Shown here one piece after another: positions 1 through 64,000 of a stretch of DNA of 64,000 bases. This DNA is from Deltaproteobacteria bacterium (GTDB taxonomy: Bacteria; Desulfobacterota; GWC2-55-46; UBA9637), in contig JAUYHF010000055.1 in NCBI GenBank assembly GCA_030690165.1, forward strand, positions 3,493-67,492. Reading direction: 5' to 3'. The translations under genes were made by a program, and so were the position numbers. Numbering within the stretch: the stretch's first letter is position 1; each line of letters begins with the position of its first letter. The notes below the pieces were generated by a model, which was not told where the DNA came from, did not search any database, and worked only from the letters and a program-made list of their open reading frames with translations.

Positions 1-43
1 GCTGGTAAGAATCTGCCGTTTAAAAAAACCATATCATCCATAG

Positions 44-1459
44 CTAAACCAGCTTTCTAATCCCTAACCCCTGTTCTTCAATGCCAATTGCCTTGAAAAA
101 CGCCTTGGCCTTCAATATTGTCTCCTGATATTCTTCTTCCGGCTTAGAATCAGCAACAATACCGCCGCCTACATTCAGATATAAATGCCCGTTTTTTAAC
201 ACAGCAGTCCTTATTGCCATTGACATATCCATATTGCCGCAGAAATCTATCCAGCCTATTGCCCCTGTGTATATGCCGCGTGGCGTGGGTTCCATCTCTT
301 CTATTATCTCCATTGCCCTAATCTTGGGTGCGCCGGTTACTGAGCCGCCGGGGAAAAATAACCTTAAGCAATCTACAGGGCTCATCCCATTTTTTACCTT
401 TCCAGTAACCGTGGAAACCATGTGGTGAAGCGTAGGATATGCGCATATTTTTTTTAGGGATTTTACCTTTACTGAGCCGTATTCGCAGAACATCCCCAAA
501 TCGCTTCTCTCTAAATCCACTATCATTATATGTTCTGCCTTTTCCTTTTTGCTGTTTTTAAGGTCTCTTATGAGATATTGATCTCCTGTTATGTTCTTTC
601 CCCTCGGTCTTGTCCCTTTTATCGGGCTCGTTTCTGCGATGTTGTCTTTAATTTTAAGAAGCCTCTCAGGCGAATTGGATATTATCTGGAAATCCCCATA
701 ATTAAGGAAAGCTCCAAATGGAGCAGGGTTTATCTTTCGCAGGGTATTGTAAAGGGCTGCCGGATTCCCTTTATAATTGACAATAAATCTTTGAGACAGA
801 TTTGCCTGATATATGTCTCCAGATGCGATATATCCCTGTATAATCTTGATTGCATCAATATAACCGGTTTTAGTAAAATTTGACTCGATGTTATCTTTGT
901 ATGTGCTCGTCTGCGAAGGGAGAATCCTTTGCCTGTCATCTGCGCTGATAATGTCCAACAATCGGCTTACCCGCTCTTTTGCTAATAATTTTTCCTCTCT
1001 GCCGTCAGAAGTTAAGCCGGCGGAAATGCAATAACCTTTATTTATTTTGCAGTCATAAACAAAAATGGTATCATATACGCCCAGAATACAATTGGGGATA
1101 ACAGGAAGGACGGCCTTTTTCTTTGAAAGATCCTCGATCTGATTTTTCAGGTCATATCCGAAATAGCCTGCCATGCCTCCCCCTTGAAAAGGGAAGGGGA
1201 GTGATAATCTTCTTTTGGCTTTTTTGAATTTATTGAATATAGAATTTACTGTGGTAAATACATCATCTGTTGTAATCTTTATTGAACCGCAGCCGGTAAC
1301 TTCTACCTTGTTATTTTGCGCCTTTATTAAAATAAGCGGATTTGCGCCCAGCAGAGAATATCTATTTATGCCGCAGCTATCTAAGAAAAAGGGAAAAGGC
1401 TGCGCGCATATTTTACGGAAAACATCTAAAGGTTTGGCAGGACATGCCTCTATCACCAT
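44..1459 (-). CDS. Chorismate-utilising enzyme, aminodeoxychorismate synthase / anthranilate synthase component I family
   Basis: 471-aa ORF; chorismate-binding C-terminal motifs (PGGSVTGAPK, MSMAIRTAV) typical of PabB/TrpE; no adjacent glutamine amidotransferase subunit visible. Confidence 0.7.
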   Translation of the reverse strand: MVIEACPAKPLDVFRKICAQPFPFFLDSCGINRYSLLGANPLILIKAQNNKVEVTGCGSIKITTDDVFTTVNSIFNKFKKAKRRLSLPFPFQGGGMAGYFGYDLKNQIEDLSKKKAVLPVIPNCILGVYDTIFVYDCKINKGYCISAGLTSDGREEKLLAKERVSRLLDIISADDRQRILPSQTSTYKDNIESNFTKTGYIDAIKIIQGYIASGDIYQANLSQRFIVNYKGNPAALYNTLRKINPAPFGAFLNYGDFQIISNSPERLLKIKDNIAETSPIKGTRPRGKNITGDQYLIRDLKNSKKEKAEHIMIVDLERSDLGMFCEYGSVKVKSLKKICAYPTLHHMVSTVTGKVKNGMSPVDCLRLFFPGGSVTGAPKIRAMEIIEEMEPTPRGIYTGAIGWIDFCGNMDMSMAIRTAVLKNGHLYLNVGGGIVADSKPEEEYQETILKAKAFFKAIGIEEQGLGIRKLV

Positions 1460-1607
1460 GGCTGGGCAAAAGCTTATAATCTTTTTTAAGACAGGTCAAG
1501 GCTATAAATGTCTCTAAATAGGATGTCTCTAAAAAGTATTGACATTTTGCACGGCTTGTGCAAAAAACTTCTATCTAAAATAAATAGTGAAAGGAGGTGA
1601 ATATCTA

Positions 1608-1946
1608 ATGAAAAAGATTTTAGTATTATTGGTAGCATTAACAGTCGCTGTCGCATTCAGCGCTGTTACATTTGCTGATGAGGGACATGCGAAGACAGAG
1701 CCAGCTAAAGCAGCGACATCTGCCAAAACAGCCACCAAGGGAGGCGGCGAGGTAACAGCAGTTGATGTGAATGCAATGACAATTACAGTGAAGACAAAGA
1801 AGGGCGGCGAAAAGGTCATTGCTATTACAGATGCGTCTAAGATTACTGTAGGCAAAGAGACAAAGGCAATCGCGGATGTAAAGGTCGGCGATATGGTAAA
1901 GGTAAAAGTTCTAAAGGCTGCAAAGAACCCCTGCGCAAAGAAATAA
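1608..1946 (+). CDS. Small secreted lysine/alanine-rich protein, unknown function
   Basis: ATG at 1608 preceded by strong RBS AGGAGGTG (1592-1599); N-terminal signal peptide MKKILVLLVALTVAVAFSAVTFA; ORF-track start at 1587 is a GTG upstream of the RBS. Confidence 0.6.
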   Translation: MKKILVLLVALTVAVAFSAVTFADEGHAKTEPAKAATSAKTATKGGGEVTAVDVNAMTITVKTKKGGEKVIAITDASKITVGKETKAIADVKVGDMVKVKVLKAAKNPCAKK

Positions 1947-1973
1947 GCGCTTTTGAACCGCGCTGATTTTTAA

Positions 1974-2009
1974 AAGGCATTGTCCGATTGGGCAATGCCT
2001 TTTATTTTC
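1974..2009 (+). terminator. Rho-independent terminator
   Basis: Inverted repeat AAGGCATTG / CAATGCCTT (9-bp stem) with loop, followed by TTTTATTTT. Confidence 0.6.
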
Positions 2010-2075
2010 CCCGCTCTTACTCATTGCAATTTCCTTATTTGGATGATAACCTTTTTTTGCAAATGAGGAGATTGT

Positions 2076-2993
2076 ATGCCGCCCTTTAAATCAGGTTTTG
2101 TGTCAATCATAGGCCGTCCGAATGTCGGAAAGTCCACGCTCCTTAACACAATCCTCGGAGAGAAGATTGCTATAGTCTCCCCTAAGCCCCAGACCACAAG
2201 GAACAGGATCCGCGGTATTAAAAATATGGAGGATGCCCAGATAATATTTCTGGATACACCTGGCATACATTCTGACAAGGGATATCTGAACGAATTTATG
2301 ATAAGGGAGGCAATCTCTGCAATTGAAGATGTTGATGTAATCATTTATCTTGTTGAGGCTTCAAAGACGCTTGAAAAGGACGATTCTTTGATTATTGACA
2401 ATCTAAGGCGGATTAAATCCCCTGTCCTACTCGGCATAAATAAAACAGATATAACGCGGAAAGACAATATTCTGCCTTTGATAAATGAATATTCAAAACT
2501 ATACCCGTTCAAAGAGATTATCCCTATATCTGCGACCCGGGGAGAGGGAATAGAGACGCTTGTAAAGCTAGTCGTGGAGCTGCTGCCGGAGGGGCCGAAA
2601 TATTTCCCGGAGGATATATTAACAGACCTTCCTGAACGTTTTATAGTTGCTGAGATTGTAAGGGAAAAGATATTTAAGCTTACAAGACAGGAGATACCTT
2701 ACTCAACTGCTGTGGTGATTGATTCTTTTAAAGAAAATCCGAAGCTTGTCCCTGCAGGTAATAAGCAGGGAAAGGGGCTTGTCTCTATATCTGCGACAAT
2801 CAATGTGGAGAGGGACTCGCAAAAGGGGATTATAATCGGCAAGGGCGGAAAGATGCTGAAGGAGATCGGCACGCTCGCCCGCATTGATATTGAAAAACTC
2901 CTTGGCGCAAAGGTCTATCTTGAGCTCTTTGTAAAAGTGGAAAAGGACTGGACAAAGGATAAAAAACTATTAAAGGAGTTTGGATACCATTGA
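2076..2993 (+). CDS. era: GTPase Era
   Basis: G1 motif GRPNVGKST, DTPG, NKxD, C-terminal KH domain; 305 aa. Confidence 0.9.
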   Translation: MPPFKSGFVSIIGRPNVGKSTLLNTILGEKIAIVSPKPQTTRNRIRGIKNMEDAQIIFLDTPGIHSDKGYLNEFMIREAISAIEDVDVIIYLVEASKTLEKDDSLIIDNLRRIKSPVLLGINKTDITRKDNILPLINEYSKLYPFKEIIPISATRGEGIETLVKLVVELLPEGPKYFPEDILTDLPERFIVAEIVREKIFKLTRQEIPYSTAVVIDSFKENPKLVPAGNKQGKGLVSISATINVERDSQKGIIIGKGGKMLKEIGTLARIDIEKLLGAKVYLELFVKVEKDWTKDKKLLKEFGYH

Positions 2994-4312
2994 AACCCAT
3001 TGTTGCAATAGTCGGCAGGCCAAATGTAGGAAAGTCAACATTGTTTAACCGCATCATCGGCAAACAAAAGGCCCTTGTCAAGAATGAGCCTGGCGTGACC
3101 AGAGACTTAAATTATGCGGATGTGGTTGAACAGGGGAGGGCATTTACCCTGATTGACACAGGCGGGTTTGAGCTGCCAAAAAGAGGCAGAGGGGATTTGA
3201 CTATGCTTACCAAGGTAAGAGAGCAGGTTATGCTTGCAATAGAAGAGGCCGACATTATTGTATTTCTCATGGACGGCCGCGAGGGTTTCCTTTCATCTGA
3301 TAGAGATATTGCAGATATATTGAGAAGGGCTGATAAAAAGCCCATTTATGCGGTAAATAAAATAGATACAGATAAGCAAGAGCAGGGGATTACTGATTTT
3401 TATGCCTTAGGCATGGAAGACCTCGCCTTTGTTTCAGCGGAAGGGGGGAGGGGAGTGTATGAACTGCTGGATAAAATAATAGACTCTATTCCTAAAACCA
3501 GCGCCAAAGAGGAAGAAGATAGGATAAAACTTGCTGTTGCAGGGAGGCCCAATGTCGGCAAATCCTCTCTTGTAAACAGACTGCTCGGATATAAAAGGGT
3601 CATTGTGAGCGATATTCCCGGCACCACAAGAGATGCAATTGACACGCCGTTCAATTATAATAAAAAAAAATATCTGCTTATAGACACAGCCGGCATAAGA
3701 AAGAAGACAAGGATTGCCAGAACGCTTGAGCAGTATTCTGTCATGTCGGCCATAAAAAGTATTGACAGGTGCAATATTGCGCTGCTCATCATAGATGCAA
3801 AGGACGGCTTGACAGAACAGGATGAGAAGATAGCAGGTCTTGCCTATGAGAGGGGGAAGGGGTGCATTATTGTTGTAAACAAATGGGACATTATTCAAAA
3901 GGAGACAAATACCATCAAGGAATATACAGAGAGGATAAGATGGAAGGCAGGCTTCTTACGGTTTGCGCCTGTGATATTCGTATCGGCATTCACAGGCCAA
4001 AGGGTCTTTAATATCCTTGAGAAAGTAGAAGAGGTGCTGGCGCAGCTTGAGAAAAGGGTGCCGACCTCACAGCTAAATAATTTTTTTGATGGTTTTAAAA
4101 AATATCACCAACCGCCTATCTATAAAAGCAAGGCCGTGAAGATTTATTACATAACCCAGACAGACATAAAGCCGCCCACATTTGTTGCCTTCGTGAATTT
4201 TACGGAAGGCATCCACTTCTCTTATGAACGGTTTCTTGTAAACAAGATTAGAGAGGCATTTGGATTGGATAAAATACCCATCAGGCTTTATTTTAGAAAG
4301 AGGCAGAGGTAA
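2990..4312 (+). CDS. der: Ribosome-associated GTPase Der/EngA, tandem GTPase domains
   Basis: Two GxxxxGKS P-loops (GRPNVGKST at N-term, GRPNVGKSS mid-protein), C-terminal KH-like domain; 4-bp overlap with era. Confidence 0.9.
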   Translation: MKPIVAIVGRPNVGKSTLFNRIIGKQKALVKNEPGVTRDLNYADVVEQGRAFTLIDTGGFELPKRGRGDLTMLTKVREQVMLAIEEADIIVFLMDGREGFLSSDRDIADILRRADKKPIYAVNKIDTDKQEQGITDFYALGMEDLAFVSAEGGRGVYELLDKIIDSIPKTSAKEEEDRIKLAVAGRPNVGKSSLVNRLLGYKRVIVSDIPGTTRDAIDTPFNYNKKKYLLIDTAGIRKKTRIARTLEQYSVMSAIKSIDRCNIALLIIDAKDGLTEQDEKIAGLAYERGKGCIIVVNKWDIIQKETNTIKEYTERIRWKAGFLRFAPVIFVSAFTGQRVFNILEKVEEVLAQLEKRVPTSQLNNFFDGFKKYHQPPIYKSKAVKIYYITQTDIKPPTFVAFVNFTEGIHFSYERFLVNKIREAFGLDKIPIRLYFRKRQR

Positions 4313-4313
4313 G

Positions 4314-5138
4314 ATGAAAAAATTTTTTATTATTATAGCTGACAGCATCAAGGCATTTTCTTATGATAATTGCCTTACTATGGCTGCGGCAATATCATTT
4401 TATGCCTTATTTTCTCTGCTCCCGCTCATGTTTCTGCTGTTCTCTTTTATAGGCTTTACTCTCGGAACTGAGACACGGTTTTTTGAACAAGTTTTAGAAT
4501 TTGTGAAAAAGAGTCTTCCTTATCTGAGCGACAGCATCGTGGGGGACATTAAAGGGCTTATAGCTAACCGCAAGGTCTTTGGCTGGTTTGGCATTATAAC
4601 GCTCATCTGGAGCGCTGAGTTTGTAATACTTGCCATAAGAGATGCAATGAATATCATTTTTGGAGAAGCGGAGAAGATGGGCTTCGTAAAAACCAGGCTG
4701 GTTGTATGGGGGACATTCTTTATCTGGTGTGCGGTTTTTCTTATTTCCATAGGTCTTCCTCTTGCCGCAGAAATTTTAAGCAGAATAAAAATAGCCGCCT
4801 TCGGCATAGATATATCCTACTATCTTGCGAGGAGTGTAACCTTTAAATATTTCATGCCGGTTGTAATTATGGTTATTGCTGTGGCCTTTATATTCAAAAT
4901 AATGGTCGGGAAAAACATAAAAGCAAGACATGCTATTTTAGGCAGCATAATATTCTCTGTTTTATGGGAGGCGGCAAAACAACTCTTTGCCTTATACATC
5001 ACACATTTCGGAAGTTTTAACAAGATGTATGGCTCTCTCGGCGCTATTATGATAATGCTTTTATGGATATTTTATTCTGCAATTATATTGCTTTTCAGCG
5101 CCGAGTTTATTGCATCTGTAAAGGCGCCCAGGAAATGA
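4314..5138 (+). CDS. YihY/BrkB family inner-membrane protein
   Basis: MKKFFIIIADSIKAFSYDNCLTMAAAISFYALFSLLPLMFLL is the typical YihY N-terminus; multiple TM helices; the ORF-track start at 4260 overlaps der, so ATG 4314 is preferred. Confidence 0.75.
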   Translation: MKKFFIIIADSIKAFSYDNCLTMAAAISFYALFSLLPLMFLLFSFIGFTLGTETRFFEQVLEFVKKSLPYLSDSIVGDIKGLIANRKVFGWFGIITLIWSAEFVILAIRDAMNIIFGEAEKMGFVKTRLVVWGTFFIWCAVFLISIGLPLAAEILSRIKIAAFGIDISYYLARSVTFKYFMPVVIMVIAVAFIFKIMVGKNIKARHAILGSIIFSVLWEAAKQLFALYITHFGSFNKMYGSLGAIMIMLLWIFYSAIILLFSAEFIASVKAPRK

Positions 5139-5379
5139 TACCCAAAAATAGACTTTGATTTTTGGGGAAACCTGCAAGTTGCCTGTCAGACGAGGCAGAG
5201 GCTATTTTTGCGACAAGCCGTATATCACCAATACGGTGAGGAGCAAAAATGCGCCGATAACGAAGTATGGCAGGCAAATCGCAGGTTTGTAAAATAGCGA
5301 GGTTTTTAATCGCTATTTTACAGTGATAACAAGATATTGCGCAGGGATTAGTATTTTGTTATAGTTTTTAGAATTTATT

Positions 5380-5889
5380 ATGATAAAACCTTATAAAGAC
5401 ATAAATCCAAGGATAGCTCCAACAGCATATATTGAAGAGAGCGCCCGGATAATCGGCGATGTGGAGATAGGCGAATATTCCAGCGTATGGTGCAATGCTG
5501 TCCTTCGCGGGGATGTCCATTATATCAGGCTGGGCAAACGGACAAATATTCAGGACAACTGCGTTCTTCACGGCACAAAAGGCGTTTATCCTGTGATACT
5601 CGGAGATGATATTACAGTGGGGCATAATGTTACGCTTCACGGCTGTGTGGTCAAGGACAGATGCCTTATCGGCATGGGTTCAATAATACTTGACGGCGTT
5701 GAGATTGGAGAGGATTCTATAATAGGCGCAGGCGCATTGGTTACCGAAAAAAGCATTATACCGCCGCGGAGCCTTGTAATGGGTCTGCCTGGAAAGGTTG
5801 TAAGACAGCTTAAAGACGCGGAGGTTTCAAGGATTTTACAATCTGCGAAAAACTATATTGAATATTCTGAAGGCTATAAAGGAAGATAA
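5380..5889 (+). CDS. Gamma-class carbonic anhydrase family / hexapeptide-repeat protein
   Basis: Left-handed beta-helix hexapeptide repeats; conserved His ligands (NCVLHG, VTLHG); 169 aa. Confidence 0.8.
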   Translation: MIKPYKDINPRIAPTAYIEESARIIGDVEIGEYSSVWCNAVLRGDVHYIRLGKRTNIQDNCVLHGTKGVYPVILGDDITVGHNVTLHGCVVKDRCLIGMGSIILDGVEIGEDSIIGAGALVTEKSIIPPRSLVMGLPGKVVRQLKDAEVSRILQSAKNYIEYSEGYKGR

Positions 5890-5922
5890 TCCCTGTCCTT
5901 CCCTATCAGGGGAGAGGATATA

Positions 5923-6897
5923 ATGAGCATGGGCATTGCAACACGATACGCATCAATTGACATTGGCACAAATACCCTAAGACTTCTTATTGCGGAAATC
6001 GACAATAAAAAATTAAAGCCTGTTTTCCTAAAAAGGATTATCACAAGGCTCGGCGGTGATTATAAAGAAGATATTGGCATATCGCCGGCAGCAGAGGAGA
6101 GGACAATAAATACCCTCGGGATATTCGCTGAAAAGATTAAAGAGTATGGTGTCCAAGAGATTAAGGCTGTTGCAACCAGTGTGGTGAGAAGGGCAAAGAA
6201 TAAAAAAGAATTTCTCAAAAATGTCCTTGAAAGAACAGGATTAGACGTGAGGGTAATATCAGGGGATGAAGAGGCAAGGCTCTCTTTGTTAGGAGTTTTG
6301 TCGGTTATCGGAAATGGGAACAAAAAGTGTCTTGTGGTTGATATAGGCGGTGGAAGCACAGAATTTATTGCAGTAGATGCCGGAAAGATGATTGGTGCGT
6401 GGAGTATGGAGATGGGAGTTGTGCATCTCACAGAAAACTATTTAAAGACAGACCCGCCGGCTCACAATGAGTTAGATGCGATGGAAAATGAGATAAACGG
6501 CATTATTGCAGATTTGAAGGATTTGATGAAAAAAGCCTGTCCCTGTGAGCTTAAAGCAGGGAACGGCTGTTTGCCTTCAGCCTTGCTGATAGGCACAGCA
6601 GGCACGATAACAACACTGGCATCAATTGATCAGAGGCTTGAAGAATATGATGCTGACAGGATAAATAATTATGTATTAAAATATGAAACTGTTAAAAAGA
6701 TATATCAATGGCTTGCGTCCATGCCTTTAAAAGAAAGGGAAAAGGTGTTATCCCTTGAGAAGGGGAGGGAGGATATTATAATACCTGGGGCGGCTATCGT
6801 ATTAAAGGCAATGGAAGGTTTTGGCTTTGATAAAATGACTGTAAGCGATGCCGGGCTTTTGGAAGGAATATTGTTAGATGAGACAGGTTTAGGTTGA
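5923..6897 (+). CDS. Ppx/GppA family phosphatase (exopolyphosphatase / pppGpp phosphohydrolase)
   Basis: ASKHA-fold N-terminus IDIGTNTLRLLIAE, second DIGGGSTE motif. Confidence 0.8.
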   Translation: MSMGIATRYASIDIGTNTLRLLIAEIDNKKLKPVFLKRIITRLGGDYKEDIGISPAAEERTINTLGIFAEKIKEYGVQEIKAVATSVVRRAKNKKEFLKNVLERTGLDVRVISGDEEARLSLLGVLSVIGNGNKKCLVVDIGGGSTEFIAVDAGKMIGAWSMEMGVVHLTENYLKTDPPAHNELDAMENEINGIIADLKDLMKKACPCELKAGNGCLPSALLIGTAGTITTLASIDQRLEEYDADRINNYVLKYETVKKIYQWLASMPLKEREKVLSLEKGREDIIIPGAAIVLKAMEGFGFDKMTVSDAGLLEGILLDETGLG

Positions 6898-6951
6898 GGG
6901 AAAGACATGCTGAGGAAAACCTTAACCTGTATCTATTAGGAGGTTTAATAT

Positions 6952-8418
6952 ATGCCAAAAAATAATAATATGAAAGAAGGTCTTGCCTTTGACGATGTTT
7001 TATTAGCGCCGGCATATTCAGAGATACTGCCAAGGGATGTGGATACATCTACACGACTTACAAATACAATCAAATTAAACATCCCTCTTTTAAGCGCTGC
7101 CATGGATACGGTTACGGAATCCCGCATGGCCATTGCCATAGCGCAGGAAGGCGGCATGGGTATAATCCATAAAAATATTACCATAGAAGAACAGGCAATA
7201 GAGGTTGACAAGGTAAAAAAATACGAAAGTGTTATCATACTTAAACCCAGAACCCTTGACCCGGAGCAGCGTTTATACGACGTATTGGAGATAAAAAAGA
7301 CTGAGCAGATATCCAGTTTTCCCATAGTGAAAAACGGGAAGCTCGTAGGCATCCTTACCAACAGAGATTTAAGATTTGAAAAAAACCTCTCCAAAAAAAT
7401 ATCGGATGTGATGACAAAAGAGCTTGTAACAGCGCCTGTTGGCACATCCATAGAAAAAGCAAAAGCCATCCTCCATCGCCACAGGATTGAAAAGCTGCCT
7501 GTAGTGGATAAAAACGGGCAACTAAAGGGTTTGATAACCATTAACGATATTGAAAAACGAGAAAAATATCCAAACTCCTGCAAAGATAAACTCGGCAGGC
7601 TTATGGTCGGCGCAGCGATTGGCGTTTCTTTTGACCGTGAAGCAAGGGTGGAGGCGCTTTTAAACGCAGGCGCTGATATCATTGCCATTGATACGGCCCA
7701 CGGCCACAGCAAGGGTGTGCTGAATGCTATTAGGGATACAAGGAAGAACTTTCCCAAATGCCAGCTTATAGCAGGCAATGTCGGGACATCTGAAGGCGCA
7801 GAGGCGCTTATAAAAGCCGGTGTTGACGTAATAAAGGTCGGTATCGGTCCAGGTTCTATATGCACGACAAGGATTGTAACAGGTGTTGGCATTCCACAGA
7901 TAACAGCTATTATGAATTGCGCGGCAGTTGCCAGGAAAAAGAATATACCGGTTATTGCTGATGGCGGCGTAAAGTTTTCAGGAGATATGGTAAAGGCCAT
8001 TGCCGCCGGCGCAGACTCTGTAATGATCGGCGGACTCTTTGCCGGCACAGATGAAAGCCCCGGCGAAACTGTATTATATCAGGGACGGACATATAAAATG
8101 TATAGGGGCATGGGCTCAATTGAAGCTATGAAAAAAGGCAGTAAAGATAGATACTTTCAAGATGATGTTGAGAGTGAACTTAAACTTATTCCTGAGGGTA
8201 TTGAAGGAAGGGTTCCGCATAAAGGGCCGGTATCTTCAACTATATTTCAGCTTATTGGCGGCTTAAAATCAGGCATGGGGTATTGTGGTTCAAGGACTAT
8301 TCCTCTTCTTCAAAAGAAGGCAAAATTGGTAAAAATAACCTTTGCAGGGCTGCGCGAGAGCCATGTCCACGATGTGATTATCACAAAAGAGGCGCCGAAT
8401 TATAAGGTGGTGGAGTAG
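6952..8418 (+). CDS. guaB: IMP dehydrogenase
   Basis: TIM barrel with tandem CBS domains; catalytic loop [11 protein letters not shown]; 488 aa. Confidence 0.95.
8356..8418 (+). repeat. Direct repeat copy A (guaB 3' end, 63 bp)
   Basis: 59/63 identical to 9171-9233; copy A is the in-frame end of guaB. Confidence 0.85.
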
Positions 8419-8438
8419 ATAAAATTGCAGAGCGGAAG

Positions 8439-8645
8439 ATGGGTAAAGGTATAGATATGAGAAAAAGTAAGGTTTTGAGGTTTGATGAAATTATGAACCT
8501 CTATGATGAATTGTTTCCTGGTAGAAAAGGGGTAAGGATTGATACCCTGCTAAAATCTGTTGCCCCGAAAACAGTAGCCGAAAGGTTAAAAGAGACCATC
8601 CGGATTTCAGAAAAATTAGTATGGAAAAGACCCTCAAAGAGATAA
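8439..8645 (+). CDS. Small hypothetical protein (68 aa), upstream partner of nucleotidyltransferase
   Basis: ORF overlaps the downstream NTase gene by 25 nt (translational coupling); no recognisable family. Confidence 0.4.
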   Translation: MGKGIDMRKSKVLRFDEIMNLYDELFPGRKGVRIDTLLKSVAPKTVAERLKETIRISEKLVWKRPSKR

Positions 8646-9172
8646 TCAGGATTTTTGAACATGCCGGAGATGTTAAGGCTTATGCCCTTATAGGCGGATT
8701 GGCTGTCGGCGGATGGATTGCGCCGAGGGCAACAAAGGATATAGATATTCTGGCTGATTTATCCGTTACTACCCGTTCCGCAATAGAACGAGTCCTGAAG
8801 AAGTTTTTAACAGCAGGTTTTAAAGGAAGCATACAAATAGGCGCCCCTGAAGATGATATAAAATTTTGTATAAAAGCAGTATCGGGCGAGAAGGTTCCCG
8901 TTGATATAATATTTGCCAGCCGGAAATGGGAGGCGGAAATAGTTGAGGAAGGCTTGCCGGTTGAGTTGTTGAAGGGCCTCTCCATTCCTCTGGTTAGGCC
9001 GGAGGGCTTGATAACGCTTAAGCTAAAAGCTGGCAGCTTTCAAGACATTGCAGATGCATCAAAGCTTTTAGTCGAAGCCGAGTATGATTTACAAAGATTA
9101 CGTAAACTGGCAAAGAGGGCAAGGGTTGATAAAAGGCTCGAAAGGCTTATGGAAAAATTAGAGCTGGCGTGA
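8621..9172 (+). CDS. Minimal Pol-beta superfamily nucleotidyltransferase (AbiEii/MNT-like fold), 183 aa
   Basis: hG[GS]...DxD motif: YALIGGLAVGGWIAPRATKDIDIL; short size; sits between direct repeats. Confidence 0.6.
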   Translation: MEKTLKEIIRIFEHAGDVKAYALIGGLAVGGWIAPRATKDIDILADLSVTTRSAIERVLKKFLTAGFKGSIQIGAPEDDIKFCIKAVSGEKVPVDIIFASRKWEAEIVEEGLPVELLKGLSIPLVRPEGLITLKLKAGSFQDIADASKLLVEAEYDLQRLRKLAKRARVDKRLERLMEKLELA

Positions 9173-9233
9173 GAGCCATGTCCACGATGTTATTATCACA
9201 AAAGAGGTGCCGAATTATAAGGCGGTGGAGTAA
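9171..9233 (+). repeat. Direct repeat copy B (pseudo 3' end of guaB)
   Basis: Encodes [20 protein letters not shown], a near-duplicate of the GuaB C-terminus, detached from any gene. Confidence 0.85.
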
Positions 9234-9661
9234 TGCAGTTAAACAAAGAATTATTCAATAGCTTTACAAAACAATATCAACTTTCCAAAACCCTTCGCTT
9301 TGAATTGGTGCCGCAGCAAGGGACAGAAAAATTAGTCAGGCAATTATTCGAAAAGCCAGAAGAAAATCATCATGAGATTATTCGAAAAGATTTAGAACTT
9401 TCCAAGAGTTACAAGCATGTAAAAAAACTAATTGATTGCAGGCACAGAAGCATTATTGATGAGGTTTTAAACAAGTTTACTTTTAATGAGAAGGAGTTAG
9501 CAATACTCAACAACAATGGCGATTTAGAGGAAGATGATGATACAGATAAAAAAGACCCGCTTAAAAAACTGCGAGAAAAAGTTGCCAGTGCTTTAGATGC
9601 AAAGTCCAAAATCATGTTTGACAACAAGTTGTTAAATCCAGTAAAATTTCTACTATTGTAG
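9233..9661 (+). pseudogene. cas12a: cas12a (cpf1) N-terminal remnant, 142 codons
   Basis: FTKQYQLSKTLRFELVPQQGT and YKHVKKLIDCRHRSIIDEVL match the conserved Cas12a N-terminus (WED-I/REC1); ORF ends in stop TAG that is part of the first CRISPR repeat; full-length Cas12a is ~1200-1300 aa. Confidence 0.75.
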
Positions 9662-9781
9662 ATTAAACTGGGCGCATGGAAATCTCCTTAGTCTAAAGCA
9701 CCAATAAAATTTCTACTATTGTAGATGAATCGGCCTGTGCGCCCGGACAGGAGTGTCTAAAGCACCAATAAAATTTCTACT
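9628..9781 (+). CRISPR. Type V-A (Cas12a-type) mini CRISPR array: 3 repeats (first 5'-degenerate, last 3'-truncated), 2 spacers
   Basis: Repeats at 9628-9663 (degenerate 5' half), 9691-9726 (GTCTAAAGCACCAATAAAATTTCTACTATTGTAGAT) and 9755-9781 (truncated); spacers 9664-9690 (27 nt) and 9727-9754 (28 nt); repeat 3' end AATTTCTACTATTGTAGAT is the Cas12a crRNA handle with TCTAC/GTAGA stem. Confidence 0.8.
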
Positions 9782-9858
9782 CCCCCTCCGTCATATTTTT
9801 TGATTGTTTATTCCGCTCTTTTAAGTTATATTTTCTTACCATTGCTGCAAATTCCTTT

Positions 9859-11418
9859 ATGCCGGACATCCATCAGCAAAAAATCCTCATATTAGATTTT
9901 GGCTCACAATATACCCAGCTCATCGCAAGAAGGGTGAGAGAGGCAAAGGTATATTGCGAGATACATCCTTATAATATCGGCATGGACGGGATAAAGGGTT
10001 TTAATGCCAAAGGCATTATCCTCTCAGGCGGACCGTCAAGTGTCTATGACAAAGATGCTCCTCTTATTCCCAAAGAGGTCTTTAATCTAAATATTCCAAT
10101 CCTTGGCATCTGTTACGGAATGCAGCTTACAGCCCATCTCCTTGGCGGCAAGGTGGAGAAATCTGCTCACAGGGAATACGGAAGCGCTGAACTTGTAATT
10201 GATGATGGTTCGGATTTGTTATCACGCATCACGCATCACGCACAACGCATCACACAAGTTTGGATGAGCCACGGCGACAGGGTTATTAAGATGCCGAAGG
10301 GATTTGTATCTATTGCCCACAGCAAAAATTCGCCTATATGCGCAATGAGTGATGACAGAAGAAAAATATTCGGCGTTCAGTTTCATCCTGAGGTTGTCCA
10401 TACACCAAAAGGCCGGCAGATTATCAAAAACTTCCTTTTTAAGATATGTGGATGCAAGCCTGTATGGACTATGGAATCATTCATAGACACTGCTGTAGCA
10501 GATATAAGGGAGCGGGTGGGGAAGAGAGGTATCGTGTGCGGTATAAGCGGCGGCGTTGATTCTGCCGTTGCAGCTGTTTTGCTTCATCGCGCAGCCGGTA
10601 GGCAGCTAACCTGTATATTTGTTGATAACGGTCTTTTGAGGGCAGGGGAGGCGGAGAAGGTGGAACAAGCTCTCAGGAAAAACTTCCGCATGAGGCTTAT
10701 TTGTATAGACGCCTCCAAAAGGTTTCTTAATAAGCTTACGGGAGTGGAAGACCCTGAAAAAAAGCGAAAGATTATCGGAAATGAATTTATAAGGGTTTTT
10801 GAAGAAGAGGCCATGAAATTAAAAAATGCGGCCTTTCTCGGGCAGGGGACATTGTATCCTGATGTGATTGAAAGCATATCATTCAAAGGCCCTTCAGCTA
10901 CTATAAAAAGTCATCATAATGTAGGCGGGCTCTTAAAAAAGATGAAGCTCAAGCTGGTAGAACCGTTAAGAGAATTATTTAAGGACGAGGTTCGCATCCT
11001 GGGCAGGGCATTGGGTATGCCTGAAGAGATAATAAACAGGCATCCATTTCCGGGGCCAGGCCTTGCTATAAGGGTTTTGGGTGAGGTTACAAAAGAGCGG
11101 TGTGAGATTCTGAGAAAGGCCGACAGTATAGCGCTGGAGGAGATAAAGATTGCGGGACTTTATATAAAGATCTGGCAGGCATTTGCAGTGCTTTTGCCGA
11201 TTAAAACAGTTGGCGTAATGGGAGACGAAAGGACTTATGAAAATGTAATTGCAATAAGGGCGGTAGAGAGTGTGGACGGAATGACAGCGGATTGGGTAAG
11301 ATTGCCTTATGATATTATGGCAAGAATTTCAACGAGAATAATAAATGAGGTAAAAGGTGTAAACAGGGTGGTTTACGATATAAGCACAAAACCCCCGAGT
11401 ACAATAGAATGGGAGTGA
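9859..11418 (+). CDS. guaA: GMP synthase (glutamine-hydrolysing)
   Basis: N-terminal class-I GATase ([20 protein letters not shown]), ATP-PPase SGGVDS motif, conserved C-terminal dimerisation domain ending IEWE. Confidence 0.95.
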
Positions 11419-11423
11419 ACAAA

Positions 11424-12137
11424 ATGGTAGAGGATTTAAAAGGCCAGGAGACTTGGCGGATATTCAAGATAATGAGCGAATTCATAGAGGGCTTTGAAGA
11501 ACTCTCAACAATAGGGCCGGCGGTATCCATATTCGGCTCTGCAAGATTTCACAGGAACCACCGCTATTATAAGAAGACACTGGAAATATCCACTCTTCTT
11601 GCAAAGGATGGCTATACCATCATAACCGGCGGAGGGCCTGGAGTCATGGAGGCAGCCAATAAGGGGGCGATAAATAATGCCGGTATCTCGGTGGGACTTA
11701 ATATAGTTTTGCCGCAGGAACAAAAACCAAATCAATTTCAGAATAAATCCTTATCCTTTAAGTATTTTTTTGCCAGAAAGGTAATGTTCATAAAATACGC
11801 CATGGGTTATGTCTGTATGCCGGGCGGGTTCGGGACATTGGATGAGTTTTTTGAGGCGCTGACCCTTGTTCAGACGCACAAGATATATCCGCTGCCTCTC
11901 ATACTGGTTGGGAAAGATTACTGGAGCGACCTGCTCAAATGGATGAAGACAACCATGTTAATAAAAGAAAAAACAATATCTAAGATAGATTTAGACCTCG
12001 TCAAAATAACTGATGACCCCAAAGAGGTTTTGGCAATAATAAATAAACACAGAGACTGGAAAATAAAAATTATAAAATCCGCCATAAAGAAAAAAAGAAT
12101 AAAAATCCACACAGATAGAAAAAGGGAGATGATATGA
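11424..12137 (+). CDS. LOG family protein (cytokinin riboside 5'-monophosphate phosphoribohydrolase-like, TIGR00730)
   Basis: GGGPGVMEAANKGA and PGGFGTLDEFFE motifs. Confidence 0.8.
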   Translation: MVEDLKGQETWRIFKIMSEFIEGFEELSTIGPAVSIFGSARFHRNHRYYKKTLEISTLLAKDGYTIITGGGPGVMEAANKGAINNAGISVGLNIVLPQEQKPNQFQNKSLSFKYFFARKVMFIKYAMGYVCMPGGFGTLDEFFEALTLVQTHKIYPLPLILVGKDYWSDLLKWMKTTMLIKEKTISKIDLDLVKITDDPKEVLAIINKHRDWKIKIIKSAIKKKRIKIHTDRKREMI

Positions 12138-12754
12138 GGATGGTTTCAAAAGACTTTACTCCCTCTTGTGCCGCCCTGATCATTGTAGATGTTCAAAACG
12201 ATTTTTGCCCGGGTGGTGCGCTGCCTGTTACAGATGGAGATAAGGTGATCCCTATCTTAAATGTCTATATCAAGAGGTTCCGGGAAGAGGGGGCTCCGGT
12301 CTTTGCAACAAGGGATTGGCATCCTAATGACCATAACTCTTTTAAGGAGAATGGCGGGATCTGGCCCCCCCACTGTGTTCAGGGGACAAGCGGGGCAGAA
12401 TTTCATCAAGGTCTTGACCTGTCAGGAGATGTTGAGATTGTATCAAAAGGCGCAGGCCCGAAGGATGAGGCCTATTCAGGTTTTCAGGGAACAAATCTCA
12501 CAGCAGAATTGAAAAAGAGAGAAATTAAGACGCTATATATCGGGGGCCTTGCCACAGACTATTGTGTGAAACATACCGTTCTGGATGCCCTTAAGGAGGG
12601 ATTTTCAGTCTTCTTCCTTGAGGATGGGTCAAGGGGTGTGGATGTAAATCCCGGTGACAGCAAAAAGGCGATAGATGATATGATATCGGCAGGCGCAAAG
12701 AGGATTGTTTTCTCAAATCTCTCTAAAAAGATACTGGAGGGGAAAAGTATATGA
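12134..12754 (+). CDS. pncA: Nicotinamidase / isochorismatase-family hydrolase
   Basis: ALIIVDVQNDFCPGGAL catalytic Asp region, isochorismatase fold; adjacent to NAPRTase gene. Confidence 0.75.
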   Translation: MRMVSKDFTPSCAALIIVDVQNDFCPGGALPVTDGDKVIPILNVYIKRFREEGAPVFATRDWHPNDHNSFKENGGIWPPHCVQGTSGAEFHQGLDLSGDVEIVSKGAGPKDEAYSGFQGTNLTAELKKREIKTLYIGGLATDYCVKHTVLDALKEGFSVFFLEDGSRGVDVNPGDSKKAIDDMISAGAKRIVFSNLSKKILEGKSI

Positions 12755-13926
12755 TGTTCCATACAGCCGATCCAAAGGATATAAAAGAAGGGAAAATAAC
12801 TGATGTCTATTTTGTCAGGACTATGGAGGTCCTTAAAGCAAAAGGGATTGACAAATGGGTAAAGGCGGAGTTTATTGCCAAAAATCTTCCAGATAACTGG
12901 GAGTGGGGTGTCCTCGCTGGCATTGAAGAGGCAGCGAACCTCCTCTCCGGGATAAAGGTGAATGTCAGGGCCATGAACGAGGGGACAATCTTCTTCCCCT
13001 ATCAGCCTGTCATTGAGATAGAGGGGATGTATTCTCAGTTCTGTGTTTATGAAACCGCCCTGCTCGGTCTTATCTGCCAGGCCTCGGGGATTGCCACAAA
13101 GGCAGCAAGGTGCAAGAGGCTGGCCGGCGATAGAGGCGTGATAAGCTTCGGTGCAAGGCGCATGCACCCGGCCCTAGCGCCTATGATAGAAAGGGCTGCC
13201 TATCTGGGCGGGTGTGATGGTGTGGCAGTAATAAAATCCGCAGAATTGATAGGAGAAGACCCTTCCGGAACCATGCCCCATGCCCTGATCATCATGCTTG
13301 GTGATACAGTAACAGCTATAAAGGCATTCCACGAGGTAGTAGACAAAAAGGTCAAGAGGGTCGCCCTGATAGATACCTTTAATGATGAGAAGTTTGAGGC
13401 CCTTAATGTGGCAGAGGCTATGGGGCCAGATCTTTTTGGGATCAGGCTTGATACCCCTGCGTCGAGGCGCGGGAATTTCAGGAGGATCATTGAAGAGGTG
13501 AGATGGGAGCTCGACTTAAGGGGATATAAGGATGTAAAGATATTTGTAAGCGGCGGGATAGATGAGAAGCATATACCTGATCTAAATCCCATAGTAGATG
13601 CCTACGGTATAGGTACATCCATCAGCAATGCGCCTGTGATCGATTTTGCAATGGATATCATGGAGGTAGAAGGAAAACCGATTGCCAAGAGGGGGAAGAT
13701 GTCCGGGTCAAAGTCTGTCTTAAGATGCAGGGGCTGCTACCATTATTACCTTGTTCCATCCATTGATAAACCGGATCTGTGCAAATGTGGCGGTAAGCTT
13801 GAGGAACTCCTTGTTCCTTTTCTAAAAGAAGGTGAACTTATCTCTCCTTTGCCTAAAGTAAGAGATATAAAAAGCTCTGTGCTATCACAGGTTAAACGGC
13901 TTACTTCTTATACTCATCAGCCTTGA
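12751..13926 (+). CDS. Nicotinate phosphoribosyltransferase (archaeal/thermophile type) with C-terminal Cys-rich Zn-ribbon
   Basis: NAPRTase family core; C-terminal CRGCYHYYLVPSIDKPDLCKCGGK; 4-bp overlap with pncA. Confidence 0.75.
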   Translation: MMFHTADPKDIKEGKITDVYFVRTMEVLKAKGIDKWVKAEFIAKNLPDNWEWGVLAGIEEAANLLSGIKVNVRAMNEGTIFFPYQPVIEIEGMYSQFCVYETALLGLICQASGIATKAARCKRLAGDRGVISFGARRMHPALAPMIERAAYLGGCDGVAVIKSAELIGEDPSGTMPHALIIMLGDTVTAIKAFHEVVDKKVKRVALIDTFNDEKFEALNVAEAMGPDLFGIRLDTPASRRGNFRRIIEEVRWELDLRGYKDVKIFVSGGIDEKHIPDLNPIVDAYGIGTSISNAPVIDFAMDIMEVEGKPIAKRGKMSGSKSVLRCRGCYHYYLVPSIDKPDLCKCGGKLEELLVPFLKEGELISPLPKVRDIKSSVLSQVKRLTSYTHQP

Positions 13927-14001
13927 GATCCTTGTGAGCCACCGACTGAGTAATAGAAATATCTTTGTCGCATAAGGTATATTATGTCAAATTATCCAGA
14001 G

Positions 14002-15057
14002 CTATGGAAGTGAGGCTGATTTTAACTCCTCGTCAAGCCGTATAAAGCCCTTCCCTTCTTTAGCCATAAGGCTTAATTGGAATCTATCCGATACTTCCCG
14101 GATATTTTTAATTGCATTTTCAGCCCTCTCTCCCTGCAATGGCTTTGCCTGGAATAAAACCTCTTTATTGTTCACATTTAAAGGTATTATCTCAGCCGAA
14201 GAAATCCTATTATTGCTGAATTTCACAATGGCTATCATGCCTTCAGGTATTGATTGACTGACAGACCCGAAGGCAAAATTCCCAAGGCTGTAAAATATAA
14301 GGCCATTTTTATACCTTTCAATCCCCTGGAGAACATGCGGATGGTGGCCTATGATTACACTTGCGCCGCTGTCTATTGCAAGATGCGCAAGTTTTATCTG
14401 ATATTCCTTTGGATATTTCGTCAGCTCTTCACCCCAGTGGAATGAAACTACAACAAAATCAACATGTTTCTTTATTTCAATAATGTCGTATCTCACATAT
14501 TCAAAAACACCTTGGGCAGTCCCGCCAGACTCTTTTGTGGCATAAAATTCCTCTGGAAAGACCTTTGAATATGCAAGAAAAGCAATCTTCTTATTTTTTA
14601 TGCTAATAATTACGGGCATCCTTGCGTCCTTTAAATCCTTGCCTGCGCCAGTATGTTTTAAATCTGCCTTATCCAGAAAATTTATCGTATCCTGCAATCC
14701 ATCCTGGCCATAATCCATAATGTGGTTATTTGCCAGTGTTACAACATCAAAACCAGCGGCCTTTATTGCGCCCGCTGCATCGGGGTCTATCTTTAAGATA
14801 AATTCCTTTTCCATAAATGCATCTCGTCTGTGCGTCAAAGGCGCTTCAAGATTGGCCACTGCAATGTCTGAATCCTTTAATATGCTTTTAGTCGGCTCAA
14901 ATGGGTATAAATAACCGTTCTGCTTCAAATATGGAGCGGCAGAACCGCCAAGATAAATATCCCCTACTGCAAGGATTGTTATAACATCGTCATCGGCGCA
15001 AGATATTGCCGGAGCGGTTAAGAAAAGGAGGTATAAACATAAAATGTGTTTTATCAT
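14002..15057 (-). CDS. CapA/PgsA family metallophosphoesterase-like protein, secreted
   Basis: Signal peptide; LAVGDIYLGG and GHHPHVLQG motifs typical of the CapA family. Confidence 0.75.
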   Translation of the reverse strand: MIKHILCLYLLFLTAPAISCADDDVITILAVGDIYLGGSAAPYLKQNGYLYPFEPTKSILKDSDIAVANLEAPLTHRRDAFMEKEFILKIDPDAAGAIKAAGFDVVTLANNHIMDYGQDGLQDTINFLDKADLKHTGAGKDLKDARMPVIISIKNKKIAFLAYSKVFPEEFYATKESGGTAQGVFEYVRYDIIEIKKHVDFVVVSFHWGEELTKYPKEYQIKLAHLAIDSGASVIIGHHPHVLQGIERYKNGLIFYSLGNFAFGSVSQSIPEGMIAIVKFSNNRISSAEIIPLNVNNKEVLFQAKPLQGERAENAIKNIREVSDRFQLSLMAKEGKGFIRLDEELKSASLP

Positions 15058-15059
15058 AT

Positions 15060-15614
15060 TTATTCTCTGATTGACCTTGGAACGCCGTAAATTTGCGCCT
15101 TGCGCCTGAGTTCTTCCAAGTCTGATTTTAGTTTATTCCGCTGGTTTTCGTTATCAGGCAGATTCTTTTTATAGGTTTCATATTTCTCTGCATCTTCCTT
15201 ACTGTATAATCTATAAAGCCTCCTGCCCCGGTCATAATCTGCCATAAAATTTTTCTCTTCCTCAATAGTTTTTTCAAGTTCCCCAATTTCTTTTTTACTG
15301 GCATCAAACTCTCTCTTCCACCACTCCAAAGGATAATCGCCATAAAGCTCTTCTTGTTGCTTTGCAGGAGGTTCCGATGGTTTGGGCGGTTGAATGGGTG
15401 GTTGGGAAGAAGAAGGCCCTTGCTCAGAAGGTTTTGCTTTCAGCGCCTTTACCTTATCTTTATATTTGGGCGGGACAAGAAGAATGTCGTCAACTACATG
15501 GATATCCCCTTTCTCATCCTGCCACTGGTAAAGGTCTGCAAACACGCCTGACGGCAGAATAAAGGCACAAAAAACAAAAACTACACAAAACTTTTTCTTA
15601 GTGCTAAAATACAT
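15060..15614 (-). CDS. Secreted DUF4124-like protein with Pro-rich linker and charged coiled-coil C-terminus
   Basis: Signal peptide followed by DLYQWQDEKGDIHVVDD (DUF4124 signature). Confidence 0.5.
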   Translation of the reverse strand: MYFSTKKKFCVVFVFCAFILPSGVFADLYQWQDEKGDIHVVDDILLVPPKYKDKVKALKAKPSEQGPSSSQPPIQPPKPSEPPAKQQEELYGDYPLEWWKREFDASKKEIGELEKTIEEEKNFMADYDRGRRLYRLYSKEDAEKYETYKKNLPDNENQRNKLKSDLEELRRKAQIYGVPRSIRE

Positions 15615-15632
15615 CGCACACCCTTTATCTAT

Positions 15633-16616
15633 ATGGACCCGCTAACACACAGCCTTTCCGGCGCTATACTTTCCAGAACAGGATTTTATCAAAGATTCGG
15701 CAGGATGGCTACAATAATCCTTGTTGCAGCCGCGATCATCCCTGATATTGACCATTTAACCCTGAGACTTGCAGGCCCCCTCGCCTATCTCAAATATCAT
15801 CGTGGATTTACGCACTCCATTTTTGGCGGCTTTGTAGTTGCTGCTATCATGGCCGGCATTGTCTGTTCAATAAAACGATTTAGAGAAAAATTAGGCTATC
15901 TAATAACCTTTGGCCTATTTTTATTAGGCATATATACCCATATCTTCCTTGACCTTATTACATCTTACGGAACACAGATACTTTTCCCATTCAGCGGCAA
16001 AAGATATTCCCTCGATCTCGTTTTTATCATAGACCTTTATTTCACCGCCTTGATGCTCATCCCGTTAATCGTCATAAGATTCAAGCGGAAATGGGCAAAG
16101 GCTATAGCCTTAATTTCTGTAGCGGGTATAATAATCTATCTGGGGGTTGCCTACGCAGGGAGAACCATTGCTATTGAAAGCGCTAATGCCTGGGCTCACA
16201 AACTTGGTATAATCAGCAAAAAAGTTGAGGCGCTCCCCCTCCCCTTCTCCCCTTTCAGATGGTCTGTGTATATAGAAGATGATAAAAGGTTTTATCAGGT
16301 TGATGTTGATGCGCTGAAAAACAGCGCAACATTTAATTCTTTTGAGAAAAAGCATGTCCCTGAAGGATTAAATCAGGAAACAGAGGGAAATAACATCATT
16401 GAAAAGGTTGAGAATCTGGAGATTGTAAAGACATATCTCTGGTTTGCCAGATTTCCCGTAGTGAGTATAAAGAAGGAAACTGAGGGCTATTCGGTGGAAT
16501 ATTTTGACCTTCGCTTTAATTCCCTGCCGCCGAGAAGGCCGTTTCTCTTGAAGTTGTTTGTTGACAGAAACGGGACGTTAAATAATGCGGAGCTTATGTT
16601 TCATACGACAAAATAA
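15633..16616 (+). CDS. Membrane-bound metal-dependent hydrolase (YbcI/DUF457-like) with C-terminal soluble domain
   Basis: MDPLTHSLSGAIL...IPDIDHL N-terminal motif, several TM helices. Confidence 0.6.
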   Translation: MDPLTHSLSGAILSRTGFYQRFGRMATIILVAAAIIPDIDHLTLRLAGPLAYLKYHRGFTHSIFGGFVVAAIMAGIVCSIKRFREKLGYLITFGLFLLGIYTHIFLDLITSYGTQILFPFSGKRYSLDLVFIIDLYFTALMLIPLIVIRFKRKWAKAIALISVAGIIIYLGVAYAGRTIAIESANAWAHKLGIISKKVEALPLPFSPFRWSVYIEDDKRFYQVDVDALKNSATFNSFEKKHVPEGLNQETEGNNIIEKVENLEIVKTYLWFARFPVVSIKKETEGYSVEYFDLRFNSLPPRRPFLLKLFVDRNGTLNNAELMFHTTK

Positions 16617-16697
16617 CACCATGCTATTTTTCATTTGACATAGGCTATTTAATTAGACTATATTAGTCATATCCATATAGATATGGAGGACAAATCT

Positions 16698-16991
16698 ATG
16701 AAGACCGCAAAGGTTTCTGAATTAAAGGCATCTATCAGCGAATACCTGTCAAAGGTAAAGGCAGGCGAAGAGGTTATTGTCACTGACAGGGGAAAGCCTG
16801 TCGCCAAGATTATTCCTTTGAAAAGAGGAGATATTGAAATACCGGCGCATCTATTAACGCTGGAGAAGGCAGGGCTTGTCCGCATCGGCGCAGGCAGACT
16901 GCCGGCAGGTTTTTGGGATATGCCGAGACCAAAGGATAAAAAAGGCCTGGCACTCGGCGCCCTTTTAAAAGAGCGGGAGGAAGGGAGATGA
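16698..16991 (+). CDS. Type II antitoxin, Phd/YefM (prevent-host-death) family
   Basis: MKTAKVSELKASISEYLSKVKAGEEVIVTDRGKPVAKIIPL; 4-bp overlap with downstream PIN gene. Confidence 0.7.
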   Translation: MKTAKVSELKASISEYLSKVKAGEEVIVTDRGKPVAKIIPLKRGDIEIPAHLLTLEKAGLVRIGAGRLPAGFWDMPRPKDKKGLALGALLKEREEGR

Positions 16992-17419
16992 TGTTCTGGG
17001 ATTCTTCAGCCATCATCCCTTTATGTATTGACGAGCCGCAGACCAAGACCATCCGGCAGATTGTCCTAAAAGACAGCGCCATAGCAGTTTGGTGGGGCAG
17101 TTTCATAGAATGCTGTTCAGCCTTTGCCCGCTTGCGGCGCGATGGGTTCCTCAAGCCTGATGAGGAAGACGGTGTGCGGCATCTCCTCACCCTTCTCTCG
17201 GATACATGGACAGAGATTGAACCCGGCGAAGATATACGGGATATTGCAGGCAGACTTCTTATGCTGCACCCTCTCCGCGCTGCAGATGCCTTGCAGCTAT
17301 CCGCCGCGCTTGTATGGGCTGGAAAGAGGCCAAAAGGTCATTATTTCGTCTGCCTTGATTCAAAATTGAGAGATGCGGCAAGAAAAGAAGGGTTCACGCT
17401 GCTTCCCGCCCAAATATAA
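16988..17419 (+). CDS. vapC: PIN-domain toxin (VapC-like)
   Basis: N-terminal acidic FWDSSAII, conserved LRAADALQLSAAL motif. Confidence 0.75.
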   Translation: MMFWDSSAIIPLCIDEPQTKTIRQIVLKDSAIAVWWGSFIECCSAFARLRRDGFLKPDEEDGVRHLLTLLSDTWTEIEPGEDIRDIAGRLLMLHPLRAADALQLSAALVWAGKRPKGHYFVCLDSKLRDAARKEGFTLLPAQI

Positions 17420-17535
17420 TTCCATGTCCGAGCTTTTTTAAATTATACCAAACAAATGCCTGCCCGCAAACCACAACCCAAAATATACATTGTTTTTTTA
17501 TGGACACCCTCTGCCAGTAAGGGCTATGAGAAATA

Positions 17536-17898
17536 TTACTTCTGAATCACAGTGATAGTTCCTTTCATACCAAAAACTTTATGATATATACAGTAATAGC
17601 TATATTCCCCGGGCTTATCAAAGGTAATGGAGAACTGACTTCCGGACCTCAGATTGTTTTTACCCTTGATTGCCCCGTCATCAAAGGTAATCGTATGCGC
17701 TACGTAGTCGTCATTTACCCACGAAACTGTATCGCCGGCATGAATCTGGGCAGTAAAGTTAGCAGTATTATCTATCCAGTCTTTCATGACTATCTTGACC
17801 TCATCAGCCATTACAGTTCCAGAATAAAATATAACAAACCACAAAGACACAAAGAATAAAATAATTCTTCCATAAAATTTGCAGATTAGAGAATACAT
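17536..17898 (-). CDS. Cupredoxin (plastocyanin/amicyanin-like blue copper protein), secreted
   Basis: Type-1 Cu ligand pattern H...C..H....M in GEYSYYCIYHKVFGMKGTITV; signal/TM N-terminus. Confidence 0.7.
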   Translation of the reverse strand: MYSLICKFYGRIILFFVSLWFVIFYSGTVMADEVKIVMKDWIDNTANFTAQIHAGDTVSWVNDDYVAHTITFDDGAIKGKNNLRSGSQFSITFDKPGEYSYYCIYHKVFGMKGTITVIQK

Positions 17899-17937
17899 AT
17901 CGGCACCTCCTCTTTTATATCTGCCAGCAAACTACAA

Positions 17938-19164
17938 CTACTCATACCTCAAACACTCCACCGGGGCCAGGAGAGACGCCTTTCTGGCAGGATAAAAACC
18001 AAAGAATATGCCGACTAATGCGGAAAAACCAAATGCCAGAAATATAGCGACAGCAGATATGGAAACCTCCCAGCCGGCAAAGTATGAAATGAGCCATGAG
18101 CCTCCCATGCCGAATAAAATACCTACGCCGCCGCCGATAACGGCCAACACTACCGCCTCTATCAAAAACTGCATGAGTATGTCCGCTCCCCTTGCGCCCA
18201 CTGCCATCCGTATGCCTATCTCCCTTGTCCTTTCCGTAACCGATACCAGCATGATATTCATTATGCCTATGCCGCCGACTATCAGAGAAACAGATGCGAT
18301 TGAACCTAAAAGGATTGACATTATCTTTGCCGATTGTTCAGCCGTTGCCAGCATCTCTGTAAGATTGCGGACAGTGAAATCATCCTCCCTGCCTGTGGGA
18401 ATGCGATGCCGCTGCCGGAGGAGGGCCGCAATATTCTTTTCAGCATCTTTAAGTGCCGAAGGAGCTACCGCCTTTACAGTAATCATCCTTACCATGCCGG
18501 GAAATGTTGTGCCGAAAAGTTTTTTCTGCGCGGTGGTAACGGGGATATAGACGCTGTCATCCTGATCCTGACCCATTGGCGATTGCCCCTTTCCCGATAA
18601 AACGCCGATAACCTTAAACGGTATCTTTTTTATCCTGATAATCTTACCCAGCGGGTCTTCATCGCCAAAGAGATTTTTAACTACGATATTGCCCACGAGC
18701 GCAACCTTTGTGGCTCCGTCAACATCCCGCTGGGTAAACACCATGCCTGATGCAACTGGCCAATCCCGCAAATCAAAGAAGCTCGGCGTCGTACCGGTAA
18801 TAATCGTGCTCCAGTTCTGGTTTCCGTAAACCACCTGCGCCGTGCCGGGCAGAAGCGGCGCAGCATACGCCACATCCGGCATCTCCTGCGCTATAGCCTT
18901 TGCATCGTCTGATGTGAGCGTGGGAGTTGATCCGAAACCCATTCTAAGTCCGCCGCTGGTGGCAGTTCCAGGCAGTATAATTAAAAGATTGGAACCTATG
19001 CTTGCAATCTGTTTTGCAACCTGTTCTCTTGCCCCTGAACCCACGGATATCATGGCTATCACCGCGGCGACGCCTATGATGATGCCGAGCATGGTAAGGC
19101 CTGAACGCATCTTGTTGATGCTCAGGGCATTGACTGCTATTTTTACGGTTGCGATGGTATTCAT
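17938..19164 (-). CDS. ABC transporter permease, MacB/LolCE-like (FtsX domain)
   Basis: N-terminal TM, large periplasmic domain, C-terminal FtsX 3-TM bundle. Confidence 0.8.
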   Translation of the reverse strand: MNTIATVKIAVNALSINKMRSGLTMLGIIIGVAAVIAMISVGSGAREQVAKQIASIGSNLLIILPGTATSGGLRMGFGSTPTLTSDDAKAIAQEMPDVAYAAPLLPGTAQVVYGNQNWSTIITGTTPSFFDLRDWPVASGMVFTQRDVDGATKVALVGNIVVKNLFGDEDPLGKIIRIKKIPFKVIGVLSGKGQSPMGQDQDDSVYIPVTTAQKKLFGTTFPGMVRMITVKAVAPSALKDAEKNIAALLRQRHRIPTGREDDFTVRNLTEMLATAEQSAKIMSILLGSIASVSLIVGGIGIMNIMLVSVTERTREIGIRMAVGARGADILMQFLIEAVVLAVIGGGVGILFGMGGSWLISYFAGWEVSISAVAIFLAFGFSALVGIFFGFYPARKASLLAPVECLRYE

Positions 19165-19397
19165 AAACTAACATCCTCCGGACTGTGATGTTGGCAAGAA
19201 ACTGGTTAAGCGCGCAAAATGGATGTTATCCAACTATGTAAATATAATGAAATTTGATAGTTGCGTCAAGTTGATTTTAAAATTTGTGATTTTAAAATTC
19301 GCTTGACCGATCTCAAAATTTGGGATAAAGTCCAGAAAACTGCTCAATAACTGGTTAGCCCGCCATAGCTGGCATGCTGGCGACCAGGGGGTCGGAC

Positions 19398-19805
19398 ATG
19401 GAGAAGATTGTTTGGAATCAGTCGTTCAGTGTTGGCGTTGCGAGGCTCGATGAACAGCACAAGAAGATCATTAATATGATCAATCTGCTACGTTCGAAGC
19501 CCGAAGTGGACGTTCGTTCTGAGACGGTGTCCGAACTGCTTACGAGGTTGACGAGGTACGCAAGCGACCATTTCGCTACGGAAGAGCAACTTCTTGTGGA
19601 ATACGGGTACCCTGAGGTGGCTACTCACAAAGAGGCCCACAGGGCCTACCGCATGAAAGTCGTGGCCCTCTGTCAAGATACAATGGATCACAACGCAGCA
19701 GTTCCTGATGAACTTCTGCGCTTCTTAGGTGACTGGTGGGTAAACCATATCCTCGGAGCCGACATGAGATATAGCTCGTTCCTCATGGAACGAGGCGTGA
19801 CATGA
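19398..19805 (+). CDS. Bacteriohemerythrin
   Basis: WNQSFSVGVARLDEQHKKIINMIN, HFATEEQLL, H/E iron ligands; GC-rich relative to flanks. Confidence 0.75.
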   Translation: MEKIVWNQSFSVGVARLDEQHKKIINMINLLRSKPEVDVRSETVSELLTRLTRYASDHFATEEQLLVEYGYPEVATHKEAHRAYRMKVVALCQDTMDHNAAVPDELLRFLGDWWVNHILGADMRYSSFLMERGVT

Positions 19806-19840
19806 ATGCCGTTGTCAGCCCAGAGAGTTAAAAGAGGATT

Positions 19841-20530
19841 TTAAGGGGTTTTATCGTCTTTTACCACAGTTCCGTCTTTAAAAATGATATGCCTGTCAGC
19901 ATAAGCGGCAATATCGGCCTCATGGGTTACCATAACAATGGTGATGCCGTTTTCTTTATTCAGCTTCTTAAAGAGCATCATAATATCAACGCTGGTTTGG
20001 GAATCAAGGTTGCCGGTCGGTTCATCCGCTAAAATCAGAGAGGGACTATTGATCAATGCACGCGCTATGGCAACCCTTTGCTGCTGTCCGCCTGACAACT
20101 GGCTGGGTCTGTGGTATTCCCTCCCCTCCAAACCAACGGAGTGTAATGCCGCCAAAGCCTTTGTTTTTCTTTCGTTTGATGTAGAATTGTTGTAGAGGAG
20201 CGGAAGTTCCACATTCTGGAGTGCGGACATGCGCTGGAGGAGATTAAAACTCTGAAACACAAAACCTATCTTTTTATTGCGTATGGCTGCAAGATTGTCC
20301 TTGCTTAAAGTCCCCACCTCATGTCCATCCAGCATATAATTGCCGGCAGTGGGTTTGTCAAGACAGCCGATGATATTCATGAATGTGGATTTGCCTGAAC
20401 CTGACGCCCCCATCACTGCCACAAACTCTCCTTTATCTATAGCAAGGGAAACGCCGCTGACGGCATGAAAATCCACATTGCCCATCTTGTATATCTTTAC
20501 AAGATTTTCAACCTCTATAAGCTCCGCCAT
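19841..20530 (-). CDS. ABC transporter ATP-binding protein (MacB/LolD-type)
   Basis: Walker A GASGSGKST, signature LSGGQQQRVAIARAL, Walker B ILADEPTGNLD. Confidence 0.9.
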   Translation of the reverse strand: MAELIEVENLVKIYKMGNVDFHAVSGVSLAIDKGEFVAVMGASGSGKSTFMNIIGCLDKPTAGNYMLDGHEVGTLSKDNLAAIRNKKIGFVFQSFNLLQRMSALQNVELPLLYNNSTSNERKTKALAALHSVGLEGREYHRPSQLSGGQQQRVAIARALINSPSLILADEPTGNLDSQTSVDIMMLFKKLNKENGITIVMVTHEADIAAYADRHIIFKDGTVVKDDKTP

Positions 20531-20532
20531 AG

Positions 20533-21726
20533 TTATCTCATTAAGCCATGAGGAGATCTGCCGGCGCCGGCCCGGCCCGGCTGATTATTATTTTTGACAG
20601 CGGTGTCGGTAATTACCTCATCCCCCTCCTTTATTTCCCCTTCCATAATCTCCGTAAAATTGCCGTCGCTGATGCCTGTCTTTATTGACACCGGTTTTAT
20701 TTGTTGACCGCCTTGCAGCCATACCTTTGAGCCTCTTTCCTGCTTGGCTGATTTATGATTGGCATATTCCTGTTCCTGCGGCTTAAACCGCAAAGCGGCA
20801 TTGGGTATCTTAATTACATTATCTTTTCTTGCTGTTACGATAGACACATTGGCAGTCATGCCAGGTTTTAATTCCATGTTTTTATTGGACACCTCAATAA
20901 TAACATCGTATGTAACAACATTCTGGACAATAATAGGGGCGTTGCGTATCTGTGAAACCTTTCCATTGAAAACCGATTCAGGAAAGGCGTCTACAGTAAA
21001 GTGCCCCTCCTGTCCCAACTTTACCGTTCCGATATCGGCCTCGTCAACATTGGTATTAACCTGCATCTTTGTCAAGTCTTTGGCTATGGTAAAAAGCGTA
21101 GGGGTCTGAAACGATGCGGCCACAGTCTGGCCTATGTCAACATTTCTGGATATGACTATGCCGTCAACCGGTGATTTGATAATCGTGTATTCAAGATTTA
21201 CCTCTGTAAGCTCCAAAGCCGCCTTCTGCTGCTCCACCTGAGCTTCGGCCGATTTCACCTGAGCCTTGGCGGAAAGATACGCCGCCTCTGCGCTGTCCCT
21301 GTCGCTCTGGCTGGCAAGACCCTCTTTGAATAATTTTGACGATCTGTCAAATTTATGCTTTTTATCAACAATGTCTGCATTGGATTTTTCCACATTGGCC
21401 TTTGCATTGATCAGATTCGCCCTTGCCTGATCCCGCTGGGCTGTGAATGTCTTTTGATCAAGCATGGCAATTAGCTGACCCTGTTTGACACGGGAATTAA
21501 AATCAGCATACAGTTCCTTTATTGTCCCTGAAACCTGACTGCCTACCTGAACAGTAACAACGGCATTGACCGTGCCTGTTGCAGAAATTTTTGATTCTAT
21601 GGAACCAACTTCAACCTTAGCAGTTTTGTATTTTATTATCTGATGACTTGTCTTTATCAGGAAAAACCATATGCCGGAAGCAACGGCTGCAAAGAGTGAA
21701 ATAGCTATGATTATTTTCTTGAACAT
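20533..21726 (-). CDS. Efflux transporter periplasmic adaptor (HlyD/MacA family)
   Basis: N-terminal TM, coiled-coil hairpin, beta-barrel/lipoyl domains. Confidence 0.8.
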   Translation of the reverse strand: MFKKIIIAISLFAAVASGIWFFLIKTSHQIIKYKTAKVEVGSIESKISATGTVNAVVTVQVGSQVSGTIKELYADFNSRVKQGQLIAMLDQKTFTAQRDQARANLINAKANVEKSNADIVDKKHKFDRSSKLFKEGLASQSDRDSAEAAYLSAKAQVKSAEAQVEQQKAALELTEVNLEYTIIKSPVDGIVISRNVDIGQTVAASFQTPTLFTIAKDLTKMQVNTNVDEADIGTVKLGQEGHFTVDAFPESVFNGKVSQIRNAPIIVQNVVTYDVIIEVSNKNMELKPGMTANVSIVTARKDNVIKIPNAALRFKPQEQEYANHKSAKQERGSKVWLQGGQQIKPVSIKTGISDGNFTEIMEGEIKEGDEVITDTAVKNNNQPGRAGAGRSPHGLMR

Positions 21727-21747
21727 AAAGTTAGATAACCCCTCTCC

Positions 21748-23043
21748 CTATCTCTTAAACACCCTCTTAAGTATATAATCCATATTTTTAACATGCCTTG
21801 AAATATCGAAACATGCTTCAATATCCTTTTGAGAAAGCCGCTCTGTCACTTCTTTATCTTTTAACAGCAATCCTTTAAATTCTTTCTTTTCCTTCCATGC
21901 CTTCATGGCGTTACGCTGGACTATCTGGTATGCATCCTCTCTTGCAGCGCCTTTTTCTGTAAGGGCGAGCAAAACGCTTTGCGAGAATATCAGACCATTG
22001 AGTTTATTTAGATTCTCTTTCATATTTTCAGGATAGACAACAAGGTCTCTAACAAGCCCTGTCATCCGTGTCAGCATGAAGTCAACGAGGATTGTTGCAT
22101 CCGGCGCAATAACCCTTTCAACAGAAGAATGGCTTATATCTCTTTCATGCCATAGCGGAATATTCTCCATTGCTGCGTTAGCATGACTTCTTACAAGCCT
22201 TGCAAGGCCTGTAAGATTTTCAGACAGGATGGGATTTCTCTTATGCGGCATAGCAGATGAGCCTTTCTGTCCATCGGTGAACGGTTCTTCTGCTTCAAGA
22301 ACCTCTGTTCTCTGAAGATGCCTTATCTCCACTGCAATCTTTTCAATGGATGAGGCGATGATGGCAAGGGTTGTGAAATATTCCGCATGTCTGTCTCTCT
22401 GGATAATCTGAGTTGCAACAGGCGCAGGCTTGAGCCCGAGTTTTTTGCACACATATTCTTCAACAGACGGCGGGATATTGGCAAATGTGCCTACTGCGCC
22501 GGAAAGTTTTCCGTATGAAATTATCTCCCTTGCCCTTTCCATCCTTGCAAGGTTTCTCTTCATCTCCTCATACCATAAGGCCATCTTAAGGCCAAAGGTT
22601 ATGGGCTCTGCATGGATGCCATGGGAACGGCCAATCATCACGGTATTTTTATGCTCAAATGCCCGTTTTTTGATTACCTCCATAAGCTTCTTTATATCTG
22701 TGATAATCAAATCCGCAGCCTCTTTTAAAAGCAGGGCAAGGGATGTGTCAAGTATGTCAGAAGACGTCAGCCCTCTGTGGATATATCTTGAATCAGGCCC
22801 GATAAACTCGGCAACAGAGGTAAGAAACGAGATTACGTCGTGCTTTACCATTCTTTCAATCTCGTCAATTCTCCGAATGTTAAAATCTGCTTTGGTCTTG
22901 ATGTTATTCAACGCATTCTTTGGAATCTCACCAAGCTTTGCCCATGCCTCGCATGCAAGGATTTCCACCGCAAGCCATTTTTTGAATTTATTTTCTGGCT
23001 CCCAGATTCTTGCCATTTCTTTTCTTGAATATCTCTCTATCAT
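21748..23043 (-). CDS. purB: Adenylosuccinate lyase
   Basis: 431 aa; fumarate-lyase signature SSAMPHKRNP. Confidence 0.9.
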   Translation of the reverse strand: MIERYSRKEMARIWEPENKFKKWLAVEILACEAWAKLGEIPKNALNNIKTKADFNIRRIDEIERMVKHDVISFLTSVAEFIGPDSRYIHRGLTSSDILDTSLALLLKEAADLIITDIKKLMEVIKKRAFEHKNTVMIGRSHGIHAEPITFGLKMALWYEEMKRNLARMERAREIISYGKLSGAVGTFANIPPSVEEYVCKKLGLKPAPVATQIIQRDRHAEYFTTLAIIASSIEKIAVEIRHLQRTEVLEAEEPFTDGQKGSSAMPHKRNPILSENLTGLARLVRSHANAAMENIPLWHERDISHSSVERVIAPDATILVDFMLTRMTGLVRDLVVYPENMKENLNKLNGLIFSQSVLLALTEKGAAREDAYQIVQRNAMKAWKEKKEFKGLLLKDKEVTERLSQKDIEACFDISRHVKNMDYILKRVFKR

Positions 23044-23058
23044 AAAAAGATCCTTTCT

Positions 23059-23754
23059 TTAATGTCCCATAATTGCTTCTATCATAAATATCAGAACGAA
23101 ACCGGATAAAACAGATAGTATCACATTTATATTAAACTTTCTGTGGGCCTCAAGCAATAAGTCACCCACGCCTATATAAATGAATGCCCCTGCAACAAAC
23201 GCAATAACAGGTTCGTGGAACGTCTTTGGGATAAAGACCGCTGTATATGAGCCGATGGGATAGGCAATTGCCGCAAGTATAATGGGGACAAGCATTTTCC
23301 TGGCGCTGTAACCAATGTCCTTCATAAGAATAGTTGCAGTGATATCCTGCGGGATCTCATGGATAACAACAGCGACCATAATGATAAACCCGATATGCGG
23401 GTCTGTCAGATAGCCTATGGTTATAGCAACGCCATCAGTTATATTATCCAGAGCCATGCCAAATATAGAAACCATGTTTATGCTGTGCTGCTCGCATTCC
23501 ATCTCTCCGCATGAATGAAGAACAGTAAGTTTTCCGATTAAATAGAATGACAGGAAACCGAGGGCGAGCACCCATGCGTCTTTTTTGAGATTTGCTTCAG
23601 GAAGAAGGTCCAGAAATACTGTGGCAATAACAACCCCGGCAGAAACAGCGATTATGTAGCGGATGCCTTTAAAATCAATAAAAAGCGGAAGAAGGCCGGC
23701 TATGAGCGTAACAATACCGGCAAATAATCCATATAAGACATACATTTCAAGCAT
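23059..23754 (-). CDS. ZIP family metal (Zn/Fe) permease
   Basis: HEIPQDITATIL motif, 8 TM. Confidence 0.8.
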   Translation of the reverse strand: MLEMYVLYGLFAGIVTLIAGLLPLFIDFKGIRYIIAVSAGVVIATVFLDLLPEANLKKDAWVLALGFLSFYLIGKLTVLHSCGEMECEQHSINMVSIFGMALDNITDGVAITIGYLTDPHIGFIIMVAVVIHEIPQDITATILMKDIGYSARKMLVPIILAAIAYPIGSYTAVFIPKTFHEPVIAFVAGAFIYIGVGDLLLEAHRKFNINVILSVLSGFVLIFMIEAIMGH

Positions 23755-23918
23755 ATATTTTACGCCAATACGAAATGAGGCAAGATTAGTGTAATCAGCC
23801 TACTTAACTAACATAAACCTGTTTGATATGCAAGAGGTTACCAATTTCCCTTTGTGAAACCCCTGTATCTTTTCTTTCTGTTCTTTTAATTTTAATTCAT
23901 AAATCCTTGACCTCAACC

Positions 23919-24539
23919 TTAACCTTGCCTCCTTCTTTTATATCTCTTCAGCCTATATATATCTTCTCTTTCCCTTTCTTCCAGCACTCTCTCTATGGTC
24001 TTTATGCCGTTTTTTATGGATGGCACAAGAATCTCCTCCATGGCGTTTATCTTTCTCGTATCAGCCCTTATCTCCTCGCCAACCCTCTTGAGCCTTATCT
24101 CGCAGGAGGCAATGGCAACAACAGCATCCATCACCTTTTCAAAGCCCTTTGCAGCCTCAATTGCCAACGTCCCTTCTCCGGCCGGTGAAATATCCCTCGC
24201 ATCCATAGTCCTTACAAATGCCTTCTGCTCTATACTGGGGACATTTACGCCCCATATATTCTTCACCTTTATATCAAGGGATATATCCCTTTTTGACGCA
24301 TAGGCTGTTGAATAAAGCGCATCGCCAAGAAATGCCCTTGCAAGATGCAGTTCGTAAGCTGCATCTCTAATCTGTGAGTTCAGTTTAGTCCTGAGTTTAA
24401 GACATTCTCCAAGACACCTGAAAAAATCCTTCATCAGGGCTTCACGTTTGCTTCTTAATAGTTTCGCCCCGCTCTTTAGCACAAGAAGCCGCGCATTGAG
24501 AAGCAGAAGGTTTATTCTTGTAGATGAAAACTTTTCCAT
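23919..24539 (-). CDS. atpD: A/V-type ATP synthase subunit D
   Basis: MEKFSSTRINLLLLNARLLVLKSGAKLLRSKREAL is the V-type D N-terminus. Confidence 0.85.
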   Translation of the reverse strand: MEKFSSTRINLLLLNARLLVLKSGAKLLRSKREALMKDFFRCLGECLKLRTKLNSQIRDAAYELHLARAFLGDALYSTAYASKRDISLDIKVKNIWGVNVPSIEQKAFVRTMDARDISPAGEGTLAIEAAKGFEKVMDAVVAIASCEIRLKRVGEEIRADTRKINAMEEILVPSIKNGIKTIERVLEEREREDIYRLKRYKRRRQG

Positions 24540-24624
24540 AGTCAGTTCATGCGAAAATAGATTTTTTAATACAGTAGGGGCGACCCTTGTGGTCGCCCGA
24601 AAGCGGGAGGGGCAAGCCCCTCCC

Positions 24625-26010
24625 CTACGGGGAATGGGAATAATATTTCTCTACAAACTCCTCTTTTATCCTTATAAGCTCGGTCTTTGGCAGCATTGAT
24701 AAAAGCCGCCACCCTAGTTTCAAAGTATCCTCTATTGACCTGTCAACATCTCCCTGCCCCACGAACACCCTTTCAAATTCATCCGCAAATTTCAAATATC
24801 TCTTATCCATATCCGTAAGACCTTCTTCACCAATAATTGTGGCAAGCCTTCTCGTATCCCTGCCCTTTGCATAAGAGGCATACAACTGGTCAGCCAGACC
24901 CCGATGGTCTTCTCTCGTCTTTTCTCTCCCGATGCCGAGATTCATAAGCCTTGAAAGCGACGGAAGCACATCCACTGGCGGATTGATGCCTTTCCTGAAT
25001 AATGTCCTGCTCAAAACAATCTGCCCCTCTGTTATATAACCGCTCAGGTCTGCAATAGGGTGTGTTATATCATCATCAGGCATTGTAAGTATAGGGATAA
25101 GTGTAATGGAGCCGCTTCTGCCCTTTATCCTCCCTGCCCTCTCATAAATTGCCGCAAGATCCGTATACATGTAGCCGGGATAGCCTCGCCTGCCTGGTAT
25201 CTCCTCCCTTGCGCTCCCGATTTCGCGCATGGCCTCGCAGTAGTTTGTCATATCCGTCAGTATTACCAGAACATGATGCCCTTTTTCAAACGCAAGATAT
25301 TCTGCCGCAGCCAATGCGCTCCTCGGCGTGAACATCCTTTCAATAGTCGGATCCTCTGCCTTGTTTATAAACGCAACTGTCCTTTCCATTGCCCCGCTCT
25401 CTTCAAATACATTCTTAAAGAAAAATGCCTCCCTTGAAGTAATTCCCATAGCGCCAAAGACAATGGAAAACTGCTCTCCGCCGCCGACCTTTGCCTGCCG
25501 GACAATCTGCGCCGCTATCTCATTGGCAGGAAGCCCTGCGCCTGAGAATATGGGCAGCTTTTGCCCGCGCACCAAAGTGTTCAAACCGTCTATGGTTGAT
25601 ATGCCGGTTTGGATAAAATGGGCAGGCTTATCCCGCGCAGCAGGATTTATGGGAAGGCCGTTTATGTCCGGTCTTGCTTCGGGTATAATCTGGGAAAGGC
25701 CGTCTGCAGGCTCTCCAAGACCATTAAAAATCCTTCCGAGCATATCAAGGGATACGCCAATCTTCGCAGTCTCGCCTTTAAGTATAATCTTTGATGATAC
25801 AGTATCAATACCCGATGTGCCTTCCAGCACCTGCACCACAGCAAGGCCTTCCATAATCTGGAGTATCTGCCCTTTTCTCGCTTCACCGGAAGCCAAACAC
25901 ACATCCACCATCTCTCCAAGACTACCGGCGCTAACGCCTTCAACAAATATAAGCGGGCCTTGTATGCCGGTTATGGATTGGTATTCGTAGGTTAATAAAT
26001 TCATAGCCAT
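24625..26010 (-). CDS. atpB: A/V-type ATP synthase subunit B
   Basis: Non-catalytic nucleotide-binding subunit, 461 aa. Confidence 0.9.
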
Positions 26011-27770
26011 TATTTGGAAGTAATTTCATCCATCTCTTTTATCATCTCCCCTGCCCTTTGCTTGAACACATCACTTGGTATATCCTGCATCCTCATAAGC
26101 CTTGCAATCACCGGGCTTGCAATGAGCTTTTCCAGATATACCCCTTGCTCCAATGCCGTTTTAGCCATATTATAAAATTCAATTATGCACTTCATCATCC
26201 AGTATTGCTTTTCCATTGTGCAGAATGCGTCTGCCTCATTAAATACGCTCTGCCGTAAAAACACCTCTTTGATAACCCTTCCCATCTCCATGGTGAGCCG
26301 GTCTATATCCTGCAATGCCTCAAGACCGATGACCTGAACCACCTCTTTTAGCTCTCCTTCTCTTTCCAGCATTTTCATAATATCATCTCTCAACAAAACC
26401 GCATCCTCTGCCATCTCCTTGCCAAACCAATCTTTAAGTAAATTGTAATAGAGGCTAAAACTCTTATTCCAATCAACCGCCGGAAAGTGCCTTCTGTATG
26501 CAAGGTCTGTGTCTAATGCCCACAGAGCGCCTGCAACTCTGAGTGATGCCTGCGTTACGGGTTCGGAAAAATCTCCTCCCGGCGGCGATACTGCGCTGAC
26601 AATAGTAACAGAGCCTGTTCTTTCTTCATTGCCGAGACATTTTACCTTGCATGCCCTTTCGTAAAAATTTCCGAGCCGTGTTGCAAGATACGGCGGATAG
26701 CCTTCTTCGCCAGGCATCTCCTCCATCCTTGATGAAATTTCTCTCAAAGCCTCTGCCCACCTTGAGATGGAATCGGTCATAAGCGCAACGCGGTATCCCA
26801 TGTCCCGGAAATACTCGGCAATAGTTGCGCCTATGAAGATAGACGCCTCTCTTGCTGCAACAGGCATATTTGATGTATTCACTATAAGAACGGTTCTTAA
26901 ACTCAAGGGCAAACCTGTGGATGGGTCTGAAAGTTTAGGAAAGTCCGACAGCACCTCTGTCATCTCATTGCCCCGCTCTCCGCATCCGACATAAACAATA
27001 ATATCCGATTTTGCATACCTTGCGAGGGTCTGCTCCACAATGGTCTTGCCGGTTCCAAAACCGCCCGGCACAATTGCTGCGCCGCCTTCTGCCACAGGAA
27101 ACATGGTATCAAACACACGTTGACCTGTAATAAACGGCGTATTCGGCAATATTCGCTCTTTAAACGGCCTTGGCTGTCTTACCGGCCATTCTTGAAAGAG
27201 CGATATGGTGGAGTTATCCTCAAAGATGACAACAGGCTCATCGCCTGTAATCTCACCTTTGCGAACTTCTTTGACAATCCCTCCCACCACCCCCTTATGA
27301 AAGGGGGGGATTGGGGGGGTTAGGATTCTATGTTCAATCCTCTCATTTTCCTTGACAATGCCGACAACATCTCCTGATTTAATTGCATCCCCTTTTTTTA
27401 CCTTTGGGATAAACTCCCATTTTTTATCCAGCAACACATTAAGGCTTATCCCCTTTTTTATAAAATCGCCTGACTTTAGCCTCAATGCTTCAAGCGGTCT
27501 TTGTATGCCGTCAAACACATTAGATAAAAGGCCTGGGCCGAGTCTTATGGTTAATGGTTTGCCATGGCTTATCACTTCTTCGCCCACAGAAAGCCCTGTC
27601 GTATCTTCATAGACCTGCAATATTGCCTGTTCGCCCTGAATCCTTACAATCTCCCCAAGAAGGCCGTCCCTGCCGACAAGGGCGGTAGTATGCATCTTAG
27701 AACCGTTCATGCCCTTTGCGGTAACGGTGGGACCGGAAACCCCTGATATCGTGCCTTTGATGATTTGCAT
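26010..27770 (-). CDS. atpA: A/V-type ATP synthase catalytic subunit A
   Basis: Walker A GGFGTGKT, 586 aa with the V-type non-homologous region. Confidence 0.9.
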
Positions 27771-27771
27771 A

Positions 27772-28101
27772 TTACCTCTTTATCTTCACCTGATACCCTA
27801 TCGCCCTTCTTATAAGCCTGGCCACATACGACTCCATCTCTGCCTCGGCTTGCCATGATTTTGGAGTGTCTATCGGAACTATTACAGGGACGCCGGTTTT
27901 TCTAACCCTTTTCAAAATTCCTTCATCAACCTTTGCCAAAAACTTTTCCTCAACAACCAGAAGGCCGTATTCTCCGGTTTTGATAATATCGTTTAAAACA
28001 GCCGTAATATCCCAGCCCTCTTCAACCTCTTTGACCTCAACGCCGGCAAGCTTAAACCCAAGAGATGTGTCAGGATACGTGATTACAATAAGTTTGGACA
28101 T
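27772..28101 (-). CDS. atpF: A/V-type ATP synthase subunit F
   Basis: ~109 aa, operon position between C and A. Confidence 0.7.
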   Translation of the reverse strand: MSKLIVITYPDTSLGFKLAGVEVKEVEEGWDITAVLNDIIKTGEYGLLVVEEKFLAKVDEGILKRVRKTGVPVIVPIDTPKSWQAEAEMESYVARLIRRAIGYQVKIKR

Positions 28102-28104
28102 ATT

Positions 28105-29175
28105 TTAAATAATAATAAACCTCTTTACTTCAATTGACGGCATATCAAAAATCTTTGACCTGGCAATGATTCTCAGGTTTTTTATCTCGCGTATCTTTTT
28201 ATAAACAAAGCAGACGGCAAGGGCAATGCTCAACGGCTCTATCACAGCAAGTCTGCACATCTCCTTTCTCGTCAATTCTTCAAGCTGTTCTTCCAGAAAA
28301 AATGCCTCGTCATGGTCTGCTGCGCTGATTGCCTTTTTCCAAATGCTGTCTTTAACCGAATCTGCAAGCCCTCGCAGGACTGTTTTTTTATCCTTGCTCG
28401 CTGAAAGCTGTAAAAACCCATCCTTATTAATCCTTTCGCCTCCTTCAAGAAAATAACCGGCGGCTCTGGCAGCAGATAGCCCTTCACCGGCCAGCTTTAA
28501 GAGCGTTGATATGTTTATGCTGTCTATCCTTTGTATTACAAATCTTTTAATTATTTTTTTGTTCAGCTCATTCCCCTCTGCTGCAGAAAGGCAATATTTA
28601 TGGACAAAACGGTCCAGCGCAAGCTCAATGATTATAAGGTCTCTTTCTCTCAGGTACTGCTCTATTGCGTCTTTGAGCGGCGTTGCATACGGGCTTCTCC
28701 ATGTATGAAGGAGCTTTGCCGCCTCCTGTATATCTTTTTGCAGATTTAATTCCTTCAATGCAGATTCGTCCATCTCGCCTGCCGGGATAAGAACAGATAT
28801 GCTGTCGTCAGGCGAAATCCCGTTTGCCCTGGCCCTTGCAATAGCCTTTAAGTCATAGGCCTCCCATATGGAAAATACAGCGCGCAGCAGAATCCTTGCA
28901 TCCTCAGGGGAATAATCCCACAACTGCCTAAATGCCCTTGCAAGGTTTACTCTGAATGCGCCTTCCGCAATATCTGTTTCATTTTTATATCTTGCTGAGG
29001 CAGCCTCTATATCCCTTGTGTAGACGGTATCTTTTAAGCAATATAAAAGAGCCTGAATACCTTCTGCGCCAATCAGTTTATCATAGGCCGCTTGAGTTAA
29101 GCATTCGCCCTTCCATGCCTTTATTCTGGCGTTTAGATAGCTTAAGTCCATTTTTTTAAAAAAGAATCTTATCAA
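28105..29175 (-). CDS. atpC: A/V-type ATP synthase subunit C (d)
   Basis: ~350 aa all-helical, position E-C-F. Confidence 0.7.
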   Translation of the reverse strand: MIRFFFKKMDLSYLNARIKAWKGECLTQAAYDKLIGAEGIQALLYCLKDTVYTRDIEAASARYKNETDIAEGAFRVNLARAFRQLWDYSPEDARILLRAVFSIWEAYDLKAIARARANGISPDDSISVLIPAGEMDESALKELNLQKDIQEAAKLLHTWRSPYATPLKDAIEQYLRERDLIIIELALDRFVHKYCLSAAEGNELNKKIIKRFVIQRIDSINISTLLKLAGEGLSAARAAGYFLEGGERINKDGFLQLSASKDKKTVLRGLADSVKDSIWKKAISAADHDEAFFLEEQLEELTRKEMCRLAVIEPLSIALAVCFVYKKIREIKNLRIIARSKIFDMPSIEVKRFIII

Positions 29176-29707
29176 TCATTGAAACAAGTTCCGGTCTTGC
29201 TTTTTCTAATCTTGAGTTCAAGGTATTTATTATCTTAAATCTTTTATCCCTGCTCATAATAACAACCCCTGGCAGCATATCTCCCGCATCAGAAAGAATT
29301 TCGAAAGCCTTCTCATCTTTCATGGAATCATCCCATCCATCCATTGCCTCTTTGCAAAGCCTTTTCAGTATGTCAGGATAATCTTTTCCCTTCCTCAGTT
29401 CACTCAGCCTCCCTGCCACGCCCTCAAAAACCTTTGTTACGGCAAGCTGCCTTTGCCTCAGGATAATTTCATTTGCATGCAATCTCGCATCAGCCAGCCT
29501 TTTTATCCTTTCCTTTTGCAGAGAAGCCTTTGCCTGCTCAAGCCTTTCTCGCTTCATCTTTTCCAATTTTTCTGCAGCCTTTTTTATAATATCATCCGCC
29601 TCTTTTTGAGCATCCTCTATGATAGAGGCGCACTCCCGCCTTGTGTCTTCCTCAAGCGTTTTTAATAATTCTTTTTCAATCATTTGTGCGCCTTTGACAA
29701 CACTCAA
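29156..29707 (-). CDS. atpE: A/V-type ATP synthase subunit E
   Basis: Charged coiled-coil N-terminus, 183 aa. Confidence 0.7.
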   Translation of the reverse strand: MSVVKGAQMIEKELLKTLEEDTRRECASIIEDAQKEADDIIKKAAEKLEKMKRERLEQAKASLQKERIKRLADARLHANEIILRQRQLAVTKVFEGVAGRLSELRKGKDYPDILKRLCKEAMDGWDDSMKDEKAFEILSDAGDMLPGVVIMSRDKRFKIINTLNSRLEKARPELVSMIDKILF

Positions 29708-29756
29708 GGCTAAAGCCTTGAGCTACCATGTAACTCAATCTTTTAGGATTGAGCCT

Positions 29757-29966
29757 CTAAGACAAAATCAGATAGGCTATAACAAAACCGAGTATCACCA
29801 TAGTCTCAGGTATAGCCACCAGGATAATAATAACGCCGCCCAACTCAGGCTTTTCTGCCACGGCGCCGGCGCCGGCAGAACCGATTCTACTCTGGGCCCA
29901 CGCAGTTGCCAGCGCAGGGATTGCTATAGCCATGGCCGCAGCCAACGCAATAAGACCTTTTTCCAT
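29757..29966 (-). CDS. atpK: A/V-type ATP synthase proteolipid subunit K
   Basis: 69-aa two-helix hairpin with conserved Glu (AIPETMVILGFVIAYLIL). Confidence 0.75.
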   Translation of the reverse strand: MEKGLIALAAAMAIAIPALATAWAQSRIGSAGAGAVAEKPELGGVIIILVAIPETMVILGFVIAYLILS

Positions 29967-29990
29967 AAAACACCTCCATTATTAAAGTTT

Positions 29991-30078
29991 CAGAGTGTCA
30001 AAGCGTCATAGAGTCAAAGTTTTTTCTCCGCCTTTTCTCTGATACTCTGATACTATGACTCTCTGATACTTTGACTCT
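29991..30078. repeat. Octanucleotide-tandem hairpin element copy A (CTYTGAYA units, inverted arms)
   Basis: Left arm CAGAGTGTCAAAGCGTCATAGAGTCAAAG (3 inverted octamers), spacer, right arm CTCTGATA CTCTGATA CTATGACT CTCTGATA CTTTGACT; abuts atpI stop codon. Confidence 0.8.
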
Positions 30079-31967
30079 TATTTATGTTTTCTGAACGGTT
30101 CATATCTCCTTCCGCCTGTCTCGTAAAACTTGCTGAAAAATTCCACATAATGAAGCCTCAATGAATGCATGGTCGGGCCGAGAACGCCGAGGAATATGTT
30201 TATGGTGTGGATTATACCTGCGATAAGAATGCCGAGGATTATATTGCCTGCCAATCCGCCCAGTTTATTCGCCACAATGGCCAATACGACCGACGCCGTT
30301 CCTATAGCCATGATACGGGCATATGAAAGGATATTGCCGAGCGCCTTTATTACCTCCAATGGCCCAATGATCCCTTCAAGCAGTATAAGGATAACTAAGG
30401 CCGCTGTCATAACTGCTGCGCCTGGGGTCATTAATCCCTTCGGCAGATATTTTGCCAAAACTGCAAGTATAATAAGAAAGGCAAGCATCAATATTAATGC
30501 AGATGCCTTTGCCGCAGCCTGTCTGGCCTTGCCCCTGTGGATATAATTCGTTATTGCAAGCAAAAAACCAAGGATTACATGACCTAACCCTATTCCAATT
30601 GCCAGTATTAAAAAGACCTTTAATGCCTTTAATCTGTCAAAGATTATGGGATGTAAAATGCCGAGCCTTTCTCCCAGATCGCCGAAAAACTCCCCAAAGA
30701 GCGCCCCAAAAACAATTGCAAAAACACTGGATATTGTAAAGACAGAGGCAAGATTAGTGATAAAATCCCGCTCCTTAAATCTCCTTTTCATATAAATGCT
30801 GACAACGAAAAGTATGCTGCCATAGCCGATGTCGCCTAACATAAGGCCGAAAAAAGTCGGAAAGAACAGCGCAAGATAGGGTGTCGGGTCTATTGAGCCG
30901 TATTTGGGCGGCGGCAGGATATTGATAAAGACCTCAAACGGCCTTAAAAATTTCGGATTCTTTATATAAACAGGTATCAAATCCACCTCGTCTTCTCTTA
31001 CCCCCATCTCCCGAACCATAACCTTGTCCCCGAATTTCTCTCTAACAGCATTGGAAAGCGTATTGTATTCATCCTTTGGAATCCATCCTGCAATGACAAA
31101 CGCAAATCTCGTATGGCCGCAGTATGCAAGAACCTTGAATTCATCAAGGGTGCTCAGCAAGAACTCCATGAGACCTTCAAGTTTTTTATACCATTCCTCT
31201 GATAACTCCTTAAATTTATTGTCAATATCTCTTATGAGAAGCGGTATCTCTTCTCTCCTCTTTATCATATTTTTGAGCGCATCAAAGAGTGTCATGTCAA
31301 CATATCTGTGCGGGAGCTTTATCTCTGATATGGCCTCGGTGGAAATAAGCGCCTTTACTCTCGTATCATATTGCCGCGGATAGGTAATAACAATGCCTAT
31401 TATATCTTTATCTATATCCTTTACAAAGAACTGATACCTTGTTTCTGTAATGCGGTTTATCTCATTTTCGAACAAAGGTATAATATCTTCTTTGGCCAGC
31501 TCAATGGTAATGCCGATCGTCTCAAAATTATTGAGCCCCTTTAATTTTGCCACAAGCGGCGCAATGCCTTTTAATATTTTTTCATATCGCGCAATAGATG
31601 AAATCTCCTCTGTAAGCTCCGCCTTTTCAGCATGGAGCCCCTTGACCTCCTTTTCCAATCCATCTACTTCATGCAGAAAGGCATCGGATGCAATGTCGGC
31701 AATTACGAACCCATCTCCTCTTTCAACCCCGGATGCAGGAAGAAGGAGATATATCCCCTTCAATCTATCCGCTATCCTCTCAAGCCTTTCCTTAAGCAAA
31801 GCCTTTTCCTTCTCAACAGGCATCCTCCTCATATATGAATCTTCAAAGGCAATCCTTGCGGGCATGCTCTCTATATGAACAATGCCAAGGTTATGAAGCA
31901 GTCTTATAACCTCATCCAGCATGCCCTTTGAGCCGATAAGCTGCACCTTGCTCATTGCCTTTATCAT
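30078..31967 (-). CDS. atpI: A/V-type ATP synthase subunit I (a)
   Basis: 629 aa, N-terminal soluble plus C-terminal multi-TM domain with conserved Arg. Confidence 0.8.
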   Translation of the reverse strand: MIKAMSKVQLIGSKGMLDEVIRLLHNLGIVHIESMPARIAFEDSYMRRMPVEKEKALLKERLERIADRLKGIYLLLPASGVERGDGFVIADIASDAFLHEVDGLEKEVKGLHAEKAELTEEISSIARYEKILKGIAPLVAKLKGLNNFETIGITIELAKEDIIPLFENEINRITETRYQFFVKDIDKDIIGIVITYPRQYDTRVKALISTEAISEIKLPHRYVDMTLFDALKNMIKRREEIPLLIRDIDNKFKELSEEWYKKLEGLMEFLLSTLDEFKVLAYCGHTRFAFVIAGWIPKDEYNTLSNAVREKFGDKVMVREMGVREDEVDLIPVYIKNPKFLRPFEVFINILPPPKYGSIDPTPYLALFFPTFFGLMLGDIGYGSILFVVSIYMKRRFKERDFITNLASVFTISSVFAIVFGALFGEFFGDLGERLGILHPIIFDRLKALKVFLILAIGIGLGHVILGFLLAITNYIHRGKARQAAAKASALILMLAFLIILAVLAKYLPKGLMTPGAAVMTAALVILILLEGIIGPLEVIKALGNILSYARIMAIGTASVVLAIVANKLGGLAGNIILGILIAGIIHTINIFLGVLGPTMHSLRLHYVEFFSKFYETGGRRYEPFRKHK

Positions 31968-32287
31968 TTATATCCCTCTATTACATAACGCACCACCATA
32001 TCAACAGCCTTTCCTTCTCTCTCCTCTGCCGGCTTCTTTAAATCCTGAGCCTTTTTAAAAGCATCTTGCTTTATCGTCTCGGCCTCTTTATCAATCTTCG
32101 CCATTTCCTGTTTTTTATAATCTTCCAGAGCAGTATCAAGTTCTTTTAACATTGACAGCCTTATCTCATCTGCCTTGATAAGGGCGTTTTTTTTAATATG
32201 TGCGGCCTTTCCCCTTGCCTCATTTAAAAGATTATCAAGCTCCTCTTCTTTTTGCTTTAAAGATTCTATGACATCAAATTCATTCAT
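31964..32287 (-). CDS. A/V-type ATP synthase subunit H/G-like (first gene of operon)
   Basis: 107-aa charged coiled coil, 4-bp overlap with atpI. Confidence 0.5.
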
Positions 32288-32465
32288 TATCTTTGCCCTC
32301 TTCCATATCTTCTTCCCCTTCCTCGGCTTTCACAGAATATTTTCCATCTGCCCACTTGCCGAGGTCAATCAAACTGCACCTTTCTGAACAGAACGGCCTA
32401 TAGGAATTGCCTTCCCACACAGCATCCTTTTTGCATACAGGACATTTGATTTTTTTCTCTGTCAT
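32280..32465 (-). CDS. yacG: DNA gyrase inhibitor YacG (zinc-binding)
   Basis: CPVCKK...[17 protein letters not shown] matches YacG zinc-finger. Confidence 0.7.
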
Positions 32466-33554
32466 TTGTTTAAAAGATACGCCTCTATAAACTCATCTAT
32501 CTTTCCATCAAGCACTGCGTCTACATTGCCTGTTTCCACACCTGTTCTATGGTCTTTTATCAAACGGTACGGCTGCAATACATAGGAGCGGATCTGACTT
32601 CCCCATGTAATCTCCTTTTTCCCTTTGTGAAACTCCTGCATCTTTTCTTCCTGTTCTTTTAATTTTAATTCATAAATCCTTGACCTCAGTATCTTCATGG
32701 CCAGTTCCCTATTTTTATGCTGGCTCCGCTCGGCCTGACACGCAACGATTATACCAGTCGGAATATGGCTTATCCGCACTGCTGTCTCCACTTTATTTAC
32801 ATTCTGGCCGCCTGCGCCGCCTGACCTGAAAGTATCTATCTTTAGGTCTGCTTCTTTCACATCAACCTCAATATCGTCTTCAATCTCAGGATAGACAAAC
32901 ACGGATGCAAACGACGTGTGCCTTCTCTGATTTGCATCAAATGGCGATATTCTGACAAGACGGTGCACGCCAACCTCTGCCTTTAGATAGCCGTAGGCAT
33001 ACTCACCCTCTACAGTCAATGTAACGCTCTTTATGCCTGCTTCTTCTCCGGGCTGATAATCGACCACAGTAACGTTATATCTCTTTTTCTCAGCCCATCG
33101 GGTATACATCCTGAAGAGTATCTCTGCCCAGTCCTGCGCCTCTGTGCCGCCCGCGCCAGGATGGATGGAGAGGATGGCGCTCAGTTTGTCATGCTCTCCG
33201 CCAAGCATCCTCTGGATATCCAATTGATGTATGTAGTTTTCAGTATCGGATAATTTCGCCTCCGCCTCTTTTGCGGTTTCAGGGCTGTTCTCTGAATTGG
33301 CAAGTTCCAGCAGGATAGACGCATCTTCCAGACCTTTTTCAATATCGGCTACTGCTGCAATCTCTGCCTTGAGCGCTGCCTGCGTCTTGAGAAGGCTCTG
33401 CGCCTCTGAAGCCTTTTCCCATAAGGCAGGATTTGCTGCGGCCTTTTCTATCTCGCTTAATTTTTTACCCTTTGCATCCAGGTCAAAGATAACCCCGGAT
33501 TTCAATCAATTTATTCTGAAGCCCTTTCAGTCTTTCCTGAATCTCGTCAAACAT
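32462..33554 (-). CDS. prfB: Peptide chain release factor 2, programmed +1 frameshift
   Basis: ATG at 33554, 24 codons, then CTT TGA C shift site (+ strand 33482-33488) preceded by SD-like CGGGG; +1 frame continues into the SPF and GGQ domains. Confidence 0.9.
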
Positions 33555-33743
33555 TCAATCCTCCGCAAAATCATGATAATCATATTTTACACAGAAGATG
33601 AGACAAATCAAGTTGTTTATGGGCGTTTTTCTTTGCCTGCCCTCCTTTTCGTTTTCCAGTTAATCCATGTTTTCGGTTGCAATTCAGCAGGCCATGGAGT
33701 ACATTGTGCGGGCGCAACAAGTTGATAAAGAACGGGGTATTGC

Positions 33744-35639
33744 ATGGCATTAGTGAGTTTACAGAACGTCAAGGTCAGCTTCGGCGGGCCGCTCCTGCTC
33801 GAAGGAGTCGATCTCTCCATCGACCGCGGTGAGCGGGTCTGTCTGGTCGGACGGAACGGTACTGGCAAGTCCACGATCATGAAGCTCATCACCGGAGAGA
33901 TAAAGCCAGACGGCGGCAATATCGTGTTCCAGCAGGGCGTGCGCATCACGCTTCTGACGCAGGAGGTTCCCAATGCGCTTTTCGGCAGCGTGTTCAACGT
34001 GGTATCGAGCGCCTTCGGCGAGCAGGGGAAACTGCTTGCCGCTTATCATCACGTGAGCGCCAAACTGGCCCATGACCACAGCGAGAAGCTGATGTCCGAG
34101 CTCGAGGATGTGCAGCACAAATTCGAGGCAGCGGGCGGGTGGCAGATGCAGCAGCGCGTTGATGAGATACTGACGCGATTGCAGCTTCCCGAAGACGTTG
34201 AGTTCTCGGAACTTTCGGGCGGTCTCAAGCGACGTGTTCTGCTGGCCAGGGCATTGGCAGACGCACCGGACCTCTTGCTCCTCGACGAGCCAACGAACCA
34301 CCTGGATATAGATGCCATTGCCTGGCTCGAGGAATTTCTGCTCTCATTCGGCGGGACATTGCTCTTCGTGACCCACGACCGCATGCTGCTACAGAAGCTC
34401 GCAACACGGATCGTTGATCTCGACCGGGGCAGACTCACGAGCTGGCCCGGCAGTTACCAAACCTATATAGAGCTTAAACAGGCGGCGCTCGATGGAGAGG
34501 CTGTAGAGAATGCTAAGTTTGACAAGAAGCTTGCCGCTGAAGAGATCTGGATCCGCCAGGGTGTCAAGGCGCGCAGGACGCGCAATGAAGGCCGCGTGCG
34601 TGCGCTCATGGAACTGCGCAGAACAAGGAGCGATCGGCGAGAGTTGATTGGCGTGGCGCGCATGCAGACACAGGAAGCAGAACGCACAGGCAAGCTGGTT
34701 ATAGAGACGACTGGGGTAAGCCACAGCTACAACGGGAATGTGGTTATCCGCGATTTTTCAACGACCATCATCCGTGGGGACAAGATCGGTATAATCGGGC
34801 CGAACGGCTCGGGCAAGACCACGTTGCTCAAGATACTGCTTGGCGACCTGAAGCCGCAAAAGGGTACAGTGAAGCACGGCACGAACCTCGAAGTGGCCTA
34901 TCTCGACCAGCACCGTGGACAGCTTGATGATGCAAAGACCGTTCAGGATAATGTTGCGCACGGCAATGACCATGTGATCATTAACGGCAATAGGCGGCAT
35001 GTCATCGGCTACCTGCAAGATTTTCTGTTCGCGCCTGCCCGTGCCCGCAGTCCCGTGAATGTTCTATCCGGCGGAGAGCGGAACCGTCTGTTGCTCGCGA
35101 AGCTCTTTACCCAGCCGTCGAACGTGCTTGTGCTCGATGAGCCCACGAACGACTTGGATATCGAGACACTCGATCTGCTCGAGGAGCTCTTGATGGATTA
35201 CCCCGGTACGGTGCTGCTCGTGAGCCACGACCGCGCGTTCATCAACGATGTCGTCACCAGCACTCTCGTGTTAGAGGGCAATGGCAGGGTGAGTGAATAT
35301 GTCGGAGGATATGACGACTGGCTTCGCCAGAAACAGCCGATGAATGTGGTCCATGCTGTCCCGTCAAAGGTTGAGGTTAAAAATGTGGAGCCGAGTCCTC
35401 AAAAAAAGAACCCGCGCAAACTGAGCTTTAAAGAGCAGAAAGAGCTTGATACTCTGCCGAAGCGTATTGAAGATCTTGATGCGGAGCAGCGGCAGATCCT
35501 GGCGACCATGGCTGATCCGGTCTTTTATCGGGAGAGCGGCAAAAAGGTCACTGTGTATAAGGCACGGCATGAAGTGTTGGAAAAAGAACTTGCCGAGGCG
35601 TATAAGCGGTGGGATGAACTGGAGGCAGTGAAGGGTTAA
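33744..35639 (+). CDS. uup: ABC-F family ATPase, Uup-like (two ABC domains, C-terminal coiled coil)
   Basis: Two Walker A motifs (GRNGTGKST, GPNGSGKTT), two LSGG signatures; GC content visibly higher than flanks. Confidence 0.85.
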   Translation: MALVSLQNVKVSFGGPLLLEGVDLSIDRGERVCLVGRNGTGKSTIMKLITGEIKPDGGNIVFQQGVRITLLTQEVPNALFGSVFNVVSSAFGEQGKLLAAYHHVSAKLAHDHSEKLMSELEDVQHKFEAAGGWQMQQRVDEILTRLQLPEDVEFSELSGGLKRRVLLARALADAPDLLLLDEPTNHLDIDAIAWLEEFLLSFGGTLLFVTHDRMLLQKLATRIVDLDRGRLTSWPGSYQTYIELKQAALDGEAVENAKFDKKLAAEEIWIRQGVKARRTRNEGRVRALMELRRTRSDRRELIGVARMQTQEAERTGKLVIETTGVSHSYNGNVVIRDFSTTIIRGDKIGIIGPNGSGKTTLLKILLGDLKPQKGTVKHGTNLEVAYLDQHRGQLDDAKTVQDNVAHGNDHVIINGNRRHVIGYLQDFLFAPARARSPVNVLSGGERNRLLLAKLFTQPSNVLVLDEPTNDLDIETLDLLEELLMDYPGTVLLVSHDRAFINDVVTSTLVLEGNGRVSEYVGGYDDWLRQKQPMNVVHAVPSKVEVKNVEPSPQKKNPRKLSFKEQKELDTLPKRIEDLDAEQRQILATMADPVFYRESGKKVTVYKARHEVLEKELAEAYKRWDELEAVKG

Positions 35640-35678
35640 AATTGATAGCATGGTCTGGGCCTCTTGCAAAATACATTG

Positions 35679-37235
35679 TCATTTTCTTTTTCTCTTCACA
35701 ACCAACAAGCAAAAACCAACAACAAACAGGAAGCACCCAATTGCAAATATATCACCATATCTTGAATAAAATGTAAACAGGCGCGCATCTCTTAATTTTA
35801 CTTCATCGCCTATTGTTTCCCTTGTAAAAATGCCGCTTTGCGCCCTAACCCTGCCAATAGGGTCAATCACGCCGCTTATGCCTGTATTGGCCGACCTTAT
35901 CAAAAAAACCTTATTTTCCACAGCACGAAAGATTGCCTGAGAAAAATGTTGATAAGGCGCGGATGTCTTGCCGAACCATGCGTCGTTGGTGATGTTGATT
36001 AAAAAACCGGCGCCATCTTTTATAAAACCTCTTGCAAGTTCCGGAAATATTGATTCAAAACATATCAGGACGCCAAAACTATTACCTTCAAATTCAAGCG
36101 GCTCAAGCCATTTACCCGGAGTAAAATCACCCACGCCAACAACAAGTTTATGGATAAATGGTAGATATTTTTTAAGCGGCACATATTCACCGAAAGGCAC
36201 AAGGTGGATCTTATCATATTTTCCAATGATTTCACCCTCTGGCGATATGAGAAATGCGCTGTTGTAATATTTTACCTCCCCGCCAAAACCTGGTCCATAC
36301 GCAGGGCTGCCGGTAAGTAGATAGGTATTGGTTTGTTTTGGCACGTTAAATATCTCCATCCCCAAATCTTTATCAGACTGAAGGTAGAATGGAACCGCTG
36401 TTTCCGGCCAGATTATCAGCCTTACGCCTTGCTTCGCCGTATCAAGGCTTAAATTTCTATAAATATCCACTGTTTGTTTTTGAAAAGAGGCGTCCCATTT
36501 CCTGCCCTGGTCAATATTGCCCTGGACAATGGCAATCCTGAGGGTTTTCCAATGCTCAGAAACTTTGTCTATTTCAGAAATTCTGAAAAGGCCGTATATT
36601 AAAACCACCATCAGAATAATAAAAACAAGAAGCCCCTCTTTAACAGGCAGCCTCTTTTCTTTTCCAATCCAGTACGACAGCGCAAAAAAGATTACCGCGT
36701 TGACCATGACTATTAAAAAAGATATTCCATATACGCCTGTAATATCCGCTATCTGAATCAACGGGAGAAAGGTAGACTGAGAATAACCGAGGAGAGCCCA
36801 CGGAAAGCCGAATGTAATCATGTTGCCCCGCAGGTATTCCAGCGCCACCCACAATGATGGGGCAAACAGGATTGTGAGCATTGGGCTCATGCTGACTGAT
36901 GACATCGCCGCCATGCCAAGCCCAAACATGCCAAAGAAGAGACTTAGATACAAGGCAAGGAGCATGAGAATCAGCACTCCGGTAAAGAATGGAATGCCTC
37001 CGTAACTGACCATTGAGTTGACAACCCAATAGATTGTTCCCAGGAAAAAAATAAATCCCCACAGAAGGCCGAGAAAAAAACCGCTTTTCTTATTATTGCC
37101 GTCCAATGCAAAAAAGAACGACGTCATACCGATCCACGCCAGAAATTCCAGATCAATGGGCGGGAATGCGGCAGCAAGCGCTATTGCCGAAAGTAAGGTT
37201 AAAAAAATATTACGCCACATTTTATTTTGATACAA
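35679..37235 (-). CDS. lnt: Apolipoprotein N-acyltransferase
   Basis: N-terminal multi-TM plus C-terminal CN-hydrolase domain, 518 aa. Confidence 0.85.
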   Translation of the reverse strand: MYQNKMWRNIFLTLLSAIALAAAFPPIDLEFLAWIGMTSFFFALDGNNKKSGFFLGLLWGFIFFLGTIYWVVNSMVSYGGIPFFTGVLILMLLALYLSLFFGMFGLGMAAMSSVSMSPMLTILFAPSLWVALEYLRGNMITFGFPWALLGYSQSTFLPLIQIADITGVYGISFLIVMVNAVIFFALSYWIGKEKRLPVKEGLLVFIILMVVLIYGLFRISEIDKVSEHWKTLRIAIVQGNIDQGRKWDASFQKQTVDIYRNLSLDTAKQGVRLIIWPETAVPFYLQSDKDLGMEIFNVPKQTNTYLLTGSPAYGPGFGGEVKYYNSAFLISPEGEIIGKYDKIHLVPFGEYVPLKKYLPFIHKLVVGVGDFTPGKWLEPLEFEGNSFGVLICFESIFPELARGFIKDGAGFLINITNDAWFGKTSAPYQHFSQAIFRAVENKVFLIRSANTGISGVIDPIGRVRAQSGIFTRETIGDEVKLRDARLFTFYSRYGDIFAIGCFLFVVGFCLLVVKRKRK

Positions 37236-37995
37236 AAGAAAAGATATAGAAGATAAAAAAGGTCACACCTGTTCCAAGAAGGGCGCCGAGTAGTATCTCA
37301 AATTTTGTGTGTATGCCTCCCACGAGACGGCTGTGGCTCACCATTAGCGCCATAACAAAGGTGAGAACCGTTACAACAGGGTCAAGCGTCAGGAGAACAA
37401 CAGCAGCCCAGATGGAAAAGGCAACAGCAGAATGACCGCTCGGCATACCACCGTGAAGCGGAGCGCCCTTTCCCAAATATGCCTTTGATACAACAACATT
37501 TATAAGCACAACAAGCAGCGACACAACGGCAATATGGACTTTAAACGCGCTGCCGGTTCGCAATACCTGAGAAAACGGGATGGTCAAATATTTGGAAAAA
37601 ATAATATAACCCATAATAAACACGCCAATGGATGATATTAAAACAGCTCCTGCTGAAACATCCTTGGCTATCTTTGCCAGCGCATGATATTTTTTGCCGC
37701 AGACAATATCTACCGCAGTTTCAATGGCGGTGTTTACCATCTCTGCAAATAACAATATTACAATGGAGAGCGAAAGAAGCGCAAACTCGGCTGCGGGAAG
37801 ATTTAAGATAAGGCTTAAAAAGAGAGATGCCGCTGCTGCAGCAAAGAAGTACCTTATATGCCTCTGATGTCTTACTGCATATATGACGCCCTCTATGGCG
37901 CAATTGAGGCTTTCAAAAATATTTTTTGGTTTTACGAGTTCTTTATCTTCTTCCAATTTATAATCTCCAGATATATTACATTTTACAATCTGCAC
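37222..37995 (-). CDS. dgkA: Diacylglycerol kinase (DgkA) fused to PAP2 phosphatase domain
   Basis: N-terminal DgkA fold (NCAIEGVIYAVRHQRHIRYF, EMVNTAIETAVD); C-terminal PAP2 motifs KxxxxxxRP-like, PSGHS, SRLVGGIH. Confidence 0.7.
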   Translation of the reverse strand: MQIVKCNISGDYKLEEDKELVKPKNIFESLNCAIEGVIYAVRHQRHIRYFFAAAAASLFLSLILNLPAAEFALLSLSIVILLFAEMVNTAIETAVDIVCGKKYHALAKIAKDVSAGAVLISSIGVFIMGYIIFSKYLTIPFSQVLRTGSAFKVHIAVVSLLVVLINVVVSKAYLGKGAPLHGGMPSGHSAVAFSIWAAVVLLTLDPVVTVLTFVMALMVSHSRLVGGIHTKFEILLGALLGTGVTFFIFYIFSFVSK

Positions 37996-38435
37996 TTTGC
38001 AATCTTCATTAGTCTCTTCTCCTCTTTCTTCATCCTCAAAGCCTCTTTGCGTCCTTTTTCGTGGTCAAAACCCAATAGATGAAGTATGCCGTGAATCAAA
38101 AGCCTTGCCATCTCTTGATTCAGAGTTACGCCATTTTCTTTCGCCTGTGTTTTTGCAGTTTCTACTGATATGACAACATCGCCCAAAATGAGTTGGGAGT
38201 TGGGAGTTCGGGGTTCGGAGTTAAAATCCCACATGGGAAACGAAAGCACATCCGTAGACTTATCCTTTTTTAAATAACGTTTATTCAGTTTCTGAATGCC
38301 GGCATTGTCAGTCAGGAGTACGCTCAACTCCGCATTGTCACGGCAGCCCAAATCTTTTAATACCTCTCTTGCCAGCCTCTTTATCTCCTTTATCCCAGCC
38401 CCCGCCTTCTGCTCTTTTTGTATCAATACCTTCAA
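37983..38435 (-). CDS. ybeY: rRNA maturation endoribonuclease YbeY
   Basis: HGILHLLGFDHE zinc motif. Confidence 0.85.
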   Translation of the reverse strand: MKVLIQKEQKAGAGIKEIKRLAREVLKDLGCRDNAELSVLLTDNAGIQKLNKRYLKKDKSTDVLSFPMWDFNSEPRTPNSQLILGDVVISVETAKTQAKENGVTLNQEMARLLIHGILHLLGFDHEKGRKEALRMKKEEKRLMKIAKCRL

Positions 38436-40053
38436 TAACTCCCCCTTGATATATAAAATCTGTTCTTTCCGGATATTCTATTCTCTGATGGAACATGCCG
38501 ATGAGCGCCCTTTTAAAATTCCTTGCAATGGCATTAATGTCTTTTACTGTTAATTCGCATTCGTCTAATTGGCCGTCCATAAATACCCTGTTTATTATCC
38601 TTTGAACCATAGCCTGAATATTTGCCGATGTCGGGTCAGGGATGGTCTTGGATGCGGCCTCCACCACATCGGCCAGCATCACCAGACCTGCCTCCTTGCT
38701 TCTCGGTTTAGGTCCTGGGTACCGAAAATCCTTTTCGTCAACCTCGTAGATATTTATACCCTCCTTAGCCTTTGCCTTCTGATAAAAATAGCTTATGAGA
38801 GATGTGCCGTGGTGCTGCCGGATTATCTCTGTAATCTCCTCTCCAAGCCTGTGATCGTTTGCAAGCTCTACGCCTTCGGTTACATGCGATATAAGTATCC
38901 TGGCGCTCACCTCGGGCGCAAGACTGTCGTGTTTATTTTCACCCCGCATATTCTCAATAAAATATAATGGGTTTTTTACCTTGCCGATATCATGATAATA
39001 GGCGCTTACCTTTGCCAGAAGAGGATTGGCATTCACTGCCTCTGCTGCCGCCTCCACCATGCTCCCTATAATAATTGAATGGTGATACGTGCCAGGGGCA
39101 TGGAGCGCAAGTTCCTTTAACAGCGGGTGGTCCATCCTTGCCAGTTCAAGATGCCTTATATTGGTTGTGTATCCGAATACAATCTCAAATACAGGCGCCA
39201 CGCCTGTAACTATCACTGATGTTATCTGGCCGCCAATGAATCCAAAGAGGATTGTAATGACACCTTCTGTTAATGACCAGTTGCCTTTGAGAATGATAAA
39301 ACTTGCAATGACAAGCACATTTATACAACCCAGGATAAGACCTGCCTTTGTTATGGTAGCCCTTTGCGTGGCATGGCGGACAGCTTTGGCCGCTGCAATT
39401 CCGCCGATAAAAAAATATGCCGCAAGACCCAGGCTGCCTTCTAAAAACACGCCTGATATCAGACTTATTACTGCGGCAAAAATCAGCGCGGTCTCTGAAT
39501 TCAGGAAAAGCCGGACAAGCATCGGCCCTGCGGCTGCCGGCAGGAGATACAGATACGGATGAAATGGTATGACAGGAAATGCTGTTTCAATGGACTTTGC
39601 AATAAATAACGAAAGCCTGACAAGCGTGAGAATGGTTATCAGTATAACACCCATGAGGAGGATGTCCTTGGGTGATGACGCAAATTTTCTTATATTCCGC
39701 GCAGAAAAGGTGTAGGCGGTGTAAAAAAGAATTATGCTAAAAAGAAAGACGCCAACGGTAGAAATTAAAAAACCTTTGCCGTAAGAGGCATCCTGCACCG
39801 CCTTCAGTTTTTTAACCGCATCTTCTGTAATCCTGTCCCCTCCCCTTACAACAATCTCCCCCTTTTTTATATCTGTCCCCTCCAATGTGATATCATGGTC
39901 AGCCATAACATCTATGACCGCAATATCACCGGCCTTGTAGGAATAACCAAAAAGCGAAATGTTTGTAGAAAATAAAAGAGCCACAATGCCGCTAATTAGA
40001 ACAGCAGTGGCCCATCTCTGAAAAACAGGGGATTTTATTGATGCTGTGTGCAT
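38338..40053 (-). CDS. pgpH: 7TM-HD membrane phosphohydrolase (PgpH/YqfF family, c-di-AMP phosphodiesterase-like)
   Basis: N-terminal TM plus extracytoplasmic domain, 7TM bundle, cytoplasmic HD domain (HHSIIIGSMVE, YYHDIGK); operon phoH-pgpH-ybeY-dgkA. Confidence 0.8.
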   Translation of the reverse strand: MHTASIKSPVFQRWATAVLISGIVALLFSTNISLFGYSYKAGDIAVIDVMADHDITLEGTDIKKGEIVVRGGDRITEDAVKKLKAVQDASYGKGFLISTVGVFLFSIILFYTAYTFSARNIRKFASSPKDILLMGVILITILTLVRLSLFIAKSIETAFPVIPFHPYLYLLPAAAGPMLVRLFLNSETALIFAAVISLISGVFLEGSLGLAAYFFIGGIAAAKAVRHATQRATITKAGLILGCINVLVIASFIILKGNWSLTEGVITILFGFIGGQITSVIVTGVAPVFEIVFGYTTNIRHLELARMDHPLLKELALHAPGTYHHSIIIGSMVEAAAEAVNANPLLAKVSAYYHDIGKVKNPLYFIENMRGENKHDSLAPEVSARILISHVTEGVELANDHRLGEEITEIIRQHHGTSLISYFYQKAKAKEGINIYEVDEKDFRYPGPKPRSKEAGLVMLADVVEAASKTIPDPTSANIQAMVQRIINRVFMDGQLDECELTVKDINAIARNFKRALIGMFHQRIEYPERTDFIYQGGVIEGIDTKRAEGGGWDKGDKEAGKRGIKRFGLP

Positions 40054-40111
40054 AACTAAAAATAGGTTGAGGTTGAGTAATTACTATGTTGAGTTTTTCT
40101 TAACCTTAACC

Positions 40112-41110
40112 TTATGTCTCCTCTTTCTTCCTCCCCCTTCCCTCGTATGCCTTAATTATCTCCTTAACCAGCGGGTGCCTCACCACATCCTTCTCGGTAA
40201 AATATGAAAACCCTATGCCTTCAATGCCCTGCAATACCTTCTGGGCATCTACAAGGCCGGACGGCTTTGCAAGGGGGAGGTCTATCTGAGTTATGTCTCC
40301 TGTTATAACTGCCTTTGAGCTGAACCCAAGCCGCGTCAAAAACATCTTCATCTGCTCGGATGTAGTGTTCTGGGCCTCATCCATGATTACAAAAGAATCA
40401 TTGAGCGTCCTGCCGCGCATAAATGCGAGCGGGGCAACCTCTATCATCCCCCTCTCTATGAGTTTTTCCGCCCTTTCAAAATCAATCATATCGTGAAGCG
40501 CATCGTAGAGAGGTCTCAGATATGGGTCAACCTTTGCAGCCAGATCGCCCGGCAAAAATCCGAGTTTTTCTCCTGCCTCTACAGCGGGTCTGGTGAGTAT
40601 TATCCTGTCCACCTCTTTTTTCGACAGCGCAGCCACTGCCATCGCCATCGCCAGATATGTCTTGCCTGTCCCTGCCGGTCCTATGCCAAAAACAATATCG
40701 TATTTTCTTATCATATCTATATACTTTTTCTGCGCAGGACTCTTTGGCGAAATAATCTTTTTCTTAAATGATATATAGACAGTATCGGTGAATATATCGG
40801 CAAGGTGGACTTCTCTATCCGTCTCAATCGCCCTTATGGCGTAGTCTATATCAGTTGGATGAAGGGCATAGCCCTTTTGGAGCAGTTCGCACAGTTCTTT
40901 TAAAAGCCTTTCTGCCAGTTGAACCCTTTGACCCTCGCCGTGGACTACAATAAGATTTCCTCTTGTATCAAGCTTTACCCCAAGTTTTTTCTCCAGACGC
41001 TTCAGATTTTCACCTGTCTCGCCGAACAGAGAAGCGGCAATAGCATTATCCTCTATCGTAATGTGCTTAAAGATTTTTTCTTCTATGTTCAACAAGGCCT
41101 GACTCCTCAA
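40112..41110 (-). CDS. ybeZ: PhoH-like ATPase (YbeZ)
   Basis: Walker A GPAGTGKT; TTG start. Confidence 0.85.
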
Positions 41111-41121
41111 AAAAATAGCAT

Positions 41122-41197
41122 CACAGAGTCAGAGGGTCATAGTGTCAAAGTCTTTTCTCATACTCTGACACTTTGACTCTTTGATACTTTGACTCTT
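41122..41197. repeat. Octanucleotide-tandem hairpin element copy B
   Basis: CACAGAGTCAGAGGGTCATAGTGTCAAAG ... CTCTGACA CTTTGACT CTTTGATA CTTTGACT; abuts stop codon of GH57 gene. Confidence 0.8.
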
Positions 41198-41198
41198 G

Positions 41199-42932
41199 TT
41201 ATTTAAACTCCAGCTCTTTAAACCATGCAATATCAATGTCAGGAAAAAGGTCATCCCTTTTCTGGCACATATCAAGAAAAATTTTATCGCTATTTGAAAT
41301 ATCCTTTCCTTCGCCTTTATCCCTTGCCAACCCGGCAAGCCTTTTAAAATCCTCGTAATGCCTTACAATCCTTGCCTCTGCGTAATCCTTTGCAGAAAAG
41401 GTGCTTATAAGAAACTGCCAATCAGAGGCCTCAAGTATGAGAAGCTCTCTGGCAGCCTGTTTAAGAATATCCTGCAGCAGGTTGTCTTCTTTTTTGTTGC
41501 CGTATTGCCTTGCGATTTTTATCATCTCTTCCTCTGCCTCGTAGATATGCTTCCATGTCCACTGGTTAGTGTCATTGAGCCATATCCAGTGATAGCCTCC
41601 CTCTCCCCACGAACCTTCAGGCAGTGATATGACCTCTGTTGGTCTTTGCCTGTCAAGATATTCGCCTGCAGTTACCATGTCTATACTTCCATCAAGATGA
41701 ACGGCCTTTATTACGCTGTAAAGCCATTCAGGCCCTTCAAACCACCAGTGGCCAAATAATTCCGCATCATATGGAGATACAACAATGCCGGGCTCATTTT
41801 GAGCCTTGAGATACTCAGATAGATTTACCTTTATAAGTTCTTTAAAATGCTCAGCCTGCTCTGATGTTCTCGCGTAAGCAATTTCAGGCACATATCTTTC
41901 TTTATCCGCAAGGTCTGCCTTTGCGCTGGTAACCCTCCAGTATTTCATGCCGCCAGGAAATCGCTTTTTATGAAAATCAAGGTAATTGCCATCCCCCGGA
42001 TAGCCCCACTCCCCGCTCCAAACCTGAAGGCCGGTCTTTGGATCTCTTGTAAAAACAGCCACAGGCATTTTTCCCTCTGCCGCGGAACCAACCCAATAGG
42101 CCTTATAAGGCGTCTTCTCTGCAGCCTCAGGCAGCGGCTTATACTGTTCAGAAAATCTTGCCCAGAGATTTTGCAGGGCCTCAAATCTGTCAAGATAGAC
42201 GCCTATTGCCTTTCCGCCCTTTAACAGGTGCGCATCTATAAAGAAATACTCAATATGATTCTCGCTTAAAAATTCTTCCACACCCTTTCTGCTATAAGCC
42301 TCCACTTTGACGCCTGTATCAACCGGCGGCGACCATTTATAACCCGGCCTGTAGGCGCACTCCGGCAGCCATATACCCCGGGGCTGTTTTCCAAAATGTC
42401 TTTTATACGACGATACCCCTTGTTTGACCTGCGCCTGTATGCTTATATCCTGTGAAAGGAGCGGAAAATATCCGTGGGTTGCCCCGCAGGTGATTATCTC
42501 TATATGCCCCTCTCTCTGCATATCTGCAAAAGCCTTTACAATATTCTGTTCATATTTTTCCATGAAATCCTTGTATATGTTCCGGTAAAAGTCTTTCCAC
42601 ATCCTGGCGAGCTTTGCGAAATCAGCCTGGCCAAGGGCCTCAAACTCCTCTATATCTTTACCTGCCGCTTCCAATTTCTGGCCAAGGTATGTCTTAAACT
42701 CTGATTTAAAGGACTGATTTACAAGCATCTCTGTTAAAACAGGCGTAAGCCCAAGGGTCACCTTCGGGCTAATTCCCTCTGCAATTAAACGGTTAAAGAC
42801 GTTCAAAAGCGGTATATATGTCTCTGCCGCCGCCTCATTCAGCCAGTCTGTTCCGTGAGGCCATCTGCCGTGCGATAGAACATAAGGAAGGTGGGAATGT
42901 AAAACAAAGGTAAATGAACCAATCTTTTCCAT
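41199..42932 (-). CDS. GH57 family 1,4-alpha-glucan branching enzyme
   Basis: N-terminal FVLHSHLPY GH57 signature, 577 aa. Confidence 0.8.
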   Translation of the reverse strand: MEKIGSFTFVLHSHLPYVLSHGRWPHGTDWLNEAAAETYIPLLNVFNRLIAEGISPKVTLGLTPVLTEMLVNQSFKSEFKTYLGQKLEAAGKDIEEFEALGQADFAKLARMWKDFYRNIYKDFMEKYEQNIVKAFADMQREGHIEIITCGATHGYFPLLSQDISIQAQVKQGVSSYKRHFGKQPRGIWLPECAYRPGYKWSPPVDTGVKVEAYSRKGVEEFLSENHIEYFFIDAHLLKGGKAIGVYLDRFEALQNLWARFSEQYKPLPEAAEKTPYKAYWVGSAAEGKMPVAVFTRDPKTGLQVWSGEWGYPGDGNYLDFHKKRFPGGMKYWRVTSAKADLADKERYVPEIAYARTSEQAEHFKELIKVNLSEYLKAQNEPGIVVSPYDAELFGHWWFEGPEWLYSVIKAVHLDGSIDMVTAGEYLDRQRPTEVISLPEGSWGEGGYHWIWLNDTNQWTWKHIYEAEEEMIKIARQYGNKKEDNLLQDILKQAARELLILEASDWQFLISTFSAKDYAEARIVRHYEDFKRLAGLARDKGEGKDISNSDKIFLDMCQKRDDLFPDIDIAWFKELEFK

Positions 42933-43030
42933 AAGCCTCCTATGAATAAAAGGGTCGAGAACCCTCTAACCCTTATCCATTTTATGTTATTTTGATTTCT
43001 ATCATAAGGCTGCGCCTTTTGCAATTTCAA

Positions 43031-45817
43031 TCAATATCCAACTCCCCTTGCCTCTTCATACCACTTATCAAAGTGATGCGCTAACAGAAGTTTTGAAAAA
43101 TCTGAATCCTTATTAACTATCTCATAGACAATTGTAGGGGTTGCCGACTCAAAACCCTTAAATATTATTTCTCCTGCCTTGCATATCACATCTATCTGTT
43201 TAATCCCCTCTGTCATAAACACGCCAAACCACAATTCCAGCGCCTTAAACGGAAAGAAGAAGGTATTTTGTGTTTCTTTGTTCAATTCAGTTATCCGAAC
43301 CTCCCGCTTAAAAAAGAACCCCCTTCCGCTGTTCTCTTTAATATATGCCTTTAACGCATCCGCGCTCAATGCCTGGCCTTTATTATATATATCGCTGGCA
43401 GCGCTCAATATCCTTAGAGAGGAAAGGGGCTCGCCGGAAATAATTCTTCTAAAATCTCTGAAACATTCCTGGGCCAGCGCAGAAGCCAGGTCTTTTGCCT
43501 CAGACATATCTTTACGGATAATCATGCCTTCCAGATGCTCATCCATGCTTGGAGGCACAAGGAAACCATATGTCTTATCTATATAAACATCAAGCGGATA
43601 TTTGAGGCTTGGGTTGCGCCTCTTAATCCTTTCTTCTTCAAGAAGCCTCTCCATCTTTGCCCTTACTATAGAACTTCTCGCAGTGCCTCTGGCTGCTTCA
43701 TTTATCTTTTCTCCAATAGCCACCTTTAACTCGCCCCAGAAAGCGTCTCTCATTACAATAATCTCAGCCTTGCTGCCATAGGTAATAAAGAGACCTGCCT
43801 CCATCTCCTGTCCTATCGCAGCCTCCAATTCATCTTTATATGTTTTCTCCAGCCTGTCCTCCTTCTCCTTCAATTCTATTGCCCTGGCCTCTAATCCTTT
43901 ACCGCCGGCAGCCACAGCCTTCTCCAATTCAGCCATTTCCCTGCCAAACTCCTCTTTCATTGCCTCAAAGTTCTTATGGATGCTGCGGAGAAGCTCTTCT
44001 TCTGCAATATGATGAACCCTTCTCTCTAATTGCTCTTTATACCTCTTCATAACCAGCCGAATATCCTTTGCCAAGGCAATAAGATTGCTGACCCCGCCGG
44101 AAAATACCACGGCGTCGCCAAGCAGATTGTTCAATTTTATGTTCTTTTCATCATATGCCAAACCAGGGGCTGAAGAGCCGTATCTGCCTGCGGCCCTGAG
44201 GATGGGCTTATAGAAATTTGATTCCATAAAGTCCGCCATTATGATCTCCTTTGCCCTCAGGGTCTTCCTTGTAAAATCCTTCATGTCTACAAAGAGATGT
44301 CCTTCATCCTCTGCCTCTAACTCCTTTAATATTGCCATACTATCAGAGGAAAACCGGTAAAGCCTTCCCCTTTCATATTCCATTTTCAATGTCTCGATAG
44401 AAAACTCACCGCGCCTGTCAACCATCAATTCACGCATGGGACCGGCAAACCTCTCCACATCTTCATCAAATCTGTACGCGGTAAATGACTCTAATATGTC
44501 CCTAACGTACATGCCCCCTTTTCTTATTCCTAATAAGCCGCTAAAGGTGGTTTTTTTAACGGAGTCTATAAACTCCTCTATTGCATCTATTCTCTCTATT
44601 CTGCCTATATCCTTTTGAAACTGCGCCTTTATATTTTCTAAACCTTCCTTCAGTCTCGTCGTTATCTTTGTATCCGTAAAGAGCATCTGAATAAATCTAT
44701 TGTCCTGATATAATTCGGCAAGCATCTGGTTAATCCCCATTCCAGGGGTGTCGTAATCCAGAAGGTAATCGCCTATCAGCTGTCTTAAATGGTTTATATT
44801 GGAGAACCTGAAAAGCCCTTCTCTGAGAGACGAATCCTTTTTTATCTCATTTTCCATCATCTGGATAATACTTGCGGCATCCTGATTGGGGACAGATTTC
44901 AAATCTGTCCCCAGTGCATTGTCATAAAATGGCTTTAATAAAGAGACTACATCGGCCTGAAGCCCGTATGGATTTAAATCGCTTAAAATAATATTCCCAT
45001 GAATGGTCAAAAAACTTCTTGGTGTAAACCATTCCTCAAAAACCATCGGCGCTGCAGAGCTATTAGAAGCCGTTATTTGTCTTATTTCAGACGCCACATC
45101 CTTTACAGCAGCCTTAAAAACAAAATACAGGGCAAGCCCTGCTATCTGATCCAGCCTTTCATAACTAAGGCCTTTTATCTTTGTATTTCTTATAATGGCC
45201 TCTTTCTTCCGTATGGCAATATTTATCATAGCCATAATCGCCAGAACAGATGTCTTCTCCACGCCTTCCAAGCGCACCTCTTCAAGCACGGCCTTTCCCA
45301 ATATTCCCTTGACCAGCGCATAAAATGTCTTTCCATAACCATCCGGAGAAAGCCATGCCTTTAATATCCCGCTGTCAATAAAGGGTGTTGTTGTTAATAT
45401 TTCGCAGGCAATATTTTTTTCTACTGAGCCGGGCAGGAAATAATCTGTCCTATAAGTCTTCTCTGAGAGGGTTGTTTTTATATCAATGGTGGAAGGAAGG
45501 CTGCCTTTGATTTCGTGTTCAGAGCCTGGTTCAAAACGTCTTCTTAAAAGTATCAGCAGCGCAAGAATGGCTCTTTCTATTACAGACTCATCTTCTACGC
45601 CGAACAGGCAGGGTATCTTTAAGTCTTTTATAGACTCCCCTAAACGGAATCTCGTATAAGAAGGCTCTATCATCCACAATCTGCCTGTTTTAAGTTCAAA
45701 TCCTTTTTGTAAAATACCATCAAGGACTTTGAGCCTCTCTTTGACGAATGTATGGTAGGTATCTGTCGGCATAGAATTAGCAGGCAGCTTACAACAGATG
45801 GGTGCGCTTCGCTTCAT
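43031..45817 (-). CDS. Large hypothetical protein (928 aa), no recognisable catalytic motifs
   Basis: Long uninterrupted ORF with normal codon usage; mostly alpha-helical with a central charged coiled-coil segment. Confidence 0.6.
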   Translation of the reverse strand: MKRSAPICCKLPANSMPTDTYHTFVKERLKVLDGILQKGFELKTGRLWMIEPSYTRFRLGESIKDLKIPCLFGVEDESVIERAILALLILLRRRFEPGSEHEIKGSLPSTIDIKTTLSEKTYRTDYFLPGSVEKNIACEILTTTPFIDSGILKAWLSPDGYGKTFYALVKGILGKAVLEEVRLEGVEKTSVLAIMAMINIAIRKKEAIIRNTKIKGLSYERLDQIAGLALYFVFKAAVKDVASEIRQITASNSSAAPMVFEEWFTPRSFLTIHGNIILSDLNPYGLQADVVSLLKPFYDNALGTDLKSVPNQDAASIIQMMENEIKKDSSLREGLFRFSNINHLRQLIGDYLLDYDTPGMGINQMLAELYQDNRFIQMLFTDTKITTRLKEGLENIKAQFQKDIGRIERIDAIEEFIDSVKKTTFSGLLGIRKGGMYVRDILESFTAYRFDEDVERFAGPMRELMVDRRGEFSIETLKMEYERGRLYRFSSDSMAILKELEAEDEGHLFVDMKDFTRKTLRAKEIIMADFMESNFYKPILRAAGRYGSSAPGLAYDEKNIKLNNLLGDAVVFSGGVSNLIALAKDIRLVMKRYKEQLERRVHHIAEEELLRSIHKNFEAMKEEFGREMAELEKAVAAGGKGLEARAIELKEKEDRLEKTYKDELEAAIGQEMEAGLFITYGSKAEIIVMRDAFWGELKVAIGEKINEAARGTARSSIVRAKMERLLEEERIKRRNPSLKYPLDVYIDKTYGFLVPPSMDEHLEGMIIRKDMSEAKDLASALAQECFRDFRRIISGEPLSSLRILSAASDIYNKGQALSADALKAYIKENSGRGFFFKREVRITELNKETQNTFFFPFKALELWFGVFMTEGIKQIDVICKAGEIIFKGFESATPTIVYEIVNKDSDFSKLLLAHHFDKWYEEARGVGY

Positions 45818-45841
45818 CCATCCTACGAAACTCCTTACTGC

Positions 45842-46528
45842 TTACTGTCTTTTAATAATTCCCTCAAAAATCCCTCTCCCATCCTCTCCCCCAAGGATTG
45901 ATTCACAAACCCTTTCAGGGTGAGGCATAGCTCCGAAGACATTTCCTTTTTCGTTGATTATGGCTGCAATATTATTGACTGAGCCGTTTGGGTTGATATT
46001 CTCTGTAATTCGGCCGTCCTGAGTAGAATATCTGAAAATTATCTGGTTATTATCCTCCAGCCTTTTGATAGCGTCTTTATCCGCAAAATAATTTCCGTCA
46101 GCATGGGCAATAGGGATGTTTAATATCTGGTTTTTCTGATATGTATTTGTAAACATGGTCTGGTTATTCTCTACCTTTACATAAACATTCTGGCAGATGA
46201 ACTTAAGGCTCCTGTTTCTCATCAAGACCCCCGGCAAAAGCCCTGCCTCTGTTAATATCTGAAAACCATTACATATGCCTATAACACGACCGCCTTTATT
46301 TGCAAAACGAATCACCTCATTCATTACCGGTGAAAATCTGGCAATAGCTCCGGTCCGTAAATAGTCTCCATATGAAAATCCGCCTGGCAGGATAATACAG
46401 TCAAACCCTTTGAGGCTTGTATCCTTATGCCAGATATATTCAGCCTCCTGGCCCATAACATGCTTGGCCGCATGATAGCAGTCGTGGTCGCAGTTTGAGC
46501 CTGGGAATACGATTATGCCAAATCTCAT
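45842..46528 (-). CDS. purQ: Phosphoribosylformylglycinamidine synthase, glutaminase subunit
   Basis: Class-I GATase triad (GICNGFQ, His-Pro-Glu). Confidence 0.85.
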
Positions 46529-46782
46529 TCTATCTCTACCCTGTAGTCTTCAACAACAGTATTTGCCAGAAGTTTTTCGCACATTTCCTTAAGGCTTTTT
46601 TCCGCATCTTGTTTAGATGAGGTGTCAAGCTCAACTTCAATAAACTTGCCTATTCTTAAACCCTTGACCTCACTGTATCCCATAGATGCAAGGGCATCGC
46701 CCACAGCCTTTCCCTGCGGGTCAAGCACGCCTTTTTTTAATGTCACAAAAACCTTTGCCTTCATAAAATCTCTATCTTTCAT
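46525..46782 (-). CDS. purS: Phosphoribosylformylglycinamidine synthase subunit PurS
   Basis: 85 aa, overlaps purQ by 4 bp. Confidence 0.8.
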
Positions 46783-48100
46783 AGACTACCCTTCCTGCAA
46801 CTATTGTCTTTACAGCCTTCCCTTTCATTTTCCACCCGTCAAACGGCGTATTCCTGCTCTTTGATTTTAATTCTTTGGCATCCACAATCCACTCCTTGTT
46901 CAAGTCAACAATTGCTATATCAGCATCGGCCCCGACTTTTAATTGCCCCTTGCTGTCAAGCCCAAACAGTTTTGCCGGATTTGCGGATAATTTTGCAATC
47001 AATTCCGACAATGTTAAAACATTATCGGAAACAAGCCTTAAACACAGAGGCAGGGCTGTTTCCAGACCGATAATCCCGTTTGCCGCCTTATCAAACTCAA
47101 CATCCTTTTCATCAAGCGTTTGCGGTGCATGGTCGGTTGCAATCGCATCTATTGTTCCATCCTCAAGCCCTCTTTTTATTGCATCAATATCTTGCATGGT
47201 TCTAAGCGGTGGGTTCATCTTTGTATTTGTATTATAGCCTATAACAGCCTCATCCGTCAGGGTAAAATGATGCGGCGTAACCTCTGCCGTAATATTTAAT
47301 CCTCTTTGTTTTGCATTTCTTACAAGCGCAACAGATCCTTTTGTGCTTATATGGGCAATATGCAATCTTCCTTCTGTAAGCTCCGCCAGTGCAATGTCTC
47401 TTGCCGCCATAATATCCTCTGCTGCATCGGGAATGCCTTTAAGTCCGAGTTTTGTTGACACAAAACCTTCATTCATAACGCCATCCCCTGCAAGACCTGT
47501 GTCTTCGCAGTGGCTTATTACCAATAAGTTAAACTGCTTTGCATATTCCATTGCCAGTCTCATAAGCCCGCTGTTTGCAACAGGCCTTCCGTCATCAGAT
47601 ATTGCAACGCATCCTGAATCTTTTAATTCTCCTATCTCTGCAAGGGTTTCACCTTTCAGTCCTTTGCTTATTGCGCCAATGGGAAGAACATTTATAACAC
47701 CTTCTTCCATTGCCTTTTTAAGTATATACCGTGTAACCGATGTATTATCATTTACCGGGTTTGTATTTGCCATGCACGCAATTGAGGTAAATCCGCCTGC
47801 TGCTGCCGCCATTGTGCCTGTCCTGATGGTCTCCTTATATTCATAACCAGGTTCCCGCAGATGCGTATGCATATCAATAAAACCCGGGCAGACAAGTAGT
47901 CCAGAGGCATCAATGGTTCGGAGTCCAGTGTCAGAGTCTTTAACCCTTTGCCCCTTTGACACTTTGACTCTTTGACCTTCTATTCTGATTTCTTTTATCT
48001 TTTCCCCCTCAATCAATACATCCCCTATCCCATCAACCCCATTTGCAGGGTCTATCACCCTTCCGCCTTTGATTAAGAACTTATTCACGGCTGCCTCCAA
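46772..48100 (-). CDS. pyrC: Dihydroorotase, carrying an in-frame repeat-element insertion near the N-terminus
   Basis: [13 protein letters not shown] metal-binding motif; insertion encodes [19 protein letters not shown]. Confidence 0.85.
47926..47977. repeat. Octanucleotide-tandem hairpin element copy C, inside pyrC coding sequence
   Basis: CAGTGTCAGAGTCTTT ... CTTTGACA CTTTGACT CTTTGACC; same family as 29991-30078 and 41122-41197. Confidence 0.75.
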
Positions 48101-49007
48101 GCAACAGATAAAACAGCGCCATTCTCACAGCAACGCCGTTTTTGACCTGACCTAATATCAGTGAATACGGCCCGTCAGCAACATCAGATGAAATCTCAAC
48201 ACCCCTGTTTATTGGCCCCGGGTGAAGTATGACAACATCCTTTTTTGCATTTGCAAGTTTTACAGAATCAAGGCCAAACAACCTTGAATACTCCCTCACT
48301 GTCGGGAACAGTCCTGCCTTCTGCCTTTCCAGTTGAATCCTTAATATCATTATAACATCCGCATCTTTTATAGCATCTTCTATTTTGTAAAATACCCTGC
48401 ACCCGGTTTTTTCAATGCCGGAAGGCATCATTGTAGGAGGCCCTGCAACCATGACCTCTGCACCAAGTTTTATGAAGCCGTATATATTGCTTCTCGCAAC
48501 CCTTGAATGAGAAATATCGCCTATTATTGCAATCTTTAAGCCCTCTATCTTTTCAAATCTTTCCCTGACAGTCAATAAATCAAGGAGCGCCTGGCTTGGG
48601 TGTTCATGGCTGCCGTCCCCTGCATTTATCACAGAGCACTTTACAAGCCTTGCAAGTATTTCAGACGCGCCGCTTGAAGGGTGTCTCAAGACTATGCAGT
48701 CCGGGTGCATTGCCTCAAGATTTTTTGCAGTGTCTTTTAATGTCTCGCCCTTTACAACACTGCTTGTTGACACAGAGATATTTATCGCGTCAGCGCTCAT
48801 CCTCTTTGCGGCAATCTCAAAGGATGTCCTTGTCCTTGTAGATGCCTCATAAAAAAGATTTATGATGGTTCTGCCGCGAAGCGTCGGAACCTTTTTTATC
48901 TCCCTTTCAGAGACCTCTTTAAAGGACTGCGCAGTTGATAAGATAAGTTCTATCTCGTCTCTTGCAAGATCTTCAATAGTTAATATATCTTTTCTCTTAA
49001 GCCTCAT
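48081..49007 (-). CDS. pyrB: Aspartate carbamoyltransferase catalytic subunit
   Basis: STRTR and HPxQ motifs. Confidence 0.9.
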
Positions 49008-49519
49008 TCAATCTCCACAGTCACATCATCCTCGCCATCTGTCTCTTTCAAGCGCACCTTTACCTTTTCCTGTACTGAGGTGGGCGCATTCTTGCCGACA
49101 TAATCCGGTCTTATGGGAAGTTCCCTGTGCCCCCTGTCTATCAGGACGGCAAACTGGATATTGGCAGGCCTTCCGAAGTCCATTATCACATTCATCGCAG
49201 CCCTGATTGTCCTTCCTGTAAAAAGCACATCATCAACAATAATAACCTTTTTATTATCAAGGGGAACGGGTATATCTGTTTCTTTTAATACCGGCTGGTC
49301 ATGCTTCATCCCGATATCATCCCTGTAAAGAGTTGCGTCAACAGCGCCGACCGGCAGGTTAACATCCTCTGTTTTATTTAATATCTCCCTTAATCTTCTG
49401 GCAATATATACGCCGCGGGTCGGAATGCCAAGGATGACGATATTTTCAACACCCTTATTCTTTTCAATAATCTCGTGCGCTATCCTTGTCAGCGCCCTTT
49501 CCATGTCCTTTTCATCCAT
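49004..49519 (-). CDS. pyrR: Bifunctional pyr operon regulator / uracil phosphoribosyltransferase PyrR
   Basis: [17 protein letters not shown]-terminus, PRTase motif [13 protein letters not shown]; start taken at internal ATG (ORF-track start 49570). Confidence 0.8.
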
Positions 49520-49692
49520 TATATGTTTTCTATGCATATCAACCTTCCCCGTAAGACGGCTCTGACGCAAAAAAATACCCCCTTATTTTTTAATAGCCTG
49601 ATTAAGGAGGTATCAAAAACATTTAAGTTATATTTTATCATTTCCAATCCCTTTCTTAACCTCTCCGGGTCAAATTAAAAGGGGAGGTAGAA

Positions 49693-50079
49693 CTACTGCT
49701 TTGCCCTTATCAGCCTAACAGCGTCTATATTAAAATAAAGCGTCCTGGTGTATCTGTCAAAAAAATTTACATCTATCTTATAGCGAAGAGAAACCTCTAT
49801 GTCGGAATCCCTTCTATCCACAATAATATCCTTCTCCTCAATGGGAAGCCCAAACTCCTTAACCCTGATCATGATATATTTTACTATCTGCTCGTCAGTG
49901 TACAGATGAGCGTTATCGGCATCATTTGCAACCTCTGTATTTATCATGTAGTAAGTAATGTATGGCGGGGCAAATTTGATGCCGATATAGACCGCGGCAA
50001 CTATCAAAATAACCCAAAAGAGGGTCCCAATGCTTATCTTGCCGTCTTTATTCTTCCATCTCCTCCCCATTTTAAACAT
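49693..50079 (-). CDS. Hypothetical membrane-anchored protein (128 aa)
   Basis: Single N-terminal TM (IGTLFWVILIVAAVYIGIKF), no family recognised. Confidence 0.45.
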   Translation of the reverse strand: MFKMGRRWKNKDGKISIGTLFWVILIVAAVYIGIKFAPPYITYYMINTEVANDADNAHLYTDEQIVKYIMIRVKEFGLPIEEKDIIVDRRDSDIEVSLRYKIDVNFFDRYTRTLYFNIDAVRLIRAKQ

Positions 50080-50234
50080 TTATACACTGTTATTATTATG
50101 AGAGTCAATGTAAATTTTCCAAATTCCCTTTAATCGGTTGACTTTTGTAAATCGGTATAGTATATAAAAACCTCAGTTTATTAGTTTGTAATCCTGAAAA
50201 AGGCAGTTATTCCCAATTCAGAATTTGTTCACTG

Positions 50235-50308
50235 GCGGGCGTAATTCAATGGTAGAATGGAAGCTTCCCAAGCTTCATACGAGGGTTCGATTCCCTTCGC
50301 CCGCTCCA
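50235..50308 (+). tRNA. tRNA-Gly (anticodon CCC)
   Basis: Cloverleaf: acceptor GCGGGCG/CGCCCGC, anticodon stem GAAGC/GCTTC, loop TTCCCAA, T-loop TTCGATT, CCA encoded. Confidence 0.85.
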
Positions 50309-50331
50309 AAAAATAATATTACAGCCGTGAA

Positions 50332-50779
50332 AATGAAAAAGAGATATCATATTTTCTCCATATTATTCTCCATCTATTTTTCTGTCTTTGCCATATCTCC
50401 ACTTACATGCGCCTACAGCTATAATGATATTGCTGCACAAACGGATATCTCAATAAAAAATATAAGGTTATTTGCCATAGACCTGCTCTTATCATCGCTT
50501 GCCAAAAAGGAAAGCAGGGAACAGAATAATGACAACAATCCCGCATCTTCTTTCCATATTTTGCTGAAAAAGAAGAAGGCAACTTTATCTTCAAATAAGA
50601 TAGAAATATCAAGCAATGTTTTTTTAAAGACCGGCCATGCAACAGAGGTTTTTACCTTCTTGACGGAAACATTTTCTGCAATGTCAGCGCCTCAGGGTAA
50701 CAAATCTGTATTTCGAAACGGCTTTTATCTGCCCCATTCCGGCCTTTCGCCGCCTTTCATCACATCGCGCTTATCGTGA
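50332..50779 (+). CDS. Possible small secreted protein (149 aa), weak call
   Basis: ATG with N-terminal hydrophobic stretch; AT-rich, low-complexity; lies directly downstream of tRNA-Gly. Confidence 0.3.
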
Positions 50780-50911
50780 CCATATAACTTAATAATCTCA
50801 TCCAACATAAGATATGGCTTTATTAATCCGCAATTTGTATCAATTTGTTTTTTCACGTTCACATTGATTTTATCACAGAGAGTTAATATATTTTACATAG
50901 GAGGAAATATT

Positions 50912-51676
50912 ATGAAGAGATTTTTACTTTTTATGACAATCGCTATCCTGTTTACTGTTTGGGGATGCAGTAAAAAAGTCGTGACATCAGAGACAGCCGT
51001 TGGACAGATACCAAAGAAAGAGGCAGCCCAGACAGAGGCGGTCAAGGAGAAAGAAACCGCCGCAGTTACCGCGCCTGTTGAGGCTCCATCCATAACACCA
51101 GAAGCCGTGAAACAAGAGGAAGCTGTTACAGAGGAGAAAGAAGCCGCCGCAGTTGCCGCGCCTGTTGAAGTTCCATCCATAATACCAGAAACCGTGAAAT
51201 CAAAGGAAGCTGCTATAGAGGAGAAAGAAACTGCCGCAGTTACTGCGCCTGTTGAGGCTCCATCCATAATACCAGAAGCCGTGAAATCAAAGGAAGCTGC
51301 TATAGAGGAGAAAGAAACTGCCGCAGTTACTGCGCCTGTTGAGGTATTAAAGCTGCAGGACATATTCTTTGATTTCGACAGGTTCCTTATCAGGGAAGAG
51401 GCCAGGCCGGTTCTTGAGACAAATGCGGATTACTTGAAAGCCAATAAGGATTCTAAAATTCTTATTGAAGGCCACTGTGATGAAAGGGGAACCTCGGAAT
51501 ACAATATGGCCCTTGGCGAGAGAAGGGCGCAGTCTGCAAAAAAATACCTTATTGATCTGGGTATAGACCCATCGAGGATATCCACTATAAGTTACGGTAA
51601 AGAAAAGCCATTCTGCACAGACCACAACGAGGGATGCTGGCAAGAAAACAGAAGGGCGCATTTTACCATAAAGTAA
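50912..51676 (+). CDS. OmpA/Pal-family lipoprotein with ~29-aa tandem repeats in linker
   Basis: RBS GGAGG, lipobox LFTVWGC; four 87-nt repeats (ETAAVTAPVEAPSIIPEAVKSKEAAIEEK) between 51046 and 51340; C-terminal OmpA-like peptidoglycan-binding domain. Confidence 0.8.
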   Translation: MKRFLLFMTIAILFTVWGCSKKVVTSETAVGQIPKKEAAQTEAVKEKETAAVTAPVEAPSITPEAVKQEEAVTEEKEAAAVAAPVEVPSIIPETVKSKEAAIEEKETAAVTAPVEAPSIIPEAVKSKEAAIEEKETAAVTAPVEVLKLQDIFFDFDRFLIREEARPVLETNADYLKANKDSKILIEGHCDERGTSEYNMALGERRAQSAKKYLIDLGIDPSRISTISYGKEKPFCTDHNEGCWQENRRAHFTIK

Positions 51677-51751
51677 GAATCCTATCTGCATTTCTTATAC
51701 AAGATTTTATACACAACGTCACCGTAAAGGGAAGAACGTGGAGGTCTAATC

Positions 51752-54013
51752 ATGAAGATTACAATCCGACTTATTATTTCTCTCCTTTTTGCGGTGGCGC
51801 TCGTGGCTGCTGTCTTCTCATATTATCAGGTCAGCGCCGAAAAGGACCGTCTTACAGGCGAGCTGGAGCGGAGGACCATTATTCTGGCCGAGGGCATGCA
51901 TGAATCCATAATCCCACTTATAACATCCAATTCCCTTTCTAAACTAAACCGTCTCGTGACGCGGTTCGGAAACCGCGGACGGCTCAAAGGGGTAGCTGTA
52001 TACGACAGGCAGGGCAATATCATGGCAATAACACCTGATCTGGCGCTGAAGATTGAGAAGCCCCTTCCAGAGGTAGTAAGCGCCATCGAAGAAAAAAGTC
52101 CTGCGGGGATGTTTGTCCGTATTGATGACAATAATATGTATCTTTATGTCCTTCCTGTTCAGCAGGATGACGAGGTTATAGGCGCCATAACACTATTTCA
52201 CGAGGCCTCCTATATAGATGTGAGGATCAGGGAGATATGGAGACACAATCTTATCAGGCTTCTGATCCTCTCGTTTATGATCGTTATAATTACCCTTATA
52301 ATCGTGCGCTGGAGTATCACAGGCCCAATAGCCCGGATTGCGGAATGGATGAGTGAGTTAAGGAAAGGAAAGATAAACAGACCTATGAATTTTATAAAGG
52401 GAGACATACTGGCTCCCCTGATTTCTGAGGTTACGCATCTGGGCAGAAGCCTTGCCATGGCGCGCGCGAGGGCAGATGAGGAGGCAAAACTGCGTTTCCA
52501 TGCCGAGTCACTCTGGACAGCGCACAGGCTAAAGGAGCATATGCGTGTTGAACTCGGCGGCAAAAAATTGTTCATGGTCTCAAACAGGGAGCCTTACATG
52601 CACACCAAAGAGGGACGCATGGTCAAATGCATCGTACCGGCAGGCGGGGTGGTTACTGCGCTGGACCCTGTAATGAGGATATGCGACGGTATCTGGATCG
52701 CCCACGGCAGCGGAGATGCGGACAGGGAAAGAGTGGATGGCAATGACAAATTGCGTGTGCCGCCGGAAGAGCCCGCGTATACGCTCAAGAGGATATGGCT
52801 CACAAAAGAGGAGGAAGACGGCTATTATTACGGGTTTGCAAATGAGGGCATCTGGCCGCTTTGCCACATTACCCATACCCGCCCTGTCTTCCGTCTGGAG
52901 GACTGGGGGTATTATCAAAGGGTAAACGAAAAGTTTGCCGAGGTGCTGCTGGAAGAGATCTCCGGAGAAGAGTCGCCGCTGGTTTTAATCCAGGACTACC
53001 ATTTTGCCCTCCTTCCGCTTCTGGTCAAGGAAAAGCGGCCTGATGCGAAGGTATCCCTTTTCTGGCACATACCCTGGCCAAATCCTGAGGCCTATGGGAT
53101 ATGTCCATGGCTGCGGGAGATACTGATAGGCATGCTCGGGGCTGATATTATCGGTTTCCACACACAATTCCACTGTAATAATTTTTTGGATACCGTTGAT
53201 CGTTTTCTCGAATCAAAGCTCGACTGGGAACAATTCTCGGTAGAGCGGGGCGGCAGCACGACTATCGTCAAGCCATTTCCCATAAGCGTCGATTTTGATG
53301 GTTTAACACTGAATACCCCGGCTGCCCATGATAAAGAATCGCTAAAGGAAAATCTGCTCAAAGAGATTGGGGCGCAGGGCAAGATTATCGGCATAGGGGT
53401 CGATCGTGTTGATTATACAAAGGGTATCCCTGAACGGTTCAGGGCAATTGAGAGATTTCTGGAGAAATACCCTGATTTTATAGGCAGGTTTACCTTTGTA
53501 GAATTAGGGGCCCCGAGCCGGCTTCATGTAAAACGATACAGAGACCTGATGACTGAGGTGGAAGAGACTGTGGAGAAGATCAACTGGCGTTTTCAGACCA
53601 AAGGGTGGAAACCTATTGTCTTCCTTAAGGCACACCACAGCCATGATGAGATTAACCAATTTTATAAGATTGCTGACCTCTGTATGGTTACTTCCCTCCA
53701 TGACGGAATGAATCTGGTTGCGAAAGAGTTTGTCGCCTCCCGAAGCGATGAAGACGGTGCGTTAATCCTCAGCCAGTTTACCGGCGCTTCCCGCGAGCTA
53801 AAGGATGCGGTTATCGTAAACCCTTATGATATAGAAATGATGGCAGATGCCATATATATATCGCTCAACATGGATTCCTCTGAAAAGTCTGAGCGAATGA
53901 GACGGATGCGCGCTGCGGTAAGGGAACAAAATATTTACCGCTGGGCAGGGAATTTAATTACAAGCCTGGCGCGTCTAAGGCTGCCTGACACTTCAAATGA
54001 AAAGGCCGGATAA
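51752..54013 (+). CDS. otsA: Alpha,alpha-trehalose-phosphate synthase (GT20) with N-terminal 2TM sensor + HAMP extension
   Basis: C-terminal ~500 aa is canonical OtsA; N-terminal 240 aa has TM1, ~150-aa extracytoplasmic domain, TM2, HAMP-like helix. Confidence 0.85.
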   Translation: MKITIRLIISLLFAVALVAAVFSYYQVSAEKDRLTGELERRTIILAEGMHESIIPLITSNSLSKLNRLVTRFGNRGRLKGVAVYDRQGNIMAITPDLALKIEKPLPEVVSAIEEKSPAGMFVRIDDNNMYLYVLPVQQDDEVIGAITLFHEASYIDVRIREIWRHNLIRLLILSFMIVIITLIIVRWSITGPIARIAEWMSELRKGKINRPMNFIKGDILAPLISEVTHLGRSLAMARARADEEAKLRFHAESLWTAHRLKEHMRVELGGKKLFMVSNREPYMHTKEGRMVKCIVPAGGVVTALDPVMRICDGIWIAHGSGDADRERVDGNDKLRVPPEEPAYTLKRIWLTKEEEDGYYYGFANEGIWPLCHITHTRPVFRLEDWGYYQRVNEKFAEVLLEEISGEESPLVLIQDYHFALLPLLVKEKRPDAKVSLFWHIPWPNPEAYGICPWLREILIGMLGADIIGFHTQFHCNNFLDTVDRFLESKLDWEQFSVERGGSTTIVKPFPISVDFDGLTLNTPAAHDKESLKENLLKEIGAQGKIIGIGVDRVDYTKGIPERFRAIERFLEKYPDFIGRFTFVELGAPSRLHVKRYRDLMTEVEETVEKINWRFQTKGWKPIVFLKAHHSHDEINQFYKIADLCMVTSLHDGMNLVAKEFVASRSDEDGALILSQFTGASRELKDAVIVNPYDIEMMADAIYISLNMDSSEKSERMRRMRAAVREQNIYRWAGNLITSLARLRLPDTSNEKAG

Positions 54014-54875
54014 TACCTTAAAACCGATTTATATTTTTGGAAGGAATAGTGCTCAAGCCTGGCTTTCTGGAGCAGAAGGCTGCCGCAAGATGGCATTGTT
54101 TTTGGATTATGATGGCACATTGGCGCCTATTCAGAAAAACCCTGCCGAATGCATCCTGCCGGATGGACTGAGGAGACAATTGAGCGCGCTGGCAGACACA
54201 GATTGCTGCACTGTTTCCATCCTGAGCGGAAGAAGGCTTCATGACATCAAAAAAAGGATCGGTATCCGTAAGATTTACTATGGAGGAAATCACGGGATAG
54301 ATATCTGCGGTCCCGGTCTGAGATACACACATCCTGAGGCCATGCGAATAAAACCGCTTATTGACGATGTAAAAAAGAGGCTTGAAAAAGAAATCAGGGG
54401 GATTGCAGGCGCATGGCTTGAGGGAAAACTGTTTACATTGAGCCTGCATTTCCGTGCCGTAAGACAGGATAATATCCGGCATGTCAAAAAAATCTTTTAT
54501 AGGGTAATTGAGCGTTTTCCGGAAAAAGGACGTTTATCCGTAATCAGGGGGAAGAAGGTTCTGGAACTCGTTCCCAATATATCGTGGGGGAAAGGGGAGG
54601 CCAGCCTGTGGTTGCTGAAGCAATGGGGAGGCAGATACCTGCCTGTATATGTGGGAGATGACAAAACGGATGAGACCGCCTTTAAAGCACTTAGTAAAAC
54701 AGGCATAACCATCCGCATCGGGAAATCCAGGAATACATCAGCCCGCTTCTATCTTAAGGGATACCGGGAGGTTCCACGATTATTAGAGCAACTCAGGGAT
54801 ATAATAAAAAAACCTGCCCTTTATTCGGAGTTTGAAGGTGAGGCAAAATACTCATGCGCCAACCCACTGCATTGA
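53997..54875 (+). CDS. otsB: Trehalose-6-phosphate phosphatase
   Basis: HAD motif LFLDYDGTL; overlaps otsA by 17 nt. Confidence 0.85.
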   Translation: MKRPDNTLKPIYIFGRNSAQAWLSGAEGCRKMALFLDYDGTLAPIQKNPAECILPDGLRRQLSALADTDCCTVSILSGRRLHDIKKRIGIRKIYYGGNHGIDICGPGLRYTHPEAMRIKPLIDDVKKRLEKEIRGIAGAWLEGKLFTLSLHFRAVRQDNIRHVKKIFYRVIERFPEKGRLSVIRGKKVLELVPNISWGKGEASLWLLKQWGGRYLPVYVGDDKTDETAFKALSKTGITIRIGKSRNTSARFYLKGYREVPRLLEQLRDIIKKPALYSEFEGEAKYSCANPLH

Positions 54876-54944
54876 ATTAGTGTGTTGTTCTATACTCCTT
54901 TCTTGACAAAAAGATTTTGAAAGGATATATCTTAGCAAACTTAT

Positions 54945-55493
54945 ATGGATAAGCCTATACCTGTGAAAACGGAAAAAAAGATCAGGCAGCATTATTTTGT
55001 GGCAAAAGAACTGCAGATTACTATAACCATTCTGGTAGTATTGGCGCTTTTAGGCGGAGCGTTTTTACAGTCAATATCCTCGGCGCTAAGTTCATTTTTT
55101 GGCTTTACAACACCTGCTTTAACCATCTTTCTTACCATTGGTTATGTTGCGATTGTTGCAATTTTGTCCATCTTTTTTGCCCACAAGTTTCTCGGACCGT
55201 TTAAAAGACTGGAATACGAGATGAAGATCATTAGCAGCGGAGAGTTGGATAAACGGCTCTCTATCAGAACAAAAGATGACCTGTATGTCAGAAACTTTGT
55301 CGCCTATGTCAATAAATTTATAGAAAACTTTGAAAACATGAGCAAGGATTACAGCAAACTCCACAGCGTCATATCTATCCAAATGGGTGATATAATAAAA
55401 AAAATAGAAAAGGGGCAGCACAACCCGGAGGATATAAAGGAGACCCTCAAAACCATTCAGAGACATATACACGAATTAAGAGAGAAATGGTAA
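54945..55493 (+). CDS. Stand-alone 2TM + HAMP-like small membrane protein
   Basis: Two TM helices followed by GPFKRLEYEMKIISSGELDKRLSI (HAMP signature) and a coiled coil. Confidence 0.5.
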   Translation: MDKPIPVKTEKKIRQHYFVAKELQITITILVVLALLGGAFLQSISSALSSFFGFTTPALTIFLTIGYVAIVAILSIFFAHKFLGPFKRLEYEMKIISSGELDKRLSIRTKDDLYVRNFVAYVNKFIENFENMSKDYSKLHSVISIQMGDIIKKIEKGQHNPEDIKETLKTIQRHIHELREKW

Positions 55494-56302
55494 TCCCTTT
55501 CCTTAAAAATCTTTTCTTTATTGCCTTCACTATAATCCTTTTAATAGTTGATAACTTCATTGGCGAATGCGCATCGCAGCCAAAAATATCTAATGCCCTT
55601 AAAGGAACAAATGTTCAGCGTTCCATGGTAGTTGCCGTTATTGATGGAGACACCATTGAGATTGAAGGAGGGCAACGGGTAAGGTATCTTGGCATTGACA
55701 CCCCTGAGACAGGGCAGCCATTTTATGAAGAAGCAAGGAACAAAAATAAAGACTTTGTTCTTGGAAAGAATGTCAGATTGGAGGTGTGCAAAAGTGAACC
55801 AACTGACAAATATGGAAGGCTTCTTGCCTATGTTTACATAAACCAAACAATGGTCAATAGAGAGCTTCTAATATCCGGCTATGCCAGGATACTTATAATC
55901 CCTCCATGCGGCGTTGAAAAGGCAGACGAGTTCAGGCAATATCAAAAAGGAGCGATGAAAAAGAAGGTCGGACTGTGGGGTAAGAGAAAACCGGTGATAA
56001 TAAAAGATTTTATCCCTGCATCGGATGCTGCCAGATTTATTGATGAAAGGAAGGCAATATATGGAAAGGTCATGGGGGTGCGGGAAGGAAAAAATATAAT
56101 TTTTATTGAGATAGGAAATACCTCCAAAATAGACTTAAGGGTCGTGATATTTCAGCAGGATAAAAAGAACTTTAAAGATGACAGGATTGATCCCTTAACC
56201 CATTATCAGGGTAAAAAAGTAGTTGTATATGGAAAAATAAAAATGTATAAAGGAAACACTGAGGTTATCGTAGGCAGCCCATCTCAAATAGAGGTGTGGT
56301 GA
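55487..56302 (+). CDS. Secreted/membrane-anchored thermonuclease (SNase) homologue with C-terminal OB-fold-like domain
   Basis: [10 protein letters not shown]...YLGIDTPE...RLLAYVY SNase motifs; N-terminal hydrophobic anchor. Confidence 0.75.
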
Positions 56303-57078
56303 GCGAAGCGGCCATGCTGCTCGTTATTGACATAGGCAATACAAATATCGTCATTGGCATTTATGACAGGAACAGGCTTGCCCATCATTGGCGTCTTGGC
56401 ACAAAAAAGGCGCGGACTGCTGATGAGTACGGGATTATGATGATGGGCTTTTTTAATTTCGGCGGGATACAAATAGACAGTATTGACGGCGCCATACTAT
56501 CCTGTGTTGTCCCTCCGCTTACAGATACATTTCTTGAAATGTCGGAAGTATATTTTAAAATCAAACCAATCGTTGTCGGCCCCGGCATAAAGACAGGCGT
56601 GCCGATTATGACAGACAACCCAAAAGAGGTTGGCGCTGACAGGATTGTGAATGCGGTTGCCGCGTATGAAATTTATAAAAGCGCTGTTATCGTTGTTGAT
56701 TTCGGCACAGCCGCAACATTTGACTATGTGTCTCAAAAAGGGGAATATCTGGGCGGCGCTATTGCCCCCGGTATAGGCATATCAATGGATGCGCTTTTTC
56801 AAAGGGCTGCAAAACTTCCGAGGGTTGAAATATCCAAACCAAAAAATATTGTCGGCAAGAATACAGTTGACAGCATTCAGTCAGGCATATTTTATGGATA
56901 TATAGGGCTCGTGGATGGCATTGTTGAAAGGATGAAGAAAGAGGTTGGGGCAAAAACCAGGGTTGTGGCTACAGGCGGCTTTGCCGGACTTATTGCGCCG
57001 GAGAGCAGGACAATTGAAGATGTTAATGAGTTCCTGACCCTTGATGGCCTGAAGATTATTTATGAAAGGAATGTGTAA
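56296..57078 (+). CDS. coaX: Type III pantothenate kinase
   Basis: [22 protein letters not shown] fold. Confidence 0.85.
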
Positions 57079-57593
57079 TGATAGCAGAGTCTTCAGAGGA
57101 GAAGTTTAAACAAGGGATGCAATTTTTAAAAAACAACAATCTTGAGAAGGCAACGAGGTCGTTTGAAAAGGCATATCAAGAGGATAAGGAAAATGCAAGG
57201 TATATGTCTTATTACGGAATGTGCGTTGCAATGAAATGGGGAGAGATAGGGTTGGGAATTGAGCTCTGCACAAGGGCGGTAAAGAAGGAATTTTATAAGA
57301 CTGAATATTACATAAATCTTTCCAGGGTATATATTAAGGCCGACAATAAGAAAGGAGCCATTAATGTTTTAAAAAAAGGGCTCAGGTTTGACCCTGAAAA
57401 TGATATTATCCATGAAGAACTGGTAAAATTCGGGGCAAGAAAAAAACCTATAATACCATTTATGAATCGCTCTAATCCAATCAATAAGTTTCTCAGCATA
57501 TTTTTCAGGAAGACAATGCCTGGCCTTATCAGCAGGCTCAAAAGAGAAGAAAGAGACGTGAAGAAAGATGTGGGTGGAGCAAGGCAACTATGA
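57078..57593 (+). CDS. Tetratricopeptide-repeat protein
   Basis: TPR-like helical repeats. Confidence 0.55.
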   Translation: MIAESSEEKFKQGMQFLKNNNLEKATRSFEKAYQEDKENARYMSYYGMCVAMKWGEIGLGIELCTRAVKKEFYKTEYYINLSRVYIKADNKKGAINVLKKGLRFDPENDIIHEELVKFGARKKPIIPFMNRSNPINKFLSIFFRKTMPGLISRLKREERDVKKDVGGARQL

Positions 57594-58642
57594 AGATATC
57601 ACCCAATCTGGAAAAATTTATCTCCCCTCAAACACCAAAGGAAACAAGGCTTATGGCTGCAAAGGCTGTGCTTCCTATGGGGCCAAAGGATATTGTTGCC
57701 GTCCTTTCCATCCTTATCAGCGATACAGATATCGAGGTCAGTGAAACAGCAAGAAAAAGCCTTGAAGGGATCCCATCCCATTTATTGCTGACGGTTTTGG
57801 ATGGCGATTTAGATCCTCTTGTTATAAAAACCGTCGTCAATATACATAAGGGTAATGATGCCGTACTTGTTATGGCGGCTTTAAATCGCAATACGGATGA
57901 TGAGACCATGGCGCTTATGGCCTCGAATGCCCCGGAAGGTGTGGCGCGGGTTATAGCGGAAAATCAGACCAGGCTTATGCGTAACCCCTCCCTTCTGGAT
58001 GCGCTTAAGACCAATCCTTCTGTCGGTAAATCCGTTGTTGACAGGGTTACAGTCTTTCTTATATCAGTTGGCAAGATATGCCCAAAAGAAGCGGCTGTCT
58101 CTATGCCTGCCGAGGTAGAGCCTCTGCAAATAAAGGAGCCAGAGAAGGAGGTTGTATTACCGGCGGAAGAGGTTGCTGCCGTTGACGCTGAATTGAAGAT
58201 AGAAAAAGAGGCTGCAACTGAGGCGGAAAAGGAAAGTCTTTATAAGAGGGTGCAGCATTTGAATGTTTCAGAAAAGATTAAGCTTGCCCTGCTCGGCAAT
58301 AAAGAGGCAAGGGACATACTAATGAAAGATTCCAATAAACTTGTTTCCTCTACAGTGTTAAAAAATCCAAGGATTACTGAAGACGAGATTACGAAGGTGG
58401 TTAACTCAAGGAGTATTTCGGATGATATACTCAGGCAGGTGGCAGGCAACAAAGAATGGCTAAAAAAATATCCCATCAAATTAGGCATGGTGAATAATCC
58501 TAAGACGCCCTTGACAGTCGCCATCCGGCTCTTAAATCAGTTAAATGGAAAAGATGTGCAGCATATTGCCAAAAGCAAAAATGTTTCAAGCGCCTTGTCA
58601 TCGGCGGCAAAAAAGATAGTTCTGCAGAAGGAGAAAAAATAG
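57590..58642 (+). CDS. Hypothetical alpha-helical repeat protein (350 aa)
   Basis: Repeated NP.T/ITxDEI...L motifs in C-terminal half; acidic linker. Confidence 0.5.
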   Translation: MKISPNLEKFISPQTPKETRLMAAKAVLPMGPKDIVAVLSILISDTDIEVSETARKSLEGIPSHLLLTVLDGDLDPLVIKTVVNIHKGNDAVLVMAALNRNTDDETMALMASNAPEGVARVIAENQTRLMRNPSLLDALKTNPSVGKSVVDRVTVFLISVGKICPKEAAVSMPAEVEPLQIKEPEKEVVLPAEEVAAVDAELKIEKEAATEAEKESLYKRVQHLNVSEKIKLALLGNKEARDILMKDSNKLVSSTVLKNPRITEDEITKVVNSRSISDDILRQVAGNKEWLKKYPIKLGMVNNPKTPLTVAIRLLNQLNGKDVQHIAKSKNVSSALSSAAKKIVLQKEKK

Positions 58643-58649
58643 ACTCCAT

Positions 58650-59552
58650 ATGTATGATGTAATCATTATAGGCGGAGGCCCTGCCGGCCTTACAGCAGGC
58701 ATATATGCCCAGAGGGCAAGGCTTAAAACGCTCCTTCTGGAAAAGGAGATGGTAGGCGGCCAGATTGCCGTAAGCGATGTTATAGAGAACTATCCTGGTT
58801 TTCCGTCAATAAGCGGCGCAGACCTTATGGAGAAGTTTGAGGGGCATGCGAAGGGACTGGGGCTTGAAATTAGAATGACGGATGTTATAGCAGTTGAAGA
58901 TATGGGCAAAGAAGTGATTGTAAAGACCTCTGAGGGAGATTTGACAGCAAGGACAGTGATTGTGGCCACAGGCGCAAAACCAAGAAGGCTCGGCATTTCC
59001 GGAGAAAAGGAATTTACAGGCAAGGGAGTTTCATACTGCGCAACGTGCGACGGCCCGTTTTTTAAAGGGCAGAGGGTTCTGGTTATCGGCGGCGGCGATA
59101 CGGCTGTAAAAGAGGCTGTTTATCTATCAAGGATTGCTGGTAAGGTTTATATTGTCCATAGAAGAGACCAACTCAGGGCTGAAAAGATAATTCAAGAAAA
59201 AGCCCTTTCCATCCCGAATATAGAGATGCTGTGGAGCCATGTTTTGAAAGAGATAAAAGGGGAAAAAGGGGTTGAAAAGGTTGTCTTGCAGAACCTCAAG
59301 GATAACAGCTTAAAGGAGATTGACGCCGAGGGGGTGTTTATCTTTACTGGCATAAATCCAACAACTGATTTTGTTGATGTGGAAAAGGATAAAAGCGGTT
59401 TTATAAAGACCGACCAGAATATGCAGACATCTGTAAAAGGCATATTTGCGGCAGGGGACTGTAGGACAACACCGCTTAAACAGGTATCAACAGCAGTTGG
59501 AGATGGCGCAATAGCCGCATTCATGGCAGAAAAGTATATAGAAGAGAGATAG
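58650..59552 (+). CDS. trxB: Thioredoxin-disulfide reductase
   Basis: GGGPAG FAD motif, redox-active CATC, GGGDTA NADPH motif. Confidence 0.9.
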   Translation: MYDVIIIGGGPAGLTAGIYAQRARLKTLLLEKEMVGGQIAVSDVIENYPGFPSISGADLMEKFEGHAKGLGLEIRMTDVIAVEDMGKEVIVKTSEGDLTARTVIVATGAKPRRLGISGEKEFTGKGVSYCATCDGPFFKGQRVLVIGGGDTAVKEAVYLSRIAGKVYIVHRRDQLRAEKIIQEKALSIPNIEMLWSHVLKEIKGEKGVEKVVLQNLKDNSLKEIDAEGVFIFTGINPTTDFVDVEKDKSGFIKTDQNMQTSVKGIFAAGDCRTTPLKQVSTAVGDGAIAAFMAEKYIEER

Positions 59553-59587
59553 GTTAGGCTAAAAACCACCTAACCCTCGGATTTATT

Positions 59588-59664
<77 letters not shown>

Positions 59665-59779
59665 ATAGAAAAATATCTTAAACTACTACGATAACAAAAG
59701 TCAAGGTTTTTAAAAAAATACTAATGGGTTGCATAAATATCTTTATTTGCTATACTATAAACCTATTGTAGGGCAATTT

Positions 59780-60379
59780 ATGAGAATCGTAATTATAGTA
59801 TTTTTGATTGTCATTTTATCCGCAGAATGTATTTTCTTGCGTCACGCAATTGCCGATATTTACGTCTATACGGACGAAAAAGGCATTACACATTTTTCCA
59901 ACACTCCCACCTCGCCTAAATACCGCTTAAAGATACGGGAGGTTCGTTTTGATTATAAAAGACTGTCTTCCGGCGTGTATGATAAACCTATAAACGATGC
60001 ATGTATAAAGCACGGTATTGACCCTTTGCTTGTAAAGGCCATCATAAAGGCAGAGTCGGATTTCGATCCGCAGACTGTATCAGTAAAAGGGGCCAGGGGA
60101 TTAATGCAGCTTATGCCGGAGACTGCTGATGATATGGGGGTTGCTGATATAGATGATCCGCAAAATAATATTGACGGCGGCGTAAAATATCTTAAACGTC
60201 TTATGGGAATATTCAAATCTGATTTAAAGCTGGTAGTTGCGGCATACAATGCAGGCGAGAATGCGGTTATTAAATATAAGAGCGTCCCGCCATTTAAAGA
60301 AACCAGGCAGTATGTTAAAAAGGTGTTAAAATATTTAAATGATTATGAGCAGACTGGAGTTAAACTTGCAAAAGAGTGA
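59780..60379 (+). CDS. Lytic transglycosylase (SLT domain) with N-terminal DUF4124-like segment
   Basis: IYVYTDEKGITHFSNTP then ESDFDP...GARGLMQLMPETA, AYNAGENAV. Confidence 0.7.
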   Translation: MRIVIIVFLIVILSAECIFLRHAIADIYVYTDEKGITHFSNTPTSPKYRLKIREVRFDYKRLSSGVYDKPINDACIKHGIDPLLVKAIIKAESDFDPQTVSVKGARGLMQLMPETADDMGVADIDDPQNNIDGGVKYLKRLMGIFKSDLKLVVAAYNAGENAVIKYKSVPPFKETRQYVKKVLKYLNDYEQTGVKLAKE

Positions 60380-60938
60380 TGTTTTTAAGTCTGTCCAGAG
60401 ACACGAGGCATGGAATCTCCCGAACGCTGTTTCGATACTGCGAATACTTACTGTCCCTGTTCTTATACTACTTCTCCTGTCGCCTGACAAAGAGATTAGC
60501 ATTATTGCAGCCGTTATATTTGCTGCCGCATCTATGACAGATTGGCTGGATGGCTATCTTGCAAGAAGGATGGCTGTAGAAACCATATTTGGCAAGTTTT
60601 TAGACCCGTTAGCTGATAAGCTGCTTATAGTTACGTGCCTTGTTATGCTTATATCATTAGGCAGGGCTCCGGCATGGATGGTTGCCCTTATAACAGGCAG
60701 AGAGATAGCGGTTACAGGATTAAGGGCTATGGCGTCTGTTGAAGGGGTTGTTATTGCGGCCGGCAGGCTTGGGAAATATAAGACAATATTCCAGATAGCT
60801 TCTGTTGCAGCGCTGATAGTTCATTATAAATTTTTAGGGATAGATTTTCATATTGCGGGAATGGTTCTCCTCTGGATTGCCCTTGTATTTACCATCTGGT
60901 CAGCCGTGGATTACTTTGTCAGATTTTTAAGAAAATAA
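60339..60938 (+). CDS. pgsA: CDP-diacylglycerol--glycerol-3-phosphate 3-phosphatidyltransferase
   Basis: CDP-alcohol phosphatidyltransferase motif DGYLARR...G...D...AD; start codon uncertain. Confidence 0.8.
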   Translation: MIMSRLELNLQKSDVFKSVQRHEAWNLPNAVSILRILTVPVLILLLLSPDKEISIIAAVIFAAASMTDWLDGYLARRMAVETIFGKFLDPLADKLLIVTCLVMLISLGRAPAWMVALITGREIAVTGLRAMASVEGVVIAAGRLGKYKTIFQIASVAALIVHYKFLGIDFHIAGMVLLWIALVFTIWSAVDYFVRFLRK

Positions 60939-60995
60939 CCGTGATATAGCATTGGAGTCTGTTTTATTGTTATTGCAGCAGTCTGTGAGCTAAAA

Positions 60996-61070
60996 TGGAG
61001 CCGGCGAAGGGAATTGAACCCTTGACCTGCTGATTACGAATCAGCTGCTCTGCCCCTGAGCTACGCCGGC
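60996..61070 (-). tRNA. tRNA-Thr (anticodon CGT)
   Basis: Reverse complement GCCGGCGTAGCTCAGGGGCAGAGCAGCTGATTCGTAATCAGCAGGTCAAGGGTTCAATTCCCTTCGCCGGCTCCA. Confidence 0.85.
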
Positions 61071-61180
61071 AGGTAAAAAACGGTCTAAATATGATTCAAA
61101 CTGTGAGGTTTTTATTTAACACTTAACTTTCAACTTGTCAATGGCAACATGGAAATTAGGGATTAGAAATTAAAAAATAT

Positions 61181-62656
61181 ATGACGCAGCCATCAAAATT
61201 CAAGGTTTCTGAAAACCTTAATTCCACAATTCCTCAAATGGATAGGGTTCTCATTGTAGATGACGACCTGATGATCAAGGTGATGCTTGAGGATATACTT
61301 CATGCGCATGGCTATCAGACCTACCATGCCTCAAACGGCCGTGAAGCTGTGAGACTTGTGAAGGAACACACGCCTGAAATAATTCTCATGGATATTGTAA
61401 TGCCTGAAATGGACGGCATAGCGGCATGCAAGGCTATACGCAGTACGACCCTGCCCATCCGCCCCTCCATCATCATGGTCTCCAATAAAAGCGATAAAGA
61501 TGCCATAATTGAGGCGCTTGAAAAAGGGGCCGATGACTTCATAACAAAGCCTGTTGATGATATGGAACTCATTGCCAGAATCCATGCACAGTCCAGGATA
61601 AGGGGATTTTACCGGGAAATCTATGAAGATAAAAAAAATCTGGAAACCATATTTGATGTCACAAAGACTATTTCTTCAATGCTTAAGACTGAGGAGGTGC
61701 TTTATACAATTGTCAAGAGGGTGGCTGATATTACCGGCGCTGTCAGGTGTTCAATAGTGCTTATTTCACAAGAGGATATAGGCTATGTGCTTGCATCGCA
61801 TGAAAGCCCAACAATAAAAGAGATTAAACTTGATTTAAACAAATATCCTGAAATAAGAGAGGCTCTCAAAAGCAAAAGGCCTGTTGTTATTGAAGATATA
61901 TCAAGACATCCGCTCATGGCAGAGGTAAAGGATCTTGTAAAAGATCTTGATAGGATGAATGTGCTTGTCCTGCCCATTATATGGGAAGAAGAGGTTATCG
62001 GCACCCTTTTCTTAAGAACCAGAAGGCTCGGCAAAGGCTTTACAGAAAAGGATATAAATCTCTGCCAGATAATAGCGCAATCAGCATATCATGCAATTAA
62101 AAATGCCAGATTATTTGAAGAGGTCTCAAAAGAAAAAGAGGAGATGAAGACACTGGCCATAACCGACAGTCTGACCGAGGTATACAACCATAATTTCTTT
62201 TATACAAGATTAGAGGAGGAATTCAACAGGACGGTCAGATACGAAACACCAATCTCGCTGATAATGATGGATATAGATGATTTCAAGAGGATAAATGACA
62301 CCTACGGACATAGAACAGGAGACCATGTTTTGAAAGAAGTTGCCGATATGATTAAAAAGCTTGTAAGAAAAACCGATATAGTTGCAAGATATGGCGGAGA
62401 GGAGTTCTCCGTTATACTTCCGCATACAAATCTGGATGGGGCAGAAGAAGAGGCTGAGAGGATAAGAGAAGCCATCTCAAGCCATGCATACGCAAATCTG
62501 ACTAAGGAAACAATAACAATAAGCCTTGGCGTAGTTTCCTATCCAAGCGGGAAAACAATAATGAATGCCGGAGACTTTGTTAATCTTGCCGATACCGCCC
62601 TTTATGAAGCAAAAAGGAGCGGTAAAAATAAGGTCGTGGTATTGGGACGTAAATAA
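61181..62656 (+). CDS. Response-regulator receiver + GAF + GGDEF diguanylate cyclase
   Basis: REC domain (DDD...phospho-Asp in ILMDIVMP), central GAF, C-terminal GGEEF active site (RYGGEEF). Confidence 0.85.
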   Translation: MTQPSKFKVSENLNSTIPQMDRVLIVDDDLMIKVMLEDILHAHGYQTYHASNGREAVRLVKEHTPEIILMDIVMPEMDGIAACKAIRSTTLPIRPSIIMVSNKSDKDAIIEALEKGADDFITKPVDDMELIARIHAQSRIRGFYREIYEDKKNLETIFDVTKTISSMLKTEEVLYTIVKRVADITGAVRCSIVLISQEDIGYVLASHESPTIKEIKLDLNKYPEIREALKSKRPVVIEDISRHPLMAEVKDLVKDLDRMNVLVLPIIWEEEVIGTLFLRTRRLGKGFTEKDINLCQIIAQSAYHAIKNARLFEEVSKEKEEMKTLAITDSLTEVYNHNFFYTRLEEEFNRTVRYETPISLIMMDIDDFKRINDTYGHRTGDHVLKEVADMIKKLVRKTDIVARYGGEEFSVILPHTNLDGAEEEAERIREAISSHAYANLTKETITISLGVVSYPSGKTIMNAGDFVNLADTALYEAKRSGKNKVVVLGRK

Positions 62657-62663
62657 AACAGGC

Positions 62664-63941
62664 TTAATTGCCTTTCCCTGAAACCTTTATAGCGCAAAGA
62701 CTTCCGCACATAGTGCAGACCTCTTTATCAGACGGCGGGCTGGATTCCCTTAAAAGCCTTGCCCTCGCAGGGTCAAGAGAAAGCCTTATCTGCTCATCCC
62801 AATTTAATGCCTTCCTTGCCTTTGCCATCTGAATATCCCTGTCCATTGCGCCCTTTACCCCTTTTACAATATCCGCTGCATGGGCTGCGATCCTTGACGC
62901 AATAACCCCTTCCCTTACATCATCTATTGTTGGAAGCCTCAAATGCTCTGACGGAGTCACGTAGCAGAGAAAATCCGCGCCTGCAGCGCCTGCAATTGCG
63001 CCCCCTATCGCAGATGTGATGTGGTCATAGCCTGGCGCTATATCAGTGACAAGAGGGCCAAGCACATAAAAAGGCGCGCCATGGCAGAGTCTTTTCTGCA
63101 AGAGGATATTTGCCTCTATCTGATTTAGAGGCATATGACCAGGGCCCTCTATCATAACCTGCACCCCTTCAGATACAGCTTTTTGAGCCAGCTCCCCAAG
63201 GGTTACAAGCTCTTCAATCTGCCCCCTGTCAGTTGCATCGGCAAGACATCCTGGCCTGAGTCCGTCGCCGAGGCTTAAAACCATGTCATATTCCTTTGCA
63301 ATTCTTAAAAGCCTGTCATAATTTTCAAACAAAGGGTTTTCTTTTTTATTGAAGTTTATCCACTCTGCTGTCAGCGCGCCGCCGCGGCTGACAATGCCCA
63401 TTATCCTCCCCTCATTCTTAATCCTCTCAAGAGTCTGCATGGTCACACCGCAGTGAACGGTGATAAAATCAACGCCATCCTCTGCGTGCCTTTCAATAAT
63501 CTCAAAAATATCATCTGCCTCCAATTCCACAAAAGATTTGCCTTTCTTTGCGGCCTCCAAAGCTGCCTGATATATCGGCACAGTGCCGATTGGCGCAGGA
63601 GACTCCCTTATAACAGCCCTTCTTATTTCATCTATCTCTCCGCCTGTTGAAAGATCCATAACAGCATCCGCCCCTGCCTCTACGGCTGCGTGGAGTTTTT
63701 TAAGCTCTTCTTCAAGGCTTGCCCTGTCCTGAGATGTTCCGATATTGGCGTTTATCTTTGTCCTGAGCCCCTTGCCTATCGCAAGCGGTTCAATGGATTT
63801 GTGCTTTTTGTTTTTAGTTATGATTACAGTCCCATCCATAATGGATGAGCGGATATATCCAGTTTCCACTCCTTCTTTGAGCGCTGCCTGTTTCATTTCG
63901 TTTGTTATTATACCCTTCCGGGCCTGTTCTAATTGTGTCAT
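62664..63941 (-). CDS. thiC: Phosphomethylpyrimidine synthase
   Basis: 425 aa; radical-SAM ThiC with C-terminal CxxCxxxxC cluster motif (CTMCGSLCAIK). Confidence 0.9.
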   Translation of the reverse strand: MTQLEQARKGIITNEMKQAALKEGVETGYIRSSIMDGTVIITKNKKHKSIEPLAIGKGLRTKINANIGTSQDRASLEEELKKLHAAVEAGADAVMDLSTGGEIDEIRRAVIRESPAPIGTVPIYQAALEAAKKGKSFVELEADDIFEIIERHAEDGVDFITVHCGVTMQTLERIKNEGRIMGIVSRGGALTAEWINFNKKENPLFENYDRLLRIAKEYDMVLSLGDGLRPGCLADATDRGQIEELVTLGELAQKAVSEGVQVMIEGPGHMPLNQIEANILLQKRLCHGAPFYVLGPLVTDIAPGYDHITSAIGGAIAGAAGADFLCYVTPSEHLRLPTIDDVREGVIASRIAAHAADIVKGVKGAMDRDIQMAKARKALNWDEQIRLSLDPARARLLRESSPPSDKEVCTMCGSLCAIKVSGKGN

Positions 63942-64000
63942 ATTATCTCCCTCAATATTTCCTTCACTGCCTTCTCCGGTTCTTTTGTTCCTATCACCGC

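Follow-up and report, generated by a model that had tools for sequence, protein, structure and literature searches.

How does a short tandem repeat that also lies between genes come to be translated within an essential enzyme, and does it have a role there? This question is raised by the pyrC gene, coding for dihydroorotase, in the window analyzed here, a 64,000-nucleotide stretch of contig JAUYHF010000055.1 from a genome labeled Deltaproteobacteria bacterium. Positions 47922-47977 of the window consist of five tandem octamers (CTTTGACN on the plus strand) together with a two-unit inverted arm. Specifically, the five plus-strand units CTTTAACC CTTTGCCC CTTTGACA CTTTGACT CTTTGACC occupy 47938-47977, where TRF reports a period of 8, 5.0 copies, 81% matches and a score of 52, and the inverted units GAGTCCAG TGTCAGAG occupy plus-strand positions 47922-47937, directly 5' of the five-unit array. 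Read in the coding sense, the parts are as follows.

47938..47977, minus strand: left arm, five octamers as found by TRF, GGTCAAAG AGTCAAAG TGTCAAAG GGGCAAAG GGTTAAAG.
47922..47937, minus strand: right arm, truncated, CTCTGACA CTGGACTC, encoding the peptide (D)SDTGL.
47978..47992, minus strand: junction, GAAATCAGAATAGAA, encoding the peptide EIRIE; compared with the related locus L012, in which the array starts right after ...KEI S.

From its sequence the junction may represent one or more decayed outer units of the left arm, although this assignment is uncertain. The array is in frame within the minus-strand pyrC reading frame and is translated, and since three units of 8 nt make 24 nt, its peptide repeats every 8 aa. 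In-frame translation within pyrC on the minus strand, and a position between the N-terminal strands and the HxH motif, had both been proposed in a sequence-only reading of this DNA, and both hold. The gene and its operon partners are laid out as follows.

46772..48100, minus strand: pyrC, type-I dihydroorotase, annotated start GTG at 48088, 438 aa.
48081-49007, minus strand: pyrB of the pyr operon, upstream of pyrC, from Pfam matches on the syntenic locus.
49004-49570, minus strand: pyrR of the pyr operon, upstream of pyrC, from Pfam matches on the syntenic locus.

PyrC is assigned to the type-I dihydroorotases by a score of 452 bits against TIGR00857 (cut-off 279) and by its match to the Aquifex dihydroorotase 1xrf (E 1e-117, residues 7-441), and it is 100% identical to the PyrC of an NCBI MAG named 'Deltaproteobacteria bacterium'. 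In a 40-orthologue alignment D76, H78, H80, D169/D170, H197, H250 and D323-H324 are invariant, with the HxH motif at residues 78/80, and the enzyme core appears to be intact despite the loop extension. An assembly artefact was rejected given that identical alleles are present in independent NCBI, ENA, Logan and JGI assemblies. It is well supported that the pyrC feature is real and that it is a repeat-derived, in-frame extension of a loop.

The octamer is by no means confined to pyrC. The octamer pattern has 14 matches in the window versus 0.52 expected, a number reached in 0 of 100 shuffles, and all 14 fall at exactly three places, which confirms that pyrC holds the third copy of an octamer inverted-array family. 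The other two copies are intergenic.

29988..30077: copy 1, inverted array, 4-5 units per arm, 17-nt A-rich spacer.
41120..41197: copy 2, inverted array, between GH57 (stop 41199) and phoH (start 41110).

Copy 1 separates two minus-strand reading frames, ORF 30078..31967, which stops on one side of it, and ORF 29757..29966, which starts on the other. All copies share one layout in the direction of transcription, (RTCANAGN) x 4-5, an A-rich spacer of 1-17 nt and (CTNTGAYN) x 4-5. The element thus consists of two tandem octamer arrays in inverted orientation, 56-90 bp in size across copies and made of 8-nt units only. When the CTNTGAYN family is defined by three or more tandem CTNTGAYN units together with an inverted arm built from NRTCANAG units, it includes the pyrC copy with its five units and two-unit inverted arm, as well as the corresponding allele of the close relative L084, which has 5 + 5. 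The pyrC feature would be a degenerate copy of a lineage-specific dispersed repeat with the unit CTNTGAYN, the arms of which run to 4-5 units, or about 35 nt each.

We used an AlphaFold2 model of PyrC (mean pLDDT 81.5) to view the array at the protein level. Residues 41-59 are modeled as coil, with residues 44-57 having a pLDDT below 50, and this segment is bordered by strands 34-40 and 60-64, for which the mean pLDDT per 10-residue block is about 94-96. The model thus predicts that the array encodes a hydrophilic, disordered surface-loop extension joining two beta-strands of the N-terminal beta-sandwich. The DP-to-PG segment is 53 aa in the window versus 38-42 aa in 37 of the 66 scorable GTDB orthologues, and a HMMER alignment to the Aquifex enzyme contains 13 gap positions in the loop, which in Aquifex is shorter by 13 aa. 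This puts the excess at about 11-13 aa. The loop is indeed longer than usual, as had been claimed, though by slightly less than the 13-18 residues that had been given.

Loop length and content vary across the 40 orthologues and across 66 GTDB loci, and indels are almost absent elsewhere in PyrC in the 40-sequence alignment. At the DNA level the loop is a 7/8-mer array or hairpin in L003, L007, L012, L021, L004 and L018. Specifically, the loop of L003 is an octamer hairpin (GGGGTCGA GGGGGCAA x2 ... TTGAACCC x4) with a predicted folding energy of -47.5 kcal/mol (z -6.7), that of L007 is a heptamer hairpin (GGATRCA ... TCRTGYA), that of L021 is a heptamer run (AAAGCTS x6-7), that of L004 is GCCTTCA x3.5, and that of L002 is a G-rich palindrome encoding the peptide PPLEKGERGDL. 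In pyrC of the Thermodesulfovibrionales MAG L012 there is a full hairpin that belongs to the octamer family of the window, with the units TATCAAAG GGTCAAAG GCTCAAAG GGTCAAAG G CTCTGACA CTCTGACC CTCGGACG CTCTGATA. A full hairpin of this family is also present in the pyrC DNA of L088, which like L012 codes for a Nitrospirota-type PyrC, and in both L012 and L088 the element lies at the same codon phase as in the window. The 58 aa that make up patch and loop retrieved no candidates in a word-indexed protein search. An exhaustive HMMER search of 1.8 billion representatives with the same 58-aa query gave 5 matches, among them P0136, a Nitrospirota-type PyrC fragment in which the loop peptide fits the octamer family, as judged from the peptide. 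A peptide-pattern scan of metagenomes confirmed at least 19 relatives, of which L087 (L084-like) and L088 were informative. Finally, the 90%-identity cluster of the window PyrC comprises 14 proteins, 428-446 aa in length, among which there are at least six loop alleles. Taken across these alignments, the loop is seen as a permissive, hypervariable site that holds different 7- or 8-nt arrays in several phyla.

It had been suggested that in-frame invasion of this kind is uncommon, a view that is not borne out either by the window or by its relatives. The window itself has two further in-frame arrays.

10221-10253: guaA heptamer array, ATCACGC x4.7, in frame.
38190-38222: ybeY heptamer array, GAGTTSG x4.7, in frame, encoding the peptide NSEPRTPNSQ.

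Among relatives, carB of L003 contains three arrays, L007 carries three each in carA and carB in addition to arrays in tatD and pyrC, and in L030 both carA and carB contain arrays. One CarA loop and one CarB loop hold different array families in different genomes, and the ybeY loop differs among the window, L084 and L001. A TRF census of 84 sequences (1.35 Mb), taking repeats with at least three copies, is dominated by period 7 (82 arrays) and period 8 (24 arrays). These 106 arrays occur in 28 sequences (466 kb), with zero in the remaining 56 loci (886 kb); 75 of the 106 are within long ORFs and 31 are intergenic. The median arm has 4.4-4.5 units and spans 31-35 nt, and there are 16 adjacent inverted pairs. 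In L012 a single octamer family occupies 5-6 sites within 9 kb, and about 3-4 unit families recur in L007. This recurrence of a few unit families at several loci per genome indicates dispersal of families and not purely local slippage. An in-frame array is thus not exceptional in this lineage, and the wider phenomenon is more interesting than the single copy in pyrC.

We compared the window pyrC with its close relatives L084, L085 and L086, which differ from it in the loop allele: L085 and L086 have other arrays, and L084 has a longer octamer array. Downstream of the loop, the window pyrC shares 97% identity with L085 and L086 across 1050 nt, and the upstream pyrR-pyrB region is 98-99.5% identical to L085. 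However, identity drops to 48-56% relative to L085/L086 in a 54-nt patch just 5' of the array, the translation of which is GVDGLFDVYVVDGKIAAI in L086, QIDGLFDVYVVDGKIAAI in L085 and different in the window, and the loop itself cannot be aligned between the window and L085/L086. In contrast, this patch is identical to L084 at 54 of 54 positions, relative to 94.8% for the L084 gene body, and it is 72-76% identical to Thermodesulfovibrionales pyrC genes, relative to 63% for their gene bodies. The remaining clade (P0002-P0025) has a GLFD(V/I)Y-type flank, making the flank shared by the window and L084 the outlier. The pyr region overall is a mosaic of L084-like and L085-like segments, which within pyrC includes the following.

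47915..48028, minus strand: mosaic cassette comprising the array and its 5' flank, delimited by the drop in identity relative to L085/L086 and by the match to L084.

The earlier description of the element as inserted consequently needs revision, given that other arrays already fill the loop in the nearest relatives, that the array has a 54-nt foreign-looking flank and that there is no target-site duplication. The pyrC copy was probably not transposed in, but arrived with a cassette of roughly 115 bp that comprises the array and the 54-nt 5' flank. The identities of the patch suggest a Nitrospirota donor, which is suggested and not proven because the patch is only 54 nt long and close to a broad PyrC consensus; at the amino acid level it is also 72% identical to Tepidanaerobacteraceae. 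No donor with a DNA identity above 80% came to light. Alternatively, the source of the cassette could be a second pyrC-like paralogue in the same genome. We infer both the donor and the direction of transfer from sequence comparison.

Evidence that the octamer element can be gained or lost comes from the GH57-phoH spacer: the window and L084 carry it there, whereas L001 and L085 lack it at the syntenic position. This polymorphism of filled and empty sites indicates that some insertion mechanism exists. Comparison of the filled sites (window, L084) with the empty sites (L001, L085) revealed no target-site duplication and a replacement of about 14 nt, on which grounds a MITE was rejected. Across 12.9 kb the window and L084 are 95% identical, with six gaps of at least 12 columns, one of which is an N run. 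Three of the five real indels are at or in repeats, namely the 24-nt change in the pyrC array, a CTTGAAA array that L084 alone has, and a ybeY-loop repeat that differs between the two.

Maintenance of the reading frame has left its own mark on the coding copies. Each CTNTGAYN unit contains a TGA, and with an 8-nt period a TGA therefore occurs in every frame over three consecutive units. Among six coding copies, TGA is intact at 0 of 5 in-frame positions versus 14 of 18 out-of-frame positions (Fisher p = 0.004), the in-frame ones having been changed to GGA or TGT. This indicates that selection has shaped the pyrC copy through removal of in-frame TGAs. The window allele evades the TGA problem by having only two right-arm units. 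The 446-aa allele of L084 is the window allele with RTLGHSDT added, an extra 24 nt that correspond to three octamers of the right arm, and this three-unit, frame-keeping difference is the sole unit-number variant among the cluster alleles. All 14 cluster members are full length. A phase-variable contingency locus was rejected, since no unit change switches the frame, the one variant being 24 nt and 14 of 14 members being full length. The forces acting on the array would thus include selection against in-frame TGA in the CTNTGAC arm and slippage in frame-preserving steps of three units (24 nt), accompanied by a loss of mRNA hairpin potential.

This loss is apparent from predicted folding energies. 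In the mRNA sense the pyrC copy of the window folds at -19.8 kcal/mol (z -1.3), with 23 of 200 shuffles folding as well, and that of L084 folds at -20.7 kcal/mol (z +0.2), with 111 of 200 shuffles as good. The antisense of the window copy reaches -23.6 kcal/mol (z -2.9; 2 of 200 shuffles as good). In contrast, in the transcribed sense intergenic copy 1 folds at -30.1 kcal/mol (z -4.4) and copy 2 at -29.7 kcal/mol (z -5.2), with 0 of 200 shuffles as good in either case. The sequence-only reading had placed an RNA hairpin in the pyr transcript, and these values run against it: in the coding copy the potential to form a transcript hairpin is predicted to be largely lost and no better than chance.

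In regards to other signals, a simple terminator scan called none of the three copies, leaving a terminator role unsupported, and a simple promoter scan flagged none of them either. These scans returned 20 terminator-like sites versus 16.7 expected and 48 promoter-like sites versus 31.5 (sd 5.3) expected from shuffles. An Rfam scan of 46500-50200 yielded only a sub-threshold PyrR site at 49569-49686 (48 bits, E 9e-5) and nothing at the octamer element, so a known RNA family was rejected on the lack of a covariance-model match there. A link to PyrR binding, considered because the units contain CAGAG, was dropped because the units also occur at unrelated intergenic sites. We thus find no support for a regulatory role of the element in the pyr operon, and its role is most likely that of a tolerated passenger, with neutrality judged from the lack of conservation only.

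Considering the observations together, we think it reasonably probable that the pyrC array is a copy of a dispersed repeat residing in a permissive loop, which was imported as a recombination cassette and then shaped. The roughly 115-bp cassette would have been swapped by short-patch homologous recombination between co-occurring lineages of a recombining groundwater population. It appears closest to a Thermodesulfovibrionales-type pyrC, and its ultimate source may have been a Nitrospirota-like pyrC in which the octamer hairpin was already in place at that codon and phase. On this reading the window copy would not derive from a hop of the resident intergenic copies. Such a hop, in which a mobile octamer-hairpin element transposes from another genomic copy and lands in frame by chance, would fit the presence of the family at two intergenic sites of the window, the gain or loss of copy 2 that distinguishes the window and L084 from L001 and L085, and the recurrence of a few families at many loci within genomes (5-6 copies in 9 kb of L012, 3-4 families in L007). 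We nonetheless regard it as unlikely, given that the 5' flank was replaced along with the array, that the codon and phase equal those of the Nitrospirota pyrC array, that the loops of the nearest relatives hold other arrays instead of being empty, and that the filled and empty GH57-phoH sites exhibit neither a target-site duplication nor a terminal signature.

Quite improbable in our view is that the array is a functional cis-element, either as an RNA hairpin modulating pyr expression or as a DNA array for a protein that reads 7-8-bp tandem repeats. Candidate proteins would be of the ribbon-helix-helix type, for example omega, ParG and MetJ, or IHF/HU. The intergenic copies do lie directly after stop codons and fold far beyond shuffles (z -4.4, -5.2), and for comparable paired octa- and heptanucleotide arrays of G. 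metallireducens a role as sites of global regulators has been put forward, with IHF/HU proposed for Geobacter (PMC2700814). However, the pyrC copy folds at chance level in the mRNA sense, genomes about 97% identical have unrelated arrays in its place, there is no Rfam match, and the terminator scan calls none of the three copies. An origin in situ, by slipped-strand amplification of a local 8-nt seed in an unconstrained loop with no imported DNA, receives very little weight. Heptamer and long simple repeats are over-represented in bacteria, an excess attributed to polymerase slippage (PMC4679880, PMC4692102), alleles vary in unit number, and the L085/L086 loops, near baseline in length yet heptamer-built, are apparently diverged versions of one array. 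What slippage cannot produce is the inverted arm, and this origin also leaves unexplained the replaced 5' flank, the unit sequences, which are not derivable from the ancestral local sequence, and the fact that CTNTGAYN, inverted arm included, recurs both at unrelated loci and in a different phylum. The chance that this is an old segment of PyrC that merely resembles the repeat is vanishingly small: the reading frame is intact, and nothing more speaks for it, whereas the 8-nt periodicity and the match to the intergenic copies are far beyond chance. Furthermore, octamer-free orthologues lack any similar stretch of equal length at this position, so the earlier contention that the segment is not ancestral protein sequence is not refuted.

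When the element is compared with known repeats, REP/BIME/REPIN sequences share with it the form of short multicopy intergenic hairpins just after stop codons. A REP is a single imperfect palindrome of 20-40 nt that has a GTAG or CGTC head and is mobilized by RAYT transposases; the octamer copies have neither such a head nor a REP-like single palindrome, and are set apart by their tandem-unit structure. Foldback (FB) transposons of Drosophila have inverted arms made of tandem short sub-repeats around a central spacer that is variable or absent, but these elements are eukaryotic, kilobase-scale and known to transpose, and the likeness is one of architecture only. Heptanucleotide repeats termed STRR were reportedly described in cyanobacteria by Mazel in 1990. 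These, together with the dispersed simple repeats TAACTGA (PMC4679880) and GGGNATC (PMC4692102), are likewise dispersed, lineage-specific tandem 7-nt arrays, typically of about four units, with a patchy phylogeny. Unlike them, the arrays described here form inverted pairs and most are inside ORFs (75 of 106).

By architecture, the closest match would be the paired tandem octa- and heptanucleotide sites of Geobacter metallireducens (Aklujkar et al., 2009; PMC2700814), comprising classes 1-3 and a GGACCGG x4 family, with one family recorded 'within genes ... as well as between genes'. Shared features are 3-5 tandem units of 7-8 nt, pairs on opposite strands, variable spacing and tens of copies per genome. 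The Geobacter units are GTTGCTYN, TCTCCGTS and MTYCTGA versus CTNTGAYN in the window. As the architecture matches but the unit sequence differs, the octamer element would be of the same kind as the G. metallireducens sites, not the same family. The Geobacter sites were read as regulator, IHF or HU sites, and neither in-frame translation in enzyme loops nor cassette exchange was described for them (PMC2700814).

By behavior, the closest parallel may be the Rickettsia palindromic element, of which in-frame copies occur in numerous housekeeping genes (Ogata et al., 2000, as outlined in the review PMC10969869). As far as that outline goes, both are small palindromic repeats that lie in frame in unrelated housekeeping genes, are translated, and are tolerated at presumably fold-compatible sites, and the Rickettsia elements span about 100-150 bp, have a family consensus, encode a conserved peptide and occur in Rickettsia only (PMC10969869). 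The pyrC element is instead 56-90 bp, is composed of tandem 8-nt units in variable number and occurs in free-living groundwater lineages, and the same PyrC loop holds different array families in different genomes. Assignment as a Rickettsia palindromic element was rejected on its size of 56-90 bp, its composition of 8-nt units only and a peptide that depends on unit number. Our literature search found no description of translated hairpin arrays recurrently filling the same enzyme loops, or of their exchange as cassettes, and nothing relevant linking heptanucleotide repeats to Nitrospirae, Thermodesulfovibrio or Nitrospina. A bolder proposal, which we put forward only tentatively and consider possible but somewhat doubtful, is that hairpin-forming hepta- and octanucleotide arrays constitute a distinct, active and so far uncharacterized class of prokaryotic repeat in Nitrospirota, Nitrospinota and groundwater 'Deltaproteobacteria'. 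Such arrays would target or persist in a few permissive loops of housekeeping enzymes (PyrC, CarA, CarB, YbeY, GuaA, TatD) and make these loops hypervariable cassettes, rewritten and exchanged by dedicated machinery faster than the surrounding genes diverge.

What the pyrC locus indicates is that an essential enzyme can carry fast-changing translated repeat DNA, with its frame kept by removal of stop codons and by changing length three units at a time. In genomes that are otherwise 95-99% identical, different 7/8-nt arrays occupy the same loops of PyrC, CarA, CarB and YbeY. For annotation, such arrays explain many odd low-complexity peptides in metagenomes, for example SKGQRVK, LEPLNPRTLEP and NSELRTPNS. 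They also provide a tractable system for studying what generates the long-noted excess of heptamer repeats in bacteria. Finally, the arrays could serve as a sensitive strain marker for groundwater populations, and the wider pattern could give a natural map of permissive insertion sites in core enzymes.

Heptamer arrays lie in frame in ybeY and guaA of the window, and carB carries as many as three in-frame arrays or hairpins per gene in loci L003, L007, L030 and L012 of other genomes.

In-frame arrays and hairpins in ybeY, guaA and carB.
Window 38190-38222, minus strand: heptamer array GAGTTSG x4.7, in frame in ybeY, ORF 37983..38435 (RNase YbeY)
Window 10221-10253, plus strand: heptamer array ATCACGC x4.7, in frame in guaA, ORF 9859..11418 (GMP synthase)
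L003 10163-10222, 10390-10462 and 10661-10728: carB arrays/hairpins
L007 15622-15978: carB arrays/hairpins
L030 14360-14390: carB array/hairpin
L012 6722-6796: carB array/hairpin

The ybeY array is translated as the peptide NSEPRTPNSQ, and its heptamer family is also found in the pyrC loops of two orthologues, P0007 and P0010. At the same ybeY loop, locus L084 carries a different, palindromic repeat (LSGTGFQPVMTGKMPVPPGKG), and locus L001 carries a palindromic repeat that also differs from the window array and is shorter than that of L084. L003, L012 and L030 each have their own unit family in the CarB loop that follows the motif TYE(K/R)P, and the L030 unit is also present in locus L011 at a similar position in the locus. 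The pattern of one loop with different unit families recurs in carA after VWKW in L007 and L030. The guaA array, which encodes 13 amino acids directly ahead of the conserved VWMSHGD, looks like a further translated array.

Between GH57 and phoH, the octamer hairpin (window 41120-41197) is present in the window and in L084 and missing from the spacers of L001 (8987-9023) and locus L085 (18071-18113). Comparison of these filled and empty sites revealed no target-site duplication at the hairpin. A T7 run followed by the phoH RBS comes after the hairpin in the window only. Another array-type indel separates the 95% identical window and L084, in that L084 at ~7300-7460 (aligned to window ~42946) has a 24-nt array, CTTGTGA CTTGAAA CTTGAAA CTT, upstream of GH57 that the window lacks.

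Two further features were located in the window:

49569-49686, minus strand: PyrR-binding RNA (RF00515), upstream of pyrR
51045-51344, in plus-strand ORF 50864..51676: 87-bp tandem repeat x3.4 (TRF score 500, 92% matches)

The RF00515 match scores 48.2 bits, under the gathering score of 54 (E 8.8e-5), and fits regulation of the pyr operon by PyrR-dependent attenuation. Upstream of pyrR, L085 1-7800 holds a phage/integrative-element gene block (ParB_N, Phage_CP76, CI-like repressor, resolvase); the window-L085 comparison begins past this block, at L085 7900. The 87-bp repeat is translated as a repeat rich in Ala, Glu, Pro and Val within the N-terminal half of its protein, whose C-terminus resembles an OmpA/Pal-type domain.

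Across all loci (1.35 Mb), array arms measure ~31-35 nt for 7-nt and 8-nt units alike, with a median of 4.4-4.5 units. This suggests that constraint acts on the length of the array arm and not on unit number.

Follow-up and report, generated by a model that had tools for sequence, protein, structure and literature searches.

A trehalose-6-phosphate (T6P) synthase carrying a transmembrane sensor module on the same polypeptide is encoded in the 64,000-nucleotide stretch of DNA analysed here (the window), which comes from a Deltaproteobacteria bacterium. The protein, here named sensor-OtsA, apparently represents a conserved, undescribed architecture in which a known input module is joined to a known enzyme. 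We consider it reasonably probable that sensor-OtsA is a receptor-type T6P synthase, gated by a periplasmic or envelope signal through its HAMP-like module. The input domain, the transmembrane helices, the HAMP-like module and the output were found together in one polypeptide, as expected of a receptor enzyme. The output is not a cyclase, kinase, phosphatase or MCP signalling domain, but a metabolic enzyme of the GT20 type, and this is the respect in which sensor-OtsA departs from known one-component receptor enzymes. The protein is probably located in the inner membrane, where we infer that it is dimeric.

Domain layout of sensor-OtsA

A sequence-only reading of this DNA had described a GT20 domain preceded by TM1, an extracytoplasmic domain of ~150 residues, TM2 and a HAMP-like helix, all within positions 51752-52480. 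These elements were recovered in a single open reading frame (Table 1), and the range does span TM1, the periplasmic domain, TM2 and the HAMP-like module. The accompanying statement that OtsA is normally a protein of ~470 residues agrees with E. coli K-12 OtsA, which, unlike sensor-OtsA, is a cytoplasmic enzyme of 474 residues without N-terminal extension.

Table 1. Features of the sensor-otsA region (positions in the window; residues of sensor-OtsA).
Feature	Position	Strand	Residues	Basis or remark
Ribosome-binding site GGAGG	51740..51744	+		7 nt upstream of ATG; read from sequence
sensor-OtsA gene	51752..54013	+	753 aa plus stop codon	ORF list
TM1	51758..51826	+	~3-25	Hydropathy peak, maximum 2.6
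Periplasmic sensor domain, PDC/single-Cache-like fold	51827..52246	+	26-165 (~140 aa)	AF2, Foldseek
TM2	52247..52315	+	~166-188	Hydropathy peak, maximum 3.0; contains LIRLLILSFMIVIITLIIVRW
HAMP-like module	52316..52471	+	189-240	AF2 helix-connector-helix; alignment to Tar/Tsr; hhalign
Output helix and spacer	52472..52561	+	241-270	AEEEAxLR segment, W255-T256 break, helix 257-268 into GT20 strand beta-1
GT20 catalytic domain, trehalose-6-phosphate synthase	52562..53986	+	271-745	Pfam PF00982
otsB, trehalose-6-phosphate phosphatase	53997..54875	+		Pfam Trehalose_PPase 3.9e-39; TIGR00685 138.9 bits (cut-off 68)

Kyte-Doolittle analysis of the whole protein in 19-residue windows gave exactly two strong peaks, corresponding to the two transmembrane helices that the proposed topology requires. 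TM1 is flanked by K2 and R6 on its cytoplasmic side, and in the AF2 model an unbroken helix (residues 2-58) runs from the membrane into the periplasmic domain; TM1 is here treated as a putative N-terminal membrane anchor. A cleavable signal peptide was considered and rejected: the window protein has a possible cleavage site between VSA and E, but its relatives carry R, E or Q at position -1, and the modelled helix continues from the membrane into the domain. On the other side, the last helix of the sensor domain (residues 153-190) runs on into TM2.

The periplasmic domain was modelled with a pLDDT of ~90-97 (85.6 for the sensor model), and AF2 and Foldseek recovered the features of the PDC fold, namely a long helix at the N-terminus, an antiparallel sheet at the centre with helices on its flanks, and a helix at the C-terminus that runs on into TM2. 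Foldseek superimposed it on the WalK extracellular domain with TM-scores of 0.71-0.79 and an rmsd of 2.6 A, and matched sensor domains of WalK, KinD, CitA, DctB and DcuS with E-values of 1e-8 to 1e-3. A family profile searched against the PDB reached the sensor domains 3B42 and WalK 5IS1 at E ~1e-4, while Pfam Cache families appeared only below threshold, with sCache_3_2 in five, dCache_3 in two and Cache_WalK in one of 21 members, and none in the window protein. The conserved motifs RFGNRERLxG and DASYI map to helix-to-strand and strand-to-helix junctions, beside the membrane-proximal helices. Across phyla, 40 positions of the domain are conserved at 85% or more, which exceeds what a simple anchor needs. 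The domain contains no cysteine and therefore could not bind a c-type heme, ruling out a heme-binding sensor like the Geobacter 3B42 domain.

The best match of the whole N-terminus, both in sequence and in structure, was the input module of the histidine kinase WalK (YycG), which has the same elements in the same order: TM1, a ~140-residue extracytoplasmic PDC/Cache-like domain, TM2 and HAMP. The NCBIfam WalK model covered residues 1-245 (E = 1.7e-10), and Foldseek aligned the WalK N-terminal module over 256 columns with a TMq of 0.60, at an identity of ~16-17%. In WalK this module is followed by PAS, DHp and ATPase domains with phosphotransfer to WalR, whereas in sensor-OtsA the HAMP output helix leads into a GT-B enzyme, with no kinase or regulator.

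The region after TM2, which ends at residue ~188, has the position, the length (~50 residues) and the layout of a HAMP domain, with a conserved proline at the start of AS1 and a conserved glutamate at the start of AS2. The segment SITGPIARIAEWMSELRKG occupies residues 188-206, immediately C-terminal to TM2. AF2 placed helices at residues 192-204 and 221-251, defining AS1 (192-204), a 16-residue connector (205-220) and AS2 (from 221). P192 in AS1 and E226 in AS2 are 100% conserved, and L234 is also invariant. Alignment with Tar 216-263 and Tsr 217-263 required no gaps, and the region shares their length and register. Pfam PF00672 missed its threshold on the window protein (13.4 bits against a gathering cut-off of 25; E = 0.098) and detected none of 21 diverse members at E<=0.01; member P0209 scored 19.7 bits. 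When the family region was compared by hhalign with the aligned HAMP domains of E. coli Tar, Tsr, Tap, EnvZ and CpxA, a probability of 78.5% was obtained (P = 1.7e-5, score 28.0), against at most 2.2% and a score of at most 14.3 for 20 column-shuffled decoys. The family profile also covered the full length of the Af1503 HAMP, at E-values of 0.27-0.5 for the whole PDB. There is moderate support for this module being a divergent HAMP homologue.

Between the module and the enzyme, an ungapped stack of 265 sequences anchored on the SNREP motif showed that conservation persists back to the start of AS2. The W-T pair and SNREP are 22 residues apart in 176 of 191 sequences and 21 apart in the remaining 15, and the junction residues W255, T256 and L260 are conserved in 99-100%. 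A 3.5-residue periodicity was clear for AS1 and weak for the output helix, for which reason a canonical coiled coil or signalling helix is not claimed. In the full-length AF2 monomer model (pLDDT 71.7, pTM 0.42), confidence is low around the junction (residues 243-252), and the model is too poor for interdomain geometry.

PF00982 matched residues 272-740 with 392.2 bits (cut-off 32.5; E = 4e-117), covering profile positions 2-472 of 473, and OtsA and Tps1 chains of the PDB matched the GT20 domain at E = 1e-76 to 1e-53. R279, G299, Y359, W368, D415, H439, R552, K557, R590, D651 and E659 correspond to R9, G22, Y76, W85, D130, H154, R262, K267, R300, D361 and E369 of E. coli OtsA (mature numbering), which are catalytic or substrate-binding positions in the 1GZ5 and 1UQU structures. 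All eleven are identical in the window protein and 99-100% conserved in 193 members; Arg279, on GT20 strand beta-1, is presumably the glucose-6-phosphate-binding arginine. OtsA models were the best GT20 subfamily for sensor-OtsA, with GgpS scoring 297.6, but the NCBIfam OtsA equivalog TIGR02400 (426.1 bits; cut-off 564.85) and PRK14501 (481 against 634) were missed. The domain is therefore regarded as a divergent subfamily, whose function is assigned by residues and genomic context. On these grounds it is a predicted, catalytically competent T6P synthase. E. coli F340 (Met1 numbering; mature F339), the uracil-stacking phenylalanine, has His629 as its aligned counterpart in this family, so that UDP-glucose cannot be assumed to be the donor. 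Eleven family-specific invariant Cys/His residues, not found in E. coli OtsA, adjoin the substrate-binding motifs.

Taken together, the WalK N-terminal fold match, the hhalign support for HAMP and the conserved catalytic residues uphold the earlier proposal that the input architecture of histidine kinases and chemoreceptors is mounted on OtsA.

Spread of the fusion and its gene neighbourhood

Sensor-OtsA has more than 120 full-length homologue clusters with 68-91% identity and 98-100% coverage. Identity within the family is at least 56%, compared with ~32% to E. coli OtsA. A genome scan with a 7-sequence N-terminal alignment as query located the gene in at least 109 species stretches from at least eight phyla, namely Nitrospirota, Desulfobacterota, Acidobacteriota, Elusimicrobiota, Methylomirabilota, Omnitrophota, Verrucomicrobiota and Planctomycetota. 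Architecture was inspected for the best 150 of 989 representative hits, and the sensor module led into GT20 in all 82 hits long enough to judge. No kinase joined to this sensor module was found among the best ~240 hits, in which GT20 was the only partner. A putative chimera of the sensor with OtsB is present at the Syntrophorhabdus aromaticivorans UI locus. The sensor, the HAMP-like module and GT20 diverge together (r = 0.90 and 0.92), and this co-divergence fits a single ancient fusion of sensor and enzyme.

The sequence-only reading had itself named two results that would overturn it, a topology lacking TM helices, which the two hydrophobic peaks contradict, and a frameshift joining a separate upstream gene to otsA. 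Signs of this kind are found in the databases, including N-terminal-only fragments of 200-300 residues, some of them in clusters with long contigs, and premature stops in a few loci from long-read MAGs (L013, L025, L041 and L064). However, the homologues show one continuous gene: sensor and GT20 share one frame in 79 of 80 GTDB species loci from independent assemblies, with the lone exception running off a contig end, and the full-length clusters come from different sources. The junction is highly conserved, and the exact window protein is also encoded on an independent Logan contig (SRR13727534_101714). An assembly or frameshift artefact is thereby refuted for practical purposes.

The otsB gene is the co-transcribed partner of sensor-otsA. 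Its longest open reading frame overlaps otsA by 17 nt, and the gene caller placed a later start, giving a product of 261 aa (locus L001). An OtsB homologue lies directly downstream of sensor-otsA in ~50 of 80 related loci, and a TreT gene is present in about half of the loci; because of TreT, besides the adjacent otsB, the region is regarded as a trehalose gene cluster. The only neighbours recurring across phyla encode OtsB, TreT and DUF5752, with DUF5818 being restricted to 12 loci. No kinase or response-regulator gene was identified among the ORFs flanking otsA and otsB in the window.

One recurrent neighbour cluster, found in 13 loci at a distance of ~2.9 kb, was given no identity by Pfam, and its representative sequence looks kinase-like. 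A promoter and terminator scan of positions 50000-57200 returned 24 promoter-like sites against 14 expected, none of them obviously placed, and an Rfam scan of the window detected three tRNAs only, with no riboswitch near sensor-otsA.

The next-but-one gene (54945-55493) had been pointed out as a stand-alone 2TM-HAMP protein, and its 182-residue product does contain two hydrophobic stretches and matches HAMP below threshold (19.2 bits; cut-off 25). The hinted relation to sensor-otsA did not hold, since no homologue was found beside any of the 80 loci. Elsewhere this gene pairs with the same downstream nuclease gene of the SNase family, as seen in three other genomes, where no otsA or otsB was found within the ~6 kb of flank examined; it was rejected as a functional partner.

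Proposed mechanism and alternative readings

Signal-gated trehalose synthesis without a two-component relay, which the sequence-only reading had suggested with an osmotic or envelope signal, would be the most economical reading of this architecture. It is strengthened by the fixed spacer between HAMP and GT20, by the strongly conserved periplasmic domain and by the way in which sensor and enzyme co-diverge. A cue from the periplasm or the envelope would cause a conformational change in the sensor domain and TM2, which the HAMP-like module would turn into a rotation or tilt of the output helices. With a rigid spacer of constant length, this movement could reposition the N-terminal Rossmann domain or the arrangement of the two GT20 domains, switching the enzyme between low and high activity. 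OtsB, encoded next, would dephosphorylate T6P to trehalose, and compatible-solute synthesis could be controlled in seconds, bypassing kinase, regulator and transcription. The direction in which the signal would shift activity belongs to the inferred part of this scheme. As candidate cues we would guess osmolarity, ionic strength, envelope stress linked to desiccation, or a solute outside the cell, for example trehalose itself. In cyclases and kinases HAMP acts on a dimeric active site, while the active site of a GT-B enzyme lies within one subunit, and for this reason we know of no precedent for HAMP control of such a site.

A simpler possibility is that the N-terminal module serves only as a membrane tether and dimerisation scaffold, with a purely structural HAMP-like stalk and no signal. 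A tether could hold OtsA where membranes need protection, or assemble it with OtsB, TreT or an exporter. The HAMP of the module is divergent and below the Pfam threshold, the output helix has no clear heptad pattern, and soluble OtsA enzymes are already oligomeric and allosterically regulated (PMC6879718). We nevertheless regard this as unlikely, since a tether needs neither a folded periplasmic domain with so many conserved positions nor a spacer of invariant length, and the module corresponds in full to the input unit of WalK-type kinases, with the HAMP signature residues P192 and E226 fully conserved.

Sensor-OtsA could also be regulated by a signal other than a small ligand or osmolarity, through an accessory membrane or periplasmic protein, or through TM helices that sense the state of the bilayer. 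By structure, its nearest relative is WalK, whose extracellular domain has, to our knowledge, no agreed ligand and whose activity is set by YycH/YycI; the top Foldseek entry was a WalK-YycH integrative model, and the conserved motifs lie at junctions next to the membrane-proximal helices. Against this, no accessory gene is conserved across phyla apart from the three recurrent neighbours named above, and the neighbouring 2TM-HAMP gene is unrelated, which makes this form of control rather improbable. That GT20 is not the output at all, but a sugar-phosphate-sensing or catalytically dead regulatory domain signalling outward or to partners, as in plant class II TPS, appears very improbable. The score under the OtsA equivalog cut-off (426 against 565 bits) and the family-specific invariant Cys/His residues near substrate-binding motifs would fit such a domain, but the eleven catalytic and binding positions are preserved, a T6P phosphatase gene directly follows in most genomes, and OtsA is the best-scoring GT20 subfamily.

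The signal-gated reading can be carried further, to a first receptor-type compatible-solute synthase in which the Cache-like domain would sense osmolarity, water activity or a solute, HAMP would switch the GT-B enzyme, and the invariant Cys/His residues may add a cytoplasmic metal or redox input. This full form is tentative, and we hold it to be possible though doubtful.

Comparison with known systems and significance

HAMP receptor enzymes, such as the HAMP-adenylate cyclases (e.g. Rv3645) and the HAMP-GGDEF diguanylate cyclases, and chemoreceptors likewise carry input, two TM helices, HAMP and output on one polypeptide. Their outputs produce second messengers or relay a signal to other proteins, through active sites or signalling surfaces that form across a dimer, whereas sensor-OtsA has as output a GT-B enzyme of primary metabolism whose active site lies inside one subunit. 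In the literature searched, neither a glycosyltransferase nor a compatible-solute synthase was found described as the output of a HAMP, and no membrane-spanning or HAMP-linked OtsA was described in a full-text search that had most subscription journals beyond its reach.

ProP, BetP and OpuA are membrane transporters that themselves detect an osmotic or ionic cue and, independently of transcription, increase compatible solutes within seconds. Sensor-OtsA may follow the same physiological logic, a likeness that is functional and hypothetical only, as these proteins are transporters rather than synthases and have no Cache-TM-HAMP module.

Soluble OtsA enzymes (E. coli b1896 and the mycobacterial and fungal Tps1 structures) share the GT20 fold, the catalytic residues and the pairing with otsB. 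Their known regulation is allosteric or transcriptional and not transmembrane; mycobacterial OtsA is regulated allosterically, for example by 2-oxoglutarate and 2-phosphoglycerate (PMC6879718). The TPSP-GT-MSC operon of Thermoproteus tenax links T6P synthesis to an osmosensing element in the membrane, and the synthesis is activated post-translationally by protein contacts (PMC3634074). There, the mechanosensitive channel has a gene of its own and the activating partner is a distinct glycosyltransferase within a complex (PMC3634074), whereas in the window sensor and synthase form a single polypeptide connected through the HAMP-like module.

These ~750-residue proteins are simply labelled "trehalose-6-phosphate synthase" in databases, an annotation that hides their sensor half. 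Osmotic stress, drying, heat and cold are all conditions against which trehalose is a major protectant, and explanations of how bacteria tune its synthesis in the short term mostly invoke transcription and allostery in the cytoplasm. If the signal-gated reading is true, a synthase coupled directly to a transmembrane sensor would add a third route that is immediate, driven by the envelope and free of a relay. For signal-transduction research, the coupling of HAMP to an enzyme with an intrasubunit active site tests the generality of HAMP output mechanisms, and the product of the enzyme is easy to assay. If the full form also holds, a GT-B glycosyltransferase would represent an output class and a coupling mechanism not known for HAMP signalling. 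More than 100 species carry sensor-OtsA. Their lineages, which are environmentally important and mostly uncultured, include soil Acidobacteriota, Nitrospirota, Methylomirabilota, Elusimicrobiota and Omnitrophota. In soil and subsurface bacteria, the first three of these phyla among them, sensor-OtsA would, if the full form holds, combine stress signals from outside and inside the cell by acting on enzyme activity itself.

Layout of sensor-OtsA and its enzyme half

Sensor-OtsA, the protein in which a sensor half precedes a GT20 domain, is encoded by a gene with a GGAGG located 7 nt upstream of its ATG. The GT20 domain is complete at residues 272-740 (Pfam, 392 bits). The hydropathy profile contains exactly two peaks of transmembrane strength, at residues ~3-25 and ~166-188, and positive charges are found on the N-terminal side of the first (TM1) and after the second (TM2), which places residues 26-165 in the periplasm. 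Residues 1-245 align with positions 7-257 of the WalK sensor kinase N-terminal model (NCBIfam, E = 1.7e-10). The sequence-only reading had located a 2TM sensor ahead of the synthase at 51752-52480; this was correct as written, the stretch reaching from TM1 through the periplasmic domain and TM2 to the first helix beyond it, with the transmembrane helices recovered by hydropathy.

Coordinates of sensor-otsA and neighbouring genes in the window
Feature	Position	Strand	Remarks
OmpA/Pal-like lipoprotein gene	50864-51676	+	upstream of sensor-otsA
Sensor-OtsA ORF	51752-54013	+	single frame, 753 aa
otsB	53997-54875		next gene after sensor-otsA; TIGR00685, 138.9 bits vs cut-off 68
182-aa 2TM-HAMP protein gene	54945-55493	+	after otsB
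SNase-family nuclease gene	55487-56302	+	overlaps 54945-55493

Eleven positions of E. coli K-12 OtsA that are known from its structures as substrate-binding or catalytic (R9, G22, Y76, W85, D130, H154, R262, K267, R300, D361 and E369, mature numbering) are identical in sensor-OtsA and 99-100% conserved among 193 family members. The protein misses the NCBIfam OtsA equivalog cut-off (426 vs 565 bits), OtsA being nonetheless its best-scoring GT20 subfamily. Since the OtsA residues are kept, OtsA is the best subfamily and otsB is adjacent, the predicted assignment of the GT20 half as a trehalose-6-phosphate synthase is sound.

The GT20 half (window 52562-53986) also carries a set of cysteines and histidines (C311, C371, H375, C451, H470, H474, C475, H629, H631, C644 and H650) that are 93-100% conserved among the 193 members, and at which E. 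coli OtsA has A, F, L, L, Q, D, R, F, R, G and R, respectively. Several of them are in or adjoin the substrate-binding motifs WPLCHITHTRP, GICPW, GFHxQFHCNNFL, KAHHSH and LHDGMNLV. These eleven residues could form a metal or redox site. They could also be the sign of another sugar-nucleotide donor, H629 standing where OtsA has the Phe that stacks on uracil. The N-domain members of the set are contained in segments 360-378, 440-452 and 471-523, three of the eight low-confidence segments of the full-length AF2 model (pLDDT <50 over these three).

The sensor half and its connection to the GT20 domain

An AF2 model of residues 1-270, built on an alignment of 86 sequences, had a mean pLDDT of 85.6, with values of ~90-97 over the periplasmic domain. 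In this model, helix 2-58 passes from the membrane into the periplasmic domain, where a short helix precedes a five-stranded sheet interspersed with helices (residues 62-151), and helix 153-190 turns into TM2. After TM2, a 16-residue connector joins helices 192-204 and 221-251, and helix 257-267 follows past a short break. The top PDB match of the model was the WalK N-terminal module (Foldseek, E = 1.2e-8, TMq 0.60, 256 columns), followed by crystal structures of the WalK extracellular domain (TM 0.71-0.79, rmsd ~2.6 A) and then by KinD, CitA, DctB and DcuS. Because of these matches, and of those of the family profile to the Geobacter MCP sensor domain 3B42 and WalK 5IS1 (E ~1e-4), the periplasmic domain is predicted to be a PDC/single-Cache-like sensor. 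Matches to the Pfam Cache models were sub-threshold and found in some members only. At 40 periplasmic positions conservation reaches 85% or more; the motifs RFGNRERLxG and DASYI are among them. The domain contains no cysteine, which rules out a heme-c sensor.

The HAMP module is the weakest link of the architecture at the sequence level: the window protein scored 13.4 bits against a Pfam threshold of 25, and 0 of 21 members matched at E<=0.01. The segment lies directly after TM2 and is modelled by AF2 as helix-connector-helix; its signature proline (P192) and glutamate (E226) are 100% conserved, and its first helix (AS1) has a clear 3.5-residue periodicity. The family profile of the segment aligns gap-free with the E. 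coli HAMP domains of Tar (216-263) and Tsr (217-263), and hhalign against the aligned HAMPs of Tar, Tsr, Tap, EnvZ and CpxA gave a probability of 78.5% (P = 1.7e-5), compared with a maximum of 2.2% for 20 column-shuffled decoys. In a whole-PDB search the family profile covered the whole Af1503 HAMP, with E = 0.27-0.5. With moderate confidence, sequence and model point to a divergent HAMP, so that the HAMP-like helix proposed from the sequence held up on P192 and E226, the Tar/Tsr alignment and the decoy comparison, with the Pfam threshold missed.

When 265 sequences were stacked ungapped on the GT20 motif SNREP, conservation held back to the start of the second HAMP helix (AS2) and was lost only in the HAMP connector. 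The invariant W255-T256 precedes SNREP by 22 residues in 176 of the 191 sequences and by 21 in the other 15; therefore, the HAMP output helix is joined to the first GT20 strand by a segment of essentially fixed length. This strand bears R279, the counterpart of Arg9 of E. coli OtsA, which binds glucose-6-phosphate, and the Gly-rich donor loop follows ~20 residues past R279. The output helix has no clean heptad pattern, and the full-length AF2 monomer model is poor at the junction.

Distribution of the family and its genomic neighbourhood

A full-length search returned >120 full-length clusters (737-772 aa; 68-91% identity and 98-100% coverage to sensor-OtsA; e.g. PIY86349.1, PKL52134.1 and MBI5420289.1), named, where at all, merely "trehalose-6-phosphate synthase". 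The N-terminal 270 residues used as query in an exhaustive search gave 989 representative clusters at E<=1e-3, of which 100 reached E<=1e-30. Among the matches listed in the N-terminal searches, GT20 follows the sensor half in 82 of the 82 proteins long enough to judge, and a kinase in none of them. One conserved sensor-domain peptide, used to scan the GTDB species genomes, detected 109 relatives, and 80 loci were kept. The relatives belong to Nitrospirota (Thermodesulfovibrionia), Elusimicrobiota, Omnitrophota, Verrucomicrobiia, Planctomycetia, Desulfobacterota-type "Deltaproteobacteria" (including Deferrimicrobia and the cultured Syntrophorhabdus aromaticivorans UI), Acidobacteriota (Terriglobia, Acidiferrales, Bryobacteraceae) and Methylomirabilota (including Ca. 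Methylomirabilis oxygeniifera).

Sensor and GT20 share one frame in 79 of the 80 loci, the sole exception running off its contig. Together with the >120 full-length clusters, this rules out an assembly or frameshift artefact, the outcome that would have undone the original observation: the homologues are one continuous gene. Over 2,346 pairs, pairwise identity of the periplasmic domain (r = 0.90) and of the TM2-HAMP-spacer region (r = 0.92) tracks that of GT20, which is never <56% inside the family and ~32% with E. coli OtsA; these values fit one old fusion whose parts have been inherited and transferred together.

Some members deviate from this layout. In L013, L025, L041 and L064 the sensor-otsA frame ends early, at 367-646 codons, with similarity to GT20 and otsB going on past the stops; three of these loci are from long-contig MAGs and L025 is on a 7.7-kb contig, and the stops are probably frameshift errors or pseudogenes. 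A representative of 913 aa (P0209) has ~176 additional N-terminal residues before the sensor module, the query matching in two stretches, which could reflect a miscalled start or a partial sensor-domain duplication. In S. aromaticivorans UI (L028, NZ_KI867150.1, 5938-7794, + strand), a 618-aa ORF contains the same sensor, HAMP, spacer and first ~35 GT20 residues (to ...PAGGLVTAL), then a complete OtsB phosphatase domain (LFLDFDGTL...), with nearly the whole GT20 absent. Either an in-frame deletion arose naturally in this cultured strain and produced a sensor-HAMP-phosphatase chimera, or the draft assembly is in error here.

OtsB is encoded directly downstream in about 50 of the 80 loci. Adjacent to sensor-otsA/otsB and on the same strand, about half of the related loci (L002-L081) encode a trehalose synthase of the TreT type (PF21269 with a GT1 domain; 41 loci, e.g. 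L076 8969-10207) and about half a DUF5752 protein (43 loci, e.g. L007 4023-4745); both genes are absent from the 64-kb window. The recurrence of DUF5752 beside sensor-otsA/otsB and TreT suggests a role in trehalose metabolism. Of the ORFs that flank otsA and otsB in the window, none was identified as a kinase or response-regulator gene. A recurrent neighbour cluster, ~2.9 kb from otsA in 13 loci, is a putative sensor histidine kinase, as its representative looks to be from its sequence. In 12 loci (including L078 5236-5577), a small secreted protein of ~113 aa (DUF5818) is encoded ~100 bp upstream of sensor-otsA on the same strand, and is a possible lineage-specific periplasmic partner. The linker of the OmpA/Pal-like lipoprotein contains ~3 tandem copies of a ~29-aa unit, KE(K)ETAAVTAPVEAPSIIPEAVKSKEAAIEE, which appear in the DNA as hairpin-like CGCAGTAACTGCG matches occurring three times on the minus strand.

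The sequence-only reading had also pointed to the next-but-one gene as encoding a stand-alone 2TM-HAMP protein. A link of this gene to sensor-otsA was not sustained: no homologue was found in any of the 80 loci, and the gene pairs with a SNase-family nuclease gene, which in three other genomes (L083, L084, L086), as in the window, it immediately precedes, at times overlapping it; its place after otsB is incidental. In those three genomes no otsA or otsB was found within the ~6 kb flank examined on either side. The encoded family is conserved (181-185 aa, 55 clusters), and the 182-aa protein combines two TM helices and a helical C-terminal region with a sub-threshold HAMP and hardly any periplasmic loop. 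The partner of this small HAMP membrane protein is a nuclease, whose window copy has an additional weak, sub-threshold OB-fold match.

Comparison with known systems and possible mode of action

The input half is structurally closest to WalK-type kinase inputs and would work alike. The output half is an OtsA. The overall logic is shared with HAMP-coupled cyclases and chemoreceptors, from which sensor-OtsA differs in its output, a metabolic enzyme of the GT-B type whose active site is intrasubunit; we know of no precedent for such an output of a HAMP. A description of a sensor-OtsA-like protein was not found in the full-text literature searched, including a 2024 review of alpha-glucan and trehalose enzymes. 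The published idea that comes closest is the T. tenax operon of TPSP, a GT and a mechanosensitive channel, in which the membrane element is a separate protein, unlike in sensor-OtsA (PMC3634074).

The main rival to a signalling role is that the sensor half is a plain membrane tether or scaffold, and both the conserved periplasmic domain and the fixed-length spacer speak against it, making it unlikely. A less probable variant, yet a real possibility in view of the kinship with WalK, is that the signal comes from an accessory protein or the bilayer instead of a ligand or osmolarity. It is the role of trehalose only that suggests osmotic or desiccation stress as the cue. The reading with the best support, which we consider fairly probable, is that of a receptor-type enzyme: a cue from the periplasm would act through TM2 and the HAMP to alter GT20 activity, and trehalose synthesis would thereby be controlled without a relay or transcription.
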